From assembly GCF_051903065.1 (NCBI RefSeq), contig NZ_CP178438.1: a DNA stretch of 64,000 nucleotides. One strand, written 5' to 3'. This stretch comes from Escherichia coli (GTDB taxonomy: Bacteria; Pseudomonadota; Gammaproteobacteria; Enterobacterales; Enterobacteriaceae). Positions 1-64,000 of this stretch are shown in pieces (the first letter of the stretch is position 1; the number at the start of each line of letters is the position of its first letter). The notes beneath the pieces were generated by a model. The model did not search any database, was not told the origin of the DNA, and saw only the letters and a program-made list of their open reading frames with translations. Position numbers and translations under genes: made by a program.

Positions 1-10851: not shown

Positions 10852-12327
10852 ATGGCTAACTACTTCAATACACTGAATCTGCGCCAGCAGCTGGCACAGC
10901 TGGGCAAATGTCGCTTTATGGGCCGCGATGAATTCGCCGATGGCGCGAGCTACCTTCAGGGTAAAAAAGTAGTCATTGTCGGCTGTGGTGCACAAGGTCT
11001 GAACCAGGGCCTGAACATGCGTGATTCTGGTCTCGATATCTCCTACGCTCTGCGTAAAGAAGCGATTGCCGAGAAGCGCGCGTCCTGGCGTAAAGCGACC
11101 GAAAATGGTTTTAAAGTGGGTACTTACGAAGAACTGATCCCACAGGCGGATCTGGTGGTTAACCTGACGCCGGACAAGCAGCACTCTGATGTAGTGCGCA
11201 CCGTACAGCCACTGATGAAAGACGGCGCGGCGCTGGGTTACTCGCACGGTTTCAACATCGTCGAAGTGGGCGAGCAGATCCGTAAAGATATCACCGTAGT
11301 CATGGTTGCGCCGAAATGCCCTGGCACCGAAGTGCGTGAAGAGTACAAACGTGGATTCGGCGTACCGACGCTGATTGCCGTTCACCCGGAAAACGATCCG
11401 AAAGGCGAAGGTATGGCGATCGCTAAAGCATGGGCGGCAGCAACCGGTGGTCACCGTGCGGGCGTGCTGGAATCGTCCTTCGTTGCGGAAGTGAAATCTG
11501 ACCTGATGGGCGAGCAAACCATTCTGTGCGGTATGTTGCAGGCTGGCTCGCTGCTGTGCTTCGACAAGCTGGTGGAAGAAGGCACCGACCCGGCATACGC
11601 AGAAAAACTGATTCAGTTCGGCTGGGAAACCATCACCGAAGCGCTGAAACAGGGCGGCATCACCCTGATGATGGACCGTCTCTCTAACCCGGCGAAACTG
11701 CGTGCTTACGCGCTGTCTGAACAGCTGAAAGAGATCATGGCACCGCTGTTCCAGAAACATATGGATGACATCATCTCCGGCGAATTCTCTTCCGGTATGA
11801 TGGCGGACTGGGCCAACGATGATAAGAAACTGCTGACCTGGCGTGAAGAAACCGGCAAAACCGCGTTTGAAACCGCGCCGCAGTATGAAGGCAAAATCGG
11901 CGAGCAGGAGTACTTCGATAAAGGCGTACTGATGATCGCGATGGTGAAAGCGGGCGTTGAACTGGCGTTCGAAACCATGGTCGATTCCGGCATCATTGAA
12001 GAGTCTGCATATTATGAATCACTGCACGAGCTGCCGCTGATTGCCAACACCATCGCCCGTAAGCGTCTGTACGAAATGAACGTGGTTATCTCTGATACCG
12101 CTGAGTACGGTAACTATCTGTTCTCTTACGCTTGTGTGCCGTTGCTGAAACCGTTTATGGCAGAGCTGCAACCGGGCGACCTGGGTAAAGCTATTCCGGA
12201 AGGCGCGGTAGATAACGCGCAACTGCGTGATGTGAACGAAGCGATTCGCAGCCATGCGATTGAGCAGGTAGGTAAGAAACTGCGCGGCTATATGACAGAT
12301 ATGAAACGCATTGCTGTTGCGGGTTAA
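10852..12327 (+). CDS. ilvC: ketol-acid reductoisomerase
   Basis: ORF 10630-12327; start trimmed to [23 protein letters not shown] (491 aa). Confidence 0.93.
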
Positions 12328-12343
12328 TAGCGATTCAGAGTTC

Positions 12344-12368
12344 AAGGCCTTCTCCTGGAGAAGGCCTT
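12344..12368. terminator. bidirectional terminator hairpin (ilvC / ppiC)
   Basis: perfect palindrome aaggccttctcctggagaaggcctt between convergent genes. Confidence 0.7.
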
Positions 12369-12372
12369 ACTG

Positions 12373-12678
<306 letters not shown>

Positions 12679-12852
12679 TCAGGCGGCGATTTTAGCATGA
12701 TCCGCAGATGCTAACGTAATTGTCAGTCAGGGAGGGGCTGGTACATATATGGCAAAAGCCCGGAAAATCCGGGCTTCGCAGGTCCCTCAAGGGGAGAAAA
12801 CTTAGGGCCTCTATGGGCTACAAAGTCATTATCGGGGATGGTGATTTTATTG

Positions 12853-13344
12853 TCAATTTATGAGCGATATGGCATTGATTGACTTGATGACCGCCCTCTG
12901 TATGTCTGCAACCAACTCATGTGGCAAACATTGATTAAGATACCCTCTGTAAGTTCTTGCTCTGTTTAATCTGTTTCGACTGACTTGTTGTACCAGGTCG
13001 GCTTTGGCCCAACGAATCTGCTGATCAAAGAATTGCAGGTCATTGATAACATTACTGGCTATTTCAACATGCATTCCACGTTTTAACTTGTCATGGTCGC
13101 GAGTGGTTGATAATGGAACGACAATACATGCGTTGCCATTAATTTTTCCGTTGAGCACGACAACTAACCTGTTTTTTATCATTTCAGGAGGAATGCGGCC
13201 ATCGTAATACGTCGTGCTGAACGGTCCATTTTGGCTAACAGGATAGTTACCAAAGTTGCATTTCAGTATTTCACCAACCTTAGGGCTGAAATTAATCGCC
13301 ACGAGTAAACCTCTCCTTAGTAAACTCTGAAAAAGTAATAACAC
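12853..13344 (-). CDS. PemK/MazF-like toxin-fold protein (yifN-like); start uncertain
   Basis: 163-aa ORF with PemK-like segments (GEILKCNFG..., LVVVLNGK..., ACIVVPLSTT, C-terminal ...RNRLNRARTYRGYLNQCLPHELV...); no adjacent antitoxin ORF of 60 aa or more. Confidence 0.6.
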   Translation of the reverse strand: MLLLFQSLLRRGLLVAINFSPKVGEILKCNFGNYPVSQNGPFSTTYYDGRIPPEMIKNRLVVVLNGKINGNACIVVPLSTTRDHDKLKRGMHVEIASNVINDLQFFDQQIRWAKADLVQQVSRNRLNRARTYRGYLNQCLPHELVADIQRAVIKSINAISLIN

Positions 13345-13518
13345 AACGTTACGACCCGATATTTTCTAAGCCTAATGGATTCACGATGAACTCCGGTTTC
13401 GGTCTTCCCTCTCTGATTTAAACATCCGCAGCCAACCGGTTAGCGGCTTACACGCGGTCACATTCAAATGCGATTCTGCTACAATCCTCCCCCCGTTCGA
13501 AGATTGAGCAATACACCT

Positions 13519-15540
13519 ATGCGTCTAAACCCCGGCCAACAACAAGCTGTCGAATTCGTTACCGGCCCCTGCCTGGTGCTGGCGGGCGCGGGTTCCGGTA
13601 AAACTCGTGTTATCACCAATAAAATCGCCCATCTGATCCGCGGTTGCGGTTATCAGGCGCGGCACATTGCGGCGGTGACCTTTACTAATAAAGCAGCGCG
13701 CGAGATGAAAGAGCGTGTAGGGCAGACGCTGGGGCGCAAAGAGGCGCGTGGGCTGATGATCTCCACTTTCCATACGTTGGGGCTGGATATCATCAAACGC
13801 GAGTATGCGGCGCTTGGGATGAAAGCGAACTTCTCGTTGTTTGACGATACCGATCAGCTTGCTTTGCTTAAAGAGTTGACCGAGGGGCTGATTGAAGATG
13901 ACAAAGTTCTCCTGCAACAACTGATTTCGACCATCTCTAACTGGAAGAACGATCTCAAAACTCCGGCGCAGGCGGCGGCAGAGGCAAAGGGCGAGCGGGA
14001 TCGTATTTTTGCCCATTGTTATGGGCTGTATGATGCACACCTGAAAGCCTGTAACGTTCTCGACTTCGATGACCTGATTTTATTGCCGACGTTGCTGCTG
14101 CAACGCAATGAAGAAGTACGCGAACGCTGGCAGAACAAAATTCGCTACCTGCTGGTGGATGAGTATCAGGACACCAACACCAGCCAGTATGAACTGGTGA
14201 AACTGCTGGTGGGCAGCCGCGCGCGCTTTACCGTGGTGGGTGACGATGACCAGTCGATCTACTCCTGGCGCGGTGCACGTCCGCAAAACCTGGTGCTGCT
14301 GAGTCAGGATTTTCCGGCGCTGAAGGTGATTAAGCTTGAGCAGAACTATCGCTCTTCCGGGCGTATTCTGAAAGCGGCGAACATCCTGATCGCCAATAAC
14401 CCGCACGTCTTTGAAAAGCGTCTGTTCTCCGAACTGGGTTACGGCACAGAGCTAAAAGTTTTAAGCGCGAATAACGAAGAACATGAAGCCGAGCGCGTCA
14501 CTGGTGAACTGATTGCGCATCACTTCGTCAATAAAACGCAGTACAAAGATTACGCCATTCTTTATCGCGGCAACCATCAGTCGCGGGTATTTGAAAAATT
14601 CCTGATGCAAAACCGCATCCCGTACAAAATATCTGGTGGCACGTCGTTCTTCTCCCGTCCGGAAATCAAGGACTTGCTGGCTTATCTGCGCGTACTGACT
14701 AACCCGGATGATGACAGCGCGTTTTTGCGGATCGTTAACACGCCGAAGCGAGAGATTGGCCCGGCGACGCTGAAAAAGTTGGGTGAATGGGCGATGACGC
14801 GCAATAAAAGCATGTTTACCGCCAGCTTTGATATGGGATTGAGTCAGACGCTTAGCGGACGTGGTTATGAGGCGTTGACCCGCTTTACTCACTGGCTGGC
14901 AGAAATCCAGCGTCTGGCGGAGCGGGAGCCGATTGCCGCGGTGCGCGATCTGATCCACGGCATGGATTATGAATCCTGGCTATACGAAACATCGCCCAGC
15001 CCGAAAGCTGCCGAAATGCGCATGAAGAACGTCAACCAACTGTTTAGCTGGATGACGGAGATGCTGGAAGGCAGCGAACTGGATGAGCCGATGACGCTCA
15101 CCCAGGTGGTGACGCGCTTTACTTTGCGCGACATGATGGAGCGCGGCGAGAGTGAGGAAGAGCTGGATCAGGTGCAACTGATGACTCTCCACGCGTCGAA
15201 AGGGCTGGAGTTTCCTTATGTCTACATGGTCGGTATGGAAGAAGGGTTTTTGCCGCACCAGAGCAGTATCGATGAAGATAATATCGATGAGGAGCGGCGG
15301 CTGGCCTATGTCGGCATTACCCGCGCCCAGAAGGAATTGACCTTTACGCTGTGTAAAGAACGCCGTCAGTACGGCGAACTGGTGCGCCCGGAGCCGAGCC
15401 GCTTTTTGCTGGAGCTGCCGCAGGATGATCTGATTTGGGAACAGGAGCGCAAAGTGGTCAGCGCCGAAGAACGGATGCAGAAAGGGCAAAGCCATCTGGC
15501 GAATCTGAAAGCGATGATGGCGGCAAAACGAGGGAAATAA
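13519..15540 (+). CDS. rep: ATP-dependent DNA helicase Rep
   Basis: ORF 13468-15540; start trimmed to [31 protein letters not shown] (673 aa). Confidence 0.93.
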
Positions 15541-15543
15541 TCA

Positions 15544-15578
15544 AGGCCGGAAAAGATGCGTCAGCATCGCATCCGGCA
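15544..15578. repeat. REP element
   Basis: gccggaaaagatgcgtcagcatcgcatccggca between convergent rep and gppA; near-identical to the REP at 37139-37178. Confidence 0.7.
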
Positions 15579-15586
15579 TTTACTCA

Positions 15587-17071
15587 TTAATGCACTTCCA
15601 GCGGCCAGTGGACATAGCTCTGCCACTGGCTTTCCTGAGCAATAATCTCTTTACCCAGCGGATGTTGGGTTAGCCAACCTTGCGGAAGCGTCAAGGTCAA
15701 CAGTTCATGGTTAGCCTGTAATGTCATCTCTGGCACGAGATCGTCACGGCGACGGCTGGCAAAAATGATGGCCAGGCGTAGTAAACGGCAGAGTTGTTCT
15801 GCGACGCGCGGCGGTACGGCATTTTGCTGATGCAGCGATGAGAGATCGACCGGATTAGTCTGGTTGAGCAGTAGCGTCGCCAGCAATTTTTTCTGTGCGG
15901 GGGTAAAACCGGGAAGATCCAGATTACGCACCAGATAAGCAGCGTGTTGCGGCGCTTGTTTGAAGTCAACGCTCAGGCCGATTTCATGAAGCTGACAGGC
16001 GCTGATGAGCAAATCGCGGCTTATTGCTTCAAGATGCCATTCGCTTTCCACCTGATCGAAGAAGTTAGCCGCAACTTTGGCTACGCGCTGTGCCTGATCA
16101 ATATCGATCATAAAGCGGCGTTGAATATTACGCAGCGTACGGCTGCGAATATCCTGCTCGACGGCCAGATGCAACATGCCGTAGACCAGGCCTTCACGCA
16201 GCGCACCGCCCGCCAGGGTCATACACTGAATATTCAGTTCGGTAAAAATGGCGATCAGGATCGCCAGACCACTCGGGAACACTAACGCACGCTCCAGCGT
16301 CAGCCCGTCAATCTCCAGTTCCTCCAGCCGACCGCAATGAATGGCTCGCTGTTTCAATTGCTGCAACTTTTCCAGGGTAATGCGTTCATCCATCCCCTGT
16401 GCCATCATGATTTCCTGTAACGCCTGCACGGTGCCGGAAGCACCAACGCACACTTTCCAGCCGTGATACCGTAATTCATCGGCAACCGGACGTAACACTT
16501 CGCGTGCCGCTTTTTCTGCAGCATCAAAATTTTCCTGCCCCAGATTACGATCGGCAAAATAGCGTTCCAGCCAGGTGACGCAGCCCATCGACAGGCTGAA
16601 CAACGAGGTGGTTTGTGCACCCGTGCCGGTTACCAGTTCAGTACTGGCTCCGCCTATATCCACCACCAGGCGCTGATCGGCACCACCAGTGGTGTGAGCA
16701 ACGCCCTGATAAATCAGACGTGCTTCCTCTTCACCGCTGATCACCTGTACCGGACAACCGAGAATTTCCTGCGCTTTGGCAATAAAATCACCCGCATTGA
16801 CGGCAAGGCGTAACGTCGCCGTAGCGACAACGCGAATTTGCGAGGGAGGAATATCTTGCAGACGTTCAGCAAACAGGCGCAAACATTGCCAACCGCGCTC
16901 CATTGCTTCATTGGAGAGGGCATTTTCGCTATTCAGGCCAGCAGCCAGACGCACTTTGCGTTTTATTCGCGTCAGCGTCTGGATGCTTCCAGCCACCTCG
17001 CGCACAACCAGCATATGAAAACTATTCGAACCGAGATCAATGGCTGCATACAGCGACGAGGTGGAACCCAT
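15587..17071 (-). CDS. gppA: guanosine pentaphosphate phosphohydrolase
   Basis: ORF 15587-17080; Ppx/GppA N-terminus ([23 protein letters not shown]); start set at second Met. Confidence 0.9.
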
Positions 17072-17206
17072 ACTCTTCATCCTTCAATCTGTCTCTGTGT
17101 TGGCTGCATTCTTTCACCTGAATCACTTACTACAGTAAGCTCATCGGGATTCATTCTCTTGCCATCTTGATACAGTTTGAATGATTTTGAGTATGACATT
17201 TTTTAT

Positions 17207-18472
17207 TTAACCTGAACGACGACGATTACGCGGAGCGCCAGTACGACGCGGACCATTGCCTGTGCGCGGGCGCGTGAGGCGCAGCGGTTTTGGCAGATCG
17301 GTCATCAATGCGTCCGGATTGTATTTGCTTACCGGAATTGAGTGACCAATATAGGTCTCAATAGCAGGCAAATTCAATGCATACTCTTCACACGCCAGGC
17401 TAATAGAGTGACCGCTTGCGCCTGCGCGACCTGTACGACCAATACGGTGAACGTAATCTTCACAGTCATCGGGTAAATCGTAGTTAAAGACGTGTGTCAC
17501 TGCAGGAATATGCAAACCACGCGCGGCAACGTCGGTGGCAACCAGAATATCCAGATCGCCACGGGTAAATTCATCAAGAATACGCAGACGTTTTTTCTGC
17601 GCGACATCGCCTGTCAACAAACCGACACGATGACCATCTGCCGCCAGGTGGCCCCAGATCTCTTCACAACGGTGTTTGGTATTGGCGAAAATAATCGCTC
17701 TGTCTGGCCACTCTTCTTCGATCAGCGTTTGCAGCAAACGCATTTTTTCTTCGTTAGAAGGGTAGAAAAGCTCTTCTTTAATACGGTGGCCCGTTTTCTG
17801 TTCCGGTTCCACTTCAATATATTCGGCATTGTTCATCTGCTCGAACGCCAGTTCACGTACCCGGTACGAAAGCGTGGCGGAGAACAGCATGTTGAGGCGC
17901 TGGTTTGCAGGCGGCATACGGCGGAACAGCCAGCGGATATCTTTAATAAAGCCCAGATCGTACATGCGATCGGCTTCGTCCAGTACCACTACCTGAATGG
18001 CACCGAGGTTAATGTGGTTCTGCTTGGCGTAGTCAATTAAACGACCCGTGGTGCCAATCAGAATGTCAACGCCGCTTTCCAGCACTTTCAGCTGTTTGTC
18101 GTAACCATCACCACCGTAAGCCAGACCCAGCTTCAGGCCGGTAGCTTCCGCCAGCGGTTCCGCATCGGCATGGATCTGCACGGCAAGTTCACGCGTCGGT
18201 GCCATAATTAAGGCACGCGGCTGATTCACCTTGCGATCGGCAATCGCAGGATGAGAGAGAAGATAATGAAACGTTGACGTAAGAAACGCCATCGTTTTCC
18301 CGGTACCGGTTTGCGCCTGCCCGGCTACGTCACGACCCGCCAGCGTCAGCGGAAGGGCCAGTGCCTGAATGGGCGTACAGTTATGAAACCCTTTTTTTTC
18401 AAGGGCTTCTACAACCTTCGGATGCAGGGCGAAGTCGGAAAACTTCTGTTCTGTTAAATGTGTTTTGCTCAT
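17207..18472 (-). CDS. rhlB: DEAD-box RNA helicase RhlB
   Basis: 421-aa ORF, Q-motif and [12 protein letters not shown] (VLDEADRM), Arg-rich C-terminus. Confidence 0.93.
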
Positions 18473-18602
18473 AGTGTGGTAGAATATCAGCTTACTATTG
18501 CTTTACGAAAGCGTATCCGGTGAAATAAAGTCAACCTTTAGTTGGTTAATGTTACACCAACAACGAAACCAACACGCCAGGCTTATTCCTGTGGAGTTAT
18601 AT

Positions 18603-18932
18603 ATGAGCGATAAAATTATTCACCTGACTGACGACAGTTTTGACACGGATGTACTCAAAGCGGACGGGGCGATCCTCGTCGATTTCTGGGCAGAGTGGTG
18701 CGGTCCGTGCAAAATGATCGCCCCGATTCTGGATGAAATCGCTGACGAATATCAGGGCAAACTGACCGTTGCAAAACTGAACATCGATCAAAACCCTGGC
18801 ACTGCGCCGAAATATGGCATCCGTGGTATCCCGACTCTGCTGCTGTTCAAAAACGGTGAAGTGGCGGCAACCAAAGTGGGCGCACTGTCTAAAGGTCAGT
18901 TGAAAGAGTTCCTCGACGCTAACCTGGCGTAA
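18603..18932 (+). CDS. trxA: thioredoxin 1
   Basis: ORF 18498-18932 trimmed to [13 protein letters not shown]; WCGPCK active site (109 aa). Confidence 0.95.
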
Positions 18933-19072
18933 GGGAATTTCATGTTCGGGTGCCCCGTCGCTAAAAACTGGACGCCCGGCGTGAGTCATGCTAACTTAGT
19001 GTTGACTTCGTATTAAACATACCTTATTAAGTTTGAATCTTGTAATTTCCAACGCTTCCCATTTTATCTTAA

Positions 19073-19174
19073 ATGCGAAGTGAACAGATTTCTGGCTCGT
19101 CACTCAATCCGTCTTGTCGTTTCAGTTCTGCGTACTCTCCTGTGACCAGGCAGCGAAAAGACATGAGTCGATGA
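19073..19174 (+). CDS. rhoL: rho leader peptide
   Basis: 33-codon ORF MRSEQISGSSLNPSCRFSSAYSPVTRQRKDMSR upstream of rho. Confidence 0.7.
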   Translation: MRSEQISGSSLNPSCRFSSAYSPVTRQRKDMSR

Positions 19175-19258
19175 CCGTAAACAGGCATGGATGATCCTGC
19201 CATACCATTCACAACATTAAGTTCGAGATTTACCCCAAGTTTAAGAACTCACACCACT

Positions 19259-20518
19259 ATGAATCTTACCGAATTAAAGAATACGCCGGTTTCTGAGCTG
19301 ATCACTCTCGGCGAAAATATGGGGCTGGAAAACCTGGCTCGTATGCGTAAGCAGGACATTATTTTTGCCATCCTGAAGCAGCACGCAAAGAGTGGCGAAG
19401 ATATCTTTGGTGATGGCGTACTGGAGATATTGCAGGATGGATTTGGTTTCCTCCGTTCCGCAGACAGCTCCTACCTCGCCGGTCCTGATGACATCTACGT
19501 TTCCCCTAGCCAAATCCGCCGTTTCAACCTCCGCACTGGTGATACCATCTCTGGTAAGATTCGCCCGCCGAAAGAAGGTGAACGCTATTTTGCGCTGCTG
19601 AAAGTTAACGAAGTTAACTTCGACAAACCTGAAAACGCCCGCAACAAAATCCTCTTTGAGAACTTAACCCCGCTGCACGCAAACTCTCGTCTGCGTATGG
19701 AACGTGGTAACGGTTCTACTGAAGATTTAACTGCTCGCGTACTGGATCTGGCATCACCTATCGGTCGTGGTCAGCGTGGTCTGATTGTGGCACCGCCGAA
19801 AGCCGGTAAAACCATGCTGCTGCAGAACATTGCTCAGAGCATTGCTTACAACCACCCGGATTGTGTGCTGATGGTTCTGCTGATCGACGAACGTCCGGAA
19901 GAAGTAACCGAGATGCAGCGTCTGGTAAAAGGTGAAGTTGTTGCTTCTACCTTTGACGAACCCGCATCTCGCCACGTTCAGGTTGCGGAAATGGTGATCG
20001 AGAAGGCGAAACGCCTGGTTGAGCACAAGAAAGACGTTATCATTCTGCTCGACTCCATCACTCGTCTGGCGCGCGCTTACAACACCGTTGTTCCGGCGTC
20101 AGGTAAAGTGTTGACCGGTGGTGTGGACGCCAATGCCCTTCATCGTCCGAAACGCTTCTTTGGTGCGGCGCGTAACGTGGAAGAGGGCGGCAGCCTGACC
20201 ATTATCGCGACGGCGCTTATCGATACCGGTTCTAAAATGGACGAAGTTATCTACGAAGAGTTTAAAGGTACAGGCAACATGGAACTGCACCTCTCTCGTA
20301 AGATCGCTGAAAAACGCGTCTTCCCGGCTATCGACTACAACCGTTCCGGTACCCGTAAAGAAGAGCTGCTCACGACTCAGGAAGAACTGCAGAAAATGTG
20401 GATCCTGCGCAAAATCATTCACCCGATGGGCGAAATCGATGCAATGGAATTCCTCATTAATAAACTGGCAATGACCAAGACCAATGACGATTTCTTCGAA
20501 ATGATGAAACGCTCATAA
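19259..20518 (+). CDS. rho: transcription termination factor Rho
   Basis: ORF 19187-20518 trimmed to [25 protein letters not shown] (419 aa); Walker A APPKAGKT. Confidence 0.95.
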
Positions 20519-20533
20519 ATTTGTCTTATGCCA

Positions 20534-20567
20534 AAAACGCCACGTGTTTACGTGGCGTTTTGCTTTT
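20534..20567 (+). terminator. rho-independent terminator after rho
   Basis: hairpin aacgccacgtgtttacgtggcgtt followed by ttgctttt. Confidence 0.75.
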
Positions 20568-20757
20568 ATATCTGTAATCTTAATGCCGCGCTGGCGATGT
20601 TAGGAAAATTCCTGGAATTTGCTGGCATGTTATGCAATTTGCATATCAAATGGTTAATTTTTGCACAGGACTGGTGGGTTCGGAACGGACTTTCCCTTCT
20701 GAATAAAGGTCTTCGTGGTTATACTTCTGCTAATAATTTTCTCTGAGAGCATGCATT

Positions 20758-21861
20758 GTGAATTTACTGACAGTGAGTACTGATCTCATCAGTATTTTTT
20801 TATTCACGACACTGTTTCTGTTTTTTGCCCGTAAGGTGGCAAAAAAAGTCGGTTTAGTGGATAAACCAAACTTCCGCAAACGTCACCAGGGATTGATACC
20901 TCTCGTTGGGGGGATTTCGGTTTACGCAGGGATTTGCTTCACGTTCGGAATTGTCGATTACTATATTCCGCATGCATCTCTCTATCTCGCTTGTGCCGGT
21001 GTGCTTGTTTTCATTGGCGCGCTGGATGACCGTTTTGATATCAGCGTAAAAATCCGTGCCACCATACAGGCCGCTGTTGGCATTGTTATGATGGTGTTCG
21101 GCAAGCTTTATCTCAGTAGCCTGGGTTATATCTTTGGCTCCTGGGAGATGGTGCTCGGACCGTTTGGTTACTTCCTGACGCTATTTGCCGTCTGGGCGGC
21201 CATTAATGCGTTCAACATGGTTGATGGCATTGATGGCTTGCTGGGCGGGTTGTCCTGCGTCTCGTTTGCAGCAATCGGTATGATTTTGTGGTTCGACGGG
21301 CAAACCAGCCTCGCAATCTGGTGCTTTGCGATGATCGCCGCCATCCTGCCATACATCATGCTTAACCTTGGTATCCTGGGTCGCCGCTACAAAGTCTTTA
21401 TGGGTGATGCGGGCAGTACGCTGATTGGTTTTACCGTGATCTGGATCCTGCTCGAAACGACCCAGGGCAAAACCCATCCCATCAGCCCGGTTACCGCTTT
21501 GTGGATAATCGCCATTCCGCTAATGGATATGGTGGCGATTATGTACCGTCGCCTGCGTAAAGGCATGAGCCCATTCTCTCCTGACCGTCAGCATATTCAC
21601 CATTTGATCATGCGTGCCGGGTTTACTTCCCGCCAGGCGTTTGTGCTGATTACCCTTGCCGCAGCACTGCTCGCTTCCATTGGCGTGCTGGCAGAATATT
21701 CTCATTTTGTCCCGGAGTGGGTCATGCTGGTGCTCTTTTTGCTAGCATTCTTCCTCTATGGATATTGCATTAAGCGTGCCTGGAAAGTTGCTCGCTTTAT
21801 TAAGCGCGTAAAACGCAGACTGCGTAGAAATCGTGGTGGCAGCCCCAATTTAACCAAATAA
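20758..21861 (+). CDS. wecA: UDP-GlcNAc:undecaprenyl-phosphate GlcNAc-1-phosphate transferase
   Basis: 367-aa polytopic membrane ORF with NMVDGIDGL motif. Confidence 0.92.
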   Translation: MNLLTVSTDLISIFLFTTLFLFFARKVAKKVGLVDKPNFRKRHQGLIPLVGGISVYAGICFTFGIVDYYIPHASLYLACAGVLVFIGALDDRFDISVKIRATIQAAVGIVMMVFGKLYLSSLGYIFGSWEMVLGPFGYFLTLFAVWAAINAFNMVDGIDGLLGGLSCVSFAAIGMILWFDGQTSLAIWCFAMIAAILPYIMLNLGILGRRYKVFMGDAGSTLIGFTVIWILLETTQGKTHPISPVTALWIIAIPLMDMVAIMYRRLRKGMSPFSPDRQHIHHLIMRAGFTSRQAFVLITLAAALLASIGVLAEYSHFVPEWVMLVLFLLAFFLYGYCIKRAWKVARFIKRVKRRLRRNRGGSPNLTK

Positions 21862-21869
21862 ATGAGGAT

Positions 21870-22919
21870 GTGATGACACAACCAATGCCTGGGAAACCGG
21901 CCGAAGACGCTGAAAATGAACTGGATATTCGTGGGTTGTTTCGTACCTTGTGGGCTGGGAAGCTATGGATTATTGGCATGGGGCTGGCGTTTGCGTTAAT
22001 CGCGCTGGCGTATACGTTTTTTGCTCGTCAGGAGTGGAGCTCGACGGCGATTACCGATCGTCCAACGGTGAATATGCTGGGGGGATATTACTCGCAGCAG
22101 CAATTTTTGCGTAACCTGGATGTCCGTTCAAACATGGCTTCTGCCGACCAACCATCAGTCATGGACGAAGCCTATAAAGAGTTTGTTATGCAACTGGCCT
22201 CGTGGGATACCCGCAGAGAGTTCTGGCTGCAAACCGACTATTACAAGCAGCGGATGGTGGGCAACAGCAAAGCCGATGCGGCGTTGCTGGATGAAATGAT
22301 TAACAACATCCAGTTTATCCCCGGAGACTTTACCCGCGCGGTCAATGACAGCGTGAAGCTTATTGCCGAAACCGCGCCTGACGCTAATAACCTGTTACGT
22401 CAGTATGTTGCTTTTGCCAGCCAGCGTGCAGCCAGCCATCTGAATGATGAGCTGAAAGGCGCATGGGCGGCACGCACCATCCAGATGAAAGCTCAGGTGA
22501 AGCGTCAGGAAGAGGTGGCGAAAGCCATCTACGACCGCCGGATGAACAGCATTGAGCAGGCGCTGAAAATTGCTGAGCAGCATAATATTTCGCGCAGTGC
22601 GACAGATGTGCCTGCCGAGGAATTACCTGATTCAGAAATGTTCCTGCTTGGGCGTCCAATGCTCCAGGCTCGACTGGAAAATTTACAGGCCGTCGGTCCG
22701 GCCTTTGATCTCGACTATGATCAGAATCGGGCCATGTTAAACACCCTGAATGTTGGTCCAACCCTGGATCCGCGTTTTCAGACCTATCGCTATTTGCGTA
22801 CGCCGGAAGAACCGGTAAAACGCGATAGCCCACGTCGTGCCTTCCTGATGATTATGTGGGGCATTGTCGGGGGGCTGATCGGGGCTGGTGTCGCATTAAC
22901 CCGCCGTTGCTCGAAATAG
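21870..22919 (+). CDS. wzzE: ECA polysaccharide chain-length determinant
   Basis: 349-aa ORF, N- and C-terminal TM segments flanking a coiled-coil periplasmic domain. Confidence 0.9.
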
Positions 22920-22974
22920 CAACACTGCTGCGGTGAGCGCAAAGTCGCTCGCCGCTTATTCGAAGAGAATCGAT

Positions 22975-24105
22975 GTGAAAGTACTGACTGTATTTGGTAC
23001 GCGCCCGGAAGCCATCAAGATGGCTCCGTTGGTGCATGCGTTGGCAAAAGATCCTTTTTTTGAGGCTAAAGTTTGCGTCACTGCGCAGCATCGGGAGATG
23101 CTCGATCAGGTGCTGAAACTCTTTTCCATTGTACCTGACTACGATCTCAACATAATGCAGCCAGGACAGGGCCTGACAGAGATAACCTGTCGGATTCTGG
23201 AAGGGCTAAAACCTATTCTTGCCGAGTTCAAACCAGACGTCGTGCTGGTTCACGGCGACACAACGACGACGCTGGCAACCAGCCTGGCGGCGTTTTATCA
23301 GCGTATTCCTGTTGGTCACGTTGAGGCTGGTTTACGCACGGGCGATCTCTATTCGCCGTGGCCGGAAGAGGCTAACCGTACATTGACCGGGCATCTGGCG
23401 ATGTATCATTTCTCTCCAACCGAAACTTCCCGGCAAAACTTGCTGCGTGAAAACGTTGCAGATAGCCGAATCTTCATTACCGGTAATACAGTCATTGATG
23501 CACTGTTATGGGTGCGTGACCAGGTGATGAGCAGCGACACGCTGCGTTCAGAACTTGCGGCAAATTACCCGTTTATCGACCCCGATAAAAAGATGATTCT
23601 GGTGACCGGTCACAGGCGTGAAAGCTTCGGTCGTGGCTTTGAAGAAATCTGCCACGCGCTGGCAGACATCGCCACCACGCACCAGGACATCCAGATTGTC
23701 TATCCGGTGCATCTCAACCCGAACGTCAGAGAGCCGGTCAATCGCATTCTGGGGCATGTGAAAAATGTCATTCTGATCGATCCCCAGGAGTATTTACCGT
23801 TTGTCTGGCTGATGAACCACGCCTGGCTGATTTTGACCGACTCAGGCGGCATTCAGGAAGAAGCGCCTTCGCTGGGGAAACCGGTGCTGGTGATGCGCGA
23901 TACCACTGAGCGTCCGGAAGCGGTGACGGCGGGTACGGTGCGTCTGGTAGGCACGGATAAGCAGCGAATTGTCGAGGAAGTGACGCGTCTTTTAAAAGAC
24001 GAAAACGAATATCAAACTATGAGCCGCGCCCATAACCCGTATGGTGATGGTCAGGCATGCTCTCGCATTCTGGAAGCGTTAAAAAATAATCGGATATCAC
24101 TATGA
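22975..24105 (+). CDS. wecB: UDP-N-acetylglucosamine 2-epimerase
   Basis: ORF 22933-24105; known N-terminus (M)[17 protein letters not shown] begins at a GTG codon at 22975. Confidence 0.9.
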
Positions 24106-25364
24106 GTTTTGCGACCATTTCTGTTATCGGACTGGGTTACATCGGGCTGCCTACAGCAGCAGCGTTTGCCTCACGGCAAAAACAGGTGATTGGTGTCGAT
24201 ATCAACCAACACGCGGTTGATACTATCAATCGTGGCGAAATCCATATCGTCGAGCCTGATTTGGCGAGCGTAGTAAAAACTGCCGTAGAAGGCGGTTTTT
24301 TACGAGCGAGCACGACGCCAGTTGAAGCGGATGCCTGGCTGATTGCTGTACCCACGCCGTTTAAAGGCGATCATGAGCCAGATATGACCTACGTTGAATC
24401 GGCTGCTCGCTCCATTGCGCCAGTGCTGAAAAAAGGCGCGCTGGTGATCCTTGAATCCACCTCGCCGGTGGGGTCAACCGAGAAGATGGCAGAATGGTTA
24501 GCAGAGATGCGTCCGGATCTCACTTTCCCACAGCAGGTGGGCGAGCAGGCGGACGTCAACATTGCTTACTGCCCGGAACGCGTGTTACCGGGCCAGGTTA
24601 TGGTCGAGCTGATTAAAAACGATCGCGTGATTGGTGGTATGACGCCGGTTTGTTCGGCCCGCGCCAGCGAACTGTACAAAATTTTCCTCGAAGGTGAGTG
24701 TGTCGTCACTAACTCGCGGACGGCGGAAATGTGTAAGCTCACCGAAAACAGCTTCCGCGATGTGAATATCGCTTTTGCTAATGAATTGTCGCTGATTTGT
24801 GCCGATCAGGGGATTAACGTCTGGGAACTGATTCGCCTGGCGAATCGTCACCCTCGCGTTAATATTCTTCAGCCTGGCCCTGGCGTGGGCGGTCACTGCA
24901 TTGCTGTTGATCCGTGGTTTATCGTGGCACAGAACCCCCAGCAGGCGCGGCTTATCCGTACCGCGCGCGAAGTGAACGATCACAAACCGTTCTGGGTTAT
25001 CGATCAGGTGAAAGCGGCGGTGGCTGATTGCCTGGCGGCTACCGATAAACGCGCCAGTGAACTGAAAATCGCCTGCTTTGGTCTGGCGTTTAAACCGAAT
25101 ATTGATGACCTGCGCGAAAGCCCGGCGATGGAAATCGCTGAACTGATCGCCCAGTGGCATAGCGGCGAAACTCTGGTTGTTGAGCCTAACATCCACCAGT
25201 TGCCGAAAAAACTGACCGGGCTTTGTACTCTGGCGCAGCTTGACGAGGCGCTGGCAACGGCAGACGTGCTGGTGATGCTGGTCGATCATAGTCAGTTCAA
25301 AGTTATCAATGGCGACAATGTCCATCAGCAGTATGTCGTCGATGCCAAAGGAGTCTGGCGCTGA
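24102..25364 (+). CDS. wecC: UDP-N-acetyl-D-mannosamine dehydrogenase
   Basis: 420-aa ORF, NAD-binding GLGYIGLP, overlaps wecB stop. Confidence 0.92.
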
Positions 25365-26431
25365 TGAGAAAGATTCTGATAACAGGTGGTGCCGGGTTTA
25401 TTGGCTCGGCGCTGGTGCGTTATATCATCAACGAAACGAGCGACGCGGTGGTAGTGGTCGATAAGCTGACCTACGCCGGAAACCTGATGTCGCTGGCACC
25501 GGTCGCGCAAAGCGAGCGCTTTGCCTTTGAGAAAGTTGATATCTGCGATCGGGCAGAACTGGCACGCGTATTCACTGAGCATCAGCCAGACTGTGTCATG
25601 CATCTGGCAGCCGAAAGCCATGTTGACCGTTCTATTGACGGCCCGGCAGCGTTTATTGAAACCAACATTGTCGGGACTTATACATTGCTTGAAGCGGCGC
25701 GGGCTTACTGGAATGCGCTAACGGAAGATAAAAAATCAGCGTTCCGTTTTCATCATATCTCCACTGACGAAGTATATGGTGACCTGCACTCGACGGATGA
25801 TTTCTTCACCGAAACCACGCCGTATGCGCCGAGCAGCCCTTATTCCGCGTCAAAAGCCAGCAGCGACCATCTGGTGCGCGCCTGGCTGCGGACCTATGGT
25901 CTGCCGACGCTTATCACCAACTGCTCGAATAACTACGGCCCTTACCACTTTCCGGAAAAACTGATCCCGCTGATGATCCTCAACGCGCTGGCGGGTAAAT
26001 CGCTGCCGGTATATGGCAACGGGCAGCAAATCCGTGACTGGCTGTATGTGGAAGATCACGCCCGCGCGCTGTATTGCGTGGCGACCACCGGGAAAGTCGG
26101 TGAAACCTATAATATTGGTGGTCACAACGAGCGTAAGAATCTCGATGTTGTGGAAACCATTTGCGAGCTGCTGGAAGAACTGGCTCCGAACAAGCCGCAA
26201 GGCGTGGTGCATTATCGTGACTTGATCACCTTTGTCGCTGACCGTCCGGGGCATGATCTGCGCTATGCCATTGATGCTTCGAAAATTGCCCGTGAACTTG
26301 GCTGGCTGCCGCAGGAAACCTTTGAAAGTGGAATGCGTAAAACGGTGCAGTGGTATCTGGCTAATGAAAGTTGGTGGAAGCAGGTGCAGGACGGCAGCTA
26401 TCAGGGCGAGCGTTTAGGTCTGAAAGGCTAA
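25364..26431 (+). CDS. rffG: dTDP-glucose 4,6-dehydratase
   Basis: 355-aa [11 protein letters not shown] Rossmann motif, YSASK catalytic motif. Confidence 0.92.
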
Positions 26432-26449
26432 TTTTCAGCGGAGGCAAAC

Positions 26450-27331
26450 ATGAAAGGTATTATCCTGGCGGGCGGTTCCGGCACCCGATTGCATCCGATT
26501 ACGCGCGGCGTATCGAAGCAACTGTTGCCGATTTACGATAAGCCAATGATTTACTATCCGCTGTCGGTGCTGATGCTGGCCGGTATCCGCGAAATTCTCA
26601 TCATCACTACGCCGGAAGATAAAGGTTATTTCCAGCGCCTGCTGGGCGATGGTAGTGAGTTCGGTATCCAGCTGGAATATGCCGAACAGCCCAGCCCGGA
26701 CGGTCTGGCGCAGGCCTTTATCATCGGTGAAACCTTCCTTAATGGTGAACCTTCTTGTCTGGTGCTGGGCGATAACATCTTCTTCGGTCAGGGCTTCAGT
26801 CCGAAGCTGCGTCATGTTGCGGCGCGCACGGAAGGGGCGACGGTTTTTGGCTATCAGGTGATGGACCCGGAACGCTTTGGCGTGGTGGAGTTTGACGACA
26901 ATTTCCGCGCTATCTCGCTGGAAGAAAAGCCAAAACAGCCGAAGTCAAACTGGGCGGTGACCGGGCTTTATTTCTACGACAGTAAAGTCGTGGAGTACGC
27001 AAAGCAGGTGAAGCCGTCGGAGCGTGGTGAACTGGAGATTACCTCCATCAACCAGATGTACCTCGAGGCGGGCAACCTGACCGTTGAACTGCTCGGGCGC
27101 GGATTTGCCTGGCTGGACACTGGCACTCACGACAGCCTGATTGAAGCCAGCACCTTTGTACAGACGGTGGAAAAACGCCAGGGCTTTAAGATTGCCTGCC
27201 TGGAAGAGATCGCCTGGCGTAACGGCTGGCTCGATGACGAGGGTGTGAAGCGTGCTGCCAGTTCATTAGCGAAAACTGGCTACGGCCAATATCTGCTGGA
27301 GTTACTTCGTGCCCGTCCGCGCCAGTATTGA
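26450..27331 (+). CDS. rffH: glucose-1-phosphate thymidylyltransferase
   Basis: 293-aa ORF, GGSGTRL motif. Confidence 0.92.
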
Positions 27332-27983
27332 GCCACTAACCTGGGAAAACGCCTTCTTTGGTGTTAACAGCGCCATCGTGCGCATTACGTCTGAAGCACC
27401 GCTCCTGACGCCAGACGCGTTAGCGCCGTGGTCACGGGTGCAGGCCAAAATTGCGGCATCAAATACGGGTGAACTGGATGCCCTGCACCAGCTGGGATTC
27501 TCCCTGGTAGAAGGTGAAGTTGATTTGGCGCTACCCGTGAACAATGCCAGTGATAGCGGTGCTGTAGTGGCACAAGAGACCGATATTCCCGCATTACGTC
27601 AGTTAGCCAGCGCCGCATTTGCGCAAAGCCGTTTTCGTGCGCCGTGGTATGCGCCTGACGCCAGCAGTCGCTTTTATGCACAGTGGATTGAAAATGCCGT
27701 GCGCGGCACCTTTGATCATCAATGTCTGATTTTACGTGCGGCGTCCGGCGATATTCGCGGTTATGTCTCTTTACGGGAACTCAATGCGACAGATGCGCGA
27801 ATTGGCCTGCTGGCTGGACGCGGTGCAGGTGCTGAGCTGATGCAAACGGCGCTAAACTGGGCGTATGCTCGCGGTAAAACAACTTTGCGGGTGGCGACCC
27901 AAATGGGCAACACCGCCGCGCTTAAACGATACATACAAAGTGGTGCGAATGTAGAAAGCACCGCGTACTGGTTATACAGGTGA
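27309..27983 (+). CDS. wecD: dTDP-fucosamine acetyltransferase (GNAT)
   Basis: 224-aa ORF overlapping rffH end; start choice uncertain. Confidence 0.8.
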
Positions 27984-27987
27984 TCAC

Positions 27988-29118
27988 ATGATTCCATTTA
28001 ACGCACCGCCGGTGGTGGGAACCGAACTCGACTATATGCAGTCGGCAATGGGTAGCGGCAAACTGTGTGGCGATGGCGGTTTTACCCGTCGCTGCCAGCA
28101 GTGGCTGGAGCAACGTTTTGGCAGCGCCAAAGTGTTACTGACGCCGTCCTGCACTGCTTCGCTGGAGATGGCGGCGCTGCTGCTCGATATCCAGCCTGGC
28201 GATGAAGTGATCATGCCGAGCTACACCTTTGTCTCCACCGCCAATGCCTTTGTGCTGCGTGGCGCAAAAATCGTTTTTGTGGATGTTCGCCCGGACACCA
28301 TGAACATCGACGAAACGCTGATTGAAGCGGCGATCACCGACAAAACGCGCGTTATCGTGCCGGTCCATTACGCGGGTGTGGCCTGCGAAATGGACACCAT
28401 TATGGCGTTGGCGAAAAAGCATAATCTGTTTGTGGTGGAAGATGCCGCTCAGGGCGTGATGTCCACTTACAAAGGGCGTGCACTGGGAACCATTGGTCAT
28501 ATTGGCTGCTTTAGCTTCCATGAAACCAAAAACTACACGGCGGGTGGTGAAGGCGGCGCGACGCTGATTAACGATAAAGCGTTAATCGAACGAGCCGAGA
28601 TCATCCGTGAAAAGGGCACTAACCGCAGCCAGTTCTTCCGTGGTCAGGTCGATAAATATACCTGGCGCGATATTGGCTCCAGCTATTTGATGTCCGATCT
28701 GCAAGCTGCGTACCTGTGGGCGCAACTGGAAGCAGCGGATCGTATCAACCAGCAACGTCTGGCGCTGTGGCAAAACTACTACGATGCGTTAGCACCTCTG
28801 GCGAAAGCCGGGCGTATCGAGCTGCCGTCGATTCCCGATGGCTGCGTGCAGAACGCGCATATGTTCTACATTAAACTGCGGGATATTGATGACCGGAGCG
28901 CGTTGATTAACTTTCTGAAAGAAGCGGAAATCATGGCGGTGTTCCATTACATTCCGCTGCACGGTTGCCCTGCGGGGGAACGCTTTGGTGAGTTCCACGG
29001 TGAAGATCGCTACACCACCAAAGAGAGCGAGCGCCTGCTGCGCCTGCCGCTGTTCTACAACCTGTCGCCCGTCAATCAGCGTACGGTAATTGCGACTTTG
29101 TTGAACTACTTCTCCTGA
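27988..29118 (+). CDS. wecE: dTDP-4-oxo-6-deoxy-D-glucose transaminase
   Basis: 376-aa ORF of the DegT/aminotransferase family (SFHETKN lysine motif). Confidence 0.92.
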   Translation: MIPFNAPPVVGTELDYMQSAMGSGKLCGDGGFTRRCQQWLEQRFGSAKVLLTPSCTASLEMAALLLDIQPGDEVIMPSYTFVSTANAFVLRGAKIVFVDVRPDTMNIDETLIEAAITDKTRVIVPVHYAGVACEMDTIMALAKKHNLFVVEDAAQGVMSTYKGRALGTIGHIGCFSFHETKNYTAGGEGGATLINDKALIERAEIIREKGTNRSQFFRGQVDKYTWRDIGSSYLMSDLQAAYLWAQLEAADRINQQRLALWQNYYDALAPLAKAGRIELPSIPDGCVQNAHMFYIKLRDIDDRSALINFLKEAEIMAVFHYIPLHGCPAGERFGEFHGEDRYTTKESERLLRLPLFYNLSPVNQRTVIATLLNYFS

Positions 29119-29119
29119 T

Positions 29120-30370
29120 ATGTCGTTGGCAAAAGCGTCCTTGTGGACGGCGGCCAGTACACTGGTCAAGATTGGTGCCGGGTTACTGGTCGGTAAGTTG
29201 CTGGCGGTGTCATTTGGTCCGGCGGGGCTTGGGCTGGCGGCAAATTTCCGCCAGTTGATTACCGTGCTCGGCGTGCTTGCCGGGGCTGGCATCTTTAACG
29301 GTGTAACCAAATACGTTGCCCAGTACCATGATAATCCGCAACAGCTGCGCCGCGTGGTCGGCACTTCATCAGCGATGGTACTTGGTTTCTCTACGCTGAT
29401 GGCGCTGGTTTTTGTGCTGGCAGCAGCGCCAATCAGCCAGGGATTGTTTGGTAATACCGACTATCAGGGGCTGGTACGTTTAGTGGCGTTGGTGCAAATG
29501 GGGATCGCCTGGGGCAACCTGTTACTGGCGTTGATGAAAGGCTTTCGCGATGCCGCAGGTAATGCGTTATCTCTGATTGTCGGCAGCTTGATTGGCGTTC
29601 TCGCGTACTACGTCAGTTACCGTTTGGGCGGTTATGAAGGGGCGTTGCTGGGTCTGGCGCTGATTCCCGCGCTGGTGGTGATTCCTGCCGCCATCATGTT
29701 GATCAAACGTGGTGTCATCCCGTTAAGCTATCTGAACCCCAGCTGGGATAACGGTCTGGCAGGGCAGTTGAGCAAATTTACGCTCATGGCGTTGATTACG
29801 TCGGTGACCTTGCCTGTTGCTTACATCATGATGCGTAAACTGCTGGCGGCGCAGTATAGCTGGGATGAGGTGGGGATCTGGCAAGGGGTGAGCAGTATTT
29901 CCGATGCCTACCTGCAATTTATTACGGCATCGTTCAGCGTATATTTGCTGCCCACGTTGTCGCGGCTAACGGAAAAGCGCGATATCACCCGGGAAGTGGT
30001 TAAATCGCTGAAATTCGTCTTACCGGCAGTGGCGGCGGCGAGTTTTACCGTCTGGTTGCTGCGTGATTTTGCTATCTGGCTGCTGTTGTCGAATAAATTT
30101 ACCGCTATGCGCGATCTCTTTGCCTGGCAGTTAGTGGGTGATGTGTTAAAAGTGGGCGCTTATGTCTTTGGTTATCTGGTGATCGCCAAAGCTTCACTGC
30201 GGTTTTATATTCTGGCGGAAGTCAGCCAGTTCACTTTATTGATGGTATTTGCCCACTGGCTAATCCCTGCGCATGGTGCACTGGGCGCGGCGCAGGCCTA
30301 TATGGCAACCTATATCGTCTATTTTTCTCTTTGTTGTGGCGTGTTTTTACTCTGGCGTAGGCGGGCATGA
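29120..30370 (+). CDS. wzxE: ECA lipid III flippase
   Basis: 416-aa polytopic membrane ORF. Confidence 0.9.
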
Positions 30371-31446
30371 CTGTACTGATTCACGTACTGGGATCGGATA
30401 TCCCTCACCATAACCGAACCGTTTTGCGGTTTTTCAATGACGCGCTGGCCGCGACGAGCGAGCACGCGCGCGAGTTTATGGTTGTTGGCAAGGACGACGG
30501 CTTAAGTGATAGCTGTCCGGCGCTTTCTGTGCAATTTTTCCCTGGGAAAAAATCGCTGGCGGAAGCGGTCATCGCGAAAGCAAAAGCTAACCGTCAGCAG
30601 CGTTTTTTCTTCCACGGTCAGTTCAATCCCAAACTGTGGCTGGCTTTGCTGAGTGGTGGCATTAAGTCCCGCCAGTTTTTCTGGCATATCTGGGGGGCAG
30701 ATCTGTATGAGCTTTCCAGTGGCTTGAGATATAAGCTTTTTTACCCGCTACGTCGCCTGGCGCAAAAGCGAGTCGGCTGTGTATTTGCCACCCGCGGTGA
30801 TTTGAGCTTTTTTGCCAAAACGCATCCAAAGGTGCGGGGCGAACTGCTGTACTTCCCGACGCGGATGGACCCTTCTCTCAATACGATGGCGAACGATCGG
30901 CAACGTGAAGGGAAAATGACCATTCTGGTGGGGAACTCCGGCGACCGCAGCAATGAGCATGTCGCCGCCTTACGTGCCGTTCATCAGCAATTTGGCGATA
31001 CGGTAAAAGTGGTGGTGCCGATGGGATATCCGCCTAATAACGAAGCGTACATTGAGGAAGTTCGTCAGGCGGGGCTGGAGTTATTCAGCGAAGAAAATCT
31101 GCAAGTTCTGAGCGAAAAACTGGAATTTGACGCCTATCTGGCGCTACTTCGTCAGTGCGATCTCGGTTACTTTATTTTTGCCCGCCAGCAGGGCATTGGT
31201 ACGCTGTGCTTACTGATTCAGGCGGGCATTCCTTGTGTGCTTAACCGGGAAAATCCGTTCTGGCAGGATATGACGGAACAGCATTTGCCGGTGCTGTTTA
31301 CTACCGACGATCTCAACGAGGATATTGTGCGTGAAGCGCAGCGCCAGTTGGCGTCGGTGGATAAAAACACCATTGCCTTCTTTAGCCCGAACTATCTGCA
31401 AGGCTGGCAGCGGGCGTTGGCGATTGCCGCCGGGGAGGTCGCATGA
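30367..31446 (+). CDS. wecF: TDP-Fuc4NAc:lipid II Fuc4NAc transferase
   Basis: 359-aa ORF overlapping wzxE stop. Confidence 0.9.
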
Positions 31447-32795
31447 GTCTGCTGCAATTCAGTGGCCTGTTTGTGGTCTGGCTGCTCTGCACGCTGTTTA
31501 TTGCCACGCTGACCTGGTTTGAGTTTCGCCGTGTGCGCTTTAACTTCAATGTCTTCTTTTCATTGCTGTTTTTGCTCACCTTTTTCTTCGGCTTCCCTCT
31601 GACCAGCGTGCTGGTATTTCGCTTTGATGTTGGTGTAGCGCCGCCAGAAATCTTGTTGCAGGCGTTGCTTTCTGCGGGCTGCTTCTACGCGGTTTACTAC
31701 GTCACCTACAAAACCCGCCTACGCAAACGCGTTGCTGATGTACCGCGCCGTCCGCTGTTTACCATGAACCGCGTGGAAACCAATCTTACGTGGGTGATCC
31801 TGATGGGCATCGCGCTGGTAAGCGTCGGCATCTTCTTCATGCACAACGGCTTTTTGCTGTTCCGGCTTAACTCCTACAGTCAGATCTTCTCCAGTGAAGT
31901 CTCCGGCGTGGCGTTAAAACGCTTCTTTTACTTTTTCATCCCGGCGATGCTGGTGGTCTACTTTCTGCGCCAGGACAGCAAAGCGTGGCTGTTTTTCCTC
32001 GTCAGCACGGTCGCCTTTGGCTTGCTGACTTATATGATTGTCGGCGGCACTCGCGCCAATATCATCATCGCATTCGCTATCTTCCTGTTTATTGGCATTA
32101 TTCGCGGCTGGATTTCGTTGTGGATGCTGGCGGCGGCGGGCGTGCTGGGGATTGTTGGCATGTTCTGGCTGGCGCTAAAACGCTATGGAATGAATGTGAG
32201 CGGCGATGAAGCGTTCTATACGTTTCTCTATCTCACTCGCGACACCTTCTCGCCGTGGGAGAATCTGGCGTTGCTGTTGCAGAACTACGACAACATCGAC
32301 TTCCAGGGCCTGGCTCCAATTGTCCGCGATTTCTATGTCTTTATCCCTTCCTGGCTGTGGCCGGGTCGCCCGAGTATGGTGCTGAACTCAGCCAACTACT
32401 TTACCTGGGAAGTGCTGAATAACCACTCCGGACTGGCGATCTCGCCTACGCTTATAGGCTCACTGGTGGTGATGGGCGGCGCGTTGTTCATCCCGCTCGG
32501 GGCGATTGTGGTTGGACTGATCATCAAATGGTTCGACTGGCTGTATGAGCTGGGCAACCGCGAGACTAATCGCTATAAGGCTGCGATATTGCACAGTTTC
32601 TGCTTTGGGGCGATCTTCAATATGATCGTGCTGGCACGTGAAGGGCTGGATTCGTTTGTCTCACGCGTAGTCTTTTTTATCGTGGTCTTCGGCGCATGTC
32701 TGATGATCGCAAAACTGTTGTACTGGCTTTTTGAAAGCGCCGGACTCATTCATAAACGTACAAAATCATCGCTCCGGACGCAGGTTGAAGGATAA
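31443..32795 (+). CDS. wzyE: ECA polymerase
   Basis: 450-aa polytopic membrane ORF overlapping wecF stop. Confidence 0.9.
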
Positions 32796-32797
32796 CA

Positions 32798-33538
32798 ATG
32801 AATAACAACACCACGGCACCGACCTATACGCTGCGTGGCTTACAGTTGATTGGTTGGCGTGATATGCAGCACGCCCTCGATTATCTGTTTGCTGACGGGC
32901 AGCTTAAGCAGGGAACGCTGGTTGCCATTAATGCTGAAAAAATGCTGACCATTGAAGATAACGCCGAGGTCAGGGAGTTAATTAACGCTGCCGAATTTAA
33001 ATATGCGGATGGCATCAGCGTTGTACGTTCAGTACGTAAAAAGTACCCGCAGGCGCAGGTTTCCCGCGTTGCCGGTGCCGATCTCTGGGAAGAGCTGATG
33101 GCGCGCGCAGGCAAAGAAGGGACGCCGGTATTTCTTGTGGGCGGTAAACCTGAAGTGCTGGCGCAAACTGAAGCTAAACTGCGCAACCAATGGAATGTGA
33201 ATATCGTTGGCAGTCAGGATGGTTATTTTAAACCCGAGCAGCGTCAGGCGCTGTTTGAACGCATTCATGCCAACGGAGCGCAAATCGTCACCGTTGCGAT
33301 GGGATCGCCAAAGCAGGAGATCTTCATGCGCGACTGCCGTCTGGTGCATCCAGATGCGCTGTATATGGGCGTTGGCGGGACTTACGATGTTTTCACCGGT
33401 CACGTAAAACGCGCACCGAAAATCTGGCAAACGCTGGGACTGGAGTGGCTCTACCGCCTGCTTTCGCAGCCGAGCCGCATTAAGCGTCAGCTTCGTTTGC
33501 TGCGTTATTTACGCTGGCACTACACCGGCAACCTCTGA
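32798..33538 (+). CDS. wecG: UDP-ManNAcA transferase
   Basis: 246-aa ORF of the WecB/TagA/CpsF family. Confidence 0.9.
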
Positions 33539-33556
33539 TTTTCCTCTCTTTGTAAA

Positions 33557-33595
33557 GCGACGGAGTGGTCACTCCGTCGCCTGTCTGCTTTTTTA
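33557..33595 (+). terminator. rho-independent terminator of wec operon
   Basis: hairpin gcgacggagtggtcactccgtcgc followed by a T-run. Confidence 0.75.
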
Positions 33596-33728
33596 TTACA
33601 CAAAGCATTCAAATTTTTAATGCTTTATTTGCCATTTCTCCTGAATTACGAAAACATTCGCAACACTCGATGTACCCATAACGATAACCGGTAACACCGG
33701 AAAGCATGCAAACACAACACGAGGATTT

Positions 33729-35114
33729 ATGGCAGATAACAAACCAGAGCTACAGCGTGGGCTGGAAGCTCGACATATCGAACTCATCGCCCTGGGGGGC
33801 ACCATTGGCGTCGGCCTGTTTATGGGGGCCGCCAGTACCCTGAAATGGGCCGGGCCATCCGTATTGTTGGCCTATATCATCGCCGGGCTGTTCGTCTTTT
33901 TCATCATGCGTTCAATGGGCGAAATGTTGTTCCTCGAACCGGTTACCGGTTCGTTCGCCGTTTATGCGCATCGTTATATGAGCCCGTTCTTTGGCTATCT
34001 CACCGCCTGGTCTTACTGGTTTATGTGGATGGCGGTGGGGATCTCTGAAATCACCGCCATTGGCGTTTATGTCCAGTTCTGGTTCCCGGAGATGGCGCAG
34101 TGGATACCCGCATTGATCGCAGTGGCGCTGGTGGCGTTGGCGAATCTGGCGGCGGTGCGGTTGTACGGCGAAATCGAGTTCTGGTTCGCGATGATCAAAG
34201 TCACCACGATTATCGTGATGATTGTCATTGGCCTGGGCGTGATTTTCTTTGGCTTTGGCAATGGCGGGCAGTCGATTGGTTTTAGCAATCTCACAGAGCA
34301 TGGCGGTTTCTTTGCGGGTGGCTGGAAAGGGTTCCTGACCGCGCTGTGTATTGTGGTGGCGTCCTACCAGGGCGTGGAGCTGATTGGCATTACTGCCGGT
34401 GAAGCGAAGAATCCGCAGGTGACGCTGCGCAGTGCCGTAGGCAAGGTGCTGTGGCGGATCCTGATTTTCTACGTAGGCGCGATTTTCGTTATCGTCACCA
34501 TCTTCCCGTGGAATGAAATAGGCAGCAACGGCAGCCCGTTCGTACTGACTTTTGCCAAAATCGGTATTACCGCAGCGGCGGGCATTATCAACTTTGTGGT
34601 GCTGACGGCTGCGCTCTCTGGCTGTAACAGCGGCATGTACAGTTGCGGACGTATGCTCTATGCACTGGCGAAAAACCGTCAGTTACCGGCGGCGATGGCG
34701 AAAGTTTCCCGTCACGGCGTACCAGTTGCGGGTGTGGCAGTATCTATTGCTATTCTGCTAATTGGCTCATGCCTGAACTACATCATTCCCAATCCGCAGC
34801 GTGTGTTTGTCTACGTCTACAGTGCCAGCGTGCTTCCGGGGATGGTGCCATGGTTTGTGATATTGATAAGCCAGCTGCGTTTTCGGCGTGCACATAAAGC
34901 GGCGATTGCCAGCCATCCGTTCCGCTCAATCCTGTTCCCGTGGGCCAACTACGTAACAATGGCATTCCTGATTTGCGTTTTGATCGGCATGTACTTTAAT
35001 GAAGATACGCGTATGTCGCTGTTTGTTGGCATCATCTTTATGCTGGCGGTGACGGCGATTTATAAAGTTTTTGGCCTTAATCGCCACGGGAAAGCGCATA
35101 AACTGGAGGAATAA
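33729..35114 (+). CDS. yifK: APC-family amino acid permease
   Basis: 461-aa ORF with 12 predicted TM helices. Confidence 0.9.
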
Positions 35115-35216
35115 GCAGCAAAACGCACAAACCGTAACCAAACGCGCAATTTATTTAAAAAGGGACTAGACAGAGGGGGGGGAAGTCCGTATTATCCACC
35201 CCCGCAACGGCGCTAA

Positions 35217-35293
<77 letters not shown>

Positions 35294-35350
35294 TTTAGTC
35301 CCGGCGCTTGAGCTGCGGTGGTAGTAATACCGCGTAACAAGATTTGTAGT

Positions 35351-35427
35351 GGTGGCTATAGCTCAGTTGGTAGAGCCCTGGATTGTGATTCCAGTTGTCG
35401 TGGGTTCGAATCCCATTAGCCACCCCA
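35351..35427 (+). tRNA. hisR: tRNA-His (GUG)
   Basis: GGTGGCTATAGCTCAGTTGGTAGAGCCCTGGATTGTGATTCCAGTTGTCGTGGGTTCGAATCCCATTAGCCACCCCA including the extra 5' G typical of tRNA-His. Confidence 0.95.
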
Positions 35428-35447
35428 TTATTAGAAGTTGTGACAAT

Positions 35448-35534
35448 GCGAAGGTGGCGGAATTGGTAGACGCGCTAGCTTCAGGTGTTAGTGTCCTTAC
35501 GGACGTGGGGGTTCAAGTCCCCCCCCTCGCACCA
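35448..35534 (+). tRNA. leuT: tRNA-Leu (CAG)
   Basis: 87-nt class II tRNA GCGAAGGTGGCGGAATTGGTAGACGCG...CTTCAGG...CCCCCCCTCGCACCA. Confidence 0.95.
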
Positions 35535-35576
35535 CGACTTTAAAGAATTGAACTAAAAATTCAAAAAGCAGTATTT

Positions 35577-35653
35577 CGGCGAGTAGCGCAGCTTGGTAGC
35601 GCAACTGGTTTGGGACCAGTGGGTCGGAGGTTCGAATCCTCTCTCGCCGACCA
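35577..35653 (+). tRNA. proM: tRNA-Pro (UGG)
   Basis: CGGCGAGTAGCGCAGCTTGGTAGCGCAACTGGTTTGGGACCAGTGGGTCGGAGGTTCGAATCCTCTCTCGCCGACCA. Confidence 0.95.
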
Positions 35654-35659
35654 ATTTTG

Positions 35660-35688
35660 AACCCCGCTTCGGCGGGGTTTTTTGTTTT
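35660..35688 (+). terminator. rho-independent terminator of tRNA operon
   Basis: hairpin aaccccgcttcggcggggtt followed by ttttgtttt. Confidence 0.8.
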
Positions 35689-35799
35689 CTGTGCATTTCG
35701 TCACTCTCCCTTCGCAATAAACGCCCGTAATAACTCATTGCCCCACGGTATGATTTCGCCCTTAACGTATTGAAGGATGACTTCAGGCAAGGAGCGACC

Positions 35800-37035
35800 A
35801 TGCTGCAACAGGTTCCAACGCGTGCTTTTCATGTGATGGCGAAACCGAGCGGTTCCGATTGTAATCTGAACTGTGACTACTGTTTTTATCTCGAAAAACA
35901 ATCCCTTTACCGCGAAAAGCCAGTCACGCATATGGACGATGACACGCTGGAAGCGTATGTCCGTCACTATATCACTGCCAGCGAACCGCAAAACGAAGTG
36001 GCTTTTACCTGGCAGGGCGGCGAACCAACGTTACTCGGGCTGGATTTTTACCGCCGTGCCGTAAAGTTACAGGCGAAATACGGTGCTGGCAGGAAGATAA
36101 GTAACAGCTTCCAGACTAACGGCGTGCTGCTCGATGATAAATGGTGTGCATTTCTGGCAGAAAATCATTTTCTTGTTGGGTTATCGCTGGACGGTCCGGC
36201 TGAGATCCACAATCAATATCGCGTGACCAAAGGTGGCAGACCAACGCATAAGCTGGTGATGCGTGCCCTGACGCTGCTGCAAAAACATCATGTCGACTAT
36301 AACGTGCTGGTCTGCGTCAACCGCACCAGCGCGCAGCAACCGTTGCAGGTTTATGATTTTTTGTGCGATGCGGGAGTCGAATTCATCCAGTTTATTCCGG
36401 TGGTCGAGCGTCTGGCTGATGAAACAGCTGCCCGCGATGGACTGAAATTGCATGCGCCTGGTGATATTCAGGGGGAACTGACGGAATGGTCGGTGCGCCC
36501 CGATGAATTTGGTGAATTTCTGGTGGCGATATTCGACCACTGGATTAAACGCGACGTCGGCAAGATTTTCGTGATGAATATCGAATGGGCGTTTGCCAAT
36601 TTTGTCGGTGCGCCGGGTGCGGTTTGCCATCATCAGCCAACCTGTGGGCGCTCGGTGATTGTTGAGCACAATGGCGACGTTTACGCCTGCGATCACTATG
36701 TTTATCCGCAATATCGACTGGGGAATATGCACCAGCAAACAATTGCAGAAATGATCGATTCCCCGCAACAGCAGGTGTTTGGTGAAGATAAATTTAAGCA
36801 ATTACCGGCGCAGTGTCGCAGTTGTAACGTGTTAAAAGCATGTTGGGGAGGCTGCCCGAAACACCGCTTCATGCTCGATGCCAGCGGCAAACCGGGACTG
36901 AATTATTTGTGTGCCGGGTATCAGCGTTATTTCCGCCATCTACCGCCATATCTTAAAGCAATGGCTGATTTGCTGGCGCACGGTCGCCCGGCCAGCGACA
37001 TTATGCATGCGCATTTGCTGGTGGTGAGTAAGTAA
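35800..37035 (+). CDS. aslB: anaerobic sulfatase-maturating enzyme homolog (radical SAM)
   Basis: ORF 35770-37035 trimmed to MLQQVPTRAF; CNLNCDYC radical-SAM cluster motif. Confidence 0.9.
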   Translation: MLQQVPTRAFHVMAKPSGSDCNLNCDYCFYLEKQSLYREKPVTHMDDDTLEAYVRHYITASEPQNEVAFTWQGGEPTLLGLDFYRRAVKLQAKYGAGRKISNSFQTNGVLLDDKWCAFLAENHFLVGLSLDGPAEIHNQYRVTKGGRPTHKLVMRALTLLQKHHVDYNVLVCVNRTSAQQPLQVYDFLCDAGVEFIQFIPVVERLADETAARDGLKLHAPGDIQGELTEWSVRPDEFGEFLVAIFDHWIKRDVGKIFVMNIEWAFANFVGAPGAVCHHQPTCGRSVIVEHNGDVYACDHYVYPQYRLGNMHQQTIAEMIDSPQQQVFGEDKFKQLPAQCRSCNVLKACWGGCPKHRFMLDASGKPGLNYLCAGYQRYFRHLPPYLKAMADLLAHGRPASDIMHAHLLVVSK

Positions 37036-37069
37036 AAAAGCGGCCATTTTGTGGCCGCCTGCGGTTGAT

Positions 37070-37178
<109 letters not shown>

Positions 37179-37202
37179 GCAGATCTCAGCGATAGCGCCG
37201 GC

Positions 37203-38858
37203 TTAATCAGATTTAATCTGCGCGCGTGGTGGATACTTTTTCAGGATCTCCATATACGCGTGCATTTCGGTCTGTAGCGGTACACCCATCGGAATATGGC
37301 GCACGCCGATAGAGTCGCTCTCCTGCGGATCGGTGTACAGGTTAAACACCGACGATCCGGCTGTTTGCATTACTGTGCCGGTGAATCCACCCTGATATCC
37401 GCTCTGGGTATAAGCGTAAGGTTGCTGAATCAGGACGTGATACTTGAATTCATCCATACGCACAGCAGCGAGTTTACCGTTGAGGAAGTAGTGCTCGGCC
37501 TTACGGTTAGACTGACCATTTGTTCCCAGGAAGAAAGATGTCTGGTCCACACCATCGATAAAGGTGGTTTTCGGCACTAAATTCGCCACTTTCGCGCCAG
37601 GATGCCCTGCCAGATCCAGCGCGGTAGGGAAGAGATCTGCCAGATCGACAATACCGTCAGATTTACGCGGTTGGATCATCCCTTTCCAGTACACGAAAGT
37701 CGGAACGCGAACGCCGCCTTCCCAGGTAGATCCTTTCGCACCACGGAACGGTGTGCGTCCGTGCGGCGGTACTTCGGCTTCCGGTCCGTTATCGGAGGTA
37801 AAGACAATCAGCGTGTTATCAAGCTGACCGTTTTTCTCTAGTGCTTTATACAGATTAGCGAACACATCGTTCATTTCCACCATGCAGTCGCCATACGAGG
37901 TGCGTGCCGGAGAGCTACCCGCATATTTGGCGTTCGGGTAGTTATCGAAGTGACAGCCGCGAGTGCCGTAATAGAGGAAGAAAGGCTTCTCACTCTTCGC
38001 CATCTTGTCGAGGAACTTAACGCCATATTCCATCCAGCGTTGATCCAGATCTTCCATATATTTCGGCGTAATGTCGGCAATGGCCTGTTGTTCGCCGCCG
38101 CGCACCGCATGAACGTCATCTTTGCTAAATGGTAATTGCTTGATGTATTCAGAACGGTCCGGACTCAGGGCCACTTCCGGATTGACGTGAACGTCGCGCC
38201 ATTCGGTGTACATATCAGACACCGAGTTAAAGCCACGGAAATCATCAAAGCCAACGTTCTGCGGCTGCGACTCTTTGTTTTCCCCCATATGCCATTTCCC
38301 GATGGCCTGAGTGACGTAGCCCTGATCGTGCAGCAACTGCGGCAGCGTGGTTAACCCTTGCAGCCCGCCCGGTTGCCCGTACATTGGCGGCATCAGAATG
38401 CCGTGGTGGATGGAGTATTGTCCGGTGAGAATGGTGGCGCGGGTTGGGGAAGAGCTTGGTTGAGAATACGCCGAAGTTAAAATCAGCCCCTGGCTGGCAA
38501 CGGCGTCGATATCTGGTGTAGGGTTACCCACCGCCACGCCGCCACCGTTAAAACCGACGTCCATCCAGCCCACATCGTCCAGCAAGAAAACAACCACATT
38601 CGGTTTCTTACCGGTTTTTTTCTCAAGTTCTGCCAGCTTCTGCTGGGTTTCTTTATCCTGCGCCGGATGCTGCATTACTGGCATCATGTTGTCGGCAATA
38701 GTGGTCGCCGGTTTAACCAGATACTGGTTTGGGTGATCGTATCCGGCAAAGCCTTTGCGTGCGGTGGCAGTTGAAGGGGTATCTGCTGCGCTGGCCATGA
38801 GAGGAAGAGCGGCGGCGACAGCAACAACAAGAAGTTTGGGTGAAAACGAAAATTCCAT
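37203..38858 (-). CDS. aslA: arylsulfatase-like protein
   Basis: 551-aa ORF with signal peptide and sulfatase signature ([27 protein letters not shown] region). Confidence 0.9.
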
Positions 38859-39282
38859 GCAAAATGCTCCGGTTTCATGTCATCAAAATGATGACGTAAT
38901 TAAGCATTGATAATTGAGATCCCTCTCCCTGACAGGATGATTACATAAATAATAGTGACAAAAATAAATTATTTATTTATCCAGAAAATGAATTGGAAAA
39001 TCAGGAGAGCGTTTCCAATCCTACCTCTGGCGCAGTTGATATGTAAGGCAGGTTTATTATATCGCGTTGATTATTGATGCTGTTTTTAGTTTTAACGGCA
39101 ATTAATATATGCGTTATTAATTGAATGAATTTTATCATTCATAATAAGTATGTGTAGGATCAAGCTCAGGTTAAATATTCACTCAGGAAGTTATTACTCA
39201 GGAAGCCAAGAGGATTACAGAATTATCTCATAACAAGTGTTAAGGGATGTTATTTCCCGATTCTCTGTGGCATAATAAACGA

Positions 39283-39489
39283 GTAGATGCTCATTCCATC
39301 TCTTATGTTCGCCTTAGTGCCTCATAAACTCCGGAATGACGCAGAGCCGTTTACGGTGCTTATCGTCCACTGACAGATGTCGCTTATGCCTCATCAGACA
39401 CCATGGACACAACGTTGAGTGAAGCACCCACTTGTTGTCATACAGACCTGTTTTAACGCCTGCTCCGTAGTAAGAGCAGGCGTTTTTTT
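39283..39489 (+). ncRNA. glmZ: GlmZ small RNA
   Basis: starts GTAGATGCTCATTCCATCTCTTATG...; ends with hairpin gcctgctccgtagtaagagcaggc plus T7 on the + strand between minus-strand aslA and hemY; recognised as GlmZ from memory. Confidence 0.75.
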
Positions 39490-39536
39490 ATGTGTCAGGA
39501 AGGCCCCGGAGGTGCTTGCCTCCGGGTGAGAAGGAA

Positions 39537-40733
39537 CTACTGTGGTGGGTTGTTCTGCAACGTTAACATCAAACCGTCGCGACGCATCGCTGCAGCTTCT
39601 TCCGGCTTGTGCAGTCTGTCCAGCGCGTCGGCAAGCCATGCGTAATCGTAGGCGTCCGGACGTTGTTTCAGCGCTGCGCGGAAGGCGAGCGATGCTTCCT
39701 GCCATTCTCCGTGCTTCATCAGTGACTGGCCCAGTGTGCTCCACAACAGCGGGCGATCGCCGACGTTTTTGATTTGCTGGCGCAGCACTTTTTCAAGCTG
39801 TTCAGGGTTATTGGTTTTCAGACGCGGGATCGGCAGCAGTAGGCGATCGTCATACTGGCGTTTCAGGCCGTCGATGATAATTTGCTGGGCAGTATCATGA
39901 TCGTCACATTCAATAAGATGTTCCGCCATTGCCACCTGCAACGCTACCTGATGACGCGTTTTCCGGCTTTGGTTTTTCCACCAGTTACGCAAACCTTCGC
40001 TACCGTTATCGGCACGCGCCTGATCCATCAGGCCAATCCATGCCTGTTGTTCCAGCATTGCACGATGTTCTTCATCACCAACATGGGCTTTCGCCATTGA
40101 TGGGATAATATCCAGCAGCGAACTCCATGCACCTGTGCGGATATACGCCTGTTCCGCCAGACGTAATACTTCCGGATGGCGTGGCGTAACTTCCAGCAGC
40201 TTATCCACGCCGTGGCGTGCAGCATGGTTTTCATTACGGGCCAGTTGCAGACGTACACGGGTGATTTCTACCGGAATGGTGTCATTGCCGGCCAGCTCCG
40301 CTGCGCGTTCCAGATGTTGGTTGGCGCGCGCTTCATCACCACGTTGTTGCGCGGCTTCGGCAGCCAGTAGATAGTTCACCACCGGTTGTTCAGCGTGATC
40401 GGCATTTTTCGCCATCAGCTTTTCAACTTGCTGATAATCGCCTTCCGCCAGTTTCAGCAGCGCCTGTTCGGTCTGCTTACGTGCACGGCGACGCTTACGC
40501 CCGACAAACCACCCACGGGTGTGCGCGCCAGTGCGGAAGATCCGCCGCAGTAGCCACTCAATGGCAAACAGCACTACCATCGCCAGAATCAATATGATCG
40601 CCAGGCCCGTGACGCTGGTTTCGATATTGTAGTTGTCGGTCTGGATCAGCACATAACCCTGATGACCGGCAATCATCGGGCCAACCACGATCCCCGCAAT
40701 CAGCAACACAAAGAGCAATAACACTTTTAGCAT
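39537..40733 (-). CDS. hemY: heme biosynthesis-associated TPR membrane protein HemY
   Basis: 398-aa ORF, N-terminal TM helices then TPR-like repeats. Confidence 0.9.
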   Translation of the reverse strand: MLKVLLLFVLLIAGIVVGPMIAGHQGYVLIQTDNYNIETSVTGLAIILILAMVVLFAIEWLLRRIFRTGAHTRGWFVGRKRRRARKQTEQALLKLAEGDYQQVEKLMAKNADHAEQPVVNYLLAAEAAQQRGDEARANQHLERAAELAGNDTIPVEITRVRLQLARNENHAARHGVDKLLEVTPRHPEVLRLAEQAYIRTGAWSSLLDIIPSMAKAHVGDEEHRAMLEQQAWIGLMDQARADNGSEGLRNWWKNQSRKTRHQVALQVAMAEHLIECDDHDTAQQIIIDGLKRQYDDRLLLPIPRLKTNNPEQLEKVLRQQIKNVGDRPLLWSTLGQSLMKHGEWQEASLAFRAALKQRPDAYDYAWLADALDRLHKPEEAAAMRRDGLMLTLQNNPPQ

Positions 40734-40735
40734 GG

Positions 40736-41965
40736 TTATTCTCCTTGCGGCGCGGCTGCCGGAGTATCAGCTTGCGGTGCAGGTGCAGGTGCAGGTGCAG
40801 GTGCAGGTGCAGGTGCAGGTGCAGGTGCAGGTGCAGGTTTAGCTTCCGTTGTCTCCGCTGCCGGTTGTGCCAGCAGGTTACGCACGCGAGTCTGCATCAG
40901 TTTTTCCAGCATCGCCTGGCTTTGCAGGGTTTCCGGAAGATCCATCGAGATATTTTGCTGGCTTAACTGGTCCACCTCGTCGAGGAACGCTTTGGTGGTG
41001 GCATCATCAGTATCGTAGTAAGCACGTACCCAGGTGGAGACGTTCTCCAGCGCCTGGCGATAAGTCTCTTCCTGATGACGCGGTACAGCTTGTGCTGCGA
41101 CCAGCAGGCGAGAGCGAATATTTTCGCGCAGATAGATATCCTGATTTGGCGCTAACAGCGGTACGGCGGTGTCATCACGACGGCGAATCGTAATGAAGTT
41201 GTCCATAAAGTTCTGCCAGCTTTTTTGCAGATTGATACGCCATTCGCTGATGGAACTGGAAAGCTCTTCACCGTCGGAATCCATCGGCGAACCATCGCTG
41301 TCATTATCGGCCAGACGCAGGTTATCTACCTGATTTGAAAGCTGATTAAGCTTAAGGATGATGCCGTCATAATCCACCTGCGATACTGCAGAAAGGCTGG
41401 CGATATCATCGGTAATTGCCCGACGAACGGTAATCAAACTCGGGTCATTCATATCCGCCAGGCTGGCGTCTGCACTTTTCAGCAACGCTGCAGCGGTCGT
41501 GACGTCCTGATCGCTCCACAGCTTCCGTCCGGCGAGTTTCACCAGAAAATCGGCCTGAGCCAGCAGCCAGGTTTTAGCATCGCTGCCGGAAATGGTGGCG
41601 ACCTTTTGTTGGACTTCATCCAACTGTTTTGCCAGCGTTTCTTGCTGACGATTCGCCTGCTTAAGTTGTGCAGCTTGTTGCTTAATAATGCCTTCCAGCT
41701 CGGCTTTTTGGCTCTCCTGGGCTTTTTGCAATGCCGTCAGTTGGTTAGCCAGGGCATCGCTGGTGGCGGTCTGATTGACGGCCTGTTGTTTACCCCAGCC
41801 ATACAAACCGACGCCTGCCGCCAGAGCAATAGCGATAGCCACCGCACTGAGAATCAATGCGGTATTGTTCTTACTCTTTTTTTCTGTTGCGACAGGTTGT
41901 GACGTGGTGTCCACGGCCTCCCTGGTCTCTTCAACCACGGCGGAGGTTTTTTCTTGTTCCGTCAT
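40736..41965 (-). CDS. hemX: HemX (uroporphyrinogen-III C-methyltransferase-like membrane protein)
   Basis: 409-aa ORF with coiled-coil region and a C-terminal Pro-Ala repeat tract. Confidence 0.88.
40777..40836. repeat. perfect hexanucleotide tandem repeat (gtgcag)x10 encoding (PA)n in hemX
   Basis: 10 uninterrupted gtgcag units read directly; the + strand frame gives an (RC)10 artefact ORF. Confidence 0.95.
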
Positions 41966-41986
41966 TATGGCTTCCTGTTATGAGAG

Positions 41987-42727
41987 TTATTGTAATGCCC
42001 GTAAAAGCGCATCGTTGTCAGCGTTATCGGCGACCTTAATGTCTTGCCAGCCCAGTTCCCGGGCGAGTTTCGCCAAACGCTCACTGACGACCAATAGTCG
42101 ACAGTGTAGTAACCAGTGCTCACGATACCATTGTGGGATCAGCGACCAGAGTTGCTGCAACATTTCACCGCTGGTAACAACGACCGTCGTCACCTCGCGG
42201 GATTGCCAGCGCATCGCTTCTTCTGCACCATCGTAATGGATTGCGCATCGTTGATAACATTCACAAAAAGTGACCTCAGCACCGCGCGCCGTCAGGGTAT
42301 CCCCAATTAGCTCACGACCGCCATTGCCACGTAATATCAGCGCACGTTTGCCCGCAATATTTTGTAATTCAGGTAATTGTAGCAAGACTTCGCTGATTTC
42401 CCGATCCTGTGGGTAGAGAATCTTCTGTCCGCTTACGGTATGTAGCGCCAGTGCGGTGGTGCGTCCAATGGCGAAATAAGTAGGTAGTCGGGGCCATTTA
42501 CGATCTTGCTGATGCAGCTGTGATTGGGCAAAAGCAACCGCGTGTTGCGAGAGGGCAAACAACAGATCGCTCTCCCCCAGCGCTGCCAGTTGATCAGCAA
42601 GTTGCGGTAATTGTCGACCCGGAGAAAACTCAATCAGCGGAAAATGCCAGGCCACCTGCCCCAGTGTGCGCAGACGGCTCACTAACTCTTCTCCAGCGGG
42701 AGACGGGCGGGTGACAAGGATACTCAT
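41987..42727 (-). CDS. hemD: uroporphyrinogen-III synthase
   Basis: 246-aa [26 protein letters not shown]. Confidence 0.92.
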
Positions 42728-43665
42728 GCCGGGGCGTCTCCGTTATAGACTTCAGCGAGGATCTCGCGCGCGCCGTTATTCAGTAGCTCTTCTGCCAGCG
42801 AAATCCCCATTTGTTCGGCATCTTGCGGCGCACCGCGGCGTTCACCGCGAATAATCTGCGAACCGTCCGGCGCGCCGACCAGCGCACGCAGCCAGATTTC
42901 GCCATCAATAAGCTCGGCGTAGCTACCAATTGGCACCTGACATCCGCCTTCGAGACGGGTATTCATGGCGCGTTCTGCGGTAACGCGCAGTGCAGTTTCG
43001 TGGTGATTCAGCGCGGCAAGCAGCTCGCGAGTGCGTGAATCATCAAGGCGGCATTCAATACCGACTGCACCTTGTCCTACCGCCGGAAGAGAAATCTCGG
43101 GTGGCAACGCGGCGCGAATGCGGGACTCCAGACCTAAACGTTTTAGTCCGGCTACGGCAAGAATGATGGCATCGTATTCGCCGTTATCCAGTTTGCTCAG
43201 GCGAGTGCCGACGTTGCCGCGCAGGGAGCGGATAATCAGATCCGGGCGGCGTTCAGCCAGTTGGCACTGGCGACGTAAACTGGACGTCCCGACGATACTG
43301 CCTGCCGGTAACGCATCCAGACTGTCATAGTTATTGGACACAAAGGCATCGCGAGGATCTTCACGCTCACAAATAGTGACCAGTCCCAGACCTTGCGGGA
43401 ATTCAACCGGCACATCTTTCATTGAGTGTACGGCGATATCGGCGCGATTTTCGAGGAGCGCGACTTCCAGCTCTTTTACAAATAAGCCTTTTCCGCCTAC
43501 TTTCGCCAGCGGCGTATCAAGAATCACATCGCCGCGCGTCACCATCGGTACCAGTTCAACGACCAGGCCCGGATGGCTCGCCATCAACTTGTCTTTGACA
43601 TAGTGTGCCTGCCAGAGTGCAAGTGGGCTTTGGCGTGTGGCAATTCTTAAAACATTGTCTAACAT
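42724..43665 (-). CDS. hemC: porphobilinogen deaminase (hydroxymethylbilane synthase)
   Basis: ORF 42724-43686 trimmed to [20 protein letters not shown] (313 aa); overlaps hemD start. Confidence 0.92.
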
Positions 43666-44051
43666 GCTTGTTACCGTCATTATCATCCGTGGTCCATCCT
43701 AACATCCTTGCCAGAGTGATGTCAGTGTTGTGGTGAAACGTAGACGCCTGCGCAAACCGTAAAATGAGGTCTGGCAGTGGATCCTGACAGGCGTTTCACG
43801 CCGTCGTAATAAGGAATTTACAGAGAATAAACGGTGCTACACTTGTATGTAGCGCATCTTTCTTTACGGTCAATCAGCAAGGTGTTAAATTGATCACGTT
43901 TTAGACCATTTTTTCGTCGTGAAACTAAAAAAACCAGGCGCGAAAAGTGGTAACGGTTACCTTTGACATACGAAATATCCCGAATGCCGCGTGTTACCGT
44001 TGATGTTGGCGGAATCACAGTCATGACGGGTAGCAAATCAGGCGATACGTC

Positions 44052-46598
44052 TTGTACCTCTATATTGAGACTCTGAAACAGAGACTGGATGCCATAAATC
44101 AATTGCGTGTGGATCGCGCGCTTGCTGCTATGGGGCCTGCATTCCAACAGGTCTACAGTCTACTGCCGACATTGTTGCACTATCACCATCCGCTAATGCC
44201 GGGTTACCTTGATGGTAACGTTCCCAAAGGCATTTGCCTTTACACGCCTGATGAAACTCAACGCCACTACCTGAACGAGCTTGAACTGTATCGTGGAATG
44301 TCAGTACAGGACCCGCCGAAAGGTGAGCTTCCAATTACTGGTGTATACACCATGGGCAGCACTTCGTCCGTAGGGCAAAGTTGTTCCTCTGACCTGGATA
44401 TCTGGGTCTGTCATCAATCCTGGCTCGATAGCGAAGAGCGCCAGTTGCTACAACGTAAATGTAGCCTGCTGGAAAGCTGGGCCGCCTCGCTGGGTGTGGA
44501 AGTCAGCTTCTTCCTGATTGATGAAAACCGCTTCCGTCATAATGAAAGTGGCAGTCTGGGGGGCGAAGATTGTGGCTCCACCCAGCATATACTGTTGCTT
44601 GACGAATTTTATCGTACCGCCGTGCGTCTCGCCGGTAAGCGTATTCTGTGGAATATGGTGCCGTGCGACGAAGAAGAGCATTACGACGACTATGTGATGA
44701 CGCTTTACGCGCAGGGCGTGCTGACGCCAAATGAATGGCTGGATCTCGGTGGCTTAAGCTCGCTTTCTGCTGAAGAGTACTTTGGTGCCAGCCTTTGGCA
44801 GCTCTACAAGAGTATCGATTCCCCATACAAAGCGGTACTGAAAACACTGCTGCTGGAAGCCTATTCCTGGGAATACCCGAACCCACGTCTGCTGGCGAAA
44901 GATATCAAACAGCGTTTGCACGACGGCGAGATTGTATCGTTTGGCCTCGATCCGTACTGCATGATGCTGGAGCGAGTTACTGAATACCTGACGGCGATTG
45001 AAGATTTCACCCGTCTGGATTTAGTACGTCGCTGCTTCTATTTAAAAGTGTGCGAAAAGCTCAGCCGTGAACGCGCCTGTGTAGGCTGGCGTCGCGCAGT
45101 GTTGAGCCAGTTAGTGAGCGAGTGGGGTTGGGACGAAGCTCGTCTGGCAATGCTCGATAACCGCGCTAACTGGAAGATTGATCAGGTGCGTGAGGCGCAC
45201 AACGAGTTGCTCGACGCGATGATGCAGAGCTACCGTAATCTGATCCGCTTTGCGCGTCGCAATAACCTTAGCGTCTCCGCCAGTCCGCAGGATATCGGCG
45301 TGCTGACGCGTAAGCTGTATGCCGCGTTTGAAGCATTACCAGGTAAAGTGACGCTGGTAAACCCGCAGATTTCACCCGATCTCTCGGAACCGAATCTGAC
45401 CTTTATTTATGTGCCGCCGGGCCGAGCTAACCGTTCAGGTTGGTATCTGTATAACCGCGCGCCAAATATTGAGTCGATCATCAGCCATCAGCCGCTGGAA
45501 TATAACCGTTACCTGAATAAACTGGTGGCGTGGGCATGGTTTAACGGCCTGCTGACCTCGCGCACCCGCTTGTATATTAAAGGTAACGGCATTGTCGATT
45601 TGCCTAAGTTGCAGGAGATGGTCGCCGACGTGTCGCACCATTTCCCGCTGCGCTTACCTGCACCGACACCGAAGGCGCTCTACAGCCCGTGTGAGATCCG
45701 CCATCTGGCGATTATCGTTAACCTGGAATATGACCCGACAGCTGCGTTCCGCAATCAGGTGGTGCATTTCGATTTCCGTAAGCTGGATGTCTTCAGCTTT
45801 GGCGAGAATCAAAATTGCCTGGTAGGTAGCGTTGACCTGCTGTATCGCAACTCGTGGAATGAAGTGCGTACGCTGCACTTCAACGGCGAGCAATCGATGA
45901 TCGAAGCCCTGAAAACTATTCTCGGCAAAATGCATCAGGACGCCGCACCGCCAGATAGCGTGGAAGTCTTCTGTTATAGCCAGCATCTGCGCGGCTTAAT
46001 TCGTACTCGCGTGCAGCAACTGGTTTCTGAGTGTATTGAATTGCGTCTTTCCAGCACCCGCCAGGAAACCGGGCGTTTCAAGGCGCTGCGCGTTTCTGGT
46101 CAAACCTGGGGCTTGTTCTTCGAACGCCTGAATGTATCGGTACAGAAACTGGAGAACGCCATCGAGTTTTATGGCGCTATTTCGCATAACAAACTGCACG
46201 GCCTGTCAGTGCAGGTTGAAACCAATCACGTCAAATTACCGGCGGTGGTGGACGGCTTTGCCAGCGAAGGGATCATCCAATTCTTCTTCGAAGAAACGCA
46301 AGACGAGAATGGCTTTAATATCTACATTCTCGACGAAAGCAACCGGGTTGAGGTGTATCACCACTGCGAAGGCAGCAAAGAGGAGCTGGTACGTGACGTC
46401 AGTCGCTTCTACTCGTCATCGCATGACCGTTTTACCTACGGCTCAAGCTTCATCAACTTCAACCTGCCGCAGTTCTATCAGATTGTGAAGGTTGATGGTC
46501 GTGAACAGGTGATTCCGTTCCGCACAAAATCTATCGGTAACATGCCGCCTGCCAATCAGGATCACGATACGCCGCTATTACAGCAGTATTTTTCGTGA
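44052..46598 (+). CDS. cyaA: adenylate cyclase (class I)
   Basis: 848-aa ORF beginning at a TTG codon (positions 44052-44054 = ttg), N-terminus (M)[19 protein letters not shown]. Confidence 0.93.
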
Positions 46599-46637
46599 TG
46601 AACGTGCCGGAAAGCGAGGCTTATCCGGCATGCAATC

Positions 46638-46958
46638 TTAGCGGAAACTGACTGTTTCACCCGCCTGCTGCGTCGCCGCCTGTTCCAGCAAATCCCAGAA
46701 GGTTTCGCCGCTGCGATCGCAAATCCACTCATCGCCTTTCAGATCAAAATGGTAGCCGCCTTGTTTGGTTGCCAGCCATACCTGGTGCAGCGGTTCCTGG
46801 CGGTTGATAATGATTTTGCTGCCATTCTCAAAGGTAATGGTCAGCACGCCGCCGTTGATTTCGCAGTCGATATCGCTGTCGCCATCCCAGTCGTCCAGGC
46901 GTTCTTCAATGGTCAGCCAGAGTTGATCAGCCAGGCGATGAAATTCACTGTCGTTCAT
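46638..46958 (-). CDS. cyaY: frataxin homolog CyaY
   Basis: 106-aa [36 protein letters not shown]. Confidence 0.93.
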
Positions 46959-47040
46959 TGTTGTATCCTGTTTTTAAGTGATGGCGGCAGTATAAGTTGT
47001 TTCGTCTAACAGTGAAATCAACATGGTTCGGCTATAAAAC

Positions 47041-47466
47041 TTAACCTACATACCTCGTCCCATTCCAACGCAAGATTGTATCCTCGTCGCATAAAAGGTT
47101 GTGTACGCCATGATTCTTTTCTTTCATCAGGCTGATTTTGCTACAAAAATAATCAATGTTAATTTTGGAGTTATCCGGGGTCATAATACTGCAAGCCATA
47201 GTTGGTGCGTCACTCGCGGTATATCCACAATCGTCTTTCCCGCAGGCAGCGGGAGGCGTGGAGGGTGAATACGTGCAGTTAAGCGTTTCGGAAATGCCAT
47301 CATCGTTAATGTCGAGGGGACGGCTAATCTCATCGCTGTCAGTGCCTAATGTGGTTGCATCCAGGATGACGTTTGGTTTTTGTATCTCGCTTGTGGCCGC
47401 GTAATTGAAGCTGCTTGCGGCCATTATGCCTAGAGCTATGCCAATCCGTAAGGCTATTTTTTGCAT
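47041..47466 (-). CDS. small secreted Cys-rich protein of unknown function
   Basis: 141-aa ORF with N-terminal signal peptide (MQKIALRIGIALGIMAASSFNYA) and 6 Cys; its start overlaps the stop of the upstream gene by 13 nt; AT-rich. Confidence 0.6.
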   Translation of the reverse strand: MQKIALRIGIALGIMAASSFNYAATSEIQKPNVILDATTLGTDSDEISRPLDINDDGISETLNCTYSPSTPPAACGKDDCGYTASDAPTMACSIMTPDNSKINIDYFCSKISLMKEKNHGVHNLLCDEDTILRWNGTRYVG

Positions 47467-48749
47467 CCTGGTTCCTCTGTAATAATCATAATGTCTCTGT
47501 TTTGAACTTCACGCACATTCTCTTCTCTGACACGAGTTTTCGCCGGACAGGGGGATGGCGTAATCCTGACCTCTGTATCGGTCCAGGTATAAACATTGCG
47601 ATCGTCATAAGCGAAGCGATCGTTTTTAATTAGCGGGCCGTTAGTTGGAATAATTTGCACGCTCTTTGACCGTAATTGGCGGATAAAGTAAACATGTTGT
47701 TTGCCGCCATTAAATGAGTTATCAATGACCAGGTCTGGCGAATCCAGCGGAATTATTTCAAGCTGGTCTTCACCAAAAGTCGATAATTTTGTTACATACA
47801 GACGATCTTTATACTGCGCAATATTGCCAGTAATCAGATGAAATTGTTCAGGTTCAATATCCGGTAGGTCTATCCACTTGCTCCACTGACGGTCGGGCGA
47901 GAGCTGTTTACGCCAGCGAACGCGACTTTCCCCCACTTCAAAAGAGACGTCATCATCTACGGGTATCGCTTTGCCAGATAATTGCCCAAAGGGATAACGA
48001 TGCAGACCATTGTTGTCGCGAAAAACCAGCAGTGAATGAGGTATCCAGCGAATTATCTCAAATGAGTCTGCATTCGCCGTAAGGTGAACGCCATTTAAAT
48101 AAATATTCTGCCCACTGCGGATAAGCAGATCATTGGAATACAAATTTCTGTTTACACTCATAAGACGTGGATTAATACCCCACCATCTTTTTTCTAATAC
48201 AGTAACATTACTGCTGCTCCCCTGACGTCGACCGGACAAATAGAGATTTTTACTATCCACCAGCGTGGTAGAGTTACCTTCGATAGCTTTTAGTGTCGCC
48301 AGATCAACACGTGACGCGCCGCTATTACTTTCGGTGCGCTGTCCATCAAAATAGAGGCTATATTTATCGACCGCGAAGCGGCCCATAGCCTGAAAGCTGG
48401 CAATATCGACAGTGGGTATTCCCGGTGGATTGCTAACGATTTTGCCACGCCAGAGAATAACGCGGCCGTCTGTCACCCAGTGGTATTCCTCATTTTTTAT
48501 GCTTATTTCATCGGTGGGTATATAGCCTTCCACTAACTCCCGCTCCCCGGATATATTTGTCACAAGGCGCAAATCGGCTCTGTTCATCTTCGGAAATTGG
48601 GCAATGATTTTCTCATCCTCCCCATAACCTTTACCGTAAGACATGACACCGTGATCATTGTAATAGTCGAACCCTATGGCCTGTACAGCAGGTGTCAGAA
48701 ATGTGTGCCCCAACAGGATGAGTGCAACTGTGATTATTTGACCATTCAT
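47454..48749 (-). CDS. secreted DKNYY-like repeat protein, paralog B
   Basis: 431-aa ORF, signal peptide (MNGQIITVALILLGHTFLTPAVQA); recurring motifs (DKYSLYFDG, NIYLNGVHLTANADSFEI, DDRNVYTW); clearly homologous to the ORF at 48746-50224. Confidence 0.7.
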   Translation of the reverse strand: MNGQIITVALILLGHTFLTPAVQAIGFDYYNDHGVMSYGKGYGEDEKIIAQFPKMNRADLRLVTNISGERELVEGYIPTDEISIKNEEYHWVTDGRVILWRGKIVSNPPGIPTVDIASFQAMGRFAVDKYSLYFDGQRTESNSGASRVDLATLKAIEGNSTTLVDSKNLYLSGRRQGSSSNVTVLEKRWWGINPRLMSVNRNLYSNDLLIRSGQNIYLNGVHLTANADSFEIIRWIPHSLLVFRDNNGLHRYPFGQLSGKAIPVDDDVSFEVGESRVRWRKQLSPDRQWSKWIDLPDIEPEQFHLITGNIAQYKDRLYVTKLSTFGEDQLEIIPLDSPDLVIDNSFNGGKQHVYFIRQLRSKSVQIIPTNGPLIKNDRFAYDDRNVYTWTDTEVRITPSPCPAKTRVREENVREVQNRDIMIITEEPGCKK

Positions 48750-50224
48750 TTTGTCGCCTCATTGCGCGGGGCAGGAATAAATTCGCCGTCATCGGTAATT
48801 TTTCCGTCCAGATATCCCGTTTTGTAATTTACCCCGTAGCCATATCCCGAATGTTGTTCCTTCCAGATTAAGCGAACTTGTTTCGGATCAGCGGTGCGGT
48901 ATCGCCAGAGCTGCGCGCCATCAAAGCTGTAAACGTAGCGGTTATCGCGGGCATACCATCTGCGCAAAAAGGGATGGTCATTAAGATGGGCTTCGCGTTC
49001 ATCCGGAGAACGGTTATCCAGTAAGATCAGCGGTCCGTCAGATTCAAACACGTGTAAACCGGAATGGTATGGCCACCCTTCGGCACGCGTAAGTAAATAG
49101 CCGTGGCGTTTCCCGGCGTTGAAACGTTTGTTGATAATAAGATTGGGATCATCAAGTTTCACGATCTCCAGCTTGCGGTCACCAGACTCTGTTTCGATGA
49201 TGGTATAAAGCGAGTCCTGATACTGTGCGACAGCATCACTGATGGGGTGAAACTGTTCCGGATCGAGTCCGGGTAATTCTTCCTGTTTACAGTCAGGCCC
49301 CTGACGCCAGAACACTTTCTTTTCCAGCAGAGAAAAATCCAGACAGTGCTTTGTTAAATCTTCATCCCACGCCAGATTTTCCTTGTCGAGGACTTTACGC
49401 TGCAGCCCGTTTTTATCACGCCAGGTCAAGAGTGAGCCGGGCATCCAGCGCACGACGGAAAAAGTGTCCGGGTCGGCATCAAGCTGTTCGCCGTTGATCA
49501 GGATTTTGGTTCTTGTACGAGCCAGGGTATCCCAGGGGCCAAATGGCATAGCCACACAGGGATTAAACGCGGTAGAAAACTTTCCTCTTTGATCCCATGA
49601 CTTTTGTGCCAGCACACGGAAACTCTCGGGGTCAGCGAGGCGATGCCCATCGACATATAAGAAATTAGCGTCACGTAATATCAGCCCCAGTAAGTCAGGA
49701 TCCCAGGGAGGCCGGAATTCCACCTGATGCAGTGTTTTGATATCTACGCTATTTCCCCCGCCATTGTCATCGGTGCGCTTGCCTTCGAAATAGAGACTGT
49801 GTTTATCTGCGGCAAAATCACCCCATGCCTTGAACGAGGCGACATCGACGGGAGGTTTGTCTGGCGGGTTTTGCACAACTTCACCCGCGTAGAGGATATT
49901 GCGGCCATCGCTATGCCAGGAGTAATGAGGATACCAGGCTTGTGCGCCTTCATAGAGGTAGTCGGTTGTTAGATCAGTCAGAGGTGGTTCTTTATTCCAT
50001 TCATCTTGTGTTGTTGGGTCTATTAATAAATTGGGTAAACGGCGCAAACTCTTGTAATTCACGTCAGGTAGAGAAAGATTTGTTTCTTTATAAGGGCGCA
50101 GGTACACCACGCCTTTTCCCTGTTTCTGGTAAATATTATGTTCAGGTGCATCAAGCCGACATCCCCATGCCGACGATAAGAACAATGAACAAGCCAACAA
50201 ACAAACCACATTGCGATAGTGCAT
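48746..50224 (-). CDS. secreted DKNYY-like repeat protein, paralog A
   Basis: ORF 48746-50254 (GTG) trimmed to ATG at 50224 (MHYRNVVCLLACSLFLSSAWG signal peptide); motifs DKHSLYFEG, FLYVDGHRLADPESF, ILINGEQLDADPDTF, RDNRYVYSFDG; 4-nt ATGA overlap with paralog B. Confidence 0.7.
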   Translation of the reverse strand: MHYRNVVCLLACSLFLSSAWGCRLDAPEHNIYQKQGKGVVYLRPYKETNLSLPDVNYKSLRRLPNLLIDPTTQDEWNKEPPLTDLTTDYLYEGAQAWYPHYSWHSDGRNILYAGEVVQNPPDKPPVDVASFKAWGDFAADKHSLYFEGKRTDDNGGGNSVDIKTLHQVEFRPPWDPDLLGLILRDANFLYVDGHRLADPESFRVLAQKSWDQRGKFSTAFNPCVAMPFGPWDTLARTRTKILINGEQLDADPDTFSVVRWMPGSLLTWRDKNGLQRKVLDKENLAWDEDLTKHCLDFSLLEKKVFWRQGPDCKQEELPGLDPEQFHPISDAVAQYQDSLYTIIETESGDRKLEIVKLDDPNLIINKRFNAGKRHGYLLTRAEGWPYHSGLHVFESDGPLILLDNRSPDEREAHLNDHPFLRRWYARDNRYVYSFDGAQLWRYRTADPKQVRLIWKEQHSGYGYGVNYKTGYLDGKITDDGEFIPAPRNEATK

Positions 50225-50333
50225 AAAGCCATCCTGGCGCGAGGTGTTGATCACGATACTGCCAGCAGAACATAAATCCTCACACGTAAGCGTAATTCTC
50301 GCGGCAAATCGTCACTTTTCAGAATCCATAAAG
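50163..50333. repeat. direct repeat copy 1 (~171 bp): 5' end and upstream region of paralog A
   Basis: near-identical to 51245-51415 by eye (ccccatgccgacgataa...cacttttcaga..cataaag). Confidence 0.85.
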
Positions 50334-50590
50334 GTCATTGCTATTTTCTGATAGTTGCTGGGGTAAACGTGATGTTTTCATTCACGATATAAATACGAGG
50401 TACTGCGCCATGGTGTGACTGATCACGTTAAAATGTGCCGGGTTGACGCCGGGAAGGGGTTCAACATGCGACTCTGCCCCCGTTGCCTACTTTATTGTCT
50501 TTCGCGAGTTGTACCCATGTTCCACCACTGGTATCTAACATTCTCCACATTATTACGCTTTCTGCCGAATGTGATTTTTATAGAAATCTA

Positions 50591-51145
50591 TCAATTCATT
50601 TTCCCTGTGCCATAAATTTTATCCTTCACATCCTGCCGAACGCGGGTCTTGTACCCCCCGTTGTGAAGATCTTCATACGGAGAAAAAGAATCTTTACTCC
50701 ACCCCAGCAGCACTTTATCGCCAGGCATAAAATGCACATGCAGAAAATCTTCTCCCCATTCTCTTTTGGGGAGAGGTAACGTCATATTCCGTTTCTCCAG
50801 ACGCATTCCAGCATTATACTGTGTACGAGTAGTACTTAATGTCCAGATAACCTCTGCAGTATCCCCACTGACATCACCACAACAGGTTGTTGAACCTCCA
50901 CCATTTGCAAAAGCATTCGCGCCCGCCACGCCGTTAACACTGAATCCCAGTATCGGACGGTCAATTTCACTGTGGATTTCCAGAATCACTCCACCTCTTG
51001 GACCTCCCCATACTGCCTGCCCTATATTCCACAACACGACCAGTACTGGAACGACAATTAACGTCCGCCATACCCAGCGCCCCCAGCGGGCATAACCGCG
51101 CGTAAGCTTTTGGTCAAATTTTTCCAGTTGGGTAAATAGCCCCAT
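50591..51145 (-). CDS. membrane-anchored protein of unknown function
   Basis: 184-aa ORF, one N-terminal TM helix (WRTLIVVPVLVVLWNIGQAVW) then a Gly-rich soluble domain with a CC pair (GGGSTTCCGDVSGD); lies downstream of repeat copy 2. Confidence 0.6.
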   Translation of the reverse strand: MGLFTQLEKFDQKLTRGYARWGRWVWRTLIVVPVLVVLWNIGQAVWGGPRGGVILEIHSEIDRPILGFSVNGVAGANAFANGGGSTTCCGDVSGDTAEVIWTLSTTRTQYNAGMRLEKRNMTLPLPKREWGEDFLHVHFMPGDKVLLGWSKDSFSPYEDLHNGGYKTRVRQDVKDKIYGTGKMN

Positions 51146-51237
51146 CAGATTTTATTCCCTCTTATCACCAGGTTGGCAAAGTTGTATGTCACTAGCGACT
51201 AAGGTCAGACAACGAAATTGCATGGTGCGCCACTCTA

Positions 51238-51306
51238 TTAAAAGCCCCATGCCGACGATAAAAACAACGAACAAGCCAACAAACAAACCACATTGCGATA
51301 GTGCAT
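51238..51306 (-). pseudogene. 22-codon remnant of a DKNYY-paralog signal peptide
   Basis: minus-strand ATG at 51306 encodes MHYRNVVCLLACSLFLSSAWGF then TAA; first 21 residues identical to the paralog A N-terminus. Confidence 0.7.
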
Positions 51307-51415
51307 AAAGCCATCCTGGCGCGAGGTGTTGATCACGAAACTGCCAGCAGAACATAAATCCTCACGAGTAAGCGTTATACTCGCAGCATTTCCTCACTTT
51401 TCAGACTTCATAAAG
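51245..51415. repeat. direct repeat copy 2 (~171 bp)
   Basis: same orientation as copy 1, roughly 90 percent identical by eye. Confidence 0.85.
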
Positions 51416-51494
51416 AGTCGCTAAACGCTTGCTTTTACGCCTTCTCCTGCGATGATAGAAAGCAGAAAGCGATGAACTTTACAGGCAATCCATA

Positions 51495-51698
51495 ATGAAA
51501 AACGTGTTTAAGGCACTCACTGTATTACTTACTCTCTTCAGCCTGACGGGCTGCGGTCTGAAAGGTCCGCTCTATTTCCCGCCTGCAGATAAAAATGCAC
51601 CGCCGCCGACCAAACCGGTAGAGACGCAAACGCAATCCACGGTGCCGGATAAAAACGATCGCGCCACTGGCGATGGTCCATCCCAGGTGAATTACTAA
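51495..51698 (+). CDS. yifL: small lipoprotein YifL
   Basis: 67-aa ORF with lipobox LTGC (MKNVFKALTVLLTLFSLTGCGLKGPLYFPPADKN), immediately upstream of dapF. Confidence 0.85.
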   Translation: MKNVFKALTVLLTLFSLTGCGLKGPLYFPPADKNAPPPTKPVETQTQSTVPDKNDRATGDGPSQVNY

Positions 51699-51734
51699 AA
51701 GTCAGTTTCTGTACCCGCGTGATTGGAGTAAATG

Positions 51735-52559
51735 ATGCAGTTCTCGAAAATGCATGGCCTTGGCAACGATTTTATGGTCGTCGACGCGGTAACGCAGAAT
51801 GTCTTTTTTTCACCGGAGCTGATTCGTCGCCTGGCGGATCGGCACCTGGGGGTAGGGTTTGACCAGCTGCTGGTGGTTGAGCCGCCGTATGATCCTGAAC
51901 TGGATTTTCACTATCGCATTTTCAATGCTGATGGCAGTGAAGTGGCGCAGTGCGGCAACGGTGCGCGCTGCTTTGCCCGTTTTGTGCGCCTGAAAGGGCT
52001 GACCAATAAGCGCGATATCCGCGTCAGCACCGCCAACGGGCGGATGGTTCTGACCGTCACCGATGATGATCTGGTCCGCGTAAATATGGGCGAACCCAAC
52101 TTCGAACCTTCCGCTGTGCCGTTTCGCGCTAACAAAGCGGAAAAGACCTACATTATGCGCGCCGCCGAGCAGACAATCTTATGCGGCGTGGTGTCGATGG
52201 GAAATCCGCATTGCGTGATTCAGGTCGATGATGTCGATACCGCGGCGGTAGAAACGCTTGGTCCTGTTCTGGAAAGCCACGAGCGTTTTCCGGAGCGAGC
52301 CAATATCGGTTTTATGCAAGTGGTTAAGCGCGAGCATATTCGTTTACGCGTTTATGAGCGTGGGGCAGGAGAAACCCAGGCCTGCGGCAGCGGCGCGTGT
52401 GCGGCGGTTGCAGTAGGGATTCAGCAAGGTTTGCTGGCCGAAGAAGTACGCGTGGAACTCCCCGGCGGTCGTCTTGATATCGCCTGGAAAGGTCCGGGTC
52501 ACCCGTTATATATGACTGGCCCGGCGGTACATGTCTACGACGGATTTATTCATCTATGA
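51735..52559 (+). CDS. dapF: diaminopimelate epimerase
   Basis: ORF 51732-52559; [22 protein letters not shown]-terminus (274 aa). Confidence 0.93.
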
Positions 52560-53263
52560 AGCAACCAGGGGAAGAACTGCAGGAAACACTCACGGAGCTT
52601 GATGACCGGGCGGTTGTCGATTATCTGATTAAAAATCCTGAGTTTTTTATCCGCAATGCGCGCGCAGTAGAAGCGATACGTGTGCCGCATCCGGTACGCG
52701 GCACCGTTTCGTTGGTCGAGTGGCACATGGCCCGCGCACGTAATCATATTCATGTTCTGGAAGAGAACATGGCGCTGTTGATGGAACAGGCTATCGCCAA
52801 CGAAGGCCTGTTTTATCGCCTACTCTACCTGCAGCGCAGTCTCACCGCCGCCAGCAGTCTCGACGATATGCTGATGCGCTTTCACCGCTGGGCGCGCGAT
52901 CTCGGCCTGGCAGGTGCGAGTCTGCGCCTGTTTCCAGATCGCTGGCGCTTAGGTGCGCCGTCGAACCACACTCATCTGGCATTAAGCCGTCAGTCTTTCG
53001 AACCGCTGCGTATTCAGCGTTTGGGGCAGGAACAGCACTATCTTGGGCCGCTTAACGGACCGGAGCTGCTGGTGGTGCTACCGGAAGCGAAAGCGGTGGG
53101 ATCGGTGGCGATGTCGATGCTGGGGAGCGATGCTGATTTGGGTGTCGTGCTGTTTACCAGTCGCGATGCCAGTCACTATCAACAAGGGCAGGGAACGCAG
53201 TTACTTCATGAAATTGCGCTGATGTTGCCGGAGCTTCTGGAGCGTTGGATTGAACGCGTATGA
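52556..53263 (+). CDS. yigA: DUF484-family protein YigA
   Basis: 235-aa ORF overlapping dapF stop and xerC start. Confidence 0.88.
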
Positions 53264-54156
53264 CCGATTTACACACCGATGTAGAACGCTACCTACGTTA
53301 TCTGAGCGTGGAGCGTCAGCTTAGCCCGATAACCCTACTTAACTACCAGCGTCAGCTTGAGGCGATCATCAATTTTGCCAGCGAAAACGGCCTGCAAAGC
53401 TGGCAACAATGCGATGCAGCGATGGTACGCAATTTTGCTGTACGCAGTCGCCGTAAAGGGCTGGGAGCAGCAAGCCTCGCGTTACGGCTTTCTGCGCTAC
53501 GTAGCTTTTTTGACTGGCTGGTCAGCCAGAACGAACTCAAAGCTAACCCGGCGAAAGGTGTTTCGGCACCGAAAGCGCCGCGTCATCTGCCGAAAAACAT
53601 CGACGTCGACGATATGAATCGGCTGCTGGATATTGATATCAACGATCCCCTCGCTGTACGCGACCGTGCAATGCTGGAAGTGATGTACGGCGCGGGTCTG
53701 CGTCTTTCCGAGCTGGTGGGGCTGGATATCAAACACCTCGACCTGGAGTCTGGTGAAGTGTGGGTAATGGGGAAAGGCAGCAAAGAGCGCCGCCTGCCGA
53801 TTGGTCGCAACGCTGTGGCGTGGATTGAGCACTGGCTTGATTTGCGCGACCTGTTTGGTAGCGAAGACGACGCGCTTTTTCTGTCGAAACTGGGCAAGCG
53901 TATCTCCGCGCGTAATGTGCAGAAACGCTTTGCCGAATGGGGCATAAAACAAGGGCTGAATAATCACGTTCACCCGCATAAATTACGTCACTCGTTCGCT
54001 ACGCATATGCTGGAGTCGAGCGGCGATCTTCGTGGTGTGCAGGAGCTGCTGGGTCATGCCAACCTCTCCACCACGCAAATCTATACTCATCTTGATTTTC
54101 AACACCTTGCCTCGGTGTACGATGCGGCGCATCCACGCGCCAAACGGGGGAAATAA
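53260..54156 (+). CDS. xerC: tyrosine site-specific recombinase XerC
   Basis: 298-aa ORF with the conserved R...HxxR...Y catalytic region ([12 protein letters not shown]...TQIYTH). Confidence 0.93.
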
Positions 54157-54872
54157 TGCGTTTTTACCGGCCTTTGGGGCGCATCTCGGCGCTCACCTTT
54201 GACCTGGATGATACCCTTTACGATAACCGTCCGGTGATTTTGCGCACCGAGCGAGAGGCGCTTACCTTTGTGCAAAATTATCATCCGGCGCTGCGCAGCT
54301 TCCAGAATGAAGATCTGCAACGCCTGCGCCAGGCGGTACGGGAAGCGGAACCCGAGATTTATCACGACGTGACGCGTTGGCGTTTTCGTTCGATTGAACA
54401 AGCGATGCTCGACGCCGGGCTGAGTGCCGAAGAAGCCAGTGCAGGCGCACACGCAGCAATGATTAACTTTGCCAAATGGCGCAGCCGAATCGACGTCCCG
54501 CAGCAAACTCACGACACCTTAAAACAGCTGGCGAAGAAATGGCCGCTGGTGGCGATCACCAACGGTAACGCCCAGCCGGAACTGTTTGGTTTGGGGGATT
54601 ATTTTGAGTTTGTGCTGCGCGCTGGCCCGCACGGGCGCTCAAAACCGTTCAGCGATATGTACTTTTTGGCTGCGGAAAAACTCAACGTGCCGATCGGCGA
54701 GATCTTACATGTTGGGGACGATCTCACCACTGACGTGGGTGGGGCAATTCGCAGCGGAATGCAGGCCTGTTGGATCAGACCGGAAAATGGCGATCTGATG
54801 CAAACCTGGGACAGCCGTTTACTGCCGCATCTGGAAATTTCCCGGTTGGCATCTCTGACCTCGCTGATATAA
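54156..54872 (+). CDS. yigB: HAD-family phosphatase YigB
   Basis: 238-aa ORF with HAD motif I ([10 protein letters not shown]). Confidence 0.9.
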
Positions 54873-54891
54873 TCAGCAAATCTGTATATAT

Positions 54892-54907
54892 ACCCAGCTT
54901 TTTGGCG
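54892..54907. promoter_or_regulatory. LexA (SOS) box upstream of uvrD
   Basis: CTGTATATATACCCAG matches the CTGT-N8-ACAG class, about 50 bp upstream of the uvrD start. Confidence 0.75.
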
Positions 54908-54955
54908 GAGGGCGTTGCGCTTCTCCGCCCAACCTATTTTTACGCGGCGGTGCCA

Positions 54956-57118
54956 ATGGACGTTTCTTACCTGCTCGACAGCCTTAATGACAAACAGCGC
55001 GAAGCGGTGGCCGCGCCACGCAGCAACCTTCTGGTGCTGGCGGGCGCGGGCAGTGGTAAGACGCGCGTACTGGTGCATCGTATCGCCTGGCTGATGAGCG
55101 TGGAAAACTGCTCGCCATACTCGATTATGGCGGTGACGTTTACCAACAAAGCGGCGGCGGAGATGCGTCATCGTATCGGGCAACTGATGGGCACCAGCCA
55201 GGGCGGCATGTGGGTCGGCACCTTCCACGGGCTGGCGCACCGCCTGCTGCGTGCGCACCATATGGACGCCAATCTGCCGCAGGATTTCCAGATCCTAGAC
55301 AGTGAAGACCAGCTACGCCTGCTTAAGCGTCTGATCAAAGCCATGAACCTCGACGAGAAGCAGTGGCCGCCGCGCCAGGCAATGTGGTACATCAACAGCC
55401 AGAAAGATGAAGGCCTGCGTCCGCATCATATTCAAAGCTACGGTAATCCGGTGGAGCAGACCTGGCAGAAGGTGTATCAGGCGTATCAGGAAGCGTGTGA
55501 CCGCGCGGGCCTGGTGGACTTCGCCGAGCTGCTGCTGCGCGCTCACGAGTTGTGGCTTAACAAGCCGCATATCCTGCAACACTACCGCGAACGTTTTACC
55601 AATATCCTGGTGGACGAATTCCAGGATACCAACAACATTCAGTACGCGTGGATCCGCCTGCTGGCGGGCGACACCGGCAAAGTGATGATCGTCGGTGATG
55701 ACGACCAGTCAATCTACGGCTGGCGCGGGGCGCAGGTGGAGAATATTCAGCGTTTCCTCAATGATTTCCCCGGTGCCGAAACTATCCGTCTGGAGCAGAA
55801 CTATCGTTCTACCAGTAACATTCTGAGCGCCGCGAACGCCCTGATTGAAAACAACAACGGGCGTCTGGGTAAAAAACTGTGGACCGATGGCGCGGACGGT
55901 GAGCCTATTTCCCTCTATTGCGCTTTTAACGAACTCGATGAAGCGCGTTTTGTGGTTAACCGCATCAAAACCTGGCAGGACAACGGTGGGGCGCTCGCCG
56001 AGTGCGCCATTCTCTACCGCAGCAACGCCCAGTCGCGTGTACTGGAAGAAGCACTGTTGCAGGCAAGTATGCCGTACCGTATTTACGGCGGGATGCGATT
56101 CTTCGAACGCCAGGAAATCAAAGATGCGCTCTCGTATCTGCGCCTGATTGCCAACCGCAACGACGACGCGGCCTTTGAGCGTGTGGTGAATACGCCAACG
56201 CGGGGTATTGGTGACCGGACGCTGGACGTGGTACGTCAGACATCGCGCGATCGCCAGTTAACACTCTGGCAGGCATGTCGTGAGCTGTTGCAGGAAAAAG
56301 CGCTCGCCGGGCGAGCTGCCAGCGCCTTGCAGCGATTTATGGAATTAATCGACGCCTTAACGCAAGAAACTGCCGATATGCCGCTGCATGTACAGACTGA
56401 CCGGGTAATTAAAGACTCCGGCCTGCGCACCATGTACGAGCAGGAGAAGGGCGAAAAAGGCCAGACGCGTATCGAAAACTTAGAGGAACTGGTGACGGCA
56501 ACGCGCCAGTTCAGCTACAACGAAGAAGATGAAGATTTAATGCCGCTGCAGGCGTTCCTCTCCCATGCGGCACTGGAAGCGGGCGAGGGGCAGGCGGATA
56601 CCTGGCAGGACGCGGTGCAGTTGATGACGCTACACTCGGCGAAAGGGCTGGAGTTCCCGCAGGTGTTTATCGTCGGTATGGAAGAGGGCATGTTCCCAAG
56701 CCAGATGTCGCTGGATGAAGGCGGTCGTCTGGAAGAAGAACGCCGTCTGGCCTACGTTGGCGTAACCCGTGCGATGCAGAAACTGACGCTGACCTACGCG
56801 GAAACTCGCCGTCTGTATGGCAAAGAGGTTTACCATCGCCCGTCGCGCTTTATCGGCGAGCTGCCGGAAGAGTGTGTGGAAGAGGTGCGCCTGCGCGCCA
56901 CGGTAAGCCGCCCGGTCAGCCATCAGCGTATGGGTACGCCGATGGTCGAGAACGACAGCGGCTACAAGCTCGGCCAGCGTGTACGCCACGCTAAGTTTGG
57001 TGAAGGCACTATCGTCAATATGGAAGGCAGCGGCGAGCATAGCCGTTTGCAGGTGGCATTCCAGGGCCAGGGTATTAAATGGCTGGTGGCGGCTTACGCC
57101 CGGCTGGAGACGGTATAA
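54956..57118 (+). CDS. uvrD: DNA helicase II
   Basis: ORF 54770-57118 trimmed to [38 protein letters not shown] (720 aa). Confidence 0.93.
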   Translation: MDVSYLLDSLNDKQREAVAAPRSNLLVLAGAGSGKTRVLVHRIAWLMSVENCSPYSIMAVTFTNKAAAEMRHRIGQLMGTSQGGMWVGTFHGLAHRLLRAHHMDANLPQDFQILDSEDQLRLLKRLIKAMNLDEKQWPPRQAMWYINSQKDEGLRPHHIQSYGNPVEQTWQKVYQAYQEACDRAGLVDFAELLLRAHELWLNKPHILQHYRERFTNILVDEFQDTNNIQYAWIRLLAGDTGKVMIVGDDDQSIYGWRGAQVENIQRFLNDFPGAETIRLEQNYRSTSNILSAANALIENNNGRLGKKLWTDGADGEPISLYCAFNELDEARFVVNRIKTWQDNGGALAECAILYRSNAQSRVLEEALLQASMPYRIYGGMRFFERQEIKDALSYLRLIANRNDDAAFERVVNTPTRGIGDRTLDVVRQTSRDRQLTLWQACRELLQEKALAGRAASALQRFMELIDALTQETADMPLHVQTDRVIKDSGLRTMYEQEKGEKGQTRIENLEELVTATRQFSYNEEDEDLMPLQAFLSHAALEAGEGQADTWQDAVQLMTLHSAKGLEFPQVFIVGMEEGMFPSQMSLDEGGRLEEERRLAYVGVTRAMQKLTLTYAETRRLYGKEVYHRPSRFIGELPEECVEEVRLRATVSRPVSHQRMGTPMVENDSGYKLGQRVRHAKFGEGTIVNMEGSGEHSRLQVAFQGQGIKWLVAAYARLETV

Positions 57119-57131
57119 TTTACGATCACGG

Positions 57132-57163
57132 TGCCGGATGCGGTGCGCCACACCGCATCCGGC
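57132..57163. repeat. REP-like palindrome / bidirectional terminator
   Basis: tgccggatgcggtgcgccacaccgcatccggca between convergent uvrD and the DUF62 gene. Confidence 0.7.
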
Positions 57164-57172
57164 ATCAGCACC

Positions 57173-58090
57173 TTACTTAGCGCACTTCTTCACATCAATA
57201 TTCCAGTTAGCACCAGACGCAACCTGATGTTTCTGCGCGAAATTATCCATATTCAGCGCCACGGAAACATTCAATAAGCTGTTCAGATACACCATCGGCT
57301 GACCTTCCGGCACATCGCCGAAGCTTGCGACATACGGCATTTTCCCTTCGTATTTTTGCTGGGAACCTTCGGAAATGGTTACACACAACGTGTCGTTGAG
57401 TTTGATTCCTGCCTGATTCAGCAACTCGTCGCTGATATTGCTCCAGACGTTGCCGTACTGAATATCGAGAATCGGGATATTGCCCTTCACTTCACCTTTT
57501 GTTGCTTTGGCTTTCTGATAAGAAAGTTCGACAACTTTTGCCGGAAGCTCTGGCCCCACCTGTTCGAACGTGATCGCTCCGGAAGCCAGGCGTGCACCGG
57601 TGTAGGCATACACGTCACGACCGTGGAAGGTATATGACTTTTCGGAACCTTTCAGGCGGTTGGTTTTTTCATCGATTTGCCGGACGCTCTCAATACCCAG
57701 CGATTCCGCCACCAAAGTGAGCGTACCGTTATCCGGTGAAACGAAGTATTGACCGTTTTTGGTTTTCAGCACTACCGATTTACGGTCTGTACCTACACCT
57801 GGATCGACCACGCTAACAAACACCGAACCTTGTGGCCAATAACTGGCGGTCTGATACAGGCGGTAAGCGCCTTCCCAGATGTTATACGGTGGAATTTCGT
57901 GTGTTAAATCAAAGATTTTAAGATTATGGTCAACACCGAATGCGACCCCTTTCATCGCCGAGACGGCACCATCTTTCAGGCTAAAATCAGTTTGTAAAAT
58001 CAAAGCGTTATCCGCATAAGCGGATGATGATCCCAGACACGTTAATAAAAATAACGTTGCGAGCGTTTTTTCATTTTTGTTTCCCTTCAT
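57173..58090 (-). CDS. exported DUF62 / SAM hydroxide adenosyltransferase-family protein
   Basis: 305-aa ORF; signal peptide MKGNKNEKTLATLFLLTCLGSSSAYA; family motifs LILQTDFSLKDGAVSAMKGV, VSVVDPGVGTDRKSVV, YFVSPDNGTL, ILDIQYGNVWSNI. Confidence 0.75.
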   Translation of the reverse strand: MKGNKNEKTLATLFLLTCLGSSSAYADNALILQTDFSLKDGAVSAMKGVAFGVDHNLKIFDLTHEIPPYNIWEGAYRLYQTASYWPQGSVFVSVVDPGVGTDRKSVVLKTKNGQYFVSPDNGTLTLVAESLGIESVRQIDEKTNRLKGSEKSYTFHGRDVYAYTGARLASGAITFEQVGPELPAKVVELSYQKAKATKGEVKGNIPILDIQYGNVWSNISDELLNQAGIKLNDTLCVTISEGSQQKYEGKMPYVASFGDVPEGQPMVYLNSLLNVSVALNMDNFAQKHQVASGANWNIDVKKCAK

Positions 58091-58156
58091 TTATCTGATG
58101 ATTTTCCAGCGGTGTAGCCAGCCCCAGTTTGTCTGGCCTCCTCGAGTGTACAATGC

Positions 58157-58921
58157 TTAACCTTTCCGCTCGACGGAAATCATGGTGACAAAAGGATAGC
58201 GTTGCCACGGGATTGCCCCGCCTTTCATATACATATGTGAAATCGTGCCATCAAGATTAAGCAGCTGCTCAACGTTCAGTTTCGCTTTGGCATAACAGGC
58301 AAAATCATAAAAATTTGTCGCCTGCTGGCTCAACAAAAACACGGCATTCCCATGTTTATTAATCCCAACACCGTTACGAATTTTACGTGAGGCGACGTTG
58401 GGATGAATACGCGGATTAATTACACTGTTTTCCATCAACATTGGCCCTGACTGCACCGCAAACTGAATCTCTTTACTGGTTTTGAAGGCATCCAGACGAA
58501 CGATGCCGACTTTATCTCCCGCGACATAAAACACGCCGCCAGGACTGATAAAGAAATTCCCTTCACCTGAAGCGAGATTTAACGCCACCTTCTGCTGACC
58601 GTTTTCGATGTACAAACCGAGCGGCGCATAGCTTTCATCATAGATGCCGCCGTTCATCGCCATCTGCACCTGACCGTGACTATTAATATCCGCCAGCAGA
58701 GCATGTAACGTTCCCCACGCTTCGCCATTGGCTTTTTGCCAGTACATTTTCACCCGCTCTGTTTGAGGATTAACGGTATACGCCTGTACGGTCAGCGTTG
58801 GATCTGAGAGTGCGCAATCATCAGCGGCAACAGCAAACAAGGGAAGTAAGGTGAGAGTGAGAAAAATCCGTTTGAGATTCAAGGTGATCATTCCTTTACC
58901 AATGAGTAGCCGATGCGCCAT
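58157..58921 (-). CDS. yigE: DUF2233-family secreted protein YigE
   Basis: 254-aa ORF with N-terminal hydrophobic signal region; gene identity from position next to corA and recalled family. Confidence 0.75.
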   Translation of the reverse strand: MAHRLLIGKGMITLNLKRIFLTLTLLPLFAVAADDCALSDPTLTVQAYTVNPQTERVKMYWQKANGEAWGTLHALLADINSHGQVQMAMNGGIYDESYAPLGLYIENGQQKVALNLASGEGNFFISPGGVFYVAGDKVGIVRLDAFKTSKEIQFAVQSGPMLMENSVINPRIHPNVASRKIRNGVGINKHGNAVFLLSQQATNFYDFACYAKAKLNVEQLLNLDGTISHMYMKGGAIPWQRYPFVTMISVERKG

Positions 58922-59290
58922 TATAGGTCCTGGATGTGGGATTTTTTTATCCTGTTAGCGACCTTGACGAGTACCAAAAAGCGCGAAGTTCAACTATTGT
59001 TCTGTGGTGTTCTGTTGCGTGTTGACGGCAAAATTTTGCTGGCGTAACATGCGCGCACGATCACTCTAAGAGGACATTCGCCTTGGACACACCCAGTAGA
59101 TACTGGCTCACTATCCTGTCATCCAGGATCAACTCCTAAGGCTATCCCTTTTTGCTGATAGCCTTAGCGGTTGTCAGCGACCTCAATTTTTCCCGTCGCG
59201 CTGAGTCAGGCTGTTTAATGGTCTGAAACCCAATTTGTTTCTGTGTGCCCACCGAACTGTCCGATATTTTAAGCATTGGGAGTCCCGGTC

Positions 59291-60241
59291 ATGCTGAGCG
59301 CATTTCAACTGGAAAATAACCGACTGACCCGGCTGGAAGTCGAAGAGTCACAACCCCTTGTAAATGCAGTATGGATTGATCTTGTCGAACCGGACGACGA
59401 CGAGCGACTGCGCGTACAATCTGAACTTGGCCAGAGCCTGGCAACCCGCCCGGAACTGGAAGACATCGAAGCATCGGCCCGTTTCTTTGAAGACGATGAC
59501 GGCCTGCACATTCACTCCTTCTTCTTCTTTGAAGATGCGGAAGATCACGCCGGTAACTCCACTGTGGCATTTACCATCCGTGATGGTCGTCTGTTTACTC
59601 TGCGTGAGCGTGAACTGCCCGCTTTTCGTCTGTATCGTATGCGTGCCCGTAGCCAGTCGATGGTAGACGGTAACGCCTACGAGCTGCTGCTGGATCTGTT
59701 CGAAACCAAAATCGAACAGTTGGCAGATGAAATTGAAAATATCTATAGCGACCTGGAGCAATTGAGCCGGGTGATTATGGAAGGGCATCAGGGCGATGAG
59801 TACGACGAGGCGCTCTCCACGCTGGCGGAACTGGAAGATATCGGCTGGAAAGTGCGCCTGTGTCTGATGGATACCCAGCGCGCTCTCAACTTCCTGGTGC
59901 GTAAAGCGCGTTTACCGGGTGGGCAACTGGAGCAGGCGCGTGAAATCCTGCGAGATATCGAATCCCTGCTGCCGCATAACGAATCCCTGTTCCAGAAGGT
60001 GAACTTCCTGATGCAGGCGGCAATGGGTTTTATCAACATCGAGCAGAACCGCATCATCAAAATTTTCTCGGTGGTATCCGTCGTGTTCCTGCCGCCAACG
60101 CTGGTTGCTTCCAGCTACGGGATGAACTTTGAGTTTATGCCAGAACTGAAGTGGAGTTTCGGCTACCCAGGCGCGATTATCTTTATGATCCTCGCGGGCC
60201 TGGCACCGTATCTGTACTTTAAGCGGAAGAACTGGTTGTAA
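59291..60241 (+). CDS. corA: magnesium/cobalt transporter CorA
   Basis: ORF 59276-60241 trimmed to [13 protein letters not shown]; YGMNF signature and C-terminal TM helices. Confidence 0.93.
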
Positions 60242-60283
60242 AAAACGAGAGCGGTGGCTTAGTCTGGCTAAGCCACCTGTTAT

Positions 60284-60664
60284 TCAAAGGCTCCAGGTAT
60301 TTAACCCTTTTACCTCTTTCTCATAGAACCATTTGTTCGTGTTAACAGCAACATAGGCTGCTACGGCAATTCCCAGAATGTTAACGCCAATTAATGCACC
60401 AACAAATAGAGATAGAATGCCAAGTAATAGAACTATAATTGCTTTTTTCCATAAGCCCAGAACAAATAAATAGATCCAGGAACAGAAGAAAGCAATGAAA
60501 TTCATTTGAATAGTTAATCGTTGTCTTACTTTTAATGCTTTAAATGCTGCTTTATATTCTGGTGTTGCTCCCCAGAATCCAGGAAAGCCATGTTGATCAT
60601 AAAAATTAAATCGGTATTTCCATTTTTCACTTAATGAACCATCGTTCATATATTCCTTACTCAT
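60284..60664 (-). CDS. yigF: small inner-membrane protein YigF
   Basis: ORF 60284-60706 trimmed to MSKEYMNDGSL (126 aa); two TM helices; AT-rich. Confidence 0.75.
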   Translation of the reverse strand: MSKEYMNDGSLSEKWKYRFNFYDQHGFPGFWGATPEYKAAFKALKVRQRLTIQMNFIAFFCSWIYLFVLGLWKKAIIVLLLGILSLFVGALIGVNILGIAVAAYVAVNTNKWFYEKEVKGLNTWSL

Positions 60665-60677
60665 AAATACTCCATAA

Positions 60678-61058
60678 CTATTGTTTTGATGAATCAGTAG
60701 GTGCAAGCATTAGCATACTGAAAGTGGAAAAATAACAAATCAAAAAAATCATCGAACCATTGCCTGAACAGGCAAAATCTTCGGCTATCATTGTGATGAT
60801 AGAGATGATATATACTGCTAATGTACCAAAAACATAAGTTTTTATATAGATGAAACCACTATCACGGAGTCGCTGGCAATTCATGTTGATGACGAGATAA
60901 TGGAGTACGATGGTAGAGACTATAACAAGAAAACCTACTTCCCCATCGTTAAAAAAGATAATAAGAAAGGCAAAAATGAAATTTATTAAAATAAATGAAA
61001 ATATATATCGGCGTCTGGAAATCTTACCGTTAGATGTTGGGATAAACATACGTAACAT
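60678..61058 (-). CDS. yigG: small inner-membrane protein YigG
   Basis: ORF 60678-61118; start tentatively at [12 protein letters not shown] (126 aa); several TM helices; AT-rich. Confidence 0.65.
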
Positions 61059-61152
61059 AAATTTTACATCCTTGTGTGAGTCTCCTGTCAGCATGGCAAT
61101 ATGCCCACTCTCATACAAGAGTCGGCATATTTTTTCAGAATATATTTATTTT

Positions 61153-62043
61153 TTATTTGGACGTTCTACGCTGCGTATAAATCGCATCCATCACAAAAAT
61201 TGCCAGCGCCACCCAAATAAAGGCGAAAGTCACCATCTTATCGGCACCCGGTTTTTCACCATAAAACGTCACAGCCAGCAGGAACATCAGCGTCGGGCCA
61301 ATGTACTGGAAAAAGCCTAACGTTGAGAGACGCAGGCGCGTGGCAGCGGCAGTAAAACACAACAGCGGTACGGTAGTGACAATACCGGCGGCGATCAGCA
61401 GTAAATTCAGCGACATCGGGTTTTGCCCCATATGGCTGGTTGAGCTGTCGGCAATAGCAAACAGGTAAATCGCCGCCACGGGCAGCAGCCACATAGTTTC
61501 GATTAACATGCCGGTTTGCGCTTCAACGGCAATCTTCTTGCGTACCAGACCGTAGAAGGCAAAACTAAATGCCAGCCCCAGCGCGATGATCGGCAGTGAA
61601 CCAAAAGTCCAGAGCTGAACCAACACGCCACATATCGCCAGAATCACCGCCAGCCATTGCATCCGGCGGAATCGCTCGCCGAGGAAAATCATCCCCAGCA
61701 CAATGTTCACCAGCGGGTTAATAAAGTAACCAAGGCTCGCTTCCAGCATATGGTGATTGTTCACCGCCCAGATAAACAGTAGCCAGTTGCCGCCAATCAG
61801 CACGGCAGAGACTGCCAGCATAAAAATTTTCTGTGGCGTCTGAATCAGCGTTTTTAAATAGGACCACTGGCGGCAAATGCTCATCAGCACCACCATAAAG
61901 AAAAATGACCAGATCACGCGATGCGTCAGGATTTCATCGGCGGGCACGTAGTAAATCAACTTGAAGTACGCTGGGGCTATACCCCAAATAAAATAAGCGG
62001 CAAGAGCGAGTAATACGCCCTGCCGCGTTTGTTTTGCATCCAT
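61153..62043 (-). CDS. rarD: EamA/DMT-family membrane protein RarD
   Basis: 296-aa polytopic membrane ORF. Confidence 0.9.
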   Translation of the reverse strand: MDAKQTRQGVLLALAAYFIWGIAPAYFKLIYYVPADEILTHRVIWSFFFMVVLMSICRQWSYLKTLIQTPQKIFMLAVSAVLIGGNWLLFIWAVNNHHMLEASLGYFINPLVNIVLGMIFLGERFRRMQWLAVILAICGVLVQLWTFGSLPIIALGLAFSFAFYGLVRKKIAVEAQTGMLIETMWLLPVAAIYLFAIADSSTSHMGQNPMSLNLLLIAAGIVTTVPLLCFTAAATRLRLSTLGFFQYIGPTLMFLLAVTFYGEKPGADKMVTFAFIWVALAIFVMDAIYTQRRTSK

Positions 62044-62094
62044 CGGGAATACTCATTTTTAATTGGTAACAGCAGTTTACCTGCTTTTATGTCT

Positions 62095-62562
62095 TCAACC
62101 TACCATATAGGTGGCGGTGGCACTGGCAATATAAAGCTGTTCTTCATTGTGTAATTCAACGCGGGCGACGGCGACTTTATTGCCTGCACGCAACAGACTA
62201 CTGGTAGCAGTAAAACGCTCGCCCCTGCCTGGGCGCAGATAATCAACGCGAAGATCAATGGTCCCCATCCGCGATAGCCGCTGGCGTAGTTCATCTTCAC
62301 TGATGGTTTCGTGGCGGGTTAAGGTACTTCCCACGCACACCAGACCGGCGGCGACATCCAGCGCCGACGCAATGACCCCGCCGTGCAAAATGCTTTGCGC
62401 CCAGTTGCCCACCATCATTGGCTGATTTTTAAAGGCCAGCTGTGCGAACTCTTTTTCGTAACGCTCCAGTTCCATCCCCAATGCGCGGTTAAATGGCATG
62501 TGATAAACAAACATCTCACCCACTAATTTCAGGGCTTGTTCAGCGGTCAGTACGGCAGACAT
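62095..62562 (-). CDS. yigI: hotdog-fold (4HBT-type) thioesterase YigI
   Basis: ORF 62095-62580; start likely MSAVLTAEQ. Confidence 0.85.
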
Positions 62563-62726
62563 ATCATCCTTACACTTCATTGGTTAATGAAATGTTGATT
62601 TTATGCTTCTTTGTTGTTGGTTTCTACTTTAGGAAGGGATAACTAACGGCTATGGAGTTAAGTATGTAAAATAGCCCGCAGAAAAATATTCACCTTATCA
62701 ATAATTCGTTACGGAGAACACGACCG

Positions 62727-63596
62727 ATGCGGACTCTGCAGGGCTGGTTGTTGCCGGTGTTTATGTTGCCTATGGCAGTATATGCACAAGAGGCAACGGT
62801 GAAAGAGGTGCATGACGCGCCAGCGGTGCGTGGCAGTATTATCGCCAATATGCTGCAGGAGCATGACAATCCGTTCACGCTCTATCCTTATGACACCAAC
62901 TACCTCATCTACACCCAAACCAGCGATCTGAACAAAGAAGCGATTGCCAGTTACGACTGGGCGGAAAATGCGCGTAAGGATGAAGTAAAGTTTCAGTTGA
63001 GCCTGGCATTTCCGCTGTGGCGTGGGATTTTAGGCCCGAACTCGGTGTTGGGTGCGTCTTATACGCAAAAATCCTGGTGGCAACTGTCCAATAGCGAAGA
63101 GTCTTCACCGTTTCGTGAAACCAACTACGAACCGCAATTGTTCCTCGGTTTTGCCACCGATTACCGTTTTGCAGGTTGGACGCTGCGCGATGTGGAGATG
63201 GGGTATAACCACGACTCTAACGGGCGTTCAGACCCGACCTCCCGCAGCTGGAACCGCCTTTATACTCGCCTGATGGCAGAAAACGGTAACTGGCTGGTAG
63301 AAGTGAAGCCGTGGTATGTGGTGGGTAATACTGACGATAACCCGGATATCACCAAATATATGGGTTACTACCAGCTTAAAATCGGCTATCACCTCGGTGA
63401 TGCGGTGCTCAGTGCGAAAGGACAGTACAACTGGAACACCGGCTACGGCGGCGCGGAGTTAGGCTTAAGTTACCCGATCACCAAACATGTGCGCCTTTAT
63501 ACTCAGGTTTACAGCGGCTATGGCGAATCGCTCATCGACTATAACTTCAACCAGACCCGTGTCGGTGTGGGGGTTATGCTAAACGATTTGTTTTGA
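62727..63596 (+). CDS. pldA: outer-membrane phospholipase A
   Basis: 289-aa ORF with signal peptide and the GYNHDSNG active-site region. Confidence 0.93.
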   Translation: MRTLQGWLLPVFMLPMAVYAQEATVKEVHDAPAVRGSIIANMLQEHDNPFTLYPYDTNYLIYTQTSDLNKEAIASYDWAENARKDEVKFQLSLAFPLWRGILGPNSVLGASYTQKSWWQLSNSEESSPFRETNYEPQLFLGFATDYRFAGWTLRDVEMGYNHDSNGRSDPTSRSWNRLYTRLMAENGNWLVEVKPWYVVGNTDDNPDITKYMGYYQLKIGYHLGDAVLSAKGQYNWNTGYGGAELGLSYPITKHVRLYTQVYSGYGESLIDYNFNQTRVGVGVMLNDLF

Positions 63597-63678
63597 TGAA
63601 CGGTTGAGTGGTTGGCAAATCTGGAATCCAGCATCCAGGATTACCCTCTCAGAGACTAAAAGCATTGCAGTTTCTCGC

Positions 63679-63709
63679 GCAGGCGCTGAAAATAGCGCCT
63701 GTTTTTATT
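63679..63709 (+). terminator. rho-independent terminator after pldA
   Basis: hairpin gcaggcgctgaaaatagcgcctg followed by tttttattt. Confidence 0.7.
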
Positions 63710-63728
63710 TCAGGCAATCGGGGTGAAT

Positions 63729-64000
63729 GTGGCGCAGGCGGAAGTGTTGAATCTGGAGTCCGGAGCTAAACAGGTTTTACAAGAAACCTTTGGCTACCAA
63801 CAGTTTCGCCCCGGCCAGGAAGAAATTATCGACACTGTGCTTTCCGGTCGCGATTGCCTGGTCGTCATGCCCACCGGTGGCGGAAAATCCCTTTGCTATC
63901 AAATTCCTGCCTTATTGCTAAACGGCCTTACCGTGGTTGTTTCACCGCTGATTTCGTTGATGAAAGATCAGGTGGATCAACTGCAAGCCAACGGCGTGGC
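63729..64000 (+). CDS. recQ: ATP-dependent DNA helicase RecQ (5' partial, runs off window)
   Basis: GTG start; (M)[53 protein letters not shown]. Confidence 0.85.

What the first reader, a model, noticed from the sequence alone, without database searches (positions are those of the whole stretch)
12853..13344. Solitary PemK/MazF-like toxin-fold gene without an evident antitoxin
The ORF between ppiC and rep has PemK/MazF-like sequence features but is longer than canonical toxins (about 110 aa) and has no ATG near the expected N-terminus (GEILKCNF...), so it may start at a non-ATG codon or be a degenerate relic. No antitoxin-sized ORF is visible upstream on the same strand. I recall yifN at this K-12 position being annotated as a PemK-family pseudogene.
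Basis: partly seen in the sequence, partly recalled or inferred. Interest (0 to 1): 0.4.

Follow-up and report, generated by a model that had tools for sequence, protein, structure and literature searches.

The report
MazF-like toxin with partner small RNA
The "lone" MazF-like toxin gene yifN is intact in this E. coli strain and sits next to a small RNA gene that accompanies it in many other bacteria, so the pair is probably a toxin–antitoxin module whose antitoxin is an RNA rather than a protein.

Summary
An ORF at 12853-13344 (-) matches Pfam PemK/MazF (E 7e-11). The real gene is 12853-13302: 149 aa, GTG start behind an AAGGAG ribosome-binding site, intact here. K-12 carries a 1-nt deletion.

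There is no protein antitoxin, but the gene is not solitary. Directly downstream on the same strand lies a near-consensus sigma-70 promoter whose -35 box contains the yifN stop codon. It should drive a ~70-nt RNA (12821 to ~12752) with two short hairpins and an intrinsic terminator.

- A covariance model finds this RNA in all 34 YifN loci (≥44% identity) from other species, although the neighbouring genes differ: beside the gene in 32, upstream and divergent in two. It also finds it beside plasmid copies.
- The RNA survives where the toxin gene has decayed.
- It is identical in 3995 of 4015 E. coli genomes that carry it.
- It matches no Rfam family. An RNA at this position was detected by northern blot in K-12 (Romero 2014).
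- It shows no special complementarity to yifN mRNA.

Best reading (confidence ~0.6): a MazF-fold endoribonuclease neutralised by a protein-binding RNA, like type III systems but with a different toxin family, gene order and RNA design. Toxicity and binding are untested.

The parts
12853..13302 (-). yifN coding sequence: 149 aa, GTG start, TGA stop. A MazF/PemK-fold protein with invariant Arg45 and Ser65.
   Evidence: PGAP CDS on identical DNA. Pfam PF02452 E 7e-11. AlphaFold2 model, mean pLDDT 75, with only MazF structures among the 50 best Foldseek hits listed, TM 0.62-0.79 normalised to the target. Homologue alignment A1 gives the invariant residues. Alignment to E. coli MazF R29/T52 and B. 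subtilis MazF T48.
13310..13318 (-). Shine-Dalgarno sequence AAGGAGAGG, 7-10 nt before the GTG start.
   Evidence: Read from the sequence. Initiating ribosomes were detected on yifN by Ribo-RET in laboratory strains (paper 10.1101/520783).
13303..13344 (-). Most likely 5' leader rather than coding sequence.
   Evidence: It overlaps the Shine-Dalgarno sequence and has no counterpart in any homologue.
12828..12856 (-). Promoter of the small RNA: TTGACA (12856..12851), 17 nt, GATAAT (12833..12828). The yifN stop codon TGA (12855..12853) lies inside the -35 box.
   Evidence: Promoter scan gives 11 of 12 matches. In 38 of 40 loci, a best-fit search returns a TTGnnn (one TTCACA) -35 box, a 16-18-nt spacer and a -10 box ending mostly 6-7 nt before the conserved RNA 5' end; 25 of 40 match at least 9 of 12.
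12747..12821 (-). Small-RNA gene. The transcript is predicted to run from G at 12821 to the U-tract near 12754. It is non-coding.
   Evidence: Covariance model R1 scores 83.7 bits, E about 6e-23, and this is the only strong hit in the 64-kb window. No Rfam 15 match. The sequence is 100% identical in 3995 of 4015 E. coli genomes and unannotated there. An sRNA 'downstream of yifN on the same strand' was detected by northern blot in K-12 (PMC4681348).
12807..12818 (-). Hairpin A, GCC-CAUAGA-GGC, followed by the conserved single-stranded CCUAAG at 12806..12801.
   Evidence: The stem is almost invariant in the YifN clade. In an Actinobacillus plasmid it is replaced by CGG-CAUAGA-CCG, present twice. 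Other G+C-rich stems followed by a CUYAAG-type motif were read by eye in about ten of the sixteen distant relatives.
12783..12795 (-). Hairpin B, UCCC-CUUGA-GGGA.
   Evidence: Three of its four pairs show changes on both sides that keep pairing. The competing long hairpin from single-sequence folding is not supported by the alignment.
12752..12780 (-). Intrinsic terminator of the small RNA, and presumably of yifN read-through transcripts: GCGAAGCCCGG-loop-CCGGGCUUUUGC.
   Evidence: Seven of the ten modelled pairs have compensatory changes and 97% of cells are paired.
12671..13502 (.). Accessory segment holding the whole module: sRNA, yifN, and the upstream regions used by ppiC and rep. About 26% of E. 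coli genomes lack it and have ppiC and rep 86 bp apart.
   Evidence: 4018 of 5426 genomes carry the locus. Empty sites in three UPEC-like genomes. Boundaries from aligning an empty site to the occupied site.
13093..13093 (-). Position of the 1-nt deletion that makes K-12 yifN a pseudogene. The base is present here.
   Evidence: Alignment of the window with ER2683. The exact K-12 60-mer occurs in 1224 genomes and the exact intact 61-mer in 362.

Best explanation
yifN and the small-RNA gene directly downstream form a two-part mobile module: a MazF-fold endoribonuclease toxin and an RNA antitoxin that acts on the protein.

Proposed mechanism:
1. YifN (149 aa) is made from a GTG start with a strong ribosome-binding site. 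No strong promoter was detected upstream of it.
2. A near-consensus sigma-70 promoter, whose -35 box contains the yifN stop codon, transcribes a ~70-nt RNA.
3. The RNA has two G+C-clamped mini-hairpins (loops CAUAGA and CUUGA), a conserved single-stranded CCUAAG, and an intrinsic terminator.
4. The RNA binds the YifN dimer as a decoy or pseudo-substrate, perhaps one hairpin unit per RNA-binding groove, and keeps the nuclease inactive.
5. If RNA synthesis stops or the module is lost, the RNA decays and free YifN cuts cellular RNA and arrests growth.

Shown here: the fold and catalytic residues (predicted), the promoter and terminator, the gene linkage, and the conservation. Shown in the literature: an RNA at this position is expressed in K-12. 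Inferred: toxicity, RNA-protein binding, neutralisation, and the relative stability of RNA and protein.
For: Toxin side:
- Pfam PemK match and MazF fold.
- Arg45 and Ser65 are invariant in 32 homologues and align with the MazF catalytic Arg/Thr.
- Purifying selection on intact alleles.
- Repeated decay: the K-12 frameshift in at least 1224 genomes and truncated or interrupted copies in L028, L034, L040, L046 and L048.

No protein partner:
- Neighbouring genes differ between genera.
- No upstream ORF is conserved outside closely related or syntenic loci.

RNA partner:
- All 34 YifN loci (≥44% identity) found through the protein in species-representative genomes have one strong RNA hit of 36-95 bits. 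In 32 it is directly downstream on the same strand. In L042 and L043 it is upstream and divergent.
- Plasmid copies have it too: an E. coli IncF/X plasmid and pCAR1.
- Empty-site E. coli genomes lack it.
- All five decayed toxin loci keep the RNA. No intact toxin was found without it.
- Relatives at 27-37% identity keep the same layout. In all 17 loci read, I see a TTGAnn -35 box in the last codons or stop codon; most also show a hairpin RNA and a terminator-like hairpin, all read by eye.
- Structure: 95% of cells are paired, 11 of 17 pairs have double changes, and 0 of 500 shuffles reach this.
- Within E. coli, the RNA has 0 variable columns out of 75. The yifN CDS has 32 of 450 and the flanking spacers have 10-11 each. 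It is identical in 3995 of 4015 genomes.
- An sRNA downstream of yifN on the same strand was detected by northern blot in K-12 (PMC4681348).

Mode of action: complementarity to yifN mRNA is no better for cognate than for non-cognate pairs. This argues against antisense control and, by elimination, for action on the protein.
Against: - There is no experimental evidence that YifN is toxic or a nuclease, or that the RNA binds or inhibits it.
- The catalytic-residue assignment rests on weak profile alignments (hhalign probabilities are low) plus the fold prediction.
- The AlphaFold2 model is of only moderate confidence (pLDDT 75), and the beta1-beta2 insertion is unmodelled.
- PADLOC has no model that matches.
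- Hairpin A shows almost no covariation inside the YifN clade. Its support comes from more distant relatives read by eye and with a crude script.
- The linkage would equally fit an RNA that is YifN's substrate or cofactor rather than its inhibitor.
- K-12 keeps and expresses the RNA without an intact toxin, so the RNA might have another role.
- The literature check covered open-access papers and bioRxiv only.
Confidence: 0.6

Rival explanations
1. The pair is a dedicated ribonucleoprotein or processing unit, not a toxin-antitoxin system. YifN would be a non-toxic, specific RNase or RNA-binding protein that matures, stabilises or uses the small RNA, and the RNA (or the complex) would act on other targets.
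For: The same strict linkage fits this reading. The RNA is extremely conserved in E. coli and is still expressed in K-12, where YifN is truncated. Copies without YifN exist on small replicons, which suggests the RNA can matter on its own.
Against: - The conserved MazF catalytic residues are typical of addiction or defence toxins.
- So is the patchy mobile distribution, which includes 6-7-kb plasmids.
- So is presence/absence polymorphism.
- So is repeated loss of the protein gene while the RNA is kept.
- No candidate RNA target is known.
Confidence: 0.2
2. Type I-like control: the small RNA base-pairs with yifN mRNA, for example its CUCCCC stretch with the ribosome-binding site, and blocks translation or triggers decay.
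For: In E. coli the RNA contains UCUCCCCUU, which could pair with the AAGGAGAGG Shine-Dalgarno sequence (by eye).
Against: - Duplex energies with the translation-initiation region average -24.7 kcal/mol for cognate and also for non-cognate pairs, and do not differ from shuffled RNAs.
- The longest perfect complement to the whole mRNA is 7.05 nt for cognate against 7.07 nt for non-cognate pairs.
- The C-rich stretch is the 5' arm of hairpin B, and it is absent from the Pasteurellaceae version of the RNA.
- The two genes do not overlap.
Confidence: 0.05
3. Ordinary solitary toxin gene or decaying relic. The downstream element would be only yifN's terminator plus a chance or ppiC-related promoter.
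For: K-12 and several other lineages carry broken copies. In E. coli the promoter could in principle also feed ppiC.
Against: - The allele here is intact and under purifying selection.
- Promoter, hairpins and terminator are conserved together in genera where the downstream gene differs or converges.
- The RNA body upstream of the terminator is conserved in sequence and pairing.
- The transcript was seen on a northern blot.
Confidence: 0.05
4. Classical type II system whose protein antitoxin is unrecognised: encoded elsewhere, or a very small unannotated ORF.
For: One distant relative (L047, 32% identity) has an XRE-type HTH gene directly upstream. L042 and L043 have an HTH_36/DnaD_N-like gene upstream. 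Myxococcus MazF-mx is a precedent for a solitary MazF controlled by an unlinked protein (mentioned in PMC2701414).
Against: No ORF of 20 aa or more within 400 nt upstream is shared across genera, apart from closely related or syntenic loci. Neighbours differ. The module moves between replicons as toxin plus RNA only. The L042/L043 ORF looks like a replication protein, and both loci still carry the RNA.
Confidence: 0.05

Closest known systems
MazEF / PemIK (Kis-Kid) type II toxin-antitoxin systems
   Same: The toxin has the same fold and Pfam family (PF02452) and equivalent catalytic Arg and Thr/Ser positions. It is found on chromosomes and plasmids.
   Different: There is no MazE/PemI-type protein antitoxin gene. 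The toxin is about 40 residues longer, with a 20-residue beta1-beta2 insertion. The conserved partner is an RNA gene downstream with its own promoter.
Type III toxin-antitoxin systems (ToxIN, CptIN, TenpIN)
   Same: A protein endoribonuclease is paired with an adjacent non-coding RNA built from repeated units and ending at an intrinsic terminator. The modules are mobile, on plasmids and chromosomes. From my own knowledge, ToxN is structurally related to Kid/MazF.
   Different: - The toxin is PF02452, not the ToxN/AbiQ family.
- The RNA is downstream, not upstream.
- The RNA has its own consensus promoter embedded in the toxin's stop codon.
- The RNA is two or three mini-hairpins (~70 nt), not 2-5 tandem 34-36-nt pseudoknot repeats.
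- PADLOC models do not match.
- Processing of the RNA by the toxin is unknown.
Solitary MazF-mx of Myxococcus xanthus
   Same: A MazF-family gene with no adjacent protein antitoxin (cited in PMC2701414).
   Different: From my own knowledge, that toxin is held by an unlinked transcription factor (MrpC). Here a linked RNA gene is co-inherited with the toxin.
pemK RNA motif of Firmicutes (recalled from memory, Weinberg et al.)
   Same: A conserved RNA structure associated with PemK/MazF genes.
   Different: That motif lies in the 5' UTR and is thought to be cis-regulatory. The element here is a separately promoted RNA 3' of the gene in Proteobacteria. No Rfam family matched in 21 loci.

Membership tests
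PemK/MazF toxin family (Pfam PF02452) | Sequence match to the family HMM above the curated threshold | tested here: met
   42.7 bits against a cut-off of 23.1, E 7e-11, residues 52-155 of the 163-aa ORF. NCBIfam has no specific model.
PemK/MazF toxin family (Pfam PF02452) | MazF/Kid SH3-like barrel fold with a C-terminal helix | tested here: met
   AlphaFold2 model with pLDDT 75 and pTM 0.70. The 50 best Foldseek PDB hits listed are all MazF-type toxins, E about 1e-5 to 8e-4, TM 0.62-0.79 normalised to the target. This is a prediction, not a solved structure.
PemK/MazF toxin family (Pfam PF02452) | Catalytic Arg and Thr/Ser (E. coli MazF R29/T52; B. subtilis MazF R25/T48) | tested here: met
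   R45 and S65 are invariant in 32 homologues and fall on R29/T52 and T48 in profile alignments. The alignment statistics are weak.
PemK/MazF toxin family (Pfam PF02452) | Sequence-specific endoribonuclease activity and growth inhibition | not testable with these tools
   No experiment on YifN was found in the searched literature.
Type II toxin-antitoxin system | Adjacent, co-transcribed protein antitoxin gene (RHH, AbrB or HTH) | tested here: not met
   No suitable ORF in 13303..13518 or 12655..12852. No upstream ORF is conserved outside closely related or syntenic loci. Neighbours are variable.
Type III toxin-antitoxin system | Non-coding RNA gene adjacent to, and co-conserved with, a protein toxin gene | tested here: met
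   34 of 34 genome loci plus the two plasmid loci checked (L198, pCAR1) carry the RNA. It is absent from empty sites.
Type III toxin-antitoxin system | Antitoxin consists of tandem direct repeats located upstream of the toxin, separated from it by a terminator, all under one promoter | tested here: not met
   The RNA is downstream and has its own promoter. It has two (rarely three) short hairpin units. A clean 2x direct repeat is seen only in the Actinobacillus plasmid.
Type III toxin-antitoxin system | Toxin of the ToxN/AbiQ, CptN or TenpN families | tested here: not met
   Pfam reports PF02452 only. No PADLOC model matches.
Type III toxin-antitoxin system | RNA binds and inhibits the toxin protein; toxin processes the RNA | not testable with these tools
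   Inferred only, by exclusion of antisense pairing.
Type I toxin-antitoxin system | Antisense RNA complementary to the toxin mRNA | tested here: not met
   Cognate equals non-cognate in duplex energy and in longest complementary stretch. The genes do not overlap.
Any described RNA family (Rfam 15) | Covariance-model match | tested here: not met
   No hit at E up to 1 in window 12300-13600. No gathering-score hit over the element in 20 related loci.

The most novel reading that the evidence does not exclude
YifN-like proteins and their downstream hairpin RNAs are a previously unrecognised, widespread class of toxin-antitoxin modules. Its features would be:
- a MazF-family nuclease held in check by a small protein-binding RNA;
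- an RNA promoter built into the toxin's stop codon;
- a range from E. coli chromosomes and conjugative plasmids to small Pasteurellaceae plasmids and alphaproteobacteria.

It may act in plasmid addiction or abortive phage defence. The YifN-less RNA copies on small phage-like replicons could then be counter-defence decoys.
Probability: 0.5. Interest if true: 0.85.

Novelty: new variant of a known kind. Interest (0 to 1): 0.72.

Why it matters
MazF is the textbook type II toxin, and E. coli is the organism where toxin-antitoxin systems are best catalogued. Even so, RefSeq labels this gene a "type II toxin" with no antitoxin, and its partner RNA is unannotated in about 4000 complete genomes.

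If the RNA is the antitoxin, three things follow:
- The MazF/PemK fold would join ToxN-type toxins in being controlled by RNA, which blurs the type II / type III boundary.
- It would explain how "orphan" PemK genes are tolerated.
- It would give a function to an sRNA already seen on a K-12 northern blot.

It would also supply a compact toxin-plus-70-nt-RNA cassette for plasmid stabilisation or RNA tools. The claim is directly testable with two plasmids and a growth curve.

Tried and rejected
- **Upstream protein antitoxin.** I listed all ORFs of 25 aa or more around the gene. I then compared all ORFs of 20 aa or more within 400 nt upstream in 21 loci. Only closely related or syntenic loci shared anything.
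- **Known RNA family.** Rfam at E up to 1 on the locus, and at gathering score on 20 related loci, gave nothing over the element.
- **Known defence system.** PADLOC gave no hit. PHROGs returned only an unknown-function family, phrog_15698.
- **Solved structure by sequence.** No PDB relative was found.
- **Antisense mechanism.** Rejected. Duplex energies and longest complementary runs are no better for cognate than for non-cognate pairs or shuffles.
- **Single long hairpin from minimum-free-energy folding of the E. coli RNA.** Rejected. On the alignment, 72% of cells are paired against 71% in shuffles, and 39 of 500 shuffles do as well. The two-mini-hairpin model gives 95% paired and 0 of 500.
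- **Metagenome scan with an 18-nt core pattern.** Most of the 120 hits are chance matches that lack the rest of the RNA. Where enough upstream sequence was available, the genuine copies shown had YifN upstream, except two small replicons (part of that output was cut).
- **UTAK-14 as an alternative occupant of the site.** The sequence is unique to that genome and does not explain the genomes that lack the locus. Those have a plain empty site.
- **Full census of intact versus broken alleles.** Only approximate, by exact 60/61-mers and a sample of 9 annotated loci.
- **Literature.** Searches for YifN, PemK or MazF with an RNA antitoxin, and for pCAR1, found no paper linking YifN to an RNA partner.
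Full report
**1. What is in the sequence**

The window is the E. coli ilvC-ppiC-yifN-rep region. It matches Pfam PemK_toxin (PF02452) at E 7e-11, 42.7 bits against a cut-off of 23.1.

A genome with identical DNA (NZ_CP083585) is annotated by PGAP with a shorter CDS, 12853..13302, 149 aa, named "type II toxin-antitoxin system PemK/MazF family toxin". Three things support that start:
- It is a GTG at 13302.
- It is preceded by AAGGAGAGG at 13318..13310.
- All homologues begin at the same residue, M-A/P-I-N-F-S-P-K-V-G.

The 14 extra codons of the mechanical ORF cover the ribosome-binding site and are not conserved.

**2. Intact here, broken in K-12, absent from a quarter of strains**

The K-12 derivative ER2683 is annotated as frameshifted. 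Alignment shows one missing base at window 13093, which truncates the protein soon after residue 69.

| Measure | Result |
|---|---|
| Complete E. coli genomes carrying the locus | 4018 of 5426 |
| Genomes with the exact K-12 60-mer across the deletion | 1224 |
| Genomes with the exact intact 61-mer | 362 |
| Sampled loci from other identity bands annotated as intact 149-aa genes | 8 of 8 |

The short-probe counts are lower bounds, because the probes tolerate no SNPs.

Genomes without the locus have ppiC and rep 86 bp apart. Aligning an empty site with the window shows that 12671..13502 (832 bp) replaces 54 bp. The locus is therefore a small accessory segment.

Intact alleles evolve under purifying selection. 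pN/pS is about 0.12-0.13 against Superficieibacter. It is 0.06-0.24 for six of the eight comparisons within E. coli; the two closest alleles, with only 1-2 synonymous differences, give 0.41 and 0.82. "Degenerate relic" does not describe this allele.

**3. The protein**

- Homologues of about 150 aa occur in Enterobacterales, Pseudomonas, Aeromonas and Burkholderiales. JGI names them "YifN (PemK superfamily)".
- A profile search of 1.84 billion cluster representatives finds 30 at E up to 1e-30, 133 at 1e-10 and 514 at 1e-3. The family is real but modest in size.
- An AlphaFold2 model (pLDDT 75) has the MazF barrel plus a C-terminal helix.
- The 50 best Foldseek PDB hits listed are all MazF-type toxins.
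- Nineteen residues are invariant in 32 homologues. Among them, R45 and S65 align with the catalytic R29/T52 of E. coli MazF and T48 of B. subtilis MazF. The alignment statistics are weak, so this is supportive rather than proof.
- The extra length comes mainly from a roughly 20-residue, poorly modelled insertion in the beta1-beta2 loop and an insertion after S65.
- There is no PADLOC hit. PHROGs has an unknown-function family, phrog_15698.

**4. No protein antitoxin**

The genes around YifN homologues differ completely between genera. Among 107 ORFs of 20 aa or more within 400 nt upstream in 21 loci, the only cross-genus similarities come from closely related or syntenic loci.

**5. The conserved partner is an RNA gene downstream**

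I printed the 260 nt after the stop codon of each homologue. In nearly every locus that showed the same element: a TTGACA-type -35 box at or just after the stop codon, a -10 box, and then a conserved sequence. In E. coli that sequence reads GUAGCCCAUAGAGGCCCUAAG...CCCCUUGAGGGACCUGCGAAGCCCGG-loop-CCGGGCUUUUGCC.

In the window:
- The promoter is TTGACA (12856..12851), 17 nt, GATAAT (12833..12828), 11 of 12 matches.
- The yifN stop codon TGA (12855..12853) lies inside the -35 box.
- The RNA should start at G 12821 and end in the U-tract near 12754.

A covariance model built from 23 sequences gave the following:
- One hit in the 64-kb window, at 12747..12821 (-), 83.7 bits.
- One strong hit of 36-95 bits at the same relative position in 32 of the 34 YifN loci (≥44% identity) recovered through the protein from species-representative genomes.
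- In the other two loci (Massilia L042 and Herbaspirillum L043), the RNA lies upstream and divergent. L043 has two copies.
- The E. coli IncF/X plasmid paralogue and Pseudomonas plasmid pCAR1 have the RNA too.
- The empty-site genome has none.

A best-fit promoter search, restricted to sites ending 3-10 nt before the RNA's conserved 5' end, returned a TTGnnn (one TTCACA) -35 box with a 16-18-nt spacer in 38 of 40 loci. The -10 box mostly ends 6-7 nt before the RNA 5' end, and 25 of 40 loci match at least 9 of 12 positions.

In several genera the next gene is convergent. The element is therefore not a leader for a downstream gene.

**6. RNA structure**

- The alignment supports two mini-hairpins plus the terminator: 95% of cells are paired, 11 of 17 pairs have changes on both sides, and 0 of 500 shuffles reach the observed values.
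- Hairpin B (UCCC-CUUGA-GGGA) has compensatory changes in three of its four pairs.
- Hairpin A (GCC-CAUAGA-GGC) is nearly invariant within the clade.
- In a 6.7-kb Actinobacillus plasmid, whose YifN is 37% identical, the RNA has two copies of UCGG-CAUAGA-CCG-CUUAAA. The loop is the same and the stem is swapped. A TTGAAT-17-TATAAT promoter lies across the stop codon.
- Relatives at 27-35% identity in alphaproteobacteria, Sutterella and a planctomycete keep a TTGAnn -35 box in the last codons or the stop codon. In about ten of those sixteen loci I can also read a G+C stem followed by a CUYAAG-type motif. Most end in a terminator-like hairpin. This last tier was read by eye and with a crude script.
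- The long hairpin predicted for the single E. coli sequence is not supported by the alignment.
- No Rfam 15 family matches in the window or in 20 related loci.

**7. Conservation and expression of the RNA**

| Region (10 E. coli alleles) | Variable columns |
|---|---|
| Small RNA | 0 of 75 |
| yifN CDS | 32 of 450 |
| ppiC-RNA spacer | 11 of 92 |
| yifN-rep spacer | 10 of 216 |

The 75-mer is 100% identical in 3995 of 4015 genomes and carries no annotation. The 871-bp locus, by contrast, is at least 99% identical in only 116 genomes.

Romero et al. [quoted passage not shown] Ribo-RET detected initiating ribosomes on yifN (10.1101/520783).

**8. What it most likely is**

Four lines point to a toxin-antitoxin-like module:
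- a MazF-fold protein with conserved catalytic residues;
- a patchy, mobile distribution: an accessory segment in E. coli, 118 plasmids including very small ones, and ICE- or plasmid-like contexts;
- repeated inactivation of the protein gene;
- a strictly co-inherited partner.

The asymmetry matters. All five species-level loci with a truncated or interrupted yifN (L028, L034, L040, L046, L048), and K-12, keep the RNA. No intact yifN was found without it. That is what is expected if the RNA is the antidote.

The RNA shows no preferential complementarity to its own yifN mRNA. The simplest mechanism is therefore direct binding of the protein, as in type III systems. The two hairpin units suggest one per groove of a MazF-like dimer. 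Fold, promoter, terminator, linkage and conservation are shown. Toxicity, binding, neutralisation and differential stability are inferred. I put this reading at about 0.6.

**9. Rivals**

- **A dedicated RNase or RNA-binding protein working with its own sRNA, without toxicity (~0.2).** This fits the linkage equally well. It also fits the RNA's persistence in K-12 and the RNA copies that lack YifN. It fits the mobile, decaying pattern less well.
- **Antisense control (~0.05).** Contradicted.
- **Relic plus terminator (~0.05).** Contradicted by intactness, selection and the conserved promoter and RNA body.
- **A hidden protein antitoxin (~0.05).** Has no conserved candidate.

**10. Comparison with known systems**

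- By HMM, fold and residues it is a member of the PemK/MazF protein family.
- It fails the defining feature of a type II system, a protein antitoxin.
- It resembles type III systems: a protein RNase with an adjacent RNA built from repeated units. It fails several of their defining features, namely the toxin family, the RNA being upstream under a shared promoter, and pseudoknot tandem repeats.

The best label is a new variant of RNA-antitoxin systems built on a MazF-family toxin.

Searches of open-access papers and bioRxiv found no paper that connects YifN, or any PemK/MazF toxin, with such an RNA partner. Subscription literature was not covered.

**11. Verdict**

The "solitary" interpretation is only partly right. 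It is a conserved, expressed and unannotated small-RNA gene whose promoter overlaps the toxin's stop codon.

Noticed in passing
L065 860-936 (-) and L066 7126-7202 (+), IMG/VR contigs: Good copies of the YifN-associated RNA (73 and 67 bits) sit on two small 'viral' contigs that encode a phrog_702 replication protein. No YifN homologue lies within 900 nt. These could be orphan antitoxins or counter-defence decoys.
   Followed up: partly
L043 1978-2060 (-) and 2135-2219 (-); L042 2132-2215 (-): In Herbaspirillum and Massilia the RNA lies upstream and divergent from the toxin; Herbaspirillum has two copies. Between RNA and toxin is an HTH_36/DnaD_N-like ORF of 176-191 aa, and YifN is extended to 214-227 aa.
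   Followed up: partly
window 12851-12856; L049-L063 last codons: The yifN stop codon TGA lies inside the -35 box TTGACA of the RNA promoter. In most alphaproteobacterial relatives the -35 TTGAC(A/G) is instead read as Leu-Thr within the last few codons, so the promoter constrains the protein's C-terminus.
   Followed up: partly
L003 4043-8042 (E. coli UTAK-14, NZ_CP168998): Directly after ppiC there are more than 4 kb of ORF-poor, unannotated sequence. The first ~865 bp were searched and match no other of the 5426 genomes. This may be an assembly artefact or a foreign insertion.
   Followed up: partly
window ~12774-12777: An MG1655 line evolved for 1000 generations in simulated microgravity carries a point mutation 78 nt downstream of yifN (PMC5460176). 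That maps into the small RNA's terminator-stem region. The reported base (C to T) did not match the base I read at 12775, so the exact position is unresolved.
   Followed up: partly
L193 and L194, equivalent to window 12655-12746: Some E. coli lineages lack 47 nt of the spacer between the small RNA and ppiC, while the RNA itself is unchanged.
   Followed up: no
window 13261-13263 (codon 14 of yifN): This strain has Lys14 (GEILKCNF). The other E. coli alleles and most homologues have Glu at this well-conserved position.
   Followed up: no
L198 682-766, 1319-1406 and 3179-3278 (E. coli IncF/X plasmid): The plasmid-borne yifN paralogue with its RNA lies near two AgrB-like antisense RNAs and an RNAI. 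This looks like a cluster of RNA-based maintenance elements.
   Followed up: no
window 12781-12790: GAGGGACC after hairpin B (GAGGAACC or GAGGACU in other species) loosely resembles the 23S rRNA sarcin-ricin loop core GAGAGGACC. This is by eye only and the motif is short, so it may be chance.
   Followed up: no
PQ189306.1, PQ189291.1 and PQ189315.1 (Vibrio phage-like elements of 13-15 kb): Distant YifN-like ORFs (27% identity) annotated as hypothetical proteins lie at the ends of three small Vibrio cyclitrophicus elements. I did not check them for an accompanying RNA.
   Followed up: no

Follow-up and report, generated by a model that had tools for sequence, protein, structure and literature searches.

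The small RNA GlmZ, also known under the older names SraJ and RyiA, activates glmS through Hfq-assisted base-pairing (PMC4737144, PMC4152352). Its primary transcript has a length of 207 nt and its processed form of ~151 nt (PMC4152352), and it is laid out as three stem-loops (SL1 to SL3), with a single-stranded stretch between SL2 and SL3 (PMC4737144). Hfq recognizes this single-stranded region, in which U-U dinucleotides have been implicated, and the 3' oligo-U, which provides the second contact, with the proximal face of Hfq (PMC4737144). Inactivation of the sRNA proceeds via RapZ, which binds GlmZ and recruits RNase E, resulting in a cut within the pairing region (PMC4737144, PMC4152352). 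The SL2 module steers this RapZ-assisted cleavage of whatever is located 3' of the module (PMC4737144), and processing to ~151 nt takes away the pairing nucleotides (PMC4152352). Under scarcity of GlcN6P, RapZ is sequestered by a second sRNA, GlmY (PMC4737144, PMC4152352).

GlmY (Tke1/SroF) is homologous to GlmZ, resembles it in SL1 and SL2 and likewise binds RapZ, but lacks both the glmS-pairing site and an accessible 3' oligo-U and is a poor Hfq binder (PMC4737144). The two genes also differ in their transcription: E. coli glmY has overlapping sigma-54/sigma-70 promoters under GlrR control, whereas glmZ of E. coli requires neither GlrR nor sigma-54 (PMC3045617). A single constitutive sigma-70 promoter was located in the -40..+32 fragment of K-12 glmZ by deletion and by mutagenesis of the -35 and -10 hexamers (PMC3045617). 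The glmZ genes of Salmonella and Yersinia belong to the same sRNA family and are likewise clustered with hemCDXY, but they carry sigma-54 promoters, three GlrR sites and IHF sites upstream (PMC3045617).

Assignment of the interval to glmZ

In the 64,000-nt stretch of E. coli DNA analysed here (the window), the interval 39283-39489 on the + strand is, with near certainty, the known E. coli sRNA gene glmZ, whose GlmS-activating product is described in the literature as Hfq-dependent and trans-acting. The gene is already known, and biologically its presence here is nothing new. The features of the locus are as follows:

37203..38858, - strand, aslA (putative arylsulfatase), 551 aa; open reading frame, K-12 and RefSeq annotation; context only
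39248..39276, + strand, sigma-70 promoter of glmZ; sequence reading and identity to K-12
39283..39489, + strand, glmZ primary transcript, 207 nt; RF00083, K-12 identity and literature length
39537..40733, - strand, hemY, 398 aa, last gene of hemCDXY; NF008017 HemY; context only
40736-41965, - strand, hemX, 409 aa; NCBIfam

The assignment was supported by covariance-model searches with Rfam 15, in which the whole window was scanned at gathering thresholds and the segment 39150-39600 was rescanned permissively. The whole-window scan returned RF00083 (GlmZ_SraJ) at 39283-39489 (+) with a score of 218.3 bits (E = 3.5e-56) against a gathering score of 60, the match spanning the entire model (positions 1-214 of 214), and no non-canonical pairs were flagged in the structural alignment. 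The permissive rescan additionally listed SNORA68, Esr41 and Thr_leader; these were rejected as chance-level matches driven by the terminator hairpin, with scores far below the gathering scores.

The second line of evidence is alignment to glmZ of E. coli K-12 MG1655 (b4456, lengthened to take in its terminator), with which 206 of the 207 nt are identical; with the flanks included, the identity is 454/458. The sole difference within the sRNA, G for A, falls in the terminator loop at 39470 (nt 188); the flanks contribute three substitutions, at -171, -76 and +212. The window gene thus shares with K-12 glmZ the flanking genes and their orientation, the promoter region, the terminator stem, the U-tail and the glmS-pairing nucleotides.

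The preliminary description, made from the sequence letters, had placed a GlmZ sRNA at exactly this interval and had named two checks: an Rfam search, in which the absence of a GlmZ hit would speak against the proposal, and alignment to K-12 glmZ. Both came out in its favour. The start and end of the Rfam match, which is full-length and far above 60 bits, coincide with the claimed coordinates, the K-12 alignment gave the near-identity reported above, and the string GTAGATGCTCATTCC, from which the sequence was said to resemble GlmZ, does begin at 39283.

Since GlmY, a homologue of GlmZ, is 66% identical to it and folds in a similar way (PMC4737144), the interval could in principle carry the paralogous decoy (Rfam GlmY_tke1, clan CL00011), acting by RapZ sequestration and not by glmS pairing. 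A lower-scoring match of the same clan did overlap 39283-39489, and the window sequence can be aligned to K-12 glmY along SL1 and SL2. However, the clan competition was won by GlmZ_SraJ, and the alignment to K-12 glmY fails 3' of SL2, in the part that holds the glmS-pairing region and the terminator, both of which differ, against 206/207 identity to K-12 glmZ. Moreover, K-12 glmY sits between glrK and purL and not between aslA and hemY, and no sigma-54-like match was found upstream of the window element, whereas E. coli glmY has a sigma-54 promoter (PMC3045617). The traits that define GlmY, namely its locus, a sigma-54-like promoter, the missing pairing site and the best score within the clan, are all absent from this element. 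Identity with GlmY is refuted by the K-12 glmZ identity, the glmY locus and the glmY alignment, and we regard it as vanishingly improbable. By comparison, every trait of GlmZ that can be checked by sequence was found: the covariance-model score, three stem-loops, the glmS-pairing site, the synteny, the terminator with oligo-U and the sigma-70 promoter region.

The order and orientation aslA(-)/glmZ(+)/hemY(-) correspond to the published glmZ synteny (PMC4152352, PMC3045617), and K-12 glmZ is likewise located between aslA and hemY, on the strand opposite to both. The name aslA follows the annotation of K-12 and of a RefSeq genome with 100% identity to a 461-nt query comprising glmZ and its flanks; for the product, the NCBIfam arylsulfatase matches were below threshold. 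The HemY assignment is based on NF008017 of NCBIfam (830.4 bits against a cut-off of 608). hemY is convergent with glmZ, and its stop codon (39537-39539) is located 47 nt from the glmZ 3' end.

Several further observations concern other parts of the window. hemX encodes 409 aa here, whereas the K-12 product has 393 aa and that of NZ_CP083585.1 405 aa; near the 3' end of the gene, at 40776-40838, there is a perfect tandem repeat of the hexamer GGTGCA (10.5 copies), which probably accounts for this in-frame length polymorphism. At 3131-3420 (+), Rfam Rev39_5p_UTR was matched with 154.9 bits (GA 88). Translation of GUGGUGGUGAUUAUUAUCCCACCG, a string within the matched segment, would give a run rich in Val/Ile, and from the gene order of K-12 the element looks like the ilvL leader-attenuator of ilvGMEDA under another Rfam name. 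A TrxA_thermometer match (78.8 bits, GA 58) is located at 18533-18632 (+); compared with the model, it carries an insertion of 16 nt. Four clustered tRNA genes lie directly upstream of aslB, at 35217-35650 (+), in the position that argX-hisR-leuT-proM occupies in K-12.

Promoter, terminator and the spacers on either side

An extended -10 element, TGgCATAAT, is located at 39268-39276, 6 nt before G39283, and a weak -35 is found ~17 nt upstream of the -10, around 39248-39253, both hexamers being assigned by eye. The region from -40 to +1 is identical to that of K-12. A sigma-70 consensus scanner did not flag this promoter, in keeping with the weak -35. No sigma-54-like element was found in the aslA-glmZ spacer when up to two mismatches to TGGCAC-N5-TTGCA were allowed. 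In this respect the locus differs from those of Salmonella and Yersinia, and the glmZ gene of the window is, judged by these sequence features, of the E. coli type with a sigma-70-only promoter. Transcription of the gene in the source strain would be expected from its near-identity to the characterised K-12 gene.

The spacer upstream of glmZ also contains a perfect direct repeat, ACTCAGGAAG, in copies at 39181-39190 and 39196-39205 (+), 15 nt apart and ~80-100 nt upstream of the glmZ start. The same repeat is present in K-12, and a role in aslA regulation is possible.

At the other end of the gene, a perfect 11-bp inverted repeat, AACGCCTGCTC/GAGCAGGCGTT, occupies 39455-39465/39474-39484 with an 8-nt loop and is followed by T7 at 39483-39489, so that the 3' oligo-U of GlmZ (U7) is present after the terminator stem. 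The observation from which the preliminary description had argued, a + strand terminator between two minus-strand genes, therefore holds, aslA and hemY both being on the minus strand. A terminator scan found no second site of this kind in 38800-39700, and the number found in this segment was not above chance (1 found against 0.8 expected in shuffles); consequently, the hairpin alone does not constitute statistical evidence.

The proximity of hemY, which ends just 47 nt away on the opposite strand, suggests another interpretation, in which the hairpin with its T-run serves hemCDXY, an operon convergent with glmZ, as a bidirectional terminator, and the covariance model has matched a decayed, non-expressed sRNA relic. 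On the minus strand, A7 precedes the glmZ hairpin, and the glmZ terminator, read in reverse, may indeed add to hemCDXY termination. However, promoter, +1 position and sRNA alike hardly differ from the experimentally characterised K-12 gene (PMC3045617), and a relic would not keep at least 99% identity in 5422 genomes while its flanks diverge. At the same time, hemY could be served by a separate GC-rich hairpin nearer to its stop codon, so we consider a relic highly improbable and retain the reading of the interval as an intact glmZ gene. This separate structure, CCCGGAGG-TGCTTG-CCTCCGGG, has an 8-bp stem and occupies 39505-39526, past the glmZ terminator and short of the hemY stop codon. It probably terminates hemCDXY transcription on the minus strand; a clean U-tract is not present after it on that strand.

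There is a slight chance that the A-to-G change at nt 188 or the substitutions at -76 and -171 subtly alter the termination, stability or expression of GlmZ, or that the ACTCAGGAAG repeat is a regulatory site of glmZ/aslA. Whatever the effect of these variants or of the repeat, the identity of the element would be unchanged.

Transcript architecture and predicted pairing with glmS

Within the 207-nt transcript, the following elements were delineated:

39283..39347, + strand, stem-loop 1, nt 1-65; Rfam consensus structure, inner helix in the MFE and centroid folds
39355..39428, + strand, central stem-loop 2, nt 73-146; Rfam consensus structure, inner helix in the MFE/centroid fold
39429..39455, + strand, single-stranded region, nt 147-173; glmS-pairing nucleotides, U-U dinucleotides and processing site
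39432-39439 and 39445-39451, + strand, glmS base-pairing nt 150-157 and 163-169; duplex/co-fold with the K-12 leader
~39433, + strand, main RNase E processing site, ~nt 151; literature (PMC4152352)
39455..39489, + strand, stem-loop 3, Rho-independent terminator; 11-bp stem, 8-nt loop, U7

In the alignment to the Rfam consensus, all helices of SL1, SL2 and SL3 are formed in 39283-39489. The 207 nt fold with a minimum free energy of -60.8 kcal/mol, below that of dinucleotide shuffles (z = -2.9). Folding of the single sequence recovered SL3 entirely but SL1 and SL2 only in their inner helices, so the Rfam consensus was only partly reproduced by this approach.

The glmS gene lies outside the window, and the K-12 glmU-glmS intergenic leader (195 nt) was used as the pairing partner in place of that of the source strain. 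Duplex prediction between the GlmZ single-stranded region and this leader gave two helices of 8 and 7 bp (15 bp in all), spanning -40..-22 of the leader, with an energy of -19.2 kcal/mol. In the first of them, nt 150-157 (UUGUUGUC) pair with -29..-22 and, in the second, nt 163-169 (GACCUGU) pair with -40..-34; all glmS-pairing nucleotides are identical to those of K-12 glmZ. Folded alone, the K-12 leader (-48..+6) has UUGACCGA paired with a UCGG..UCAA stretch (-8.2 kcal/mol), which we take, by our own assignment, to include the Shine-Dalgarno sequence. On co-folding with GlmZ nt 147-207, the leader hairpin opens and the Shine-Dalgarno stretch becomes unpaired, with a ddG of -9.8 kcal/mol, whereas the gain for the processed 5' fragment (nt 73-151) was merely -0.2 kcal/mol.

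Note that the duplex energy alone gives no statistical support, as 18 of 300 mononucleotide shuffles of the pairing region reach -19.2 kcal/mol, and that the GlmY tail also gained -5.9 kcal/mol with the glmS leader, albeit at a different site. The in silico pairing thus fits the mechanism but does not prove it independently. Duplexes of -64 to -86 kcal/mol, calculated for full-length and processed GlmZ and for GlmY against the entire 195-nt leader, were discarded as meaningless, since intramolecular structure is ignored in them. With these limits, the predicted pairing fits the anti-antisense model from the literature and also the loss of activity on cleavage at ~nt 151.

By analogy with K-12, the gene would be transcribed from its own constitutive sigma-70 promoter, giving a 207-nt RNA that begins at G39283 and ends at the intrinsic terminator at 39489. 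Its nt 150-169, between the central stem-loop and the terminator, would pair with positions ~-40 to -22 of the glmS 5' leader, counted from the AUG, displacing the arm of the leader hairpin that covers the Shine-Dalgarno sequence and thereby allowing glucosamine-6-phosphate synthase (GlmS) to be translated. With GlcN6P in ample supply, the adaptor RapZ would present GlmZ to RNase E, whose cut at ~nt 151, inside the pairing region, would reduce the sRNA to a 5' fragment of ~151 nt that has no activity. Under GlcN6P shortage, GlmY, as a homologous decoy, would tie up RapZ, and full-length GlmZ would build up. For this strain, the binding of Hfq and RapZ, RNase E cleavage, GlcN6P control and GlmS activation are all expected from near-identity to the K-12 gene, and the presence of glmS, glmY, rapZ, hfq and rne, which lie outside the window, may be presumed from its being E. 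coli.

Conservation and annotation status

Of 5426 complete E. coli genomes, 5424 carry the 207-nt glmZ sequence and two lack it; in 5422 of the 5424 the identity over the 207 nt is at least 99%. Additionally, three extra copies of glmZ were observed in this collection, and one copy is located on a plasmid. The 461-nt query mentioned above (window 39100-39560) combines the 207 nt with ~180 nt of upstream and ~70 nt of downstream sequence. For this longer sequence, the identity was at least 99% in 687 genomes, 95-99% in 4300 and 90-95% in 437, so that 4737 genomes fell between 90 and 99%. The near-invariance of the 207 nt, together with the divergence of the flank-bearing query, indicates that constraint is stronger on the sRNA than on its flanks.

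The preliminary description had stated that GlmZ is absent from ORF-based tracks, and most RefSeq/PGAP records indeed show no feature over the 207 nt: this was the case for 18 of the 20 RefSeq records listed. In the other two, NZ_CP018970.1 and NZ_CP124385.1, a "hypothetical protein" is annotated over glmZ. Such annotations, along with a 116-aa GTG-initiated open reading frame at 39394-39744 (-) that is present in the ORF list and overlaps glmZ, could be taken to mean that the region encodes a small protein. However, this frame lies mostly inside hemY in another reading frame, as is typical of a chance ORF, nothing is annotated over glmZ in the remaining 18 records, and the conservation needs no explanation beyond the RNA model, the terminator and the published biochemistry. 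We therefore give practically no credence to a coding function, and the two "hypothetical protein" calls are probably spurious ORFs.

Even for K-12 the annotation differs from the published transcript: RefSeq glmZ has a length of 172 nt (3986432-3986603) and ends before the terminator, compared with 207 nt for the primary transcript in the literature. This discrepancy is a matter of annotation and not of biology.

The practical value of the glmZ assignment is likewise one of annotation, as the gene is invisible to ORF tracks and is unannotated in most PGAP-processed RefSeq E. coli genomes. Marking 39283-39489 (+) as glmZ prevents the long aslA-hemY spacer from being mistaken for unexplained conserved non-coding DNA. 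The sRNA so marked is among the best-characterised in enterobacteria, and the cascade of GlmY, GlmZ, RapZ and RNase E to which it belongs leads to the control of GlmS and, through it, of the supply of cell-envelope precursors.

Follow-up and report, generated by a model that had tools for sequence, protein, structure and literature searches.

Two typing loci of Escherichia coli are the closest described counterparts of the hexanucleotide array that lies in hemX within the 64-kb stretch of DNA analysed here (the window). CVN014 reportedly belongs to the generic E. coli MLVA (GECM-7/GECM-10) of Lindstedt et al. 2007 and Lobersli et al. 2012, and EHC-1 is said to come from the Japanese MLVA for EHEC O157, O26 and O111 of Izumiya et al. 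2010. The primers of CVN014 and its size formula (product = 111 + 6n) are given in PMC8143711 (Table 1 for the primers), and those of EHC-1 in PMC10062581 (S5 Table). CVN014 has been described as the most variable locus of its assay (PMC3877011) and as the one that varies most in ESBL isolates from Sweden (PMC5217547). It shows 9 alleles of 4–15 repeats (Nei diversity 0.83) in non-O157 STEC (PMC3519732) and 2–11 repeats within ST131 (PMC3407997), and the medians of EHC-1 lie between 5 and 12 depending on the O157 clade (PMC10062581).

Other hexanucleotide VNTRs used in enterobacterial typing (O157-3, -9, -17, -19, -25 and -37, and Salmonella STTR5 in yohM) also have 6-bp units situated in or beside genes. 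They share in-frame slippage, high diversity and outbreak use with the hemX array, but the loci are different. Identity of the array with one of the PulseNet O157 loci (O157-3, -9, -17, -19, -25, -34, -36 and -37) was considered and rejected, as none of their primers, which agree with S5 Table of PMC10062581, maps near hemX; the single fuzzy match of these primers in the window, with 4 edits at position 12033, is taken as chance.

Two further classes of repeat invite comparison. The contingency loci of Haemophilus, Neisseria and Campylobacter resemble the hemX array in their slippage-prone perfect repeats and high mutation rates. However, contingency repeats switch genes by frameshift or by promoter spacing, whereas the hemX unit consists of two codons and no allele shifts the frame. 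The array does not behave as a phase-variable contingency locus, the downstream sequence up to the hemY start being the same in all 16 alleles fetched. The (EP)n/(KP)n segments of TonB and the AP-rich hinge of OmpA, for their part, show an alternating Pro-X composition like that of the HemX tract, which is likely periplasmic. These segments join two functional domains and are of fixed length within a species, whereas the HemX tract varies from 0 to 19 units and has no domain after it.

The hemX array and its identity with CVN014 and EHC-1

Direct reading of the sequence gives ten exact GTGCAG units at positions 40777–40836, embedded in a maximal perfect period-6 run of 63 nt (40776–40838; GGTGCA × 10.5 on the plus strand). 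TRF reports the array with period 6, 10.5 copies, 100% matches and a score of 126, the highest of four hits across the 64-kb window (the remaining three score ≤60), and no other perfect repeat with a period of 4–12 and at least 4 copies occurs in the window. The array belongs to hemX, which is encoded on the minus strand (40736–41965; 409 aa). On the coding strand the unit reads CCT GCA, with identical codons in all units, and specifies (Pro-Ala)10 at residues 377–396, followed by 13 residues and the hemX stop codon. The sequence thus agrees with the initial annotation, which had placed ten uninterrupted gtgcag units at 40777–40836 and read them as a (Pro-Ala)n tract of hemX. Sequence, TRF output, codon reading and copy number in other genomes all mark the minus-strand run at 40776–40838 as the variable core of the typing loci discussed below.

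The array also yields, as had been pointed out at the outset, a plus-strand ORF containing (Arg-Cys)10. This ORF (40745–40966; 73 aa, TTG start) is antisense to hemX, and nothing is annotated at its position in the RefSeq loci fetched. Since it lies opposite a conserved annotated gene and is unannotated in those loci, we regard it as a by-product of the repeat and not as a gene.

Both published primer pairs find their sites around the array. The CVN014 forward primer matches positions 40691–40714 on the plus strand without mismatch and the reverse primer matches 40842–40861 on the minus strand with one mismatch, both sites being unique in the window. The resulting amplicon (40691–40861) measures 171 bp, and the size formula returns (171 − 111)/6 = 10 repeats, which equals the direct unit count. 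For EHC-1, the reverse primer (40751–40768, plus strand) and the forward primer (40866–40885, minus strand) each match a unique site without mismatch and delimit an amplicon of 135 bp (40751–40885). Because both pairs flank the array, the hemX array is CVN014 and is EHC-1, an identity that we hold to be practically certain. The hemX VNTR is therewith an already known, established and routinely used MLVA marker, whose hypervariability is documented.

Comparison with the published data reveals no difference of substance between CVN014 and the array: locus and 6-bp unit are the same, the window allele has 10 repeats by formula, and the published range of 1–15 repeats matches the 0–19 found here; what is added is the setting in gene and protein, namely the Pro-Ala tail of HemX. 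The O157 clade medians published for EHC-1 are likewise in line with the 3–12 units of the O157:H7 genomes studied here, although the counting may be off by one unit, as TRF gives 11.5 copies for TW14359 against a clade 8 median of 12. A full-text search of open-access papers returned none that names hemX as host of CVN014, EHC-1 or any VNTR, and the only match for hemX together with VNTR or tandem repeat concerned a SNP in hemX of Salmonella, which is unrelated. The primer sequences supply the link made here between gene and typing loci.

A SNP at position 40855, inside the CVN014 reverse-primer site, distinguishes two flanking haplotypes. The window carries GTCTCC (Glu371), and most strains carry GTCCCC (Gly). 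The window haplotype accounts for the single CVN014 primer mismatch, the degenerate published primer not covering this position.

Copy number across E. coli genomes

Of 5,426 complete E. coli genomes, 5,425 matched a 601-nt query taken from the array and its surroundings. From the ranked matches, 60 genomes were picked at regular intervals for each of two systematic samples, which have two strains in common. In 118 of these 120 rows the aligned span equals the query plus or minus an exact multiple of 6, corresponding to 1–19 units, and the remaining two rows are the same strain, NCTC11023, sampled twice. Altogether, the sampled genomes range from 0 to 19 units around a median of 6; they comprise about 17 alleles, and Nei diversity is about 0.91, in a collection that is biased by many K-12 derivatives swelling the 2-unit class. 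Most of these counts (104 of 120) are inferred from alignment spans and not read from sequence; re-reading on fetched sequence confirmed all 13 span-inferred counts to which it was applied. The initial annotation had expected the repeat number to differ between strains and had named an identical number in all strains as the contrary outcome; the latter is clearly not observed, and the expected variation is extensive.

In the 16 loci that were fetched, length differences are confined to the array, which is uninterrupted wherever present, and every allele keeps the hemX frame. Read from these sequences, the array has 1 unit in DETEC-P351, 2 units in the K-12 strain MG1655, 3 and 4 units in two O157:H7 genomes, 5 units in 40EC, 8 units in EA2 and ECNB21-M121, and 10 units in O157:H16 Santai. 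Longer alleles were read in 23CRST027, 23CRST031 and O157:H7 TW14359 (11 units each), O157:H7 Z1813 (12 units), GF43 (13 units), TK3046 (17 units) and STEC1590 (19 units; HemX of 427 aa). The MG1655 protein has 393 aa, so that the contrast drawn earlier between 409 aa here and some 393 aa in K-12 holds, the difference coming from the array.

One fetched locus has no array. NCTC11023 (NZ_LS483297.1; 0 units, HemX of 384 aa) carries a natural in-frame deletion of the whole array together with 15 adjacent bases (5 residues), orthologous to window positions 40763–40838, with the junction falling between ...gctgccgg and tttagc.... With the CVN014 primers this strain would give a negative repeat number, and its deletion takes part of the EHC-1 reverse-primer site.

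The array changes between genomes that are otherwise almost the same. Of the genomes in the collection, 23CRST027 and 23CRST031 are the closest to the window; across 22 kb, a single SNP and one additional repeat unit are all that separate 23CRST027 from the window. A strain of 99.9% identity has 8 units, and 3, 4, 11 and 12 units are all found within O157:H7 genomes. Moreover, 8 units occur on both the GTCTCC and the GTCCCC flanking haplotypes, which, judged from these flanks, shows size homoplasy. On either DNA strand, the TGCA palindromes allow the array to fold into imperfect hairpins (−13.9 and −11.3 kcal/mol; z values of −2.7 and −5.0). Taken together, the differences between near-identical genomes, the homoplasy, the identical codons and the hairpins indicate that recurrent replication slippage most likely drives the change in length. 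The initial view of the array as a slippage-prone in-frame VNTR gains support from the unit-multiple lengths and from the frame kept in all fetched alleles.

Two other features of the window were recorded. Between cyaY and lptM/dapF lies an accessory segment some 4 kb long (47041–51145, minus strand), which contains four ORFs, of 141 aa (no Pfam match), 431 aa and 502 aa (both with weak matches to the DKNYY family) and 184 aa (DUF3304), three of which are labelled 'hypothetical' by RefSeq in the nearest relative; a 22-kb query containing this segment is covered to at least 80% in only 3,912 of 5,425 genomes. Four tRNA genes (Arg-CCG, His-GTG, Leu-CAG and Pro-TGG) form a cluster at 35217–35653 on the plus strand, with thrP and aslB on either side; the annotated relative has the same arrangement.

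The HemX tail and the hemY junction

Residues 130–363 of the HemX protein match Pfam PF04375 (E-value of 4e-108; 360.9 bits, cut-off 25.9), and NCBIfam PRK10920 (NF008173) matches over the full length (720 bits, cut-off 313). By these profile matches, and in agreement with the RefSeq annotation of orthologous loci, the ORF at 40736–41965 is a member of the HemX family (PF04375/PRK10920). In annotations the product bears the label 'uroporphyrinogen-III C-methyltransferase'; the function of HemX is unsettled. A hemX deletion is viable (PMC12282077), and an interaction of HemX with YhcB/ZapG has been observed in two-hybrid assays (PMC8163987). A single transmembrane helix is predicted at about residues 35–57, just preceded by KKSK. 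The position of this helix near the N terminus and the residues before it imply an N-in, C-out membrane anchor with a predicted periplasmic body.

The repeat is carried by a P/A-rich C-terminal tail (residues 366–409). An AF2 model built with 25 close homologues aligned is poor (mean pLDDT of 44); at this low confidence, it places the last helix at residues 343–365 and leaves residues 366–409 as coil, with a pLDDT of about 30 in the tail, which is apparently unstructured according to the model. No solved relative turned up in a sequence search of the PDB. The initial annotation had called the tract a linker near the HemX C terminus. Its C-terminal location stands, but the word 'linker' fits only loosely: residue 363 is the last of the Pfam domain, and beyond the tract come only 13 residues and no domain, for which reason we call it a tail. 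For the same reason it does not form a rigid interdomain linker of the TonB/OmpA type, which joins two domains.

In Citrobacter and Salmonella, the HemX tail is rich in Pro, Ala and Thr, yet short or non-repetitive. The P/A-rich composition is kept across Enterobacteriaceae and could mean that the tail has some function. Within the tail, only the last residues (P406, Q407, G408 and E409) are invariant in the alignment of 25 HemX sequences.

Tails of related proteins show repeats of their own. Three HemX sequences of Citrobacter sedlakii (P0011, P0017 and P0007; 394, 397 and 400 aa) carry (Ala-Ala-Pro)n, in which 1, 2 or 3 copies are additional; at the protein level, this suggests that a second genus has an independent VNTR, with a 9-bp unit, at the corresponding place. 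The tails of C. gillenii and C. freundii contain (Ala-Pro)4–5. Among metagenome-derived homologues, P0001 has an array broken by one Thr (PAPAPAPTPAPAPAP), the sole impure allele seen; its 485 aa were considered as a sign of a very long array, a reading that was rejected because the extra length lies outside the tail and the tail array is short. Another such homologue, P0093 (435 aa), has a frameshifted tail that runs into hemY, most likely as a result of a sequencing error within the repeat.

The gene hemX sits between hemD (41987–42727, same strand) and hemY (39537–40733, minus strand), the latter supported by the ORF list, RefSeq annotation and sequence. The hemY ATG follows the hemX stop codon after 2 nt, and a Shine-Dalgarno sequence for hemY, AAGGAG (40741–40746, minus strand), is contained in the last hemX codons CAA GGA GAA TAA. 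Given the location of this Shine-Dalgarno sequence inside hemX and the short distance from stop to start, translational coupling of hemX and hemY is likely. The codons of the PQGE end contain the hemY Shine-Dalgarno sequence, and this constraint at the DNA level probably accounts for the conservation of PQGE in HemX.

Between the end of the array and the hemY Shine-Dalgarno sequence downstream lie 38 nt, and both this distance and the intervening sequence are the same in all alleles fetched. In RNA partition-function folds with 0–25 units, the unpaired probability of the hemY Shine-Dalgarno and start region is constant, and the Shine-Dalgarno sequence never pairs with the array. Within the junction at 40731–40749, these folds predict the Shine-Dalgarno sequence to be fully base-paired at every repeat number.

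Origin and significance of the length variation

The whole account that we favour, at a probability of roughly 0.87, is that the array is a hexanucleotide microsatellite in the 3′ coding part of hemX, identical with CVN014/EHC-1, that changes by slippage, alters the length of the tail in frame and is neutral or nearly so. CCTGCA units would misalign at replication by slipped-strand mispairing, possibly assisted by the imperfect hairpins that form through the TGCA palindromes, and units would be gained or lost as whole 6-bp steps. As the unit equals two codons, each change would remain in frame and alter only the length of (Pro-Ala)n in the HemX tail, and neither the conserved domain of HemX nor the ribosome-binding site of hemY would be affected. 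Neutrality or near-neutrality of the length variation, taken on its own, appears probable from the comparison of alleles and homologues. The tract lies beyond the Pfam HemX match, an array-less in-frame allele exists in nature, and the tails of Citrobacter and Salmonella do without a long repeat, all of which point to tolerance.

The tract might instead be an adaptive spacer, that is, a stiff, extended periplasmic rod (compare TonB and the OmpA hinge) whose length tunes the reach of the conserved C-terminal residues and is under diversifying or lineage-specific selection. Such a role would fit the presence of P/A-rich tails in all close HemX homologues with conservation of their last residues, the very high allele diversity and the existence of envelope partners of HemX such as YhcB/ZapG (PMC8163987). 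However, the tract precedes only 13 residues and no domain, NCTC11023 lives without the tract and 5 adjacent residues, and 2 units suffice in K-12. The conservation of PQGE probably finds its explanation in the embedded hemY Shine-Dalgarno sequence, the identical codons of the units speak for recent slippage rather than for selection on the peptide, and copy number differs between near-identical genomes. We therefore consider selection on spacer length unlikely. An effect on the mRNA, by which array length would alter its structure or the transit of ribosomes upstream of the hemY start and thereby modulate hemX–hemY coupling, draws on the closeness of the array to a Shine-Dalgarno sequence lying within hemX, on the 2-nt intergenic gap and on the use in every unit of CCT, a rare Pro codon. 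Yet the predicted accessibility of the hemY Shine-Dalgarno and start region does not respond to repeat number, pairing between Shine-Dalgarno sequence and array is absent from the folds, what separates the two is constant in the fetched alleles, and Pro-Ala is not known as a strong stalling motif; a regulatory repeat is thus very unlikely.

There is next to no chance that the repeat lengths are errors of assembly or sequencing, or that the plus-strand (Arg-Cys)10 ORF is a real gene. Some sequencing platforms do miscount short tandem repeats, and the frameshifted tail of the metagenomic homologue P0093 is most likely such a case, but 5,425 finished genomes carry the locus in lengths that step by whole units, and many laboratories have sized it by PCR since 2007. 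As to the ORF, the opposing minus-strand frame belongs to a conserved Pfam family, and the ORF itself is antisense, begins with TTG and is unannotated in the loci fetched.

As a discovery, the hemX microsatellite amounts to little, since CVN014 has been in use since 2007 and EHC-1 since 2010 for the subtyping of E. coli and EHEC in outbreaks. For in-silico MLVA, the array of the window counts as an allele of 10 repeats, and the typing names are now tied to a gene context, namely the 3′ end of hemX, its Pro-Ala tail and a position 38 nt upstream of the hemY Shine-Dalgarno sequence. Annotated HemX lengths from 384 to 427 aa are best taken for VNTR alleles and not for errors. Should the length of the tail have a phenotype, this would be a modest curiosity concerning a protein of unsettled function. 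There is a slim chance that the typing marker is at the same time a functional polymorphism, with the repeat length of tail or mRNA altering HemX/HemY activity, envelope interactions (YhcB/ZapG, LapA) or aminoglycoside susceptibility; if so, slippage at the hemX array would generate heritable phenotypic diversity within clones.

What the first reader, a model, noticed from the sequence alone, without database searches (positions are those of the whole stretch)
47041..47466. Translationally coupled small Cys-rich secreted protein at the end of the paralog operon
The 141-aa ORF overlaps the stop of paralog B by 13 nt, has a signal peptide and six cysteines in a Ser/Thr/Asp-rich mature region (likely disulfide-stabilised, periplasmic or extracellular). 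It is an unannotatable third component of the same transcription unit.
Basis: seen in the sequence. Interest (0 to 1): 0.5.

Follow-up and report, generated by a model that had tools for sequence, protein, structure and literature searches.

The report
Orphan T6SS immunity-like gene in E. coli
The small cysteine-rich exported protein is real, but it is a rare add-on to the operon whose relatives sit directly behind cell-wall-degrading type VI secretion toxins, so it is most likely a stray "antidote" gene against rival bacteria.

Summary
A 141-aa ORF lies at 47041-47466 (minus strand). It has a GAGGA ribosome-binding site, overlaps the stop of paralog B by 13 nt, starts with a signal-peptide-like segment and has six cysteines.

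The window is the E. coli cyaY-lptM/dapF region, which carries an accessory island: a DUF3304 gene, two DKNYY-like paralogs and this ORF. The ORF is not a regular third component. The island is in 849 of 5426 complete E. coli genomes, the ORF in only 16. It arrived in a ~493-nt replacement together with a divergent 3' end of paralog B.

The protein belongs to an unnamed family of ~140-aa exported beta-proteins with four near-invariant cysteines, a DxNxDG loop and no Pfam or NCBIfam model. In at least three diverged lineages, a family member directly follows a T6SS effector ending in a lytic-transglycosylase toxin domain (PDB 9udh-like). Other members sit in orphan-immunity arrays inside T6SS clusters.

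Best reading, with confidence 0.6: an orphan periplasmic T6SS immunity gene, co-transcribed with paralog B. No biochemical test was possible.

The kind is known; this family is undescribed. Interest is modest.

The parts
47041..47466 (-). Small ORF, 141 aa. It encodes an exported Cys-rich beta-protein of an unnamed immunity-like family.
   Evidence: dN/dS is below 1.
47395..47466 (-). Predicted Sec signal peptide, about residues 1-24. The exact cleavage site was not computed.
   Evidence: Hydrophobicity profile. N-terminal hydrophobic segments or lipobox-like motifs across the family. Low pLDDT for residues 1-25.
47473..47477 (-). Shine-Dalgarno sequence GAGGA, 6 nt upstream of the ATG, inside paralog B's coding region.
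   Evidence: Read from the sequence.
47454..47466 (-). 13-nt overlap between the end of paralog B (stop TAG at 47454-47456) and the start of the small ORF.
   Evidence: The same junction occurs in L025.
46995..47487 (.). Variable segment of about 493 nt. It holds the small ORF and a divergent last ~10 codons of paralog B, and replaces about 75 nt of the common E. coli island variant.
   Evidence: Alignment with L002 and L003. C-terminal alignment of B homologs. Present in 16 of 5426 genomes.
47454..48749 (-). Paralog B, 431 aa. Exported DKNYY-like beta-repeat protein of unknown function.
48746..50254 (-). Paralog A, 502 aa. Exported, possibly a lipoprotein, DKNYY-like.
   Evidence: 36.6% identity to B.
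50591..51145 (-). DUF3304 protein, 184 aa, carrying the Tli1-type domain found in Tle1 immunity proteins. It is a second orphan-immunity-like gene in the island.
   Evidence: Literature: PMC13133936 and PMC12469244.
51245..51415 (.). Upstream copy of a 171-nt direct repeat. The other copy, 50163-50333, covers paralog A's 5' end and upstream region. Together they bracket the DUF3304 gene.

Best explanation
The ORF encodes a Sec-exported, disulfide-stabilised periplasmic beta-protein of about 117 residues after cleavage. It belongs to an unnamed family whose members act as immunity proteins for T6SS-delivered peptidoglycan hydrolases, specifically a C-terminal lytic-transglycosylase (LT) toxin domain related to PDB 9udh.

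In this E. coli lineage the gene is an orphan, with no cognate toxin in the 64-kb window. It was imported by recombination together with a divergent 3' end of paralog B, into the cyaY-lptM accessory island. It is expressed by read-through and translational coupling from paralog B.

Inferred mechanism: the protein sits in the periplasm, binds an incoming LT toxin injected by rival Enterobacterales, and blocks cleavage of the cell wall. The same island carries a second orphan-immunity-like gene (DUF3304, Tli1-type), so this site appears to collect interbacterial-defence genes.

Shown: gene anatomy, homology, gene neighbourhoods of relatives, and population distribution. Inferred: periplasmic location, disulfides, toxin binding and protection.
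For: Homology:
- An exhaustive phmmer search found 22 representatives of 47-815 aa, 17 of them 135-148 aa. Examples are P0005 (E 6e-13), P0004 (4e-13) and P0007 (1e-10).
- The alignment shows four near-invariant cysteines, a DxNxDG loop and a C-terminal LxWNGxxY motif.

Gene context of relatives:
- L012: VgrG, DUF3828, a 912-aa effector, then P0005 after 2 nt, then PAAR and TssM.
- That effector carries a Tae3-like amidase domain (PDB 4hz9, E 1.7e-20) and a C-terminal LT domain (PDB 9udh, E 4e-34). The LT domain also matches phage baseplate-hub and transglycosylase PHROGs.
- The gene directly upstream of a family member ends in this same LT domain in L012, L019, L017/L018 (11-nt overlap) and L013, where it is a stand-alone 188-aa LT domain.
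- The same holds in the named genomes Enterobacter wuhouensis and Siccibacter turicensis, with VgrG nearby.
- Other members sit in orphan arrays inside T6SS clusters: L010/L011 and L014, and E. coli SC418 between a GH24 effector/immunity pair and an LprI lysozyme inhibitor.
- One member lies next to a SUKH immunity gene.

The window gene itself:
- No LT toxin or T6SS part occurs in the window.
- It is a rare add-on, in 16 versus 849 of 5426 genomes.
- The recombination junctions and the divergent but homologous C-terminus of B are seen.
- Purifying selection is indicated.
- In L027 the ORF is intact while paralog B is frameshifted.

Precedent: orphan T6SS immunity islets in Salmonella Typhi (PMC7400221) and Pantoea (PMC9796082).
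Against: - The window protein is only 26-34% identical to the members linked to LT effectors.
- Its own subgroup (P0001, P0002) has never been seen next to an effector. It was found only next to DKNYY-like paralogs at the dapF/cyaY site.
- This subgroup has two extra cysteines.
- No binding, localisation or protection data exist.
- The signal peptide was judged by inspection, not by a predictor.
Confidence: 0.6

Rival explanations
1. One reading: the small protein is a functional partner, a third subunit or accessory factor, of the two exported DKNYY-like paralogs. It would act with them in the envelope, and its translational coupling to B would reflect a need for matched amounts.
For: - There is a 13-nt overlap with B and no promoter or terminator between the genes.
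- The same B-to-small junction occurs in a diverged copy, L025.
- The 50%-identical homolog P0002 directly precedes a 617-aa A-like paralog, followed by two more paralogs, also beside dapF.
- The imported segment brought a homologous B-type C-terminus with it, so a paralog-to-small module existed in the donor.
Against: - 833 of 849 E. coli islands lack it.
- Arrays in Citrobacter, K. spallanzanii and L022 lack it, as does a second paralog pair at cycA-ytfE.
- Its position differs between loci, first in one and last in the other.
- All more distant family members are with T6SS effectors or immunity arrays, never with DKNYY-like genes.
- In L027, B is frameshifted while the small ORF is intact.
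Confidence: 0.15
2. The gene is an immunity-family gene by descent, but in this E. coli lineage it is a neutral hitchhiker. It would be carried along by a recombination event, give no present benefit, and be on its way to loss.
For: - It is very rare and nearly clonal: 16 genomes, all at least 99.6% identical.
- No cognate toxin is nearby.
- No LT-type effector was found in 5426 E. coli genomes at blastn sensitivity.
- A related orphan in E. coli SC418 is C-terminally truncated.
Against: - The ORF is intact in all copies seen, including L027 where B is broken.
- dN/dS is 0.34 against L025, though based on only 16 substitutions, and 0.19 against P0002.
- The ribosome-binding site and the overlap are preserved.
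Confidence: 0.15
3. The protein is a secreted carbohydrate-binding or calcium-binding protein unrelated to toxin immunity. It could be a lectin-like domain, as the UniProt name 'Cyanovirin-N domain-containing protein' suggests, or a small FG-GAP/VCBS-type adhesion module.
For: - UniProt entry A0A7U9H4B2, 94% identical, carries the Cyanovirin-N name.
- Foldseek hits VCBS and FG-GAP repeat proteins at E 1e-5 to 1e-4.
- The DINDDG loop resembles FG-GAP calcium sites.
- One family member has a faint Pfam FG-GAP hit.
Against: - No CVNH match in Pfam for any of the 20 members.
- An FG-GAP-like fold is compatible with an immunity role.
- Gene context consistently involves T6SS.
Confidence: 0.05

Closest known systems
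Orphan T6SS immunity genes and acquired interbacterial-defence islets, for example S. Typhi SAIDI-1 (PMC7400221), Pantoea T6SS1 islands (PMC9796082) and Bacteroides AID clusters as cited in those papers
   Same: - A small exported protein with no toxin beside it.
- Its relatives lie directly downstream of peptidoglycan-degrading T6SS effectors.
- It is located in a strain-variable chromosomal islet next to another immunity-type gene (DUF3304).
   Different: - Only one or two immunity-like genes are present, attached to an operon of unrelated DKNYY-like proteins rather than forming a dedicated array.
- It is much rarer, at 0.3% of E. coli genomes.
- The family is unnamed, and no sequence link to the SAIDI-1 genes could be tested here.
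Cognate immunity proteins of T6SS peptidoglycan hydrolases (Tsi1, Tai3, Tai4, Tsi3/Tgi classes; LprI-type lysozyme inhibitors)
   Same: Predicted periplasmic location, small size, and a position immediately 3' of the effector gene in relatives.
   Different: No sequence match to any of them. The family profile found nothing in the PDB at E up to 10 apart from zinc-finger noise. There is no Pfam or NCBIfam model. The toxin partner is an LT domain with an EF-hand-like loop.
X-Tfi XAC2610 (PDB 4qtq), immunity protein against a T4SS-delivered peptidoglycan hydrolase in Xanthomonas
FG-GAP / VCBS repeat proteins
   Same: A DxNxDG loop, and Foldseek similarity with TM about 0.58 and E 1e-5 to 1e-4.
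   Different: It is not a full propeller, being only about 115 residues. Pfam FG-GAP is not reached at threshold. The conserved disulfides are not a feature of that family.

Membership tests
T6SS effector-immunity pair (immunity protein) | The gene lies immediately downstream of its cognate effector gene. | tested here: not met
   Not met for the window gene. Upstream is paralog B, an exported DKNYY-like protein, and there is no toxin in the 64 kb. Met for relatives in L012, L013, L017/L018, L019, L023 and L024. The window gene can therefore only be an orphan member.
T6SS effector-immunity pair (immunity protein) | The immunity protein is located in the compartment where the toxin acts. For peptidoglycan hydrolases this is the periplasm, so a signal peptide or lipobox is expected. 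| tested here: met
   N-terminal signal-like segment. Eighteen of the 19 aligned members whose N-terminus is present have a hydrophobic segment there, and P0021 and P0023 show lipobox-like motifs. This was judged by inspection, not with SignalP.
T6SS effector-immunity pair (immunity protein) | The protein binds and neutralises the toxin, and protects cells from T6SS attack. | not testable with these tools
   This needs co-expression rescue, pull-down and competition assays.
Small-protein family defined here (alignment A1) | Significant sequence homology and shared motifs: C75, C80, C108, C126, W134, Y139 and the DxNxDG loop. | tested here: met
   phmmer E values of 1e-13 to 1e-7 against a library of 1.84 billion proteins. 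Alignment. Profile search.
Conserved component of the DKNYY-like paralog operon | The gene co-occurs with the paralogs wherever the operon is found. | tested here: not met
   Present in 16 versus 849 E. coli genomes. Absent in L020, L021, L022 and L028. Present in L004-L009, L025 and L027.
Cyanovirin-N (CVNH, PF08881) | A match to the CVNH profile or fold. | tested here: not met
FG-GAP / VCBS repeat | A Pfam FG-GAP or VCBS profile match, or propeller-blade fold with a calcium-binding loop. | tested here: inconclusive
   Pfam is below threshold, with the best hit at E 0.017 in one member. Foldseek hits VCBS and FG-GAP proteins at E 1e-5 to 1e-4. A DxNxDG loop is present.
Tai3 (immunity to Tae3 amidase, PDB 4hz9 chains B and C) | Sequence similarity to Tai3. 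| tested here: not met
   The profile search of the PDB at E up to 10 found no Tai3 chain. L023, L024 and L013 lack the Tae3-like domain yet keep the small gene.
XAC2610-type X-Tfi immunity | Structural or sequence homology to PDB 4qtq. | tested here: inconclusive

The most novel reading that the evidence does not exclude
The cyaY-lptM site of Enterobacteriaceae may be a dedicated interbacterial-defence hot spot. In that reading the large exported DKNYY-like paralogs are themselves a new class of envelope-protecting or immunity proteins. The small Cys-rich protein and the DUF3304 protein would be further modules of the same defence operon, possibly cooperating with the paralogs rather than merely sitting beside them.
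Probability: 0.12. Interest if true: 0.55.

Novelty: new member of a known kind. Interest (0 to 1): 0.32.

Why it matters
If the inference holds, three things follow.
- It names a function for an unannotated protein family found in Enterobacter, Cronobacter, Pantoea, Erwinia, Pluralibacter, Siccibacter, Commensalibacter and rare E. coli.
- It pairs that family with a specific lytic-transglycosylase T6SS toxin domain.
- It shows that a few E. coli lineages carry an antidote to a weapon their species does not appear to own, which marks out which neighbours they compete with.

It also flags the cyaY-lptM island as a place where immunity-type genes (DUF3304 and this one) accumulate. The principle of orphan T6SS immunity genes is already established, so the gain is incremental.

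Tried and rejected
- **Family libraries.** Pfam, NCBIfam, PADLOC and PHROGs gave no family for the ORF. The PDB sequence and profile search gave only zinc-finger noise.
- **CVNH annotation.** The UniProt name 'Cyanovirin-N' was rejected.
- **Plasmid search.** A search of plasmid records with the ORF found nothing. With paralog B it found only chromosomes mislabelled as plasmids.
- **Locus searches.** The search for related loci failed twice on alignments that were too divergent, then returned two genomes.
- **Metagenome scan.** A scan for the subgroup motif TPPAACGKDDCGYT found only one more copy of the same E. coli island, so no effector partner of the subgroup was found.
- **Rfam.** Nothing in the island.
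- **Corrected recollection.** I first recalled PDB 4hz9 as Tae4-Tai4. The literature shows it is Tae3-Tai3.

Full report
**Where we are.** The window is an Escherichia coli chromosome segment: hemX-hemD-hemC, cyaA, cyaY, an inserted island, then lptM (yifL), dapF, yigA and xerC. The island is read on the minus strand, away from dapF.
- DUF3304 protein, 184 aa, 50591-51145.
- Paralog A, 502 aa, 48746-50254.
- Paralog B, 431 aa, 47454-48749.
- The reported ORF, 141 aa, 47041-47466.

Island genes have lower GC3 (0.44-0.51) than the flanking core genes (0.59-0.65).

**Checking the observation.** All sequence-level statements hold.
- The ORF starts with ATG at 47466. A GAGGA ribosome-binding site lies 6 nt upstream.
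- It overlaps the last 13 nt of paralog B.
- The protein has two basic residues, then a hydrophobic core at residues 4-19 and an Ala-rich cleavage region.
- It has six cysteines (64, 75, 80, 92, 108, 126). The mature part is acidic and 31% Ser/Thr/Asp.
- A and B are paralogs, 36.6% identical over 325 aa, with weak Pfam DKNYY matches.
- No promoter-like or terminator-like site lies between B and the ORF.
- PGAP annotates the ORF as hypothetical protein WP_047624399.1.
- It is a real gene. It has homologs at 94%, 50% and about 30% identity. dN/dS is 0.34 against the 94% copy (7 synonymous, 9 non-synonymous changes) and 0.19 against the 50% copy.

**It is not a regular part of the operon.**
- At least 80% of the island is present in 849 of 5426 complete E. 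coli genomes. The ORF's DNA is present in only 16, all at least 99.6% identical.
- In the common variant, paralog B is 441 aa and runs almost up to cyaY.
- The alignment shows a clean replacement. About 75 nt of the common variant are exchanged for about 493 nt (46995-47487) in the window.
- The common C-terminus of B (...GQTLKP) is shared with a Citrobacter-type homolog, so it is ancestral. The window's C-terminus (DIMIITEEPGCKK) is a divergent but homologous version.
- So the ORF arrived by recombination together with the 3' end of a foreign B-like gene. A paralog-to-small-gene module therefore existed in the donor.
- A metagenomic contig (L025) carries a diverged copy of that module, 93% identical at the protein level, with the same junction.
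- Another contig (L027) has the same island with B split by a frameshift but the small ORF intact.
- DKNYY-like arrays occupy the same lptM/cyaY site in Citrobacter (two genes), Klebsiella spallanzanii (four genes) and another taxon (one 664-aa gene). None has the small gene, and no T6SS genes are nearby.
- A further paralog pair lies between cycA and ytfE in another E. coli strain.
- The 50%-identical homolog P0002 is again beside dapF. There it is the first gene, followed by a 617-aa A-like paralog and two more paralogs, with a TnpB fragment upstream.

**What the protein is.**
- It matches no Pfam, NCBIfam, PADLOC or PHROG model.
- An exhaustive phmmer search of 1.84 billion representatives found 22 proteins (E up to 1e-3) of 47-815 aa, 17 of them 135-148 aa.
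- Aligned, they share an N-terminal hydrophobic segment (18 of the 19 with an N-terminus; lipobox-like in P0021 and P0023), a D[IL]NxDG loop, YxYSxxxPPxxCxxxDC, YMCxS[IL]G and FCGPxxxLxWNGxxY.
- Four cysteines are invariant or nearly so (C75, C80, C108, C126). C64 and C92 are specific to the E. coli/P0002 subgroup.
- A profile search of 5.8 billion proteins found members in Pluralibacter, Enterobacter, Erwinia, Pantoea, Cronobacter and Commensalibacter. All are named 'hypothetical' or 'lipoprotein'.
- AlphaFold gives a confident all-beta domain, mean pLDDT 86, with low confidence only in the signal region.
- Foldseek against AFDB50 found family members and then VCBS/FG-GAP repeat proteins at E 1e-5 to 1e-4.
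- The UniProt label 'Cyanovirin-N domain' on a 94% identical entry is not supported.

**What its relatives do: gene context.**
- In L012 the order is VgrG, DUF3828, a 912-aa protein, then the family member P0005 starting 2 nt later, then PAAR, a 402-aa protein and TssM.
- The 912-aa protein is a multi-domain cell-wall toxin. It has an N-terminal Tae3-like amidase (PDB 4hz9, E 1.7e-20; 4hz9 is Tae3-Tai3 according to PMC11796386).
- It also has a C-terminal lytic transglycosylase (LT) domain (PDB 9udh, E 4e-34) with an EF-hand-like loop. That domain is related to phage baseplate-hub and transglycosylase PHROGs.
- The gene directly upstream of a family member ends in this same LT domain in L019, in L017/L018 (33% identical effector, 11-nt overlap) and in L013, where it is a stand-alone 188-aa LT domain.
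- The same is true in Enterobacter wuhouensis and Siccibacter turicensis, whose effector matches begin only at residue 170 of the L012 protein, downstream of its Tae3-like domain.
- The constant partner is therefore the LT domain, across at least three diverged lineages.
- Other members are orphans inside T6SS clusters. One sits in an array of small exported proteins upstream of PAAR-TssM (L010/L011). One follows a PAAR-linked effector with a weak GH19 match (L014).
- In E. coli SC418 a member lies between a GH24 effector with its immunity gene and an LprI lysozyme inhibitor. That effector shares the L012 scaffold but carries a swapped toxin domain.
- One member sits beside a SUKH immunity gene.
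- This is the standard signature of a T6SS immunity family for a periplasm-acting toxin.

**The window gene in that light.**
- No LT toxin, VgrG, PAAR or TssM is encoded in the 64 kb.
- No LT-type effector was detected in 5426 E. coli genomes at blastn sensitivity.
- The first gene of the island is a DUF3304 protein (Pfam E 2.4e-4; PGAP name). DUF3304 is the domain found in Tli1 immunity proteins against Tle1 phospholipases (PMC13133936 and PMC12469244).
- That gene is bracketed by a 171-nt direct repeat containing paralog A's 5' end, so it too looks like an insertion.
- The conserved DKNYY-like core of the island has thus picked up an immunity-type gene at each end.
- This parallels the orphan immunity islets described in Salmonella Typhi (PMC7400221) and Pantoea (PMC9796082).

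**Most likely mechanism.** These steps are inferred.
- The ORF is transcribed with paralogs A and B and translated by coupling to B.
- It is exported by Sec and oxidised to two or three disulfides.
- It stays in the periplasm, where it would bind and block an incoming LT toxin from rival Enterobacterales.

I give this a confidence of 0.6. The main weaknesses are three.
- The window protein is only 26-34% identical to the effector-linked members.
- Its own subgroup has been seen only next to DKNYY-like genes.
- Nothing was tested biochemically.

**Rivals.**
- A true functional partner of the DKNYY-like paralogs: 0.15. The repeated adjacency favours it. The 16-of-849 distribution, the variable position and the T6SS context of all distant members count against it.
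- A neutral hitchhiker of immunity descent: 0.15.
- A lectin-like or calcium-binding protein: 0.05.

The function of the DKNYY-like paralogs stays unknown. Paralog B models as a beta-repeat protein (pLDDT 83.5) with no informative structural match, and there is no literature on the family.

**Verdict.** The ORF is best filed as a new, unnamed member of a known kind, an orphan T6SS immunity gene, attached to rather than integral to the paralog operon. It is a useful annotation lead with a clear experiment, but not a surprise in principle.

Noticed in passing
window 50163-50333 and 51245-51415: A 171-nt direct repeat (92% identical, 1082 nt apart) brackets the DUF3304 gene. The upstream copy repeats paralog A's first 31 codons and its upstream region. 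The DUF3304 (Tli1-type) gene therefore looks like an insertion into A's 5' region. The 67-aa ORF at 51152-51355 overlaps the repeat and is probably not a gene.
   Followed up: partly
window 50591-51145 (minus strand): The first island gene is a DUF3304 protein with an N-terminal membrane anchor. DUF3304 is the domain of Tli1 immunity proteins against Tle1 phospholipases, and no Tle1 gene is nearby. It looks like a second orphan immunity gene.
   Followed up: partly
L027 (metagenome contig SKEL01006386.1), 587-1881: This is the same E. coli island, but paralog B is split by a frameshift into 81-aa and 359-aa pieces while the small ORF is intact apart from one substitution.
   Followed up: no
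L028 (E. coli KE47, NZ_CP141089.1, filed as a plasmid but 4.9 Mb), 6701-9610: A second pair of DKNYY-like paralogs (463 and 494 aa) lies between cycA and ytfE, with no T6SS genes nearby. The record is evidently a chromosome mislabelled as a plasmid.
   Followed up: partly
L012 3260-5998; L023 4744-6996; L026 4983-7211; L014 2669-5005: One T6SS effector scaffold, with a shared N-terminal and middle region, carries different C-terminal toxin domains in different strains: a lytic transglycosylase, GH24, and a third with a weak GH19 match. Each has its own downstream small genes. This is polymorphic toxin swapping that leaves orphan immunity genes behind.
   Followed up: partly
L004 1240-1566: A TnpB (Cas12f1-like TNB domain) fragment lies between dapF and the small-gene homolog. 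This suggests IS-mediated rearrangement at the same hot spot in another enterobacterium.
   Followed up: no
window 40736-41965 (minus strand): HemX here is 409 aa and has a (Pro-Ala)n repeat near its C-terminus ([21 protein letters not shown]), a likely length-variable tract.
   Followed up: no
UniProt A0A7U9H4B2: This entry is 94% identical to the window protein and is named 'Cyanovirin-N domain-containing protein'. Neither Pfam nor the structure search supports that name.
   Followed up: yes

Follow-up and report, generated by a model that had tools for sequence, protein, structure and literature searches.

Introduction

The DUF3304 proteins constitute the Tli1 family, immunity proteins that act against the T6SS Tle1 phospholipases, and this role was demonstrated experimentally in Pseudomonas, Klebsiella and Vibrio (PMC13133936; PMC5649205; PMC6691524). 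A model of P. aeruginosa Tli1a (PA3291) shows a periplasm-facing beta-sandwich bound to the catalytic domain of Tle1 (PMC13133936). The Tle1 immunity protein of K. pneumoniae is counted among the DUF3304 proteins (PMC13133936), and Tli1KP, from K. pneumoniae HS11286, is specified by a tandem array located upstream of tle1 and protects in competition assays (PMC5649205). In the Aux 5 cluster of V. cholerae, TliV1a is a Tle1-family immunity protein that includes a DUF3304 domain (PMC6691524). That T6SS immunity genes can exist as orphans, i.e., as homologs that are kept without the effector, is an established idea (PMC6730261; PMC12469244).

The gene described here, tli, is located in an E. coli stretch of 64,000 nucleotides that was analysed as a whole and is referred to as the window. 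Its relatives share with the genes of Tli1KP and TliV1a the location upstream of a DUF2235 effector, often in tandem (PMC5649205; PMC6691524), and its product shares with TliV1a the DUF3304 domain and the lack of a predicted cleavable signal peptide (PMC6691524). The AF2 model of the window protein and a V. cholerae DUF3304 protein compare with TM scores of 0.65-0.72, but the sequence identity is low (about 36%), and Tli1KP and TliV1a, unlike the window protein, act beside their own effectors. The predicted fold is also that described for Tli1a. However, PA3291 is an outer-membrane lipoprotein and the best-studied Tli1 proteins carry a lipoprotein signal, whereas the window protein has a transmembrane helix and no lipobox.

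Results and Discussion

The window is a region of the E. coli chromosome that includes cyaA, cyaY, a variable segment (47041-51419), lptM, dapF, yigA, xerC, yigB and uvrD. Several complete genomes match the variable segment at 100%. The features identified within this segment are listed in Table 1. The product of tli is identical to RefSeq WP_000522556.1, which is named "DUF3304 domain-containing protein". The original prediction had described it as a membrane-anchored protein with one N-terminal transmembrane helix and a CC-containing Gly-rich domain, and both traits were confirmed. The sole hydrophobic segment comprises residues 28-46 (mean Kyte-Doolittle value of 1.9 over 19 residues), no other segment exceeds 0.85 in the scan, and the preceding N-terminus is net-positive (five K/R against two D/E). 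The AF2 model (pLDDT 89.2) consists of a long helix (residues 2-46), a seven-strand beta-sandwich (residues 53-150) and a low-confidence tail. Hydropathy and model predict an N-in, C-out protein in which residues 28-46 would serve as the inner-membrane anchor and the DUF3304 domain would be periplasmic. The motif GGGSTTCCGDVSGD (GGG..CC, residues 82-95) includes C88 and C89, the only cysteines in the protein. In an alignment of 45 family members C88, C89, G75, N77, G84, W101, T106, P126 and F139 were invariant or nearly so, and the first five were conserved in at least 90% of the sequences. Therefore, the GGG..CC motif is a hallmark of the family rather than a chance occurrence.

Table 1. Features of the tli region, with positions numbered as in the window.
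Feature	Position	Strand	Details
tli, orphan Tli1-type (DUF3304) immunity gene (probable)	50591-51145	minus	ATG start, 184 aa
Cassette-derived upstream flank	51146-51223	minus	last 35 nt of the DUF4123 adaptor (51223-51189) and 43-nt spacer
DUF4123 adaptor internal remnant	51218-51245	minus	28 nt, codons ~193-202
tle1 5' remnant	50461-50550	minus	29 codons (MWRMLDTSGGTWVQLAKDNKVGNGGRVAC*), 40 nt past the tli stop
Upstream leader copy	51245-51419	minus	5' untranslated region and first 22 codons of the DKNYY-like lipoprotein signal peptide
Stub ORF	51306-51238	minus	MHYRNVVCLLACSLFLSSAWGF* (22 DKNYY-like codons, then stop)
Downstream leader copy	50163-50336	minus	heads the intact 502-aa DKNYY-like gene
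DKNYY-like paralog internal remnant	50400-50480	minus	..LPGVNPAHFNVISHTMAQY; right edge of the replaced gene

A relation to DUF3304 had been suggested originally with low confidence, and it proved correct: the protein belongs to the DUF3304/Tli1 immunity family. Its match to Pfam DUF3304 (PF11745) is modest (E 2.4e-4, 21.9 bits; residues 63-145 aligned to positions 6-95 of the 97 in the model), and 40 of the 45 aligned relatives matched the same profile at E <= 0.001, the best at 1.5e-11. When the AF2 model was compared to AFDB50 with Foldseek, the top 50 matches were almost all DUF3304 proteins (probability 1.0) from Enterobacterales, Halomonas, Pseudomonas, Vibrio, Burkholderia and Xanthomonas. 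In a sequence search of the PDB and a Foldseek search against it, E <= 0.001 was reached by none of the matches, all of them generic transthyretin-like sandwiches, and no solved relative was found. The NCBIfam equivalog for Tli1a (NF053804) aligned only to residues 62-93 and scored 20.1 bits, far under its cut-off of 110, which indicates that the protein is not an ortholog of the Pseudomonas Tli1a.

Relatives that share 51-95% identity with the window protein are found in cassettes with the order vgrG, DUF4123 adaptor, tli (one to five copies) and tle1, which are present in E. coli, Salmonella, Citrobacter, Enterobacter, Erwiniaceae and other genera. DKNYY-like genes are absent from all of these loci. 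Such cassettes were found in Citrobacter farmeri (locus L002; Tli 65% identical to the window protein), Salmonella enterica (L009; 70%), an ST131-type E. coli (L016; 69%), E. coli EC-129 (L017; 94%) and, within a full T6SS cluster, in a member of the Erwiniaceae (L006; 61%). Two tli copies precede tle1 in Enterobacter cloacae (L004; 58%) and in another S. enterica locus, where they code for 184 amino acids each (L008; 84%). The highest identity, 95% (175/184), was found in E. coli KC-Dl-1 (L045). The window protein and the cassette-borne proteins of KC-Dl-1, EC-129 and S. enterica L008 have the same length, the same N-terminal transmembrane anchor and the same C-terminal tail, and colinearity of the DNA extends past both ends of the gene. 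While the order in Salmonella and E. coli T6SS clusters is tssH, vgrG, DUF4123, tli and tle1, the window copy has no vgrG, adaptor or effector gene, and it occupies a core-genome site (cyaY-lptM), where it lies within a disrupted DKNYY-like gene.

When species-representative genomes were scanned, 27 loci were obtained. Of these, 26 came from species other than E. coli, and the remaining one, on an E. coli-like contig, was organised like the window. In every non-E. coli locus with a readable downstream region tle1 directly follows one to five tandem tli genes, with the exception of L044, from Erwinia psidii. In this locus (6001-6368) tli is fragmentary, with residues 45-158 in two pieces, and vgrG, the adaptor and tle1 are missing within 6 kb. 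The locus represents a second orphan, this one decayed and from a different genus. The longest arrays have five tandem tli genes (Citrobacter sp. JGM124, L035 4759-7675) and four (Enterobacter asburiae, L031 2952-5312) upstream of a single tle1. Two loci were found in contigs with unexpected labels. The enterobacterial tli locus in L018, labelled as a Collinsella sp. MAG, shares 99% identity with the E. coli orphan locus, and L039, labelled as a Candidatus Paceibacterota MAG, carries an enterobacterial tli locus with genes that score like those of a Morganella locus (L038). Both are probably cases of binning contamination in public MAGs.

Two of the E. coli cassettes show signs of rearrangement or damage. 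The annotation of KC-Dl-1, whose cassette is the nearest to the orphan, splits tle1 into two CDSs of 152 and 493 amino acids (L045 6041-7991). This effector may itself be inactivated and, given the split, the toxin that matches the orphan Tli may be rare or decaying in E. coli. In EC-129 (L017 4131-4993) an additional 3' end of the DUF4123 adaptor (..YLNGKKAYLESVEFQAVLEKVKRNEMSLSDLGQE*) is located between a truncated second tli and tle1. This is a recombination scar, and the cassettes are rearranged internally.

Searches with VgrG, DUF4123 and Tle1 proteins (tblastn) detected none of the corresponding genes in the whole 64-kb window. Nonetheless, tli is surrounded by pieces of a cassette. The region 51223-50462 (764 nt) is colinear, at 92.8% identity, with positions 5368-6131 of the KC-Dl-1 cassette, in the order last 35 nt of the adaptor, 43-nt spacer, tli, 40-nt spacer and first ~89 nt (~30 codons) of tle1. 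The spacer that precedes the tli ATG carries a Shine-Dalgarno sequence (AAGAGGGAA), and the upstream flank is also 93.4% identical to EC-129. The internal remnant of the adaptor, which is joined to the 3' remnant through a deletion of ~184 nt, is 92.9% identical to L017 3287-3314 and L016 5711-5738 (E 2e-6) and 89% identical to L045 5156-5183. On the other side, the tle1 remnant is frameshifted by two 1-nt deletions and the rest of the effector is absent. At the protein level it matches residues 1-27 of Salmonella Tle1 (tblastn, E 1.4e-4); at the DNA level it matches "DUF2235" genes of two E. coli strains and is colinear with the start of the KC-Dl-1 tle1. These results demonstrated that tli originated in a T6SS cassette and that the effector was lost.

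The site occupied by the fragment could also be determined. The original prediction had placed tli behind a duplicated leader, and there are indeed two copies of 171-175 nt with 92% identity. At the left junction, the coding sequence of a DKNYY-like signal peptide meets the cassette fragment at codon 22. At the right edge, the translation of 50480-50400 matches residues 319-345 of the 502-aa paralog encoded in the window; blastx E values are 6e-5 to this protein and to the 489-aa protein of L014, and 3e-6 to the 685-aa protein of L015. Thus, a ~790-nt cassette fragment took the place of codons ~23-326 in a third DKNYY-like paralog located upstream. Since this extra copy had its own leader, which was retained, the leader is now found twice, and the adjacency of tli to the DKNYY-like genes is explained by the landing of the fragment inside one of them. 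Campbell-type integration of a circle with the 175-nt segment was considered because the segment is single-copy at the empty site, and it was set aside because the DKNYY-internal remnant at the right edge fits better with replacement in a duplicated paralog. An inverted-repeat search found no terminal inverted repeats, which makes a transposon-type insertion unlikely. The Rfam search over 50000-51600 had no match, indicating that the duplicated leader is not a known RNA element; PADLOC had no match either, and the promoter/terminator scan gave no hit on the minus strand of the leader, where a consensus sigma-70 promoter was thus not found.

In genomes such as Q5 and PRO_A-1474, which lack tli, two DKNYY genes with one leader are located between lptM and cyaY. 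This arrangement either is ancestral or arose when the two 175-nt repeats recombined, and under both origins the tli and DKNYY families are separable. In K-12, all that is left at the same site is ~266 nt of the first DKNYY-like gene. The DKNYY-like genes (47454-50254, minus strand; L013, L014 and L015) are themselves variable: between strains they share 89-91% DNA identity or are replaced by a single 685-aa gene, and the flanking core genes are far less diverged (97-100% identity). The Pfam DKNYY match of these lipoproteins is marginal (E 0.006-1.8). The end of the 431-aa gene is overlapped by an open reading frame of 141 amino acids (47041-47466, minus strand) with an N-terminal signal-like segment and several cysteines; its product carries a hypothetical annotation and matched no NCBIfam model. 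The sequence beside cyaY differs or is missing in many island-bearing genomes, and the 141-aa gene is absent in L013 and L014.

The distribution of tli was surveyed in 5,426 complete E. coli genomes. A tli gene with at least 90% DNA identity was found in 1,163 of them, and the tli-flanking remnant, used as the orphan marker, was found at 80% coverage or more in 1,079. The difference between these figures approximates the number of close cassette-borne alleles, and the orphan is present in ~1,080 genomes, about a fifth of the total, including O104:H4, O111 and O26 isolates. Partial matches to the flanking remnant, among them two sampled tle1 starts of the KC-Dl-1 type (H207 and H208), were found in about 42 genomes. 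The 74%-identical ST131-type copy, which lies beside tle1 in the locus examined, was the only tli in 510 genomes. Any match to Salmonella tle1 was found in 620 genomes and the EC-129-type tle1 in 43, none of them a window-identical record; a closely matching tle1 is present in about 1-2% of the complete genomes. All 27 sampled full-length orphan-type rows had a single tli place, strain S51 (tli 100% identical to that of the window) also had only one, and overall there were 1,746 places in 1,673 genomes. These counts imply that most orphan carriers have no second tli and, hence, probably no same-clade cassette. Judging from counts and samples, the orphan genomes probably lack any tle1.

These findings led us to propose the following pathway. 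As shown above, a ~790-nt fragment of a vgrG/DUF4123/tli/tle1 cassette replaced most of the upstream DKNYY-like copy between cyaY and lptM; the tli gene that it brought remained intact, bordered by leftovers of the adaptor and of tle1. Transcription of tli would start from the retained leader of the truncated copy and proceed through the stub, and translation would depend on the cassette's own Shine-Dalgarno sequence. The protein would then be anchored in the inner membrane, its N-terminus cytoplasmic and its DUF3304 beta-sandwich periplasmic. As judged from the characterised members of the family, this domain would bind the catalytic domain of a Tle1 arriving from the T6SS of a competitor, block the hydrolysis of membrane lipids and make the cell immune to a toxin that it does not produce. 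The binding and inhibition of Tle1 are assumed by analogy with Tli1a, Tli1KP and TliV1a. Taken together, family membership, the gene context of the relatives, the cassette origin, the conservation of tli and the loss of the effector make it likely that the gene is an orphan Tli1-type immunity gene. By the same analogy, the fifth of E. coli that keep tli without the toxin most likely do so as a shield against Tle1-bearing neighbours.

Alternatively, tli could be a functionless relic that hitch-hiked with the decayed cassette, has not yet accumulated disabling mutations and is of no use to the cell. In favour of a relic, decay is evident in the adaptor and tle1 pieces beside it, few E. coli genomes have cognate-type effectors and the leader yielded no promoter in the scan. 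However, nearly every carrier has an intact copy of the gene itself: the 1,673 tli-type matches, counting orphan and cassette-borne copies alike, include 1,666 with a coverage of 80% or more, and the copies sampled are annotated as intact CDSs. Pairwise dN/dS values were 0.03-0.24 among four orphan alleles and 0.14-0.22 between orphan alleles and the EC-129 cassette allele. In three pairs of orphan genomes the identity was 98.0, 96.4 and 92.3% for tli and 93.7, 84.4 and 83.2% for the tle1/DKNYY remnant beside it, which also included indels; in the same genomes, tli is ~2.5-4 times less diverged than its flank. Conservation of tli next to a decayed flank, together with low dN/dS, is the pattern expected of purifying selection after the loss of the neighbours. 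The low dN/dS, the intact reading frame and the more diverged flank thus point to maintenance of the orphan by selection, and we regard the relic as improbable. Selection could also act on a repurposed domain, with the orphan Tli in a different periplasmic role independent of T6SS, such as modulation of an endogenous phospholipase or envelope process. The retention of tli in genomes without the toxin and its wiring into a lipoprotein operon are compatible with such a role, but a protein still 94-95% identical to cassette-borne immunity proteins, with all family-invariant residues in place, makes it quite improbable.

The original prediction had taken the gene for an immunity-like partner of the adjacent paralogs. 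The immunity character stood, DUF3304 being the Tli1 family, but the partner expected is Tle1 and not the DKNYY-like proteins. A role as immunity protein, chaperone or receptor-like cognate partner of these lipoproteins had been suggested by the location of tli, directly upstream of the paralogs in the same orientation and behind a copy of their leader, and this adjacency persists in variants with different DKNYY genes (L011 and L015). The co-occurrence expected of such partners was not found: none of the 26 non-E. coli tli loci includes a DKNYY-like gene, the E. coli loci L013 and L014 have the DKNYY pair and a single-copy leader without tli, and nearly all E. coli, K-12 included, keep a DKNYY remnant at the site, at least the first ~266 nt of the gene, regardless of tli. 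The gene thus occurs independently of the paralogs across genomes, and the insertion into a paralog copy already accounts for the adjacency. A DKNYY partnership is largely refuted by this distribution and is the least probable of the explanations considered, with hardly any likelihood left. A false lead is thereby removed, and no immunity partner of the DKNYY-like paralogs was identified at the locus.

Under the preferred reading, an orphan Tli1-type immunity gene, a function that can be tested is assigned to a gene that is widespread in E. coli (~20% of the complete genomes) and annotated only as DUF3304. If correct, strains without the toxin could be resistant to a T6SS toxin through a gene located outside the T6SS loci, which surveys limited to T6SS clusters would miss, and the orphan could affect competition in the gut between E. 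coli and Tle1-armed Enterobacterales. A more ambitious proposal sees the orphan as an anti-Tle1 shield domesticated by a fifth of E. coli, uncoupled from T6SS, driven by the promoter of an unrelated lipoprotein operon and subject to repeat-mediated on/off polymorphism. In this joint form it is possible but rather doubtful. If it holds, the shield would defend its carriers when Salmonella, Citrobacter, Enterobacter or rare E. coli strains attack with Tle1; the flanking 175-nt direct repeats would permit clean loss of tli by homologous recombination and its regain through recombination of the flanking sequences, generating at the population level an on/off polymorphism for toxin resistance.

The E. 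coli orphan resembles the immunity arrays of V. cholerae and the acquired interbacterial defence clusters of Bacteroidales in that an immunity homolog without effector is close to alleles of true pairs found elsewhere. Unlike these, it is a single gene outside a T6SS cluster and has no recombinase. Particular to it are the core-genome site far from the T6SS cluster, the unrelated lipoprotein operon and the 175-nt repeats. The DUF3304 literature and targeted searches, whose coverage is incomplete and which are weak evidence on this point, contained no description of the locus. One of the orphan alleles (L011 8001-8555) differs from the window protein in residues 103-113, where LDMTHEQYLKG replaces LSTTRTQYNAG. 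The same patch is present in the Tli of another lineage (P0123), and P0079 has LDITHEQYLKG. Comparison of these sequences suggests mosaic recombination in one surface element, which is possibly a specificity determinant.

Follow-up and report, generated by a model that had tools for sequence, protein, structure and literature searches.

The SOS box of uvrD has been a textbook member of the LexA regulon since 1983. The primary reports on the SOS control of the gene are said to be those of Easton & Kushner, Siegel, and Pang & Walker, all from 1983, the first of which reportedly deals with LexA binding at uvrD and names attenuation in its title as a second control.

Gammaproteobacterial LexA operators are recognised by a 16-bp core, CTGT-N8-ACAG, which lies within a 20-bp consensus, TACTG(TA)5CAGTA, and whose CTG-N10-CAG inverted repeat is invariant (PMC11228462 among other sources). 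The LexA motif of uvrD has been printed as AAATCTGTATATATACCCAGCTTTT, upstream of the UV-induced gene (PMC3009722). The gene also appears among the 'classic SOS genes', with a heterology index of 8.5 and a 1.7-2.1-fold induction (PMC11228462), this index being below the cut-off of 14 in the same table (PMC11228462, quoting Courcelle et al. 2001). Its promoter has been classed as an 'early' SOS promoter with a peak time that is independent of dose (PMC5999292), and increases have been reported both for uvrD RNA (log2 of about 2.2) and for the UvrD protein (about 1.25) (PMC11002266). Salmonella uvrD has one LexA box and is induced 13.9-fold, and the heterogeneity of its basal expression is independent of LexA (PMC8072944), such that LexA is not the sole determinant of uvrD expression. 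In Vibrio cholerae, mitomycin C raises uvrD expression 9.1-fold, and the gene has been termed a ubiquitously conserved SOS gene (PMC5963079).

The element described below is the same as the SOS box of E. coli K-12 uvrD, with an identical sequence in the same yigB/uvrD context, but in another E. coli strain. It shares with Salmonella and V. cholerae uvrD the presence of one LexA-like site upstream of a gene whose expression is damage-inducible.

The yigB-uvrD locus and its promoter

The window, by which is meant the whole 64-kb stretch of E. coli DNA that was analysed, is 99.97% identical to E. coli NZ_CP083585.1, one 12-nt indel aside. A 601-nt stretch around the uvrD box is matched in 5425 of 5426 complete E. 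coli genomes, where the records annotate it as the end of yigB followed by the start of uvrD, within the gene order dapF-yigA-xerC-yigB-uvrD. The features of the locus are as follows.

54156-54872, + strand: yigB coding sequence (ORF list; RefSeq annotation of the identical E. coli locus)
54846-54851, + strand: predicted -35 hexamer TTGGCA of the uvrD promoter (promoter scan)
54865-54873, + strand: predicted extended -10 element TGaTATAAT of the uvrD promoter (promoter scan, with the TG before the hexamer flagged)
54880-54899, + strand: 20-mer ATCTGTATATATACCCAGCT, assigned as the LexA operator or SOS box (first rank in the weight matrix scan, conservation, motif in PMC3009722)
54882-54897, + strand: 16-nt LexA core CTGTATATATACCCAG (exact string match)
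54904-54929, + strand: leader hairpin GGCGGAGGGCG-TTG-CGCTTCTCCGCC, candidate attenuator stem (RNA fold)
54937-54941, + strand: T5 run, possible termination or pause tract (sequence; 7 nt after the hairpin)
54956-57118, + strand: uvrD coding sequence, DNA helicase II (ORF list; RefSeq record 4668082-4670244)

A consensus scan returned one sigma-70-type promoter, TTGGCA-16 nt-TATAAT, with its -10 hexamer at 54868-54873, an upstream TG and 11 of 12 consensus matches. This predicted uvrD promoter is found within the last codons of yigB. In an alignment of 11 Enterobacterales the TTGG of the -35 element is kept and the TG-TATAAT is invariant.

The overlap between yigB and the uvrD promoter is an observation in its own right. 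The yigB stop codon TAA (54870-54872) is embedded in the -10 hexamer TATAAT, and the -35 hexamer TTGGCA doubles as the yigB codons for Leu-Ala. The bases of 54846-54873 hence serve the promoter of one gene and the coding or stop signal of the other at once, and they are conserved across the 11 Enterobacterales.

Elsewhere in the window, at about 47041-51145, the annotation of the matched strain places four additional genes between cyaY and lptM, of which one encodes a DUF3304 protein and three encode hypothetical proteins. A 175-nt direct repeat with 92% identity (50163-50336 and 51245-51419) is located within and just past the lptM-proximal end of this block. The block, which is presumably absent from E. 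coli K-12, may represent a small accessory island.

The LexA operator of uvrD

The LexA-type 16-mer CTGTATATATACCCAG has a single exact occurrence in the window, on the + strand at 54882-54897. It is housed in the 83-nt spacer between yigB, which ends at 54872, and uvrD, which starts at 54956, and it precedes the uvrD ATG by 58 nt. The ORF list and the RefSeq annotation thus bear out the intergenic placement given in the preliminary description, which had proposed an SOS box at 54892-54907. Those positions are 10 nt too high: the sequence there is ACCCAGCTTTTTGGCG, which contains just the final 6 nt of the box. The site had also been said to fit CTGT-N8-ACAG. Whilst the CTG-N10-CAG repeat is indeed intact, the actual site reads CTGT-N8-CCAG and so carries one mismatch to the strict core, a C in place of the A before CAG. 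A C at this position is frequent in verified boxes, including those of recN, dinI, ruvA, cho, uvrB and dinB (PMC3009722). Between the arms is an AT-rich, (TA)n-like spacer, TATATATACC, and the printed motif AAATCTGTATATATACCCAGCTTTT is equal to window positions 54878-54902.

A gap of 8 nt separates the predicted -10 hexamer from the CTG of the box, and the box therefore covers the region in which transcription is expected to begin. With respect to this predicted start, the 20-mer at 54880-54899 would span about +1 to +20.

Taken with its position at the promoter, its conservation and its first rank in a matrix scan, the 20-mer ATCTGTATATATACCCAGCT (54880-54899) is almost certainly the LexA operator of the E. 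coli uvrD promoter, with LexA control and induction themselves taken from the literature. The idea of an SOS box ahead of a damage-inducible helicase II is upheld accordingly, as SOS induction of uvrD has been reported repeatedly (PMC5999292, PMC11228462, PMC8072944, PMC5963079, PMC11002266) and the sequence itself is in print (PMC3009722).

Score of the operator against background

With one mismatch allowed, CTGT-N8-ACAG is matched 26 times in the window against an expected 18. This loose 16-mer pattern does not discriminate, and a 20-nt LexA position weight matrix (PWM) was therefore scanned over both strands of the window, about 128,000 positions, with uvrD excluded from the training set. 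The first matrix was made from 26 E. coli boxes and the second from the 17 non-uvrD boxes as printed in Table 4 of PMC3009722. The printed boxes agreed with their counterparts in the first set, and the second matrix gave the same result. The uvrD 20-mer ranks first in both cases, with 17.26 bits for the 26-box matrix (runner-up 13.2 bits) and 16.29 bits for the 17-box matrix (runner-up 12.98 bits).

The background was simulated as 64-kb first-order Markov windows, of which the window maximum was compared with the uvrD score. The latter was reached in 6 of 300 simulated windows with the 26-box matrix and in 5 of 400 with the 17-box matrix, that is in 1-2%. When verified boxes were scored in a leave-one-out procedure, the uvrD box outscored 8 of 26 with the larger matrix and 3 of 17 with the smaller. 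The scan, which had been put forward as a check on the proposed box, thus puts the site above every other in the window and inside the range of verified boxes. The uvrD box is a genuine but moderate-to-weak LexA box in the lower part of the verified range, and its 16.3-17.3 bits agree with the heterology index of 8.5 quoted in PMC11228462.

Four secondary matches, at 6341, 35101, 40098 and 48395, were rejected as LexA sites; none exceeds 13.2 bits, and they have no intact CTG or CAG arm and/or no AT-rich spacer. The contexts of those at 6341, 35101 and 48395 come from an approximate mapping to the annotated strain, in which upstream positions are uncertain by 12 nt owing to the 12-nt indel. 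The match at 6341-6360, CACTGGGAGTAAATAAAGTA, is in the ilvE-ilvD spacer, does not have the CAG arm and sits over a Shine-Dalgarno-like GGGAG, and that at 35101-35120, AACTGGAGGAATAAGCAGCA, is found at the 3' end of thrP/yifK and precedes the argX-hisR-leuT-proM tRNA cluster. With 12-13 bits, these two are regarded as chance matches. The match at 48395 is inside a hypothetical gene.

Comparison with strong LexA operators

The strong operators of umuDC, sulA and recN, of the TACTGTATATAAAAACAGTA type, are bound by the same repressor and resemble the uvrD box in their CTG-N10-CAG palindrome, in their (TA)n-rich spacer and in being located at or beside the promoter. Unlike these, the uvrD box has AT rather than TA before CTG, CT after CAG and CC before CAG. 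Its score of 16-17 bits compares with 25-28 bits for the strong boxes, a difference that accords with a weaker repression, with early timing and with a small fold-induction.

Conservation within E. coli and across the Gammaproteobacteria

The box and its immediate flanks, 40 nt in all with the box at the centre (54870-54909), show 100% identity in 5394 of 5423 complete E. coli genomes; the surrounding 601 nt reach at least 99% identity in only 3392 of 5425 records. For the comparison between species, one genome per species was searched with a degenerate pattern for the conserved UvrD N-terminal peptide LNDKQREAVAAP, which yielded 120 uvrD loci from 43 gammaproteobacterial genera, 118 of which extended far enough upstream to be scored. 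Over the 330 nt ahead of uvrD, the top PWM score is at least 14 bits in 72 of these 118 loci, 10-14 bits in 32 and less than 10 bits in 14. A LexA-like site of at least 10 bits is thereby found upstream of uvrD in 104 of the 118. In the other 959,730 nt of these loci, only 3 sites score at least 14 bits, equivalent to about 0.001 expected per 330 nt. LexA-like sites are present at the equivalent position in the Enterobacterales, Vibrionales, Pasteurellales and Alteromonadales.

The alignment of the 11 Enterobacterales contains only three conserved non-coding islands, namely the -35 element, the TG-TATAAT and the CTGTA...CCAG box. The distance from the box to the -10 element is 1-13 nt in the 10 species where it was located by script, with the eleventh aligned likewise. 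Across genera the spacer of the box varies (TATATATACC, TATAAATAAC, TAAAAATTTC, GTTAAATATC) but the CTG and CAG arms persist, which is the pattern expected of an operator and not of a fixed promoter element.

Other gammaproteobacterial uvrD boxes differ from that of E. coli in sequence and in their distance to the ATG. In Pseudoalteromonas, for instance, the sites precede the conserved codons by about 175 nt and have scores of 19.5-25.4 bits. Many Vibrio sites are TTATGTATAAATAACCAGTA, where the left arm is ATGT and not the CTGT that is invariant elsewhere; their position is conserved and they score 12-13 bits, with examples (L006, L018, L056, L078, L115) in which the site is about 58 nt before the conserved codons. 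These low scores contrast with the roughly 9-fold induction by mitomycin C that has been reported for V. cholerae uvrD.

The scan of the 330 nt ahead of uvrD gave no site of at least 10 bits for seven of eight Marinomonas loci (L021, L037, L055, L067, L070, L095, L102), for Shewanella (L048, L076, L119), Thalassotalea (L107, L108) and Xenorhabdus ehlersii (L034), or for one Actinobacillus metagenome-assembled genome. In Marinomonas, Shewanella, Thalassotalea and X. ehlersii, uvrD may be out of direct LexA control, or the operator may be further upstream or before an operon.

Two broader readings are possible though rather doubtful, and neither would alter the identity of the element. One is that the suboptimal bases of the uvrD operator are held by purifying selection for weak repression and early induction; the other is that uvrD has been withdrawn from direct LexA control in Marinomonas (seven of eight loci), Shewanella, Thalassotalea and X. 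ehlersii. In favour of such selection, the T ahead of CTG persists throughout the Enterobacterales, a CC ahead of CAG is common only to the Escherichia/Citrobacter/Phytobacter group, and all but 29 of the 5423 E. coli genomes are identical over the 40 nt around the box.

The uvrD leader hairpin

Between the uvrD box and the ATG, the leader is predicted to fold into a GC-rich hairpin of about -20 kcal/mol (54904-54929). E. albertii and Citrobacter retain the hairpin, which in C. youngae carries a compensatory G->T / C->A pair; in Phytobacter the same place is taken by a different hairpin. Conservation of the hairpin sequence is limited to Escherichia and Citrobacter, and in other Enterobacterales it has been replaced or is missing. 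A terminator scan did not call the hairpin as an intrinsic terminator, the T run being too far from the stem. Moreover, shuffled sequences fold as well as the 81-nt uvrD leader does (z = 0.38), and an Rfam search of 54700-55100 matched no family.

As a candidate, the hairpin is probably the 'attenuation' element that the title of the 1983 report by Easton & Kushner is said to name. Together with the T run it would probably form a second, LexA-independent layer of control that attenuates read-through.

Alternative explanations

The simplest alternative is that the site is an AT-rich palindrome that resembles a LexA box by chance, with no regulatory role, and that the damage induction of uvrD arises elsewhere. 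The loose one-mismatch 16-mer is, after all, common in the window (26 against 18 expected), and about 1-2% of random 64-kb windows hold a site that scores as high. A chance match would not be expected, however, to adjoin the -10 element of a DNA-repair gene promoter or to keep the 40 nt around it identical in 5394 of 5423 E. coli genomes. Nor would one expect LexA-like sites in the corresponding position at 104 of 118 loci from distant genera when the background is 3 per 960 kb, and the literature lists this very site as the uvrD LexA box (PMC11228462, PMC3009722). The probability of a fortuitous resemblance is accordingly negligible.

The two further alternatives accept a function for the region but assign it differently. 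The TATATATA core could be kept mainly as a promoter element, either as an easily melted start or as an overlapping -10-like hexamer, with LexA secondary or unimportant. The overlap of the box with the predicted start site, the small induction in E. coli (1.7-2.1-fold, PMC11228462) and the LexA-independent basal expression in Salmonella (PMC8072944) are all compatible with this. Yet it is the AT-rich spacer that varies across genera and the LexA-contacted CTG...CAG arms that are conserved, and a distance to the -10 element that ranges over 1-13 nt fits an operator better; a primarily promoter-related role is thus very unlikely. Control of the damage induction chiefly by the leader hairpin as an attenuator, with little contribution from the LexA box, draws on the stability of the hairpin (about -20 kcal/mol) between box and ATG, on the compensatory change in Citrobacter and on the attenuation reportedly named as a second control in the 1983 title. 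The hairpin sequence is, however, restricted to Escherichia and Citrobacter whereas the box persists in other Enterobacterales. In addition, the T run is 7 nt from the stem, no terminator is called, there is no Rfam match and nothing ties the hairpin to a damage signal, so that this explanation is improbable in the extreme. The reading of the site as the LexA operator of uvrD is the one that is followed here.

Proposed mechanism of uvrD regulation

In the undamaged cell, a LexA dimer would occupy both half-sites of the operator (CTGT...CCAG). Bound over the start region, the repressor would keep RNA polymerase from forming a productive complex, most likely by steric hindrance. Upon DNA damage, RecA filaments on single-stranded DNA would promote the self-cleavage of LexA, the operator would be vacated and uvrD transcription would rise.

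A moderate-to-weak operator on a strong promoter would allow leaky repression and a high basal level of helicase II, and induction in E. coli would be modest (about 2-5-fold) and early. We infer that the high basal level and the small, early induction both arise because the weak operator is combined with the strong promoter. Outside the SOS response, mismatch repair and excision repair both require this high basal level.

Significance

The element is already known: it is the uvrD SOS box, real, widely conserved and ordinary, and its meaning is limited mostly to correct annotation. A genuine operator was recognisable from the sequence alone, despite a 10-nt slip in its coordinates. The mildly new part is the quantitative comparative picture of the LexA control of uvrD. 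This control appears to have been lost in a few marine genera and is conserved in most of the sampled Enterobacterales, Vibrionales, Pasteurellales and Alteromonadales, with an operator that in the enteric bacteria is always moderate.

Follow-up and report, generated by a model that had tools for sequence, protein, structure and literature searches.

A single-copy accessory DUF62 protein of Escherichia coli carries a predicted export signal shared across a large branch of its family

A DUF62 gene beside yigE

The window analysed here, a 64,000-nucleotide stretch of Escherichia coli DNA, contains a complete open reading frame of 305 amino acids plus stop, which encodes a DUF62 (SAM_HAT) protein of the exported type in a rare allele with an A6 tract (Table 1). 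The same frame is labelled 'SAM hydrolase/SAM-dependent halogenase family protein' by RefSeq/PGAP. A Pfam search matched SAM_HAT_N (PF01887, 5e-53) followed by SAM_HAT_C (PF20257, 2.7e-18), the architecture of DUF62 proteins, and confirmed the family membership that the first-pass annotation had recognised from motifs. All of those motifs are present (T34-D35-F36, A45-M46-K47-G48, V94-VDPGVG-T101, P119-DNGTL-124 and G213-NVWSNI-219), although the last, which had been placed at the C-terminus, instead opens the C-terminal domain.

Table 1. Positions of the DUF62 gene, its sequence elements and its neighbours within the window
Feature	Position	Strand	Remark
DUF62 open reading frame	57173..58090	-	305 aa + stop; A6 allele
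AAGGGA, Shine-Dalgarno-like	58082..58087	-	within codons 2-3 of the window allele
Canonical ATG	58072..58074	-	start in ~99.8% of E. coli alleles; out of frame here
Poly-A tract	58066..58071	-	A6 here (usually A7); where the 1-nt deletion occurred
Signal peptide, residues 1-26 (MKGNKNEKTLATLFLLTCLGSSSAYA)	58013..58090	-	predicted SPase I cleavage AYA/DN
SAM_HAT_N	57554..58000	-	residues 31-179; holds D35 of TDF and the triad codons
Triad codons	D96 57803-57805; R103 57782-57784; H156 57623-57625	-	
SAM_HAT_C	57203..57484	-	residues 203-296, GNVWSNI included
Cys236 codon	57383..57385	-	one of two Cys in the mature protein
Cys303 codon	57182..57184	-	C-terminal KKC tail; candidate partner of Cys236
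yigE	58157..58921	-	upstream same-strand neighbour; NAGPA/DUF2233, signal-like N-terminus
REP-like inverted repeat	57132..57163	.	between the convergent uvrD and DUF62 genes

The spacer that separates the gene from yigE is 66 bp long. No promoter- or terminator-like sites were found in it, with overall scan counts no higher than in shuffled sequence, and the two genes may be co-transcribed. The first-pass annotation had drawn attention to yigE as a neighbouring secreted DUF2233 protein; the adjacent signal-bearing protein is indeed there (NAGPA, formerly DUF2233, 8.6e-18), but the link is confined to Escherichia, and yigE was set aside as a conserved partner. On the other side, the inverted repeat is a weak naRNA4/REP-type match that likely marks a bidirectional transcript end. 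In K-12, which lacks the DUF62 gene, REPs occupy its place. The gene is accessory, being carried by 44% of complete E. coli genomes, with O157:H7 and Shigella among the carriers, and single-copy where present; the earlier label of 'paralog' is therefore not apt for what is one member of a large exported clade.

The window allele is itself unusual, occurring in 5 of 2292 genomes. The usual protein has 300 amino acids and starts MKKTLATL from an ATG preceded, 7 nt upstream (counted from its final base to the A of the start codon), by AAGGGA. Loss of one nucleotide from the A7 tract puts this ATG out of frame, where it would yield MKKRSQRYFY and a stop, so that translation needs a weaker upstream ATG that lacks a good Shine-Dalgarno sequence and gives the N-region MKGNKNEK. 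With its usual start codon thrown out of frame, this particular allele probably makes little protein. The frameshift origin of the window's start codon had gone unnoticed in the first-pass annotation.

The N-terminal signal and its conservation

By inspection, the window N-terminus (MKGNKNEK-TLATLFLLTCLG-SSSAYA/DN) starts with a positively charged n-region, continues with a hydrophobic core free of charges and has small residues at -3/-1, and both inspection and a simple heuristic recover the tripartite Sec/SPase I pattern with an h-region no shorter than 10 residues. The canonical allele (MKK-TLATLFLLTCLG-SSSAYA) also passes the heuristic. Residues 1-29 of the AlphaFold2 (AF2) model have low pLDDT, are without secondary structure and lie outside the predicted fold.

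The same character recurs among relatives. The heuristic is passed by 79 of the 80 nearest homologs, by none of 27 cytoplasmic DUF62 representatives and by 8 of 51 window ORFs, an enrichment in the exported relatives far above chance for a crude measure that does not distinguish cleaved signals from membrane anchors and that one cytoplasmic Rossmann protein also passes. When lipoboxes are counted alongside signal-like N-termini, all 80 nearest species-level relatives qualify (58-97% identical; Pseudomonadota, Bacteroidota, Fusobacteriota, Synergistota, Bacillota and Thermotogota). Eleven orthologs from E. coli, Shigella, H. pylori and H. acinonychis keep an MK/RKT start, a hydrophobic core and [AV]-x-A/DN while individual residues drift, so the Sec signal with an A-x-A site proposed earlier is conserved in physicochemical character rather than in letters. 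In a neighbour-joining tree the query falls in a clade that is almost uniformly signal-bearing, and 67 of the ~128 N-terminally intact 50%-identity cluster representatives nearest to it carry a signal. By these sequence features the window protein belongs to a large exported branch, unlike every studied member of the family.

From this conservation we infer export of the protein and cleavage after AYA. The mature protein would then contain exactly two cysteines, 236 and 303, which occur together in 15 of 15 proteobacterial members and nowhere else in the comparison. A Cys236-Cys303 disulfide is a candidate explanation for the pairing, which fits a disulfide formed in the periplasm. Our literature search found no localisation or activity data for the window protein or members of its clade and nothing relevant on exported, periplasmic or secreted DUF62 proteins; an apparent mention of 'DUF62' in a P. 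gingivalis review proved to be DUF6249.

Fold, catalytic residues and family comparisons

The AF2 model (mean pLDDT 93.1) can be overlaid on experimentally solved structures of DUF62 proteins, SalL and fluorinase. Target-normalised TM-scores from Foldseek were 0.93 for T. maritima DUF62 (2zbu, E 3e-32), 0.92 for SalL and 0.89-0.90 for PH0463, with a range of 0.82-0.92 over SalL, FlA and PH0463, and sequence matches in the PDB to DUF62, SalL and FlA ran from 6e-44 to 1e-20. D96, R103 and H156 align with the strictly conserved Asp, Arg and His of DUF62 hydrolases (2zbu; Asp68/Arg75/His127 in PH0463); SalL has YPETGT and WYGKD at these positions. The three residues are at least 80-90% conserved in exported and cytoplasmic sets alike, and D35, N121, F155, R158, D159, N218 and N280 are also conserved in both; the catalytic triad is intact. 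Since triad and family-wide core are kept, adenosyl transfer to water is the default chemistry, and the window protein looks to have retained it. The 'different substrate' suggested earlier for an exported member finds no positive support in these residues.

While the core is shared, the exported clade is distinguished by ~40 specifically conserved residues (K39, K47, W72, R77, Q80, Y153, Y191, Q192, Q211, N214, W216 and L272 among them), which could reflect a different ligand. Assignment to an NCBIfam equivalog was rejected, as the protein scores under every cut-off: 131.5 against 350 and 114.4 against 470 for the (R)-SAM hydrolases (NF058624 and NF053629), and 84.2 bits against 400 for the fluorinase (TIGR04507). 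The scores below the (R)-SAM hydrolase cut-offs indicate a distinct subfamily rather than an equivalog of the characterised enzymes.

The nearest known counterparts, cytoplasmic DUF62 SAM hydrolases or SAM hydroxide adenosyltransferases (P. horikoshii PH0463, 1wu8/2wr8; T. maritima 2zbu; M. jannaschii MJ1651; Salinispora StDUF62; archaeal (R)-SAM hydrolases), share with the window protein both SAM_HAT domains, the fold (TM ~0.9), the triad and the core residues at 30-35% identity. They act in the cytoplasm without a signal peptide, whereas in the window protein the Sec signal is a conserved feature, to which it adds the KKC tail, the clade-specific Cys pair and many clade-specific residues. 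The halogenases SalL (chlorinase), ClA1/ClA2 and FlA (fluorinase) have the same fold at 22-30% identity, and SN2 adenosyl transfer from SAM would be common ground; they are, however, cytoplasmic natural-product enzymes that exclude water and lack the His-Arg-Asp triad, which is specific to DUF62 hydrolases (PMC10491745). A purely functional analogy can be drawn with E. coli UshA, CpdB and RNase I and with H. pylori NucT, periplasmic or surface hydrolases that turn external adenine compounds, themselves unusable or not transportable, into transportable nucleosides, but whose folds and chemistry are unrelated to DUF62 and with which no shared operon is conserved; the Aeromonas ortholog does adjoin an RNase T2 gene.

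Genomic context and possible roles in the cell envelope

To survey the neighbourhood of the gene, ORFs from 80 loci were clustered by all-vs-all BLAST, and 142 representatives within two positions of the gene were searched against Pfam. One association is conserved across lineages: a TonB-dependent receptor (Plug plus beta-barrel) adjoins the gene in 18 Bacteroidota loci from four orders, in three arrangements and with receptors that are mutually 34-80% identical. Beyond this receptor no family recurs across lineages in the census; there is no MetQ/MetNI, NupC/NupG or nucleotidase theme near the gene and no methionine or nucleoside transporter recurring beside it, and the neighbourhoods outside Bacteroidota are mutually unrelated. 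Three suggestive neighbours, RNase T2 in Aeromonas, deoB in Neisseriales and in Sebaldella a protein with the metallo-beta-lactamase fold, are each restricted to one lineage. Domain fusions were likewise rejected as clues to the substrate, being mutually inconsistent and possibly gene-call fusions (DUF62 with an extra SAM_HAT_C and Y_phosphatase3 in Fervidobacterium; others with Peptidase_M15 or alpha/beta-hydrolase domains). Rfam searches of 11 Bacteroidota receptor-DUF62 loci, 13 proteobacterial loci and the window region returned tRNAs and sub-threshold noise, and no SAM, methionine or purine riboswitch.

The H. pylori ortholog, HP0709 (UniProt O25413), has 300 amino acids and is 88% identical to the window protein (83% at the nucleotide level); its signal peptide is equivalent and it shares the Cys pair. 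It lies in the context rsmH-HP0708-HP0709-HP0710, without the yigE of the Escherichia locus, and appears to be core in H. pylori and H. acinonychis, in contrast to the accessory E. coli gene. The gene has a higher GC content than is typical of its host, and Escherichia and Helicobacter probably share the gene through horizontal transfer. H. pylori is a methionine auxotroph. It is also a purine auxotroph that depends on salvage (PMC13328217, PMC13280913), and its retention of so similar a protein fits a physiology of purine and methionine scavenging. HP0709 appears in an H. pylori outer-membrane-vesicle proteome (PMC8756444), which is weak evidence of export because ribosomal proteins are on the same list.

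Several explanations place the protein elsewhere or give it another chemistry. Were the hydrophobic N-terminus a start-codon artefact, the product would be a cytoplasmic SAM hydrolase begun further downstream, perhaps at the TTG codon of Leu30, which is in frame (M-ILQTDF), and it is true that cytoplasmic DUF62 proteins start 2-13 residues ahead of TDF and that the canonical ATG is frameshifted in the window. This TTG nevertheless lacks a Shine-Dalgarno sequence, which the canonical ATG possesses, and from the signal to the essential D35 the frame contains no ATG. An open frame with signal character in 80 of 80 relatives is not what neutral upstream sequence would leave, and the E. coli and Helicobacter signals have diverged over a mature part that is 88% identical, as signal peptides do. 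The conserved signals and lipoboxes speak against the start-codon artefact that the first-pass annotation had itself raised, and we regard it as very improbable. The protein could instead be exported and remain attached to the membrane, as a lipoprotein acylated at Cys18 (Cys13 of the canonical protein, LLT/C) or through an uncleaved signal anchor. The LLTC sequence is lipobox-like, many H. pylori alleles have LSAC or LSTC, and clear lipoboxes occur in 7 of the 80 relatives (Longitalea, Niastella and a Neisseriaceae genome, for example). However, Thr at -1 is atypical of the lipobox [LVI][ASTVI][GAS]C with its invariant Cys, the Cys is missing from the orthologs of H. acinonychis, H. pylori L009 (the species representative), Aeromonas, Thorsellia and Pasteurellaceae, and each of these retains the [AV]-x-A site just before the domain. 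We consider attachment improbable.

With respect to chemistry, an exported SAM-dependent chlorinase or fluorinase is suggested by the PGAP product name, by the UniProt-derived annotation of HP0709 as 'adenosyl-chloride synthase' (PMC6090961) and by SalL and ClA1 as close structural matches; 'conflicting annotations' of HP0709 have been remarked on in the literature. Since the window protein keeps the triad that halogenases lack, and stays far below the fluorinase cut-off, we give this reading almost no weight. More serious, though still unlikely in our estimate, is that the exported enzyme acts on something other than SAM, such as a 5'-substituted adenosine or adenosyl-onium compound of another kind, or an antibiotic or metabolite of nucleoside type imported through the TonB-dependent receptor, and that its resemblance to SAM hydrolases extends to fold and chemistry only. 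The low equivalog scores and the clade-specific residues point this way, TonB-dependent receptors as a rule handle substrates that are scarce or bulky, and (R,S)-SAM hydrolysis has been doubted as the role of all DUF62 enzymes (PMC12120602). On the other side stand the full conservation of the triad and other family-wide core residues, the use of SAM by all biochemically characterised members of the superfamily (PMC10491745), and neighbourhoods, fusions and RNA elements that indicate no alternative.

The explanation we favour, and think somewhat more probable than its negation, is a soluble periplasmic DUF62 hydrolase that is exported by Sec, processed by SPase I and engaged in scavenging external SAM. 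The mature hydrolase-branch enzyme would begin at about D27, and its Asp-Arg-His triad would most likely prime a water molecule to attack the C5' carbon of an adenosyl-sulfonium compound. We infer that the substrate is most probably external S-adenosylmethionine, including the aged (R,S)-epimer that is unusable as a cofactor, and that the role is nutritional: the products, adenosine and L-methionine, would be taken up by ordinary transporters, and the enzyme would serve nutrient scavenging in the envelope rather than cofactor repair in the cytoplasm. Counting against it are the low (R)-SAM hydrolase scores and the absence of methionine- or purine-related riboswitches and recurrent transporters near the gene; SAM (~400 Da), moreover, is small enough that porins could admit it with no need of a TonB-dependent receptor.

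A broader proposal, which we hold to be doubtful as a whole, is that exported DUF62 proteins constitute an unrecognised envelope pathway for harvesting extracellular SAM, (R,S)-SAM included. In Bacteroidota the TonB-dependent receptor would carry SAM over the outer membrane for the periplasmic enzyme to split. Such a pathway would occur widely among Bacteroidota of soils and Proteobacteria living with hosts. The ancestor of H. pylori and H. acinonychis would have acquired it by horizontal transfer from a donor resembling Escherichia, and it would there nourish a pathogen that is auxotrophic for purines and methionine.

Looking forward, these findings bear on a current dispute over DUF62 SAM hydrolases, in which a role in cytoplasmic (R,S)-SAM repair is set against the view that the real function is unknown (PMC12120602; bioRxiv 10.1101/2025.08.29.672840). 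About half of the family representatives nearest the window protein appear to be built for export, and together with the tie to a TonB-dependent receptor in Bacteroidota this suggests that cytoplasmic cofactor repair is not the whole story. They also offer a directly testable alternative, in which the cell envelope is where SAM, or an adenosyl compound akin to it, is scavenged. The question has medical relevance, because the gene is present in those ~44% of complete E. coli genomes, O157:H7 and Shigella among them, and because the near-identical HP0709 is conserved in H. pylori, where a GWAS linked one of its SNPs to gastric cancer (PMC6090961). The exported branch may allow bacteria to harvest adenosine and methionine from SAM outside the cell.

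Identity of the DUF62 ORF between uvrD and yigE

The gene order xerC-yigB-uvrD-[DUF62 gene]-yigE-corA-yigF-yigG-rarD of this E. coli chromosome contains an ORF of the DUF62 family whose coordinates match exactly those proposed in the first-pass annotation. RefSeq labels it 'SAM hydrolase/SAM-dependent halogenase family protein'. A Pfam search was positive (SAM_HAT_N, residues 31-179, 5e-53; SAM_HAT_C, 203-296, 2.7e-18), and a PDB sequence search matched the T. maritima DUF62 protein 2zbu at 6e-44, with further matches to the SalL and ClA1 chlorinases, PH0463, MJ1651 and fluorinases. An AlphaFold2 model (mean pLDDT 93.1; input alignment of 39 sequences) gave target-normalised TM-scores of 0.82-0.94 against these matched structures. 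Since every family motif quoted earlier was also found, the original observation is confirmed.

Coordinates of features in the window and in comparison loci retrieved from other genomes (L numbers)
Feature	Location	Strand	Remark
DUF62 ORF, 305 aa	57173..58090	-	convergent with uvrD; 66 bp downstream of same-strand yigE
yigE	58157-58921	-	NAGPA/DUF2233, signal-like N-terminus
Rescuing ATG	58088-58090	-	16 nt upstream of canonical ATG; without good Shine-Dalgarno
Canonical ATG	58072-58074	-	in window encodes MKKRSQRYFY-stop
Poly-A tract after canonical ATG	58066-58071	-	A6 in window, A7 usual
D54 codon	57929-57931		D49 of HP0709
uvrD-yigE region	57120-58160		K-12: L006:2647-2792
HP0709	L002:8001-8903		H. 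pylori ortholog
RNase T2-family gene	L010:6964-7620		Aeromonas sp. RU39B
deoB	L012:4625-5827; L014; L021		Neisseriales
Multi-domain relative	L074:5971-7890		Fervidobacterium MAG
TonB-dependent receptor loci	L024:3022-5871; L030, L034, L035, L042, L048, L049, L058, L061, L062, L067, L069, L077, L080-L082, L085, L086		Bacteroidota

Signal peptide and start codon

As had been proposed, the protein begins like a Sec substrate, its n-region being positive, its hydrophobic core uncharged (TLATLFLLTCLG) and its predicted cleavage site SSSAYA↓DN. M-K/R-K-T, a hydrophobic core and [AV]-x-A↓DNAL recur in the orthologs from E. coli, Shigella, H. pylori and H. acinonychis. Within the core the residues vary (TLATLFLLTCLGSSSAYA, TILALFLSTCIGLSSVHA, TILALFLVVHIGSSSVYA) while the mature part is 88% identical, the pattern usually left by the evolution of a cleaved signal. 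Scanning GTDB species, each represented by a single genome, yielded 80 relatives (58-97% identical) from Aeromonas, Thorsellia, Pasteurellaceae, Neisseriales, Burkholderiales, many Bacteroidota, Fusobacteriales, Synergistaceae, Tissierellia, Halanaerobiales and Fervidobacterium, and all 80 have a signal-like or lipobox N-terminus. A crude heuristic passed 79 of them versus none of 27 cytoplasmic DUF62 representatives, although its specificity is limited: of the 51 window ORFs it also passed 8, among them membrane proteins and a single false positive. A signal-like extension is present in 67 of the 150 closest cluster representatives (50% identity), and 53 others start within ~13 residues of the TDF motif. 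In a neighbour-joining tree, the window protein falls in an almost uniformly signal-bearing clade. Residues 1-29 of the model are unstructured and of low confidence, the fold starting at strand 30-34.

The usual protein has 300 amino acids and starts MKKTLATL, with AAGGGA before its ATG. Because the window has A6 instead of A7, the canonical ATG is out of frame and only the upstream ATG restores the long frame. This exact sequence occurs in 5 of the 2292 complete E. coli genomes carrying the segment; it looks like homopolymer slippage and probably lowers expression. Thus the positively charged N-region (MKGNKNEK) noted in the first-pass annotation is present but is a chance product of a rare frameshift allele, a detail that reading missed; the signal of the canonical allele is equally good.

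The mature protein of the proteobacterial subclade has exactly two cysteines, C236 and C303, which co-occur in 15/15 members and are missing from all other sequences examined. This pattern fits a candidate periplasmic disulfide, although it represents just one evolutionary event.

Distribution and gene neighbourhood

As an accessory gene, it occurs in 2413 of 5426 complete E. coli genomes. In the records inspected it was always a single chromosomal copy between uvrD and yigE; O157:H7, O145 and Shigella are among the carriers. In K-12 the gene is missing, and uvrD and yigE are separated by REP-type repeats only. GC content is ~47% for both the gene and yigE, against 58% for uvrD. Next in similarity are the relatives from Helicobacter pylori and H. 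acinonychis (88% amino-acid, 83% nucleotide identity). The order flgR-uvrA-OMP-rsmH-HP0708-[gene]-HP0710...rpoN identifies the H. pylori copy as HP0709. It has 44.5% GC (GC3 48.8%) in a 38.2% GC locus, and the Aeromonas, Thorsellia, Neisseriales and Pasteurellaceae orthologs have GC contents in line with those of their hosts. Base composition therefore points to fairly recent horizontal transfer from an Escherichia-like donor into Helicobacter, this direction being probable. HP0709, described as having 'conflicting annotations', carries at nt 145 (D49) a non-synonymous D/N SNP linked to gastric cancer risk by GWAS (PMC6090961); the residue is invariant in 11 aligned orthologs. The protein also appears in an outer membrane vesicle (OMV) proteome list that includes ribosomal proteins (PMC8756444).

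The proposed adjacency to yigE, which encodes a NAGPA/DUF2233 protein with a signal-like N-terminus, is present but confined to Escherichia. The 66 bp between the two genes contain no terminator- or promoter-like site, so co-transcription is possible. The annotated yigE start yields MAHRLLIGKGMITLNLKRIFLTLTLLPLFAVA↓ADD; starting at Met11 (MITLNLKR...) makes the signal look more canonical, and the annotation may be 10 codons too long.

When all flanking ORFs of 80 loci were clustered, only one neighbour family recurred across lineages: a TonB-dependent receptor of 884-976 aa with CarboxypepD_reg, Plug and beta-barrel domains. In 18 Bacteroidota loci, spanning Chitinophagales, Sphingobacteriales, Cytophagales and Flavobacteriales, it adjoins the exported DUF62 gene. 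Three arrangements occur (same-strand upstream, same-strand downstream, with gaps of 0-100 bp in most, and divergent), and the receptors share only 34-80% mutual identity. That the two genes stay adjacent despite such rearrangement and sequence divergence speaks for a functional tie to outer-membrane import and hence a periplasmic role. Among 142 neighbour representatives, a Pfam census revealed no other theme, and no Rfam riboswitch was found near the receptor loci or the proteobacterial loci.

Single-lineage neighbours are anecdotal: the Aeromonas sp. RU39B ortholog is followed immediately by a gene for a signal-bearing protein of the RNase T2 family, and phosphopentomutase (deoB) adjoins orthologs in three Neisseriales genomes, both compatible with nucleoside scavenging. 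The Fervidobacterium relative is a 639-aa signal-bearing protein with SAM_HAT_N, two SAM_HAT_C and a C-terminal Y_phosphatase3 domain, and Peptidase_M15 or alpha/beta-hydrolase domains occur in other long relatives; such proteins may be real fusions or products of wrong gene calls.

Proposed role and alternatives

We consider an exported hydrolase-type DUF62 enzyme highly probable. Sec would export it, with cleavage following AYA, as comparative evidence strongly suggests, and it would adopt the modelled DUF62 fold in the periplasm, possibly stabilised by a C236-C303 disulfide. There the observed Asp-Arg-His triad would hydrolyse an adenosyl-sulfonium compound at C5'. We infer that the substrate is SAM, of exogenous origin. 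Extracellular SAM is not renewed and epimerises to (R,S)-SAM, which characterised DUF62 hydrolases prefer (bioRxiv 10.1101/2025.08.29.672840; PMC10491745) and which is useless as a cofactor. Cleavage to adenosine and methionine would then be the sole way to gain value from it. H. pylori is a methionine auxotroph. It is also a purine auxotroph relying on salvage (PMC13328217; PMC13280913), so SAM scavenging would suit it. This specific role is nevertheless tentative; export and scavenging taken as one reading are modestly favoured.

The main rival, an exported enzyme acting on a different adenosyl substrate, is rather unlikely. In its favour, the exported clade has ~40 conserved residues of its own, and scores against the characterised (R)-SAM hydrolase equivalogs (131.5 vs a cut-off of 350; 114.4 vs 470) reject membership of these groups. 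Against it, an alignment of 77 exported relatives and 27 cytoplasmic representatives showed the triad, D35, N121, F155, R158, D159, N218 and N280 kept in both groups. The remaining alternatives are less likely still. Membrane-tethered variants, including a lipoprotein cleaved at LLT↓C, are improbable: a Thr is atypical at position -1, and several orthologs lack the Cys although the A-x-A site is always kept. A mis-called start, by which the signal would be an artefact, is very improbable, as the signal is kept across orthologs and no in-frame ATG separates it from the essential Asp35; codon 30 is an in-frame TTG but lacks a ribosome-binding site, making a cytoplasmic isoform unlikely. By these comparisons the signal peptide is genuine. 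A halogenase is the least probable reading. The triad has been described as particular to DUF62 hydrolases and missing from halogenases (PMC10491745). D96 (in VVDPGVG), R103 (TDRK) and H156 (FHGRD) align with the corresponding residues of 2zbu, unlike SalL (YPETGT and WYGKD), and the fluorinase equivalog score is 84 bits (cut-off 400); on its residues and scores the protein is a hydrolase-type member.

Since thousands of genomes already have the gene annotated at family level, and a signal peptide is easily seen once sought, this is no new kind of system. The protein shares domains, fold and triad with the hydrolase branch of the DUF62/SAM_HAT superfamily. We found no description of exported DUF62 enzymes in the literature, and present debate on the family's role considers cytoplasmic functions only (bioRxiv 10.1101/2025.08.29.672840; PMC12120602). 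Being built for export sets the window protein apart from every solved or characterised member and, if true, a receptor-linked SAM-scavenging pathway would raise the interest of the exported DUF62 branch.
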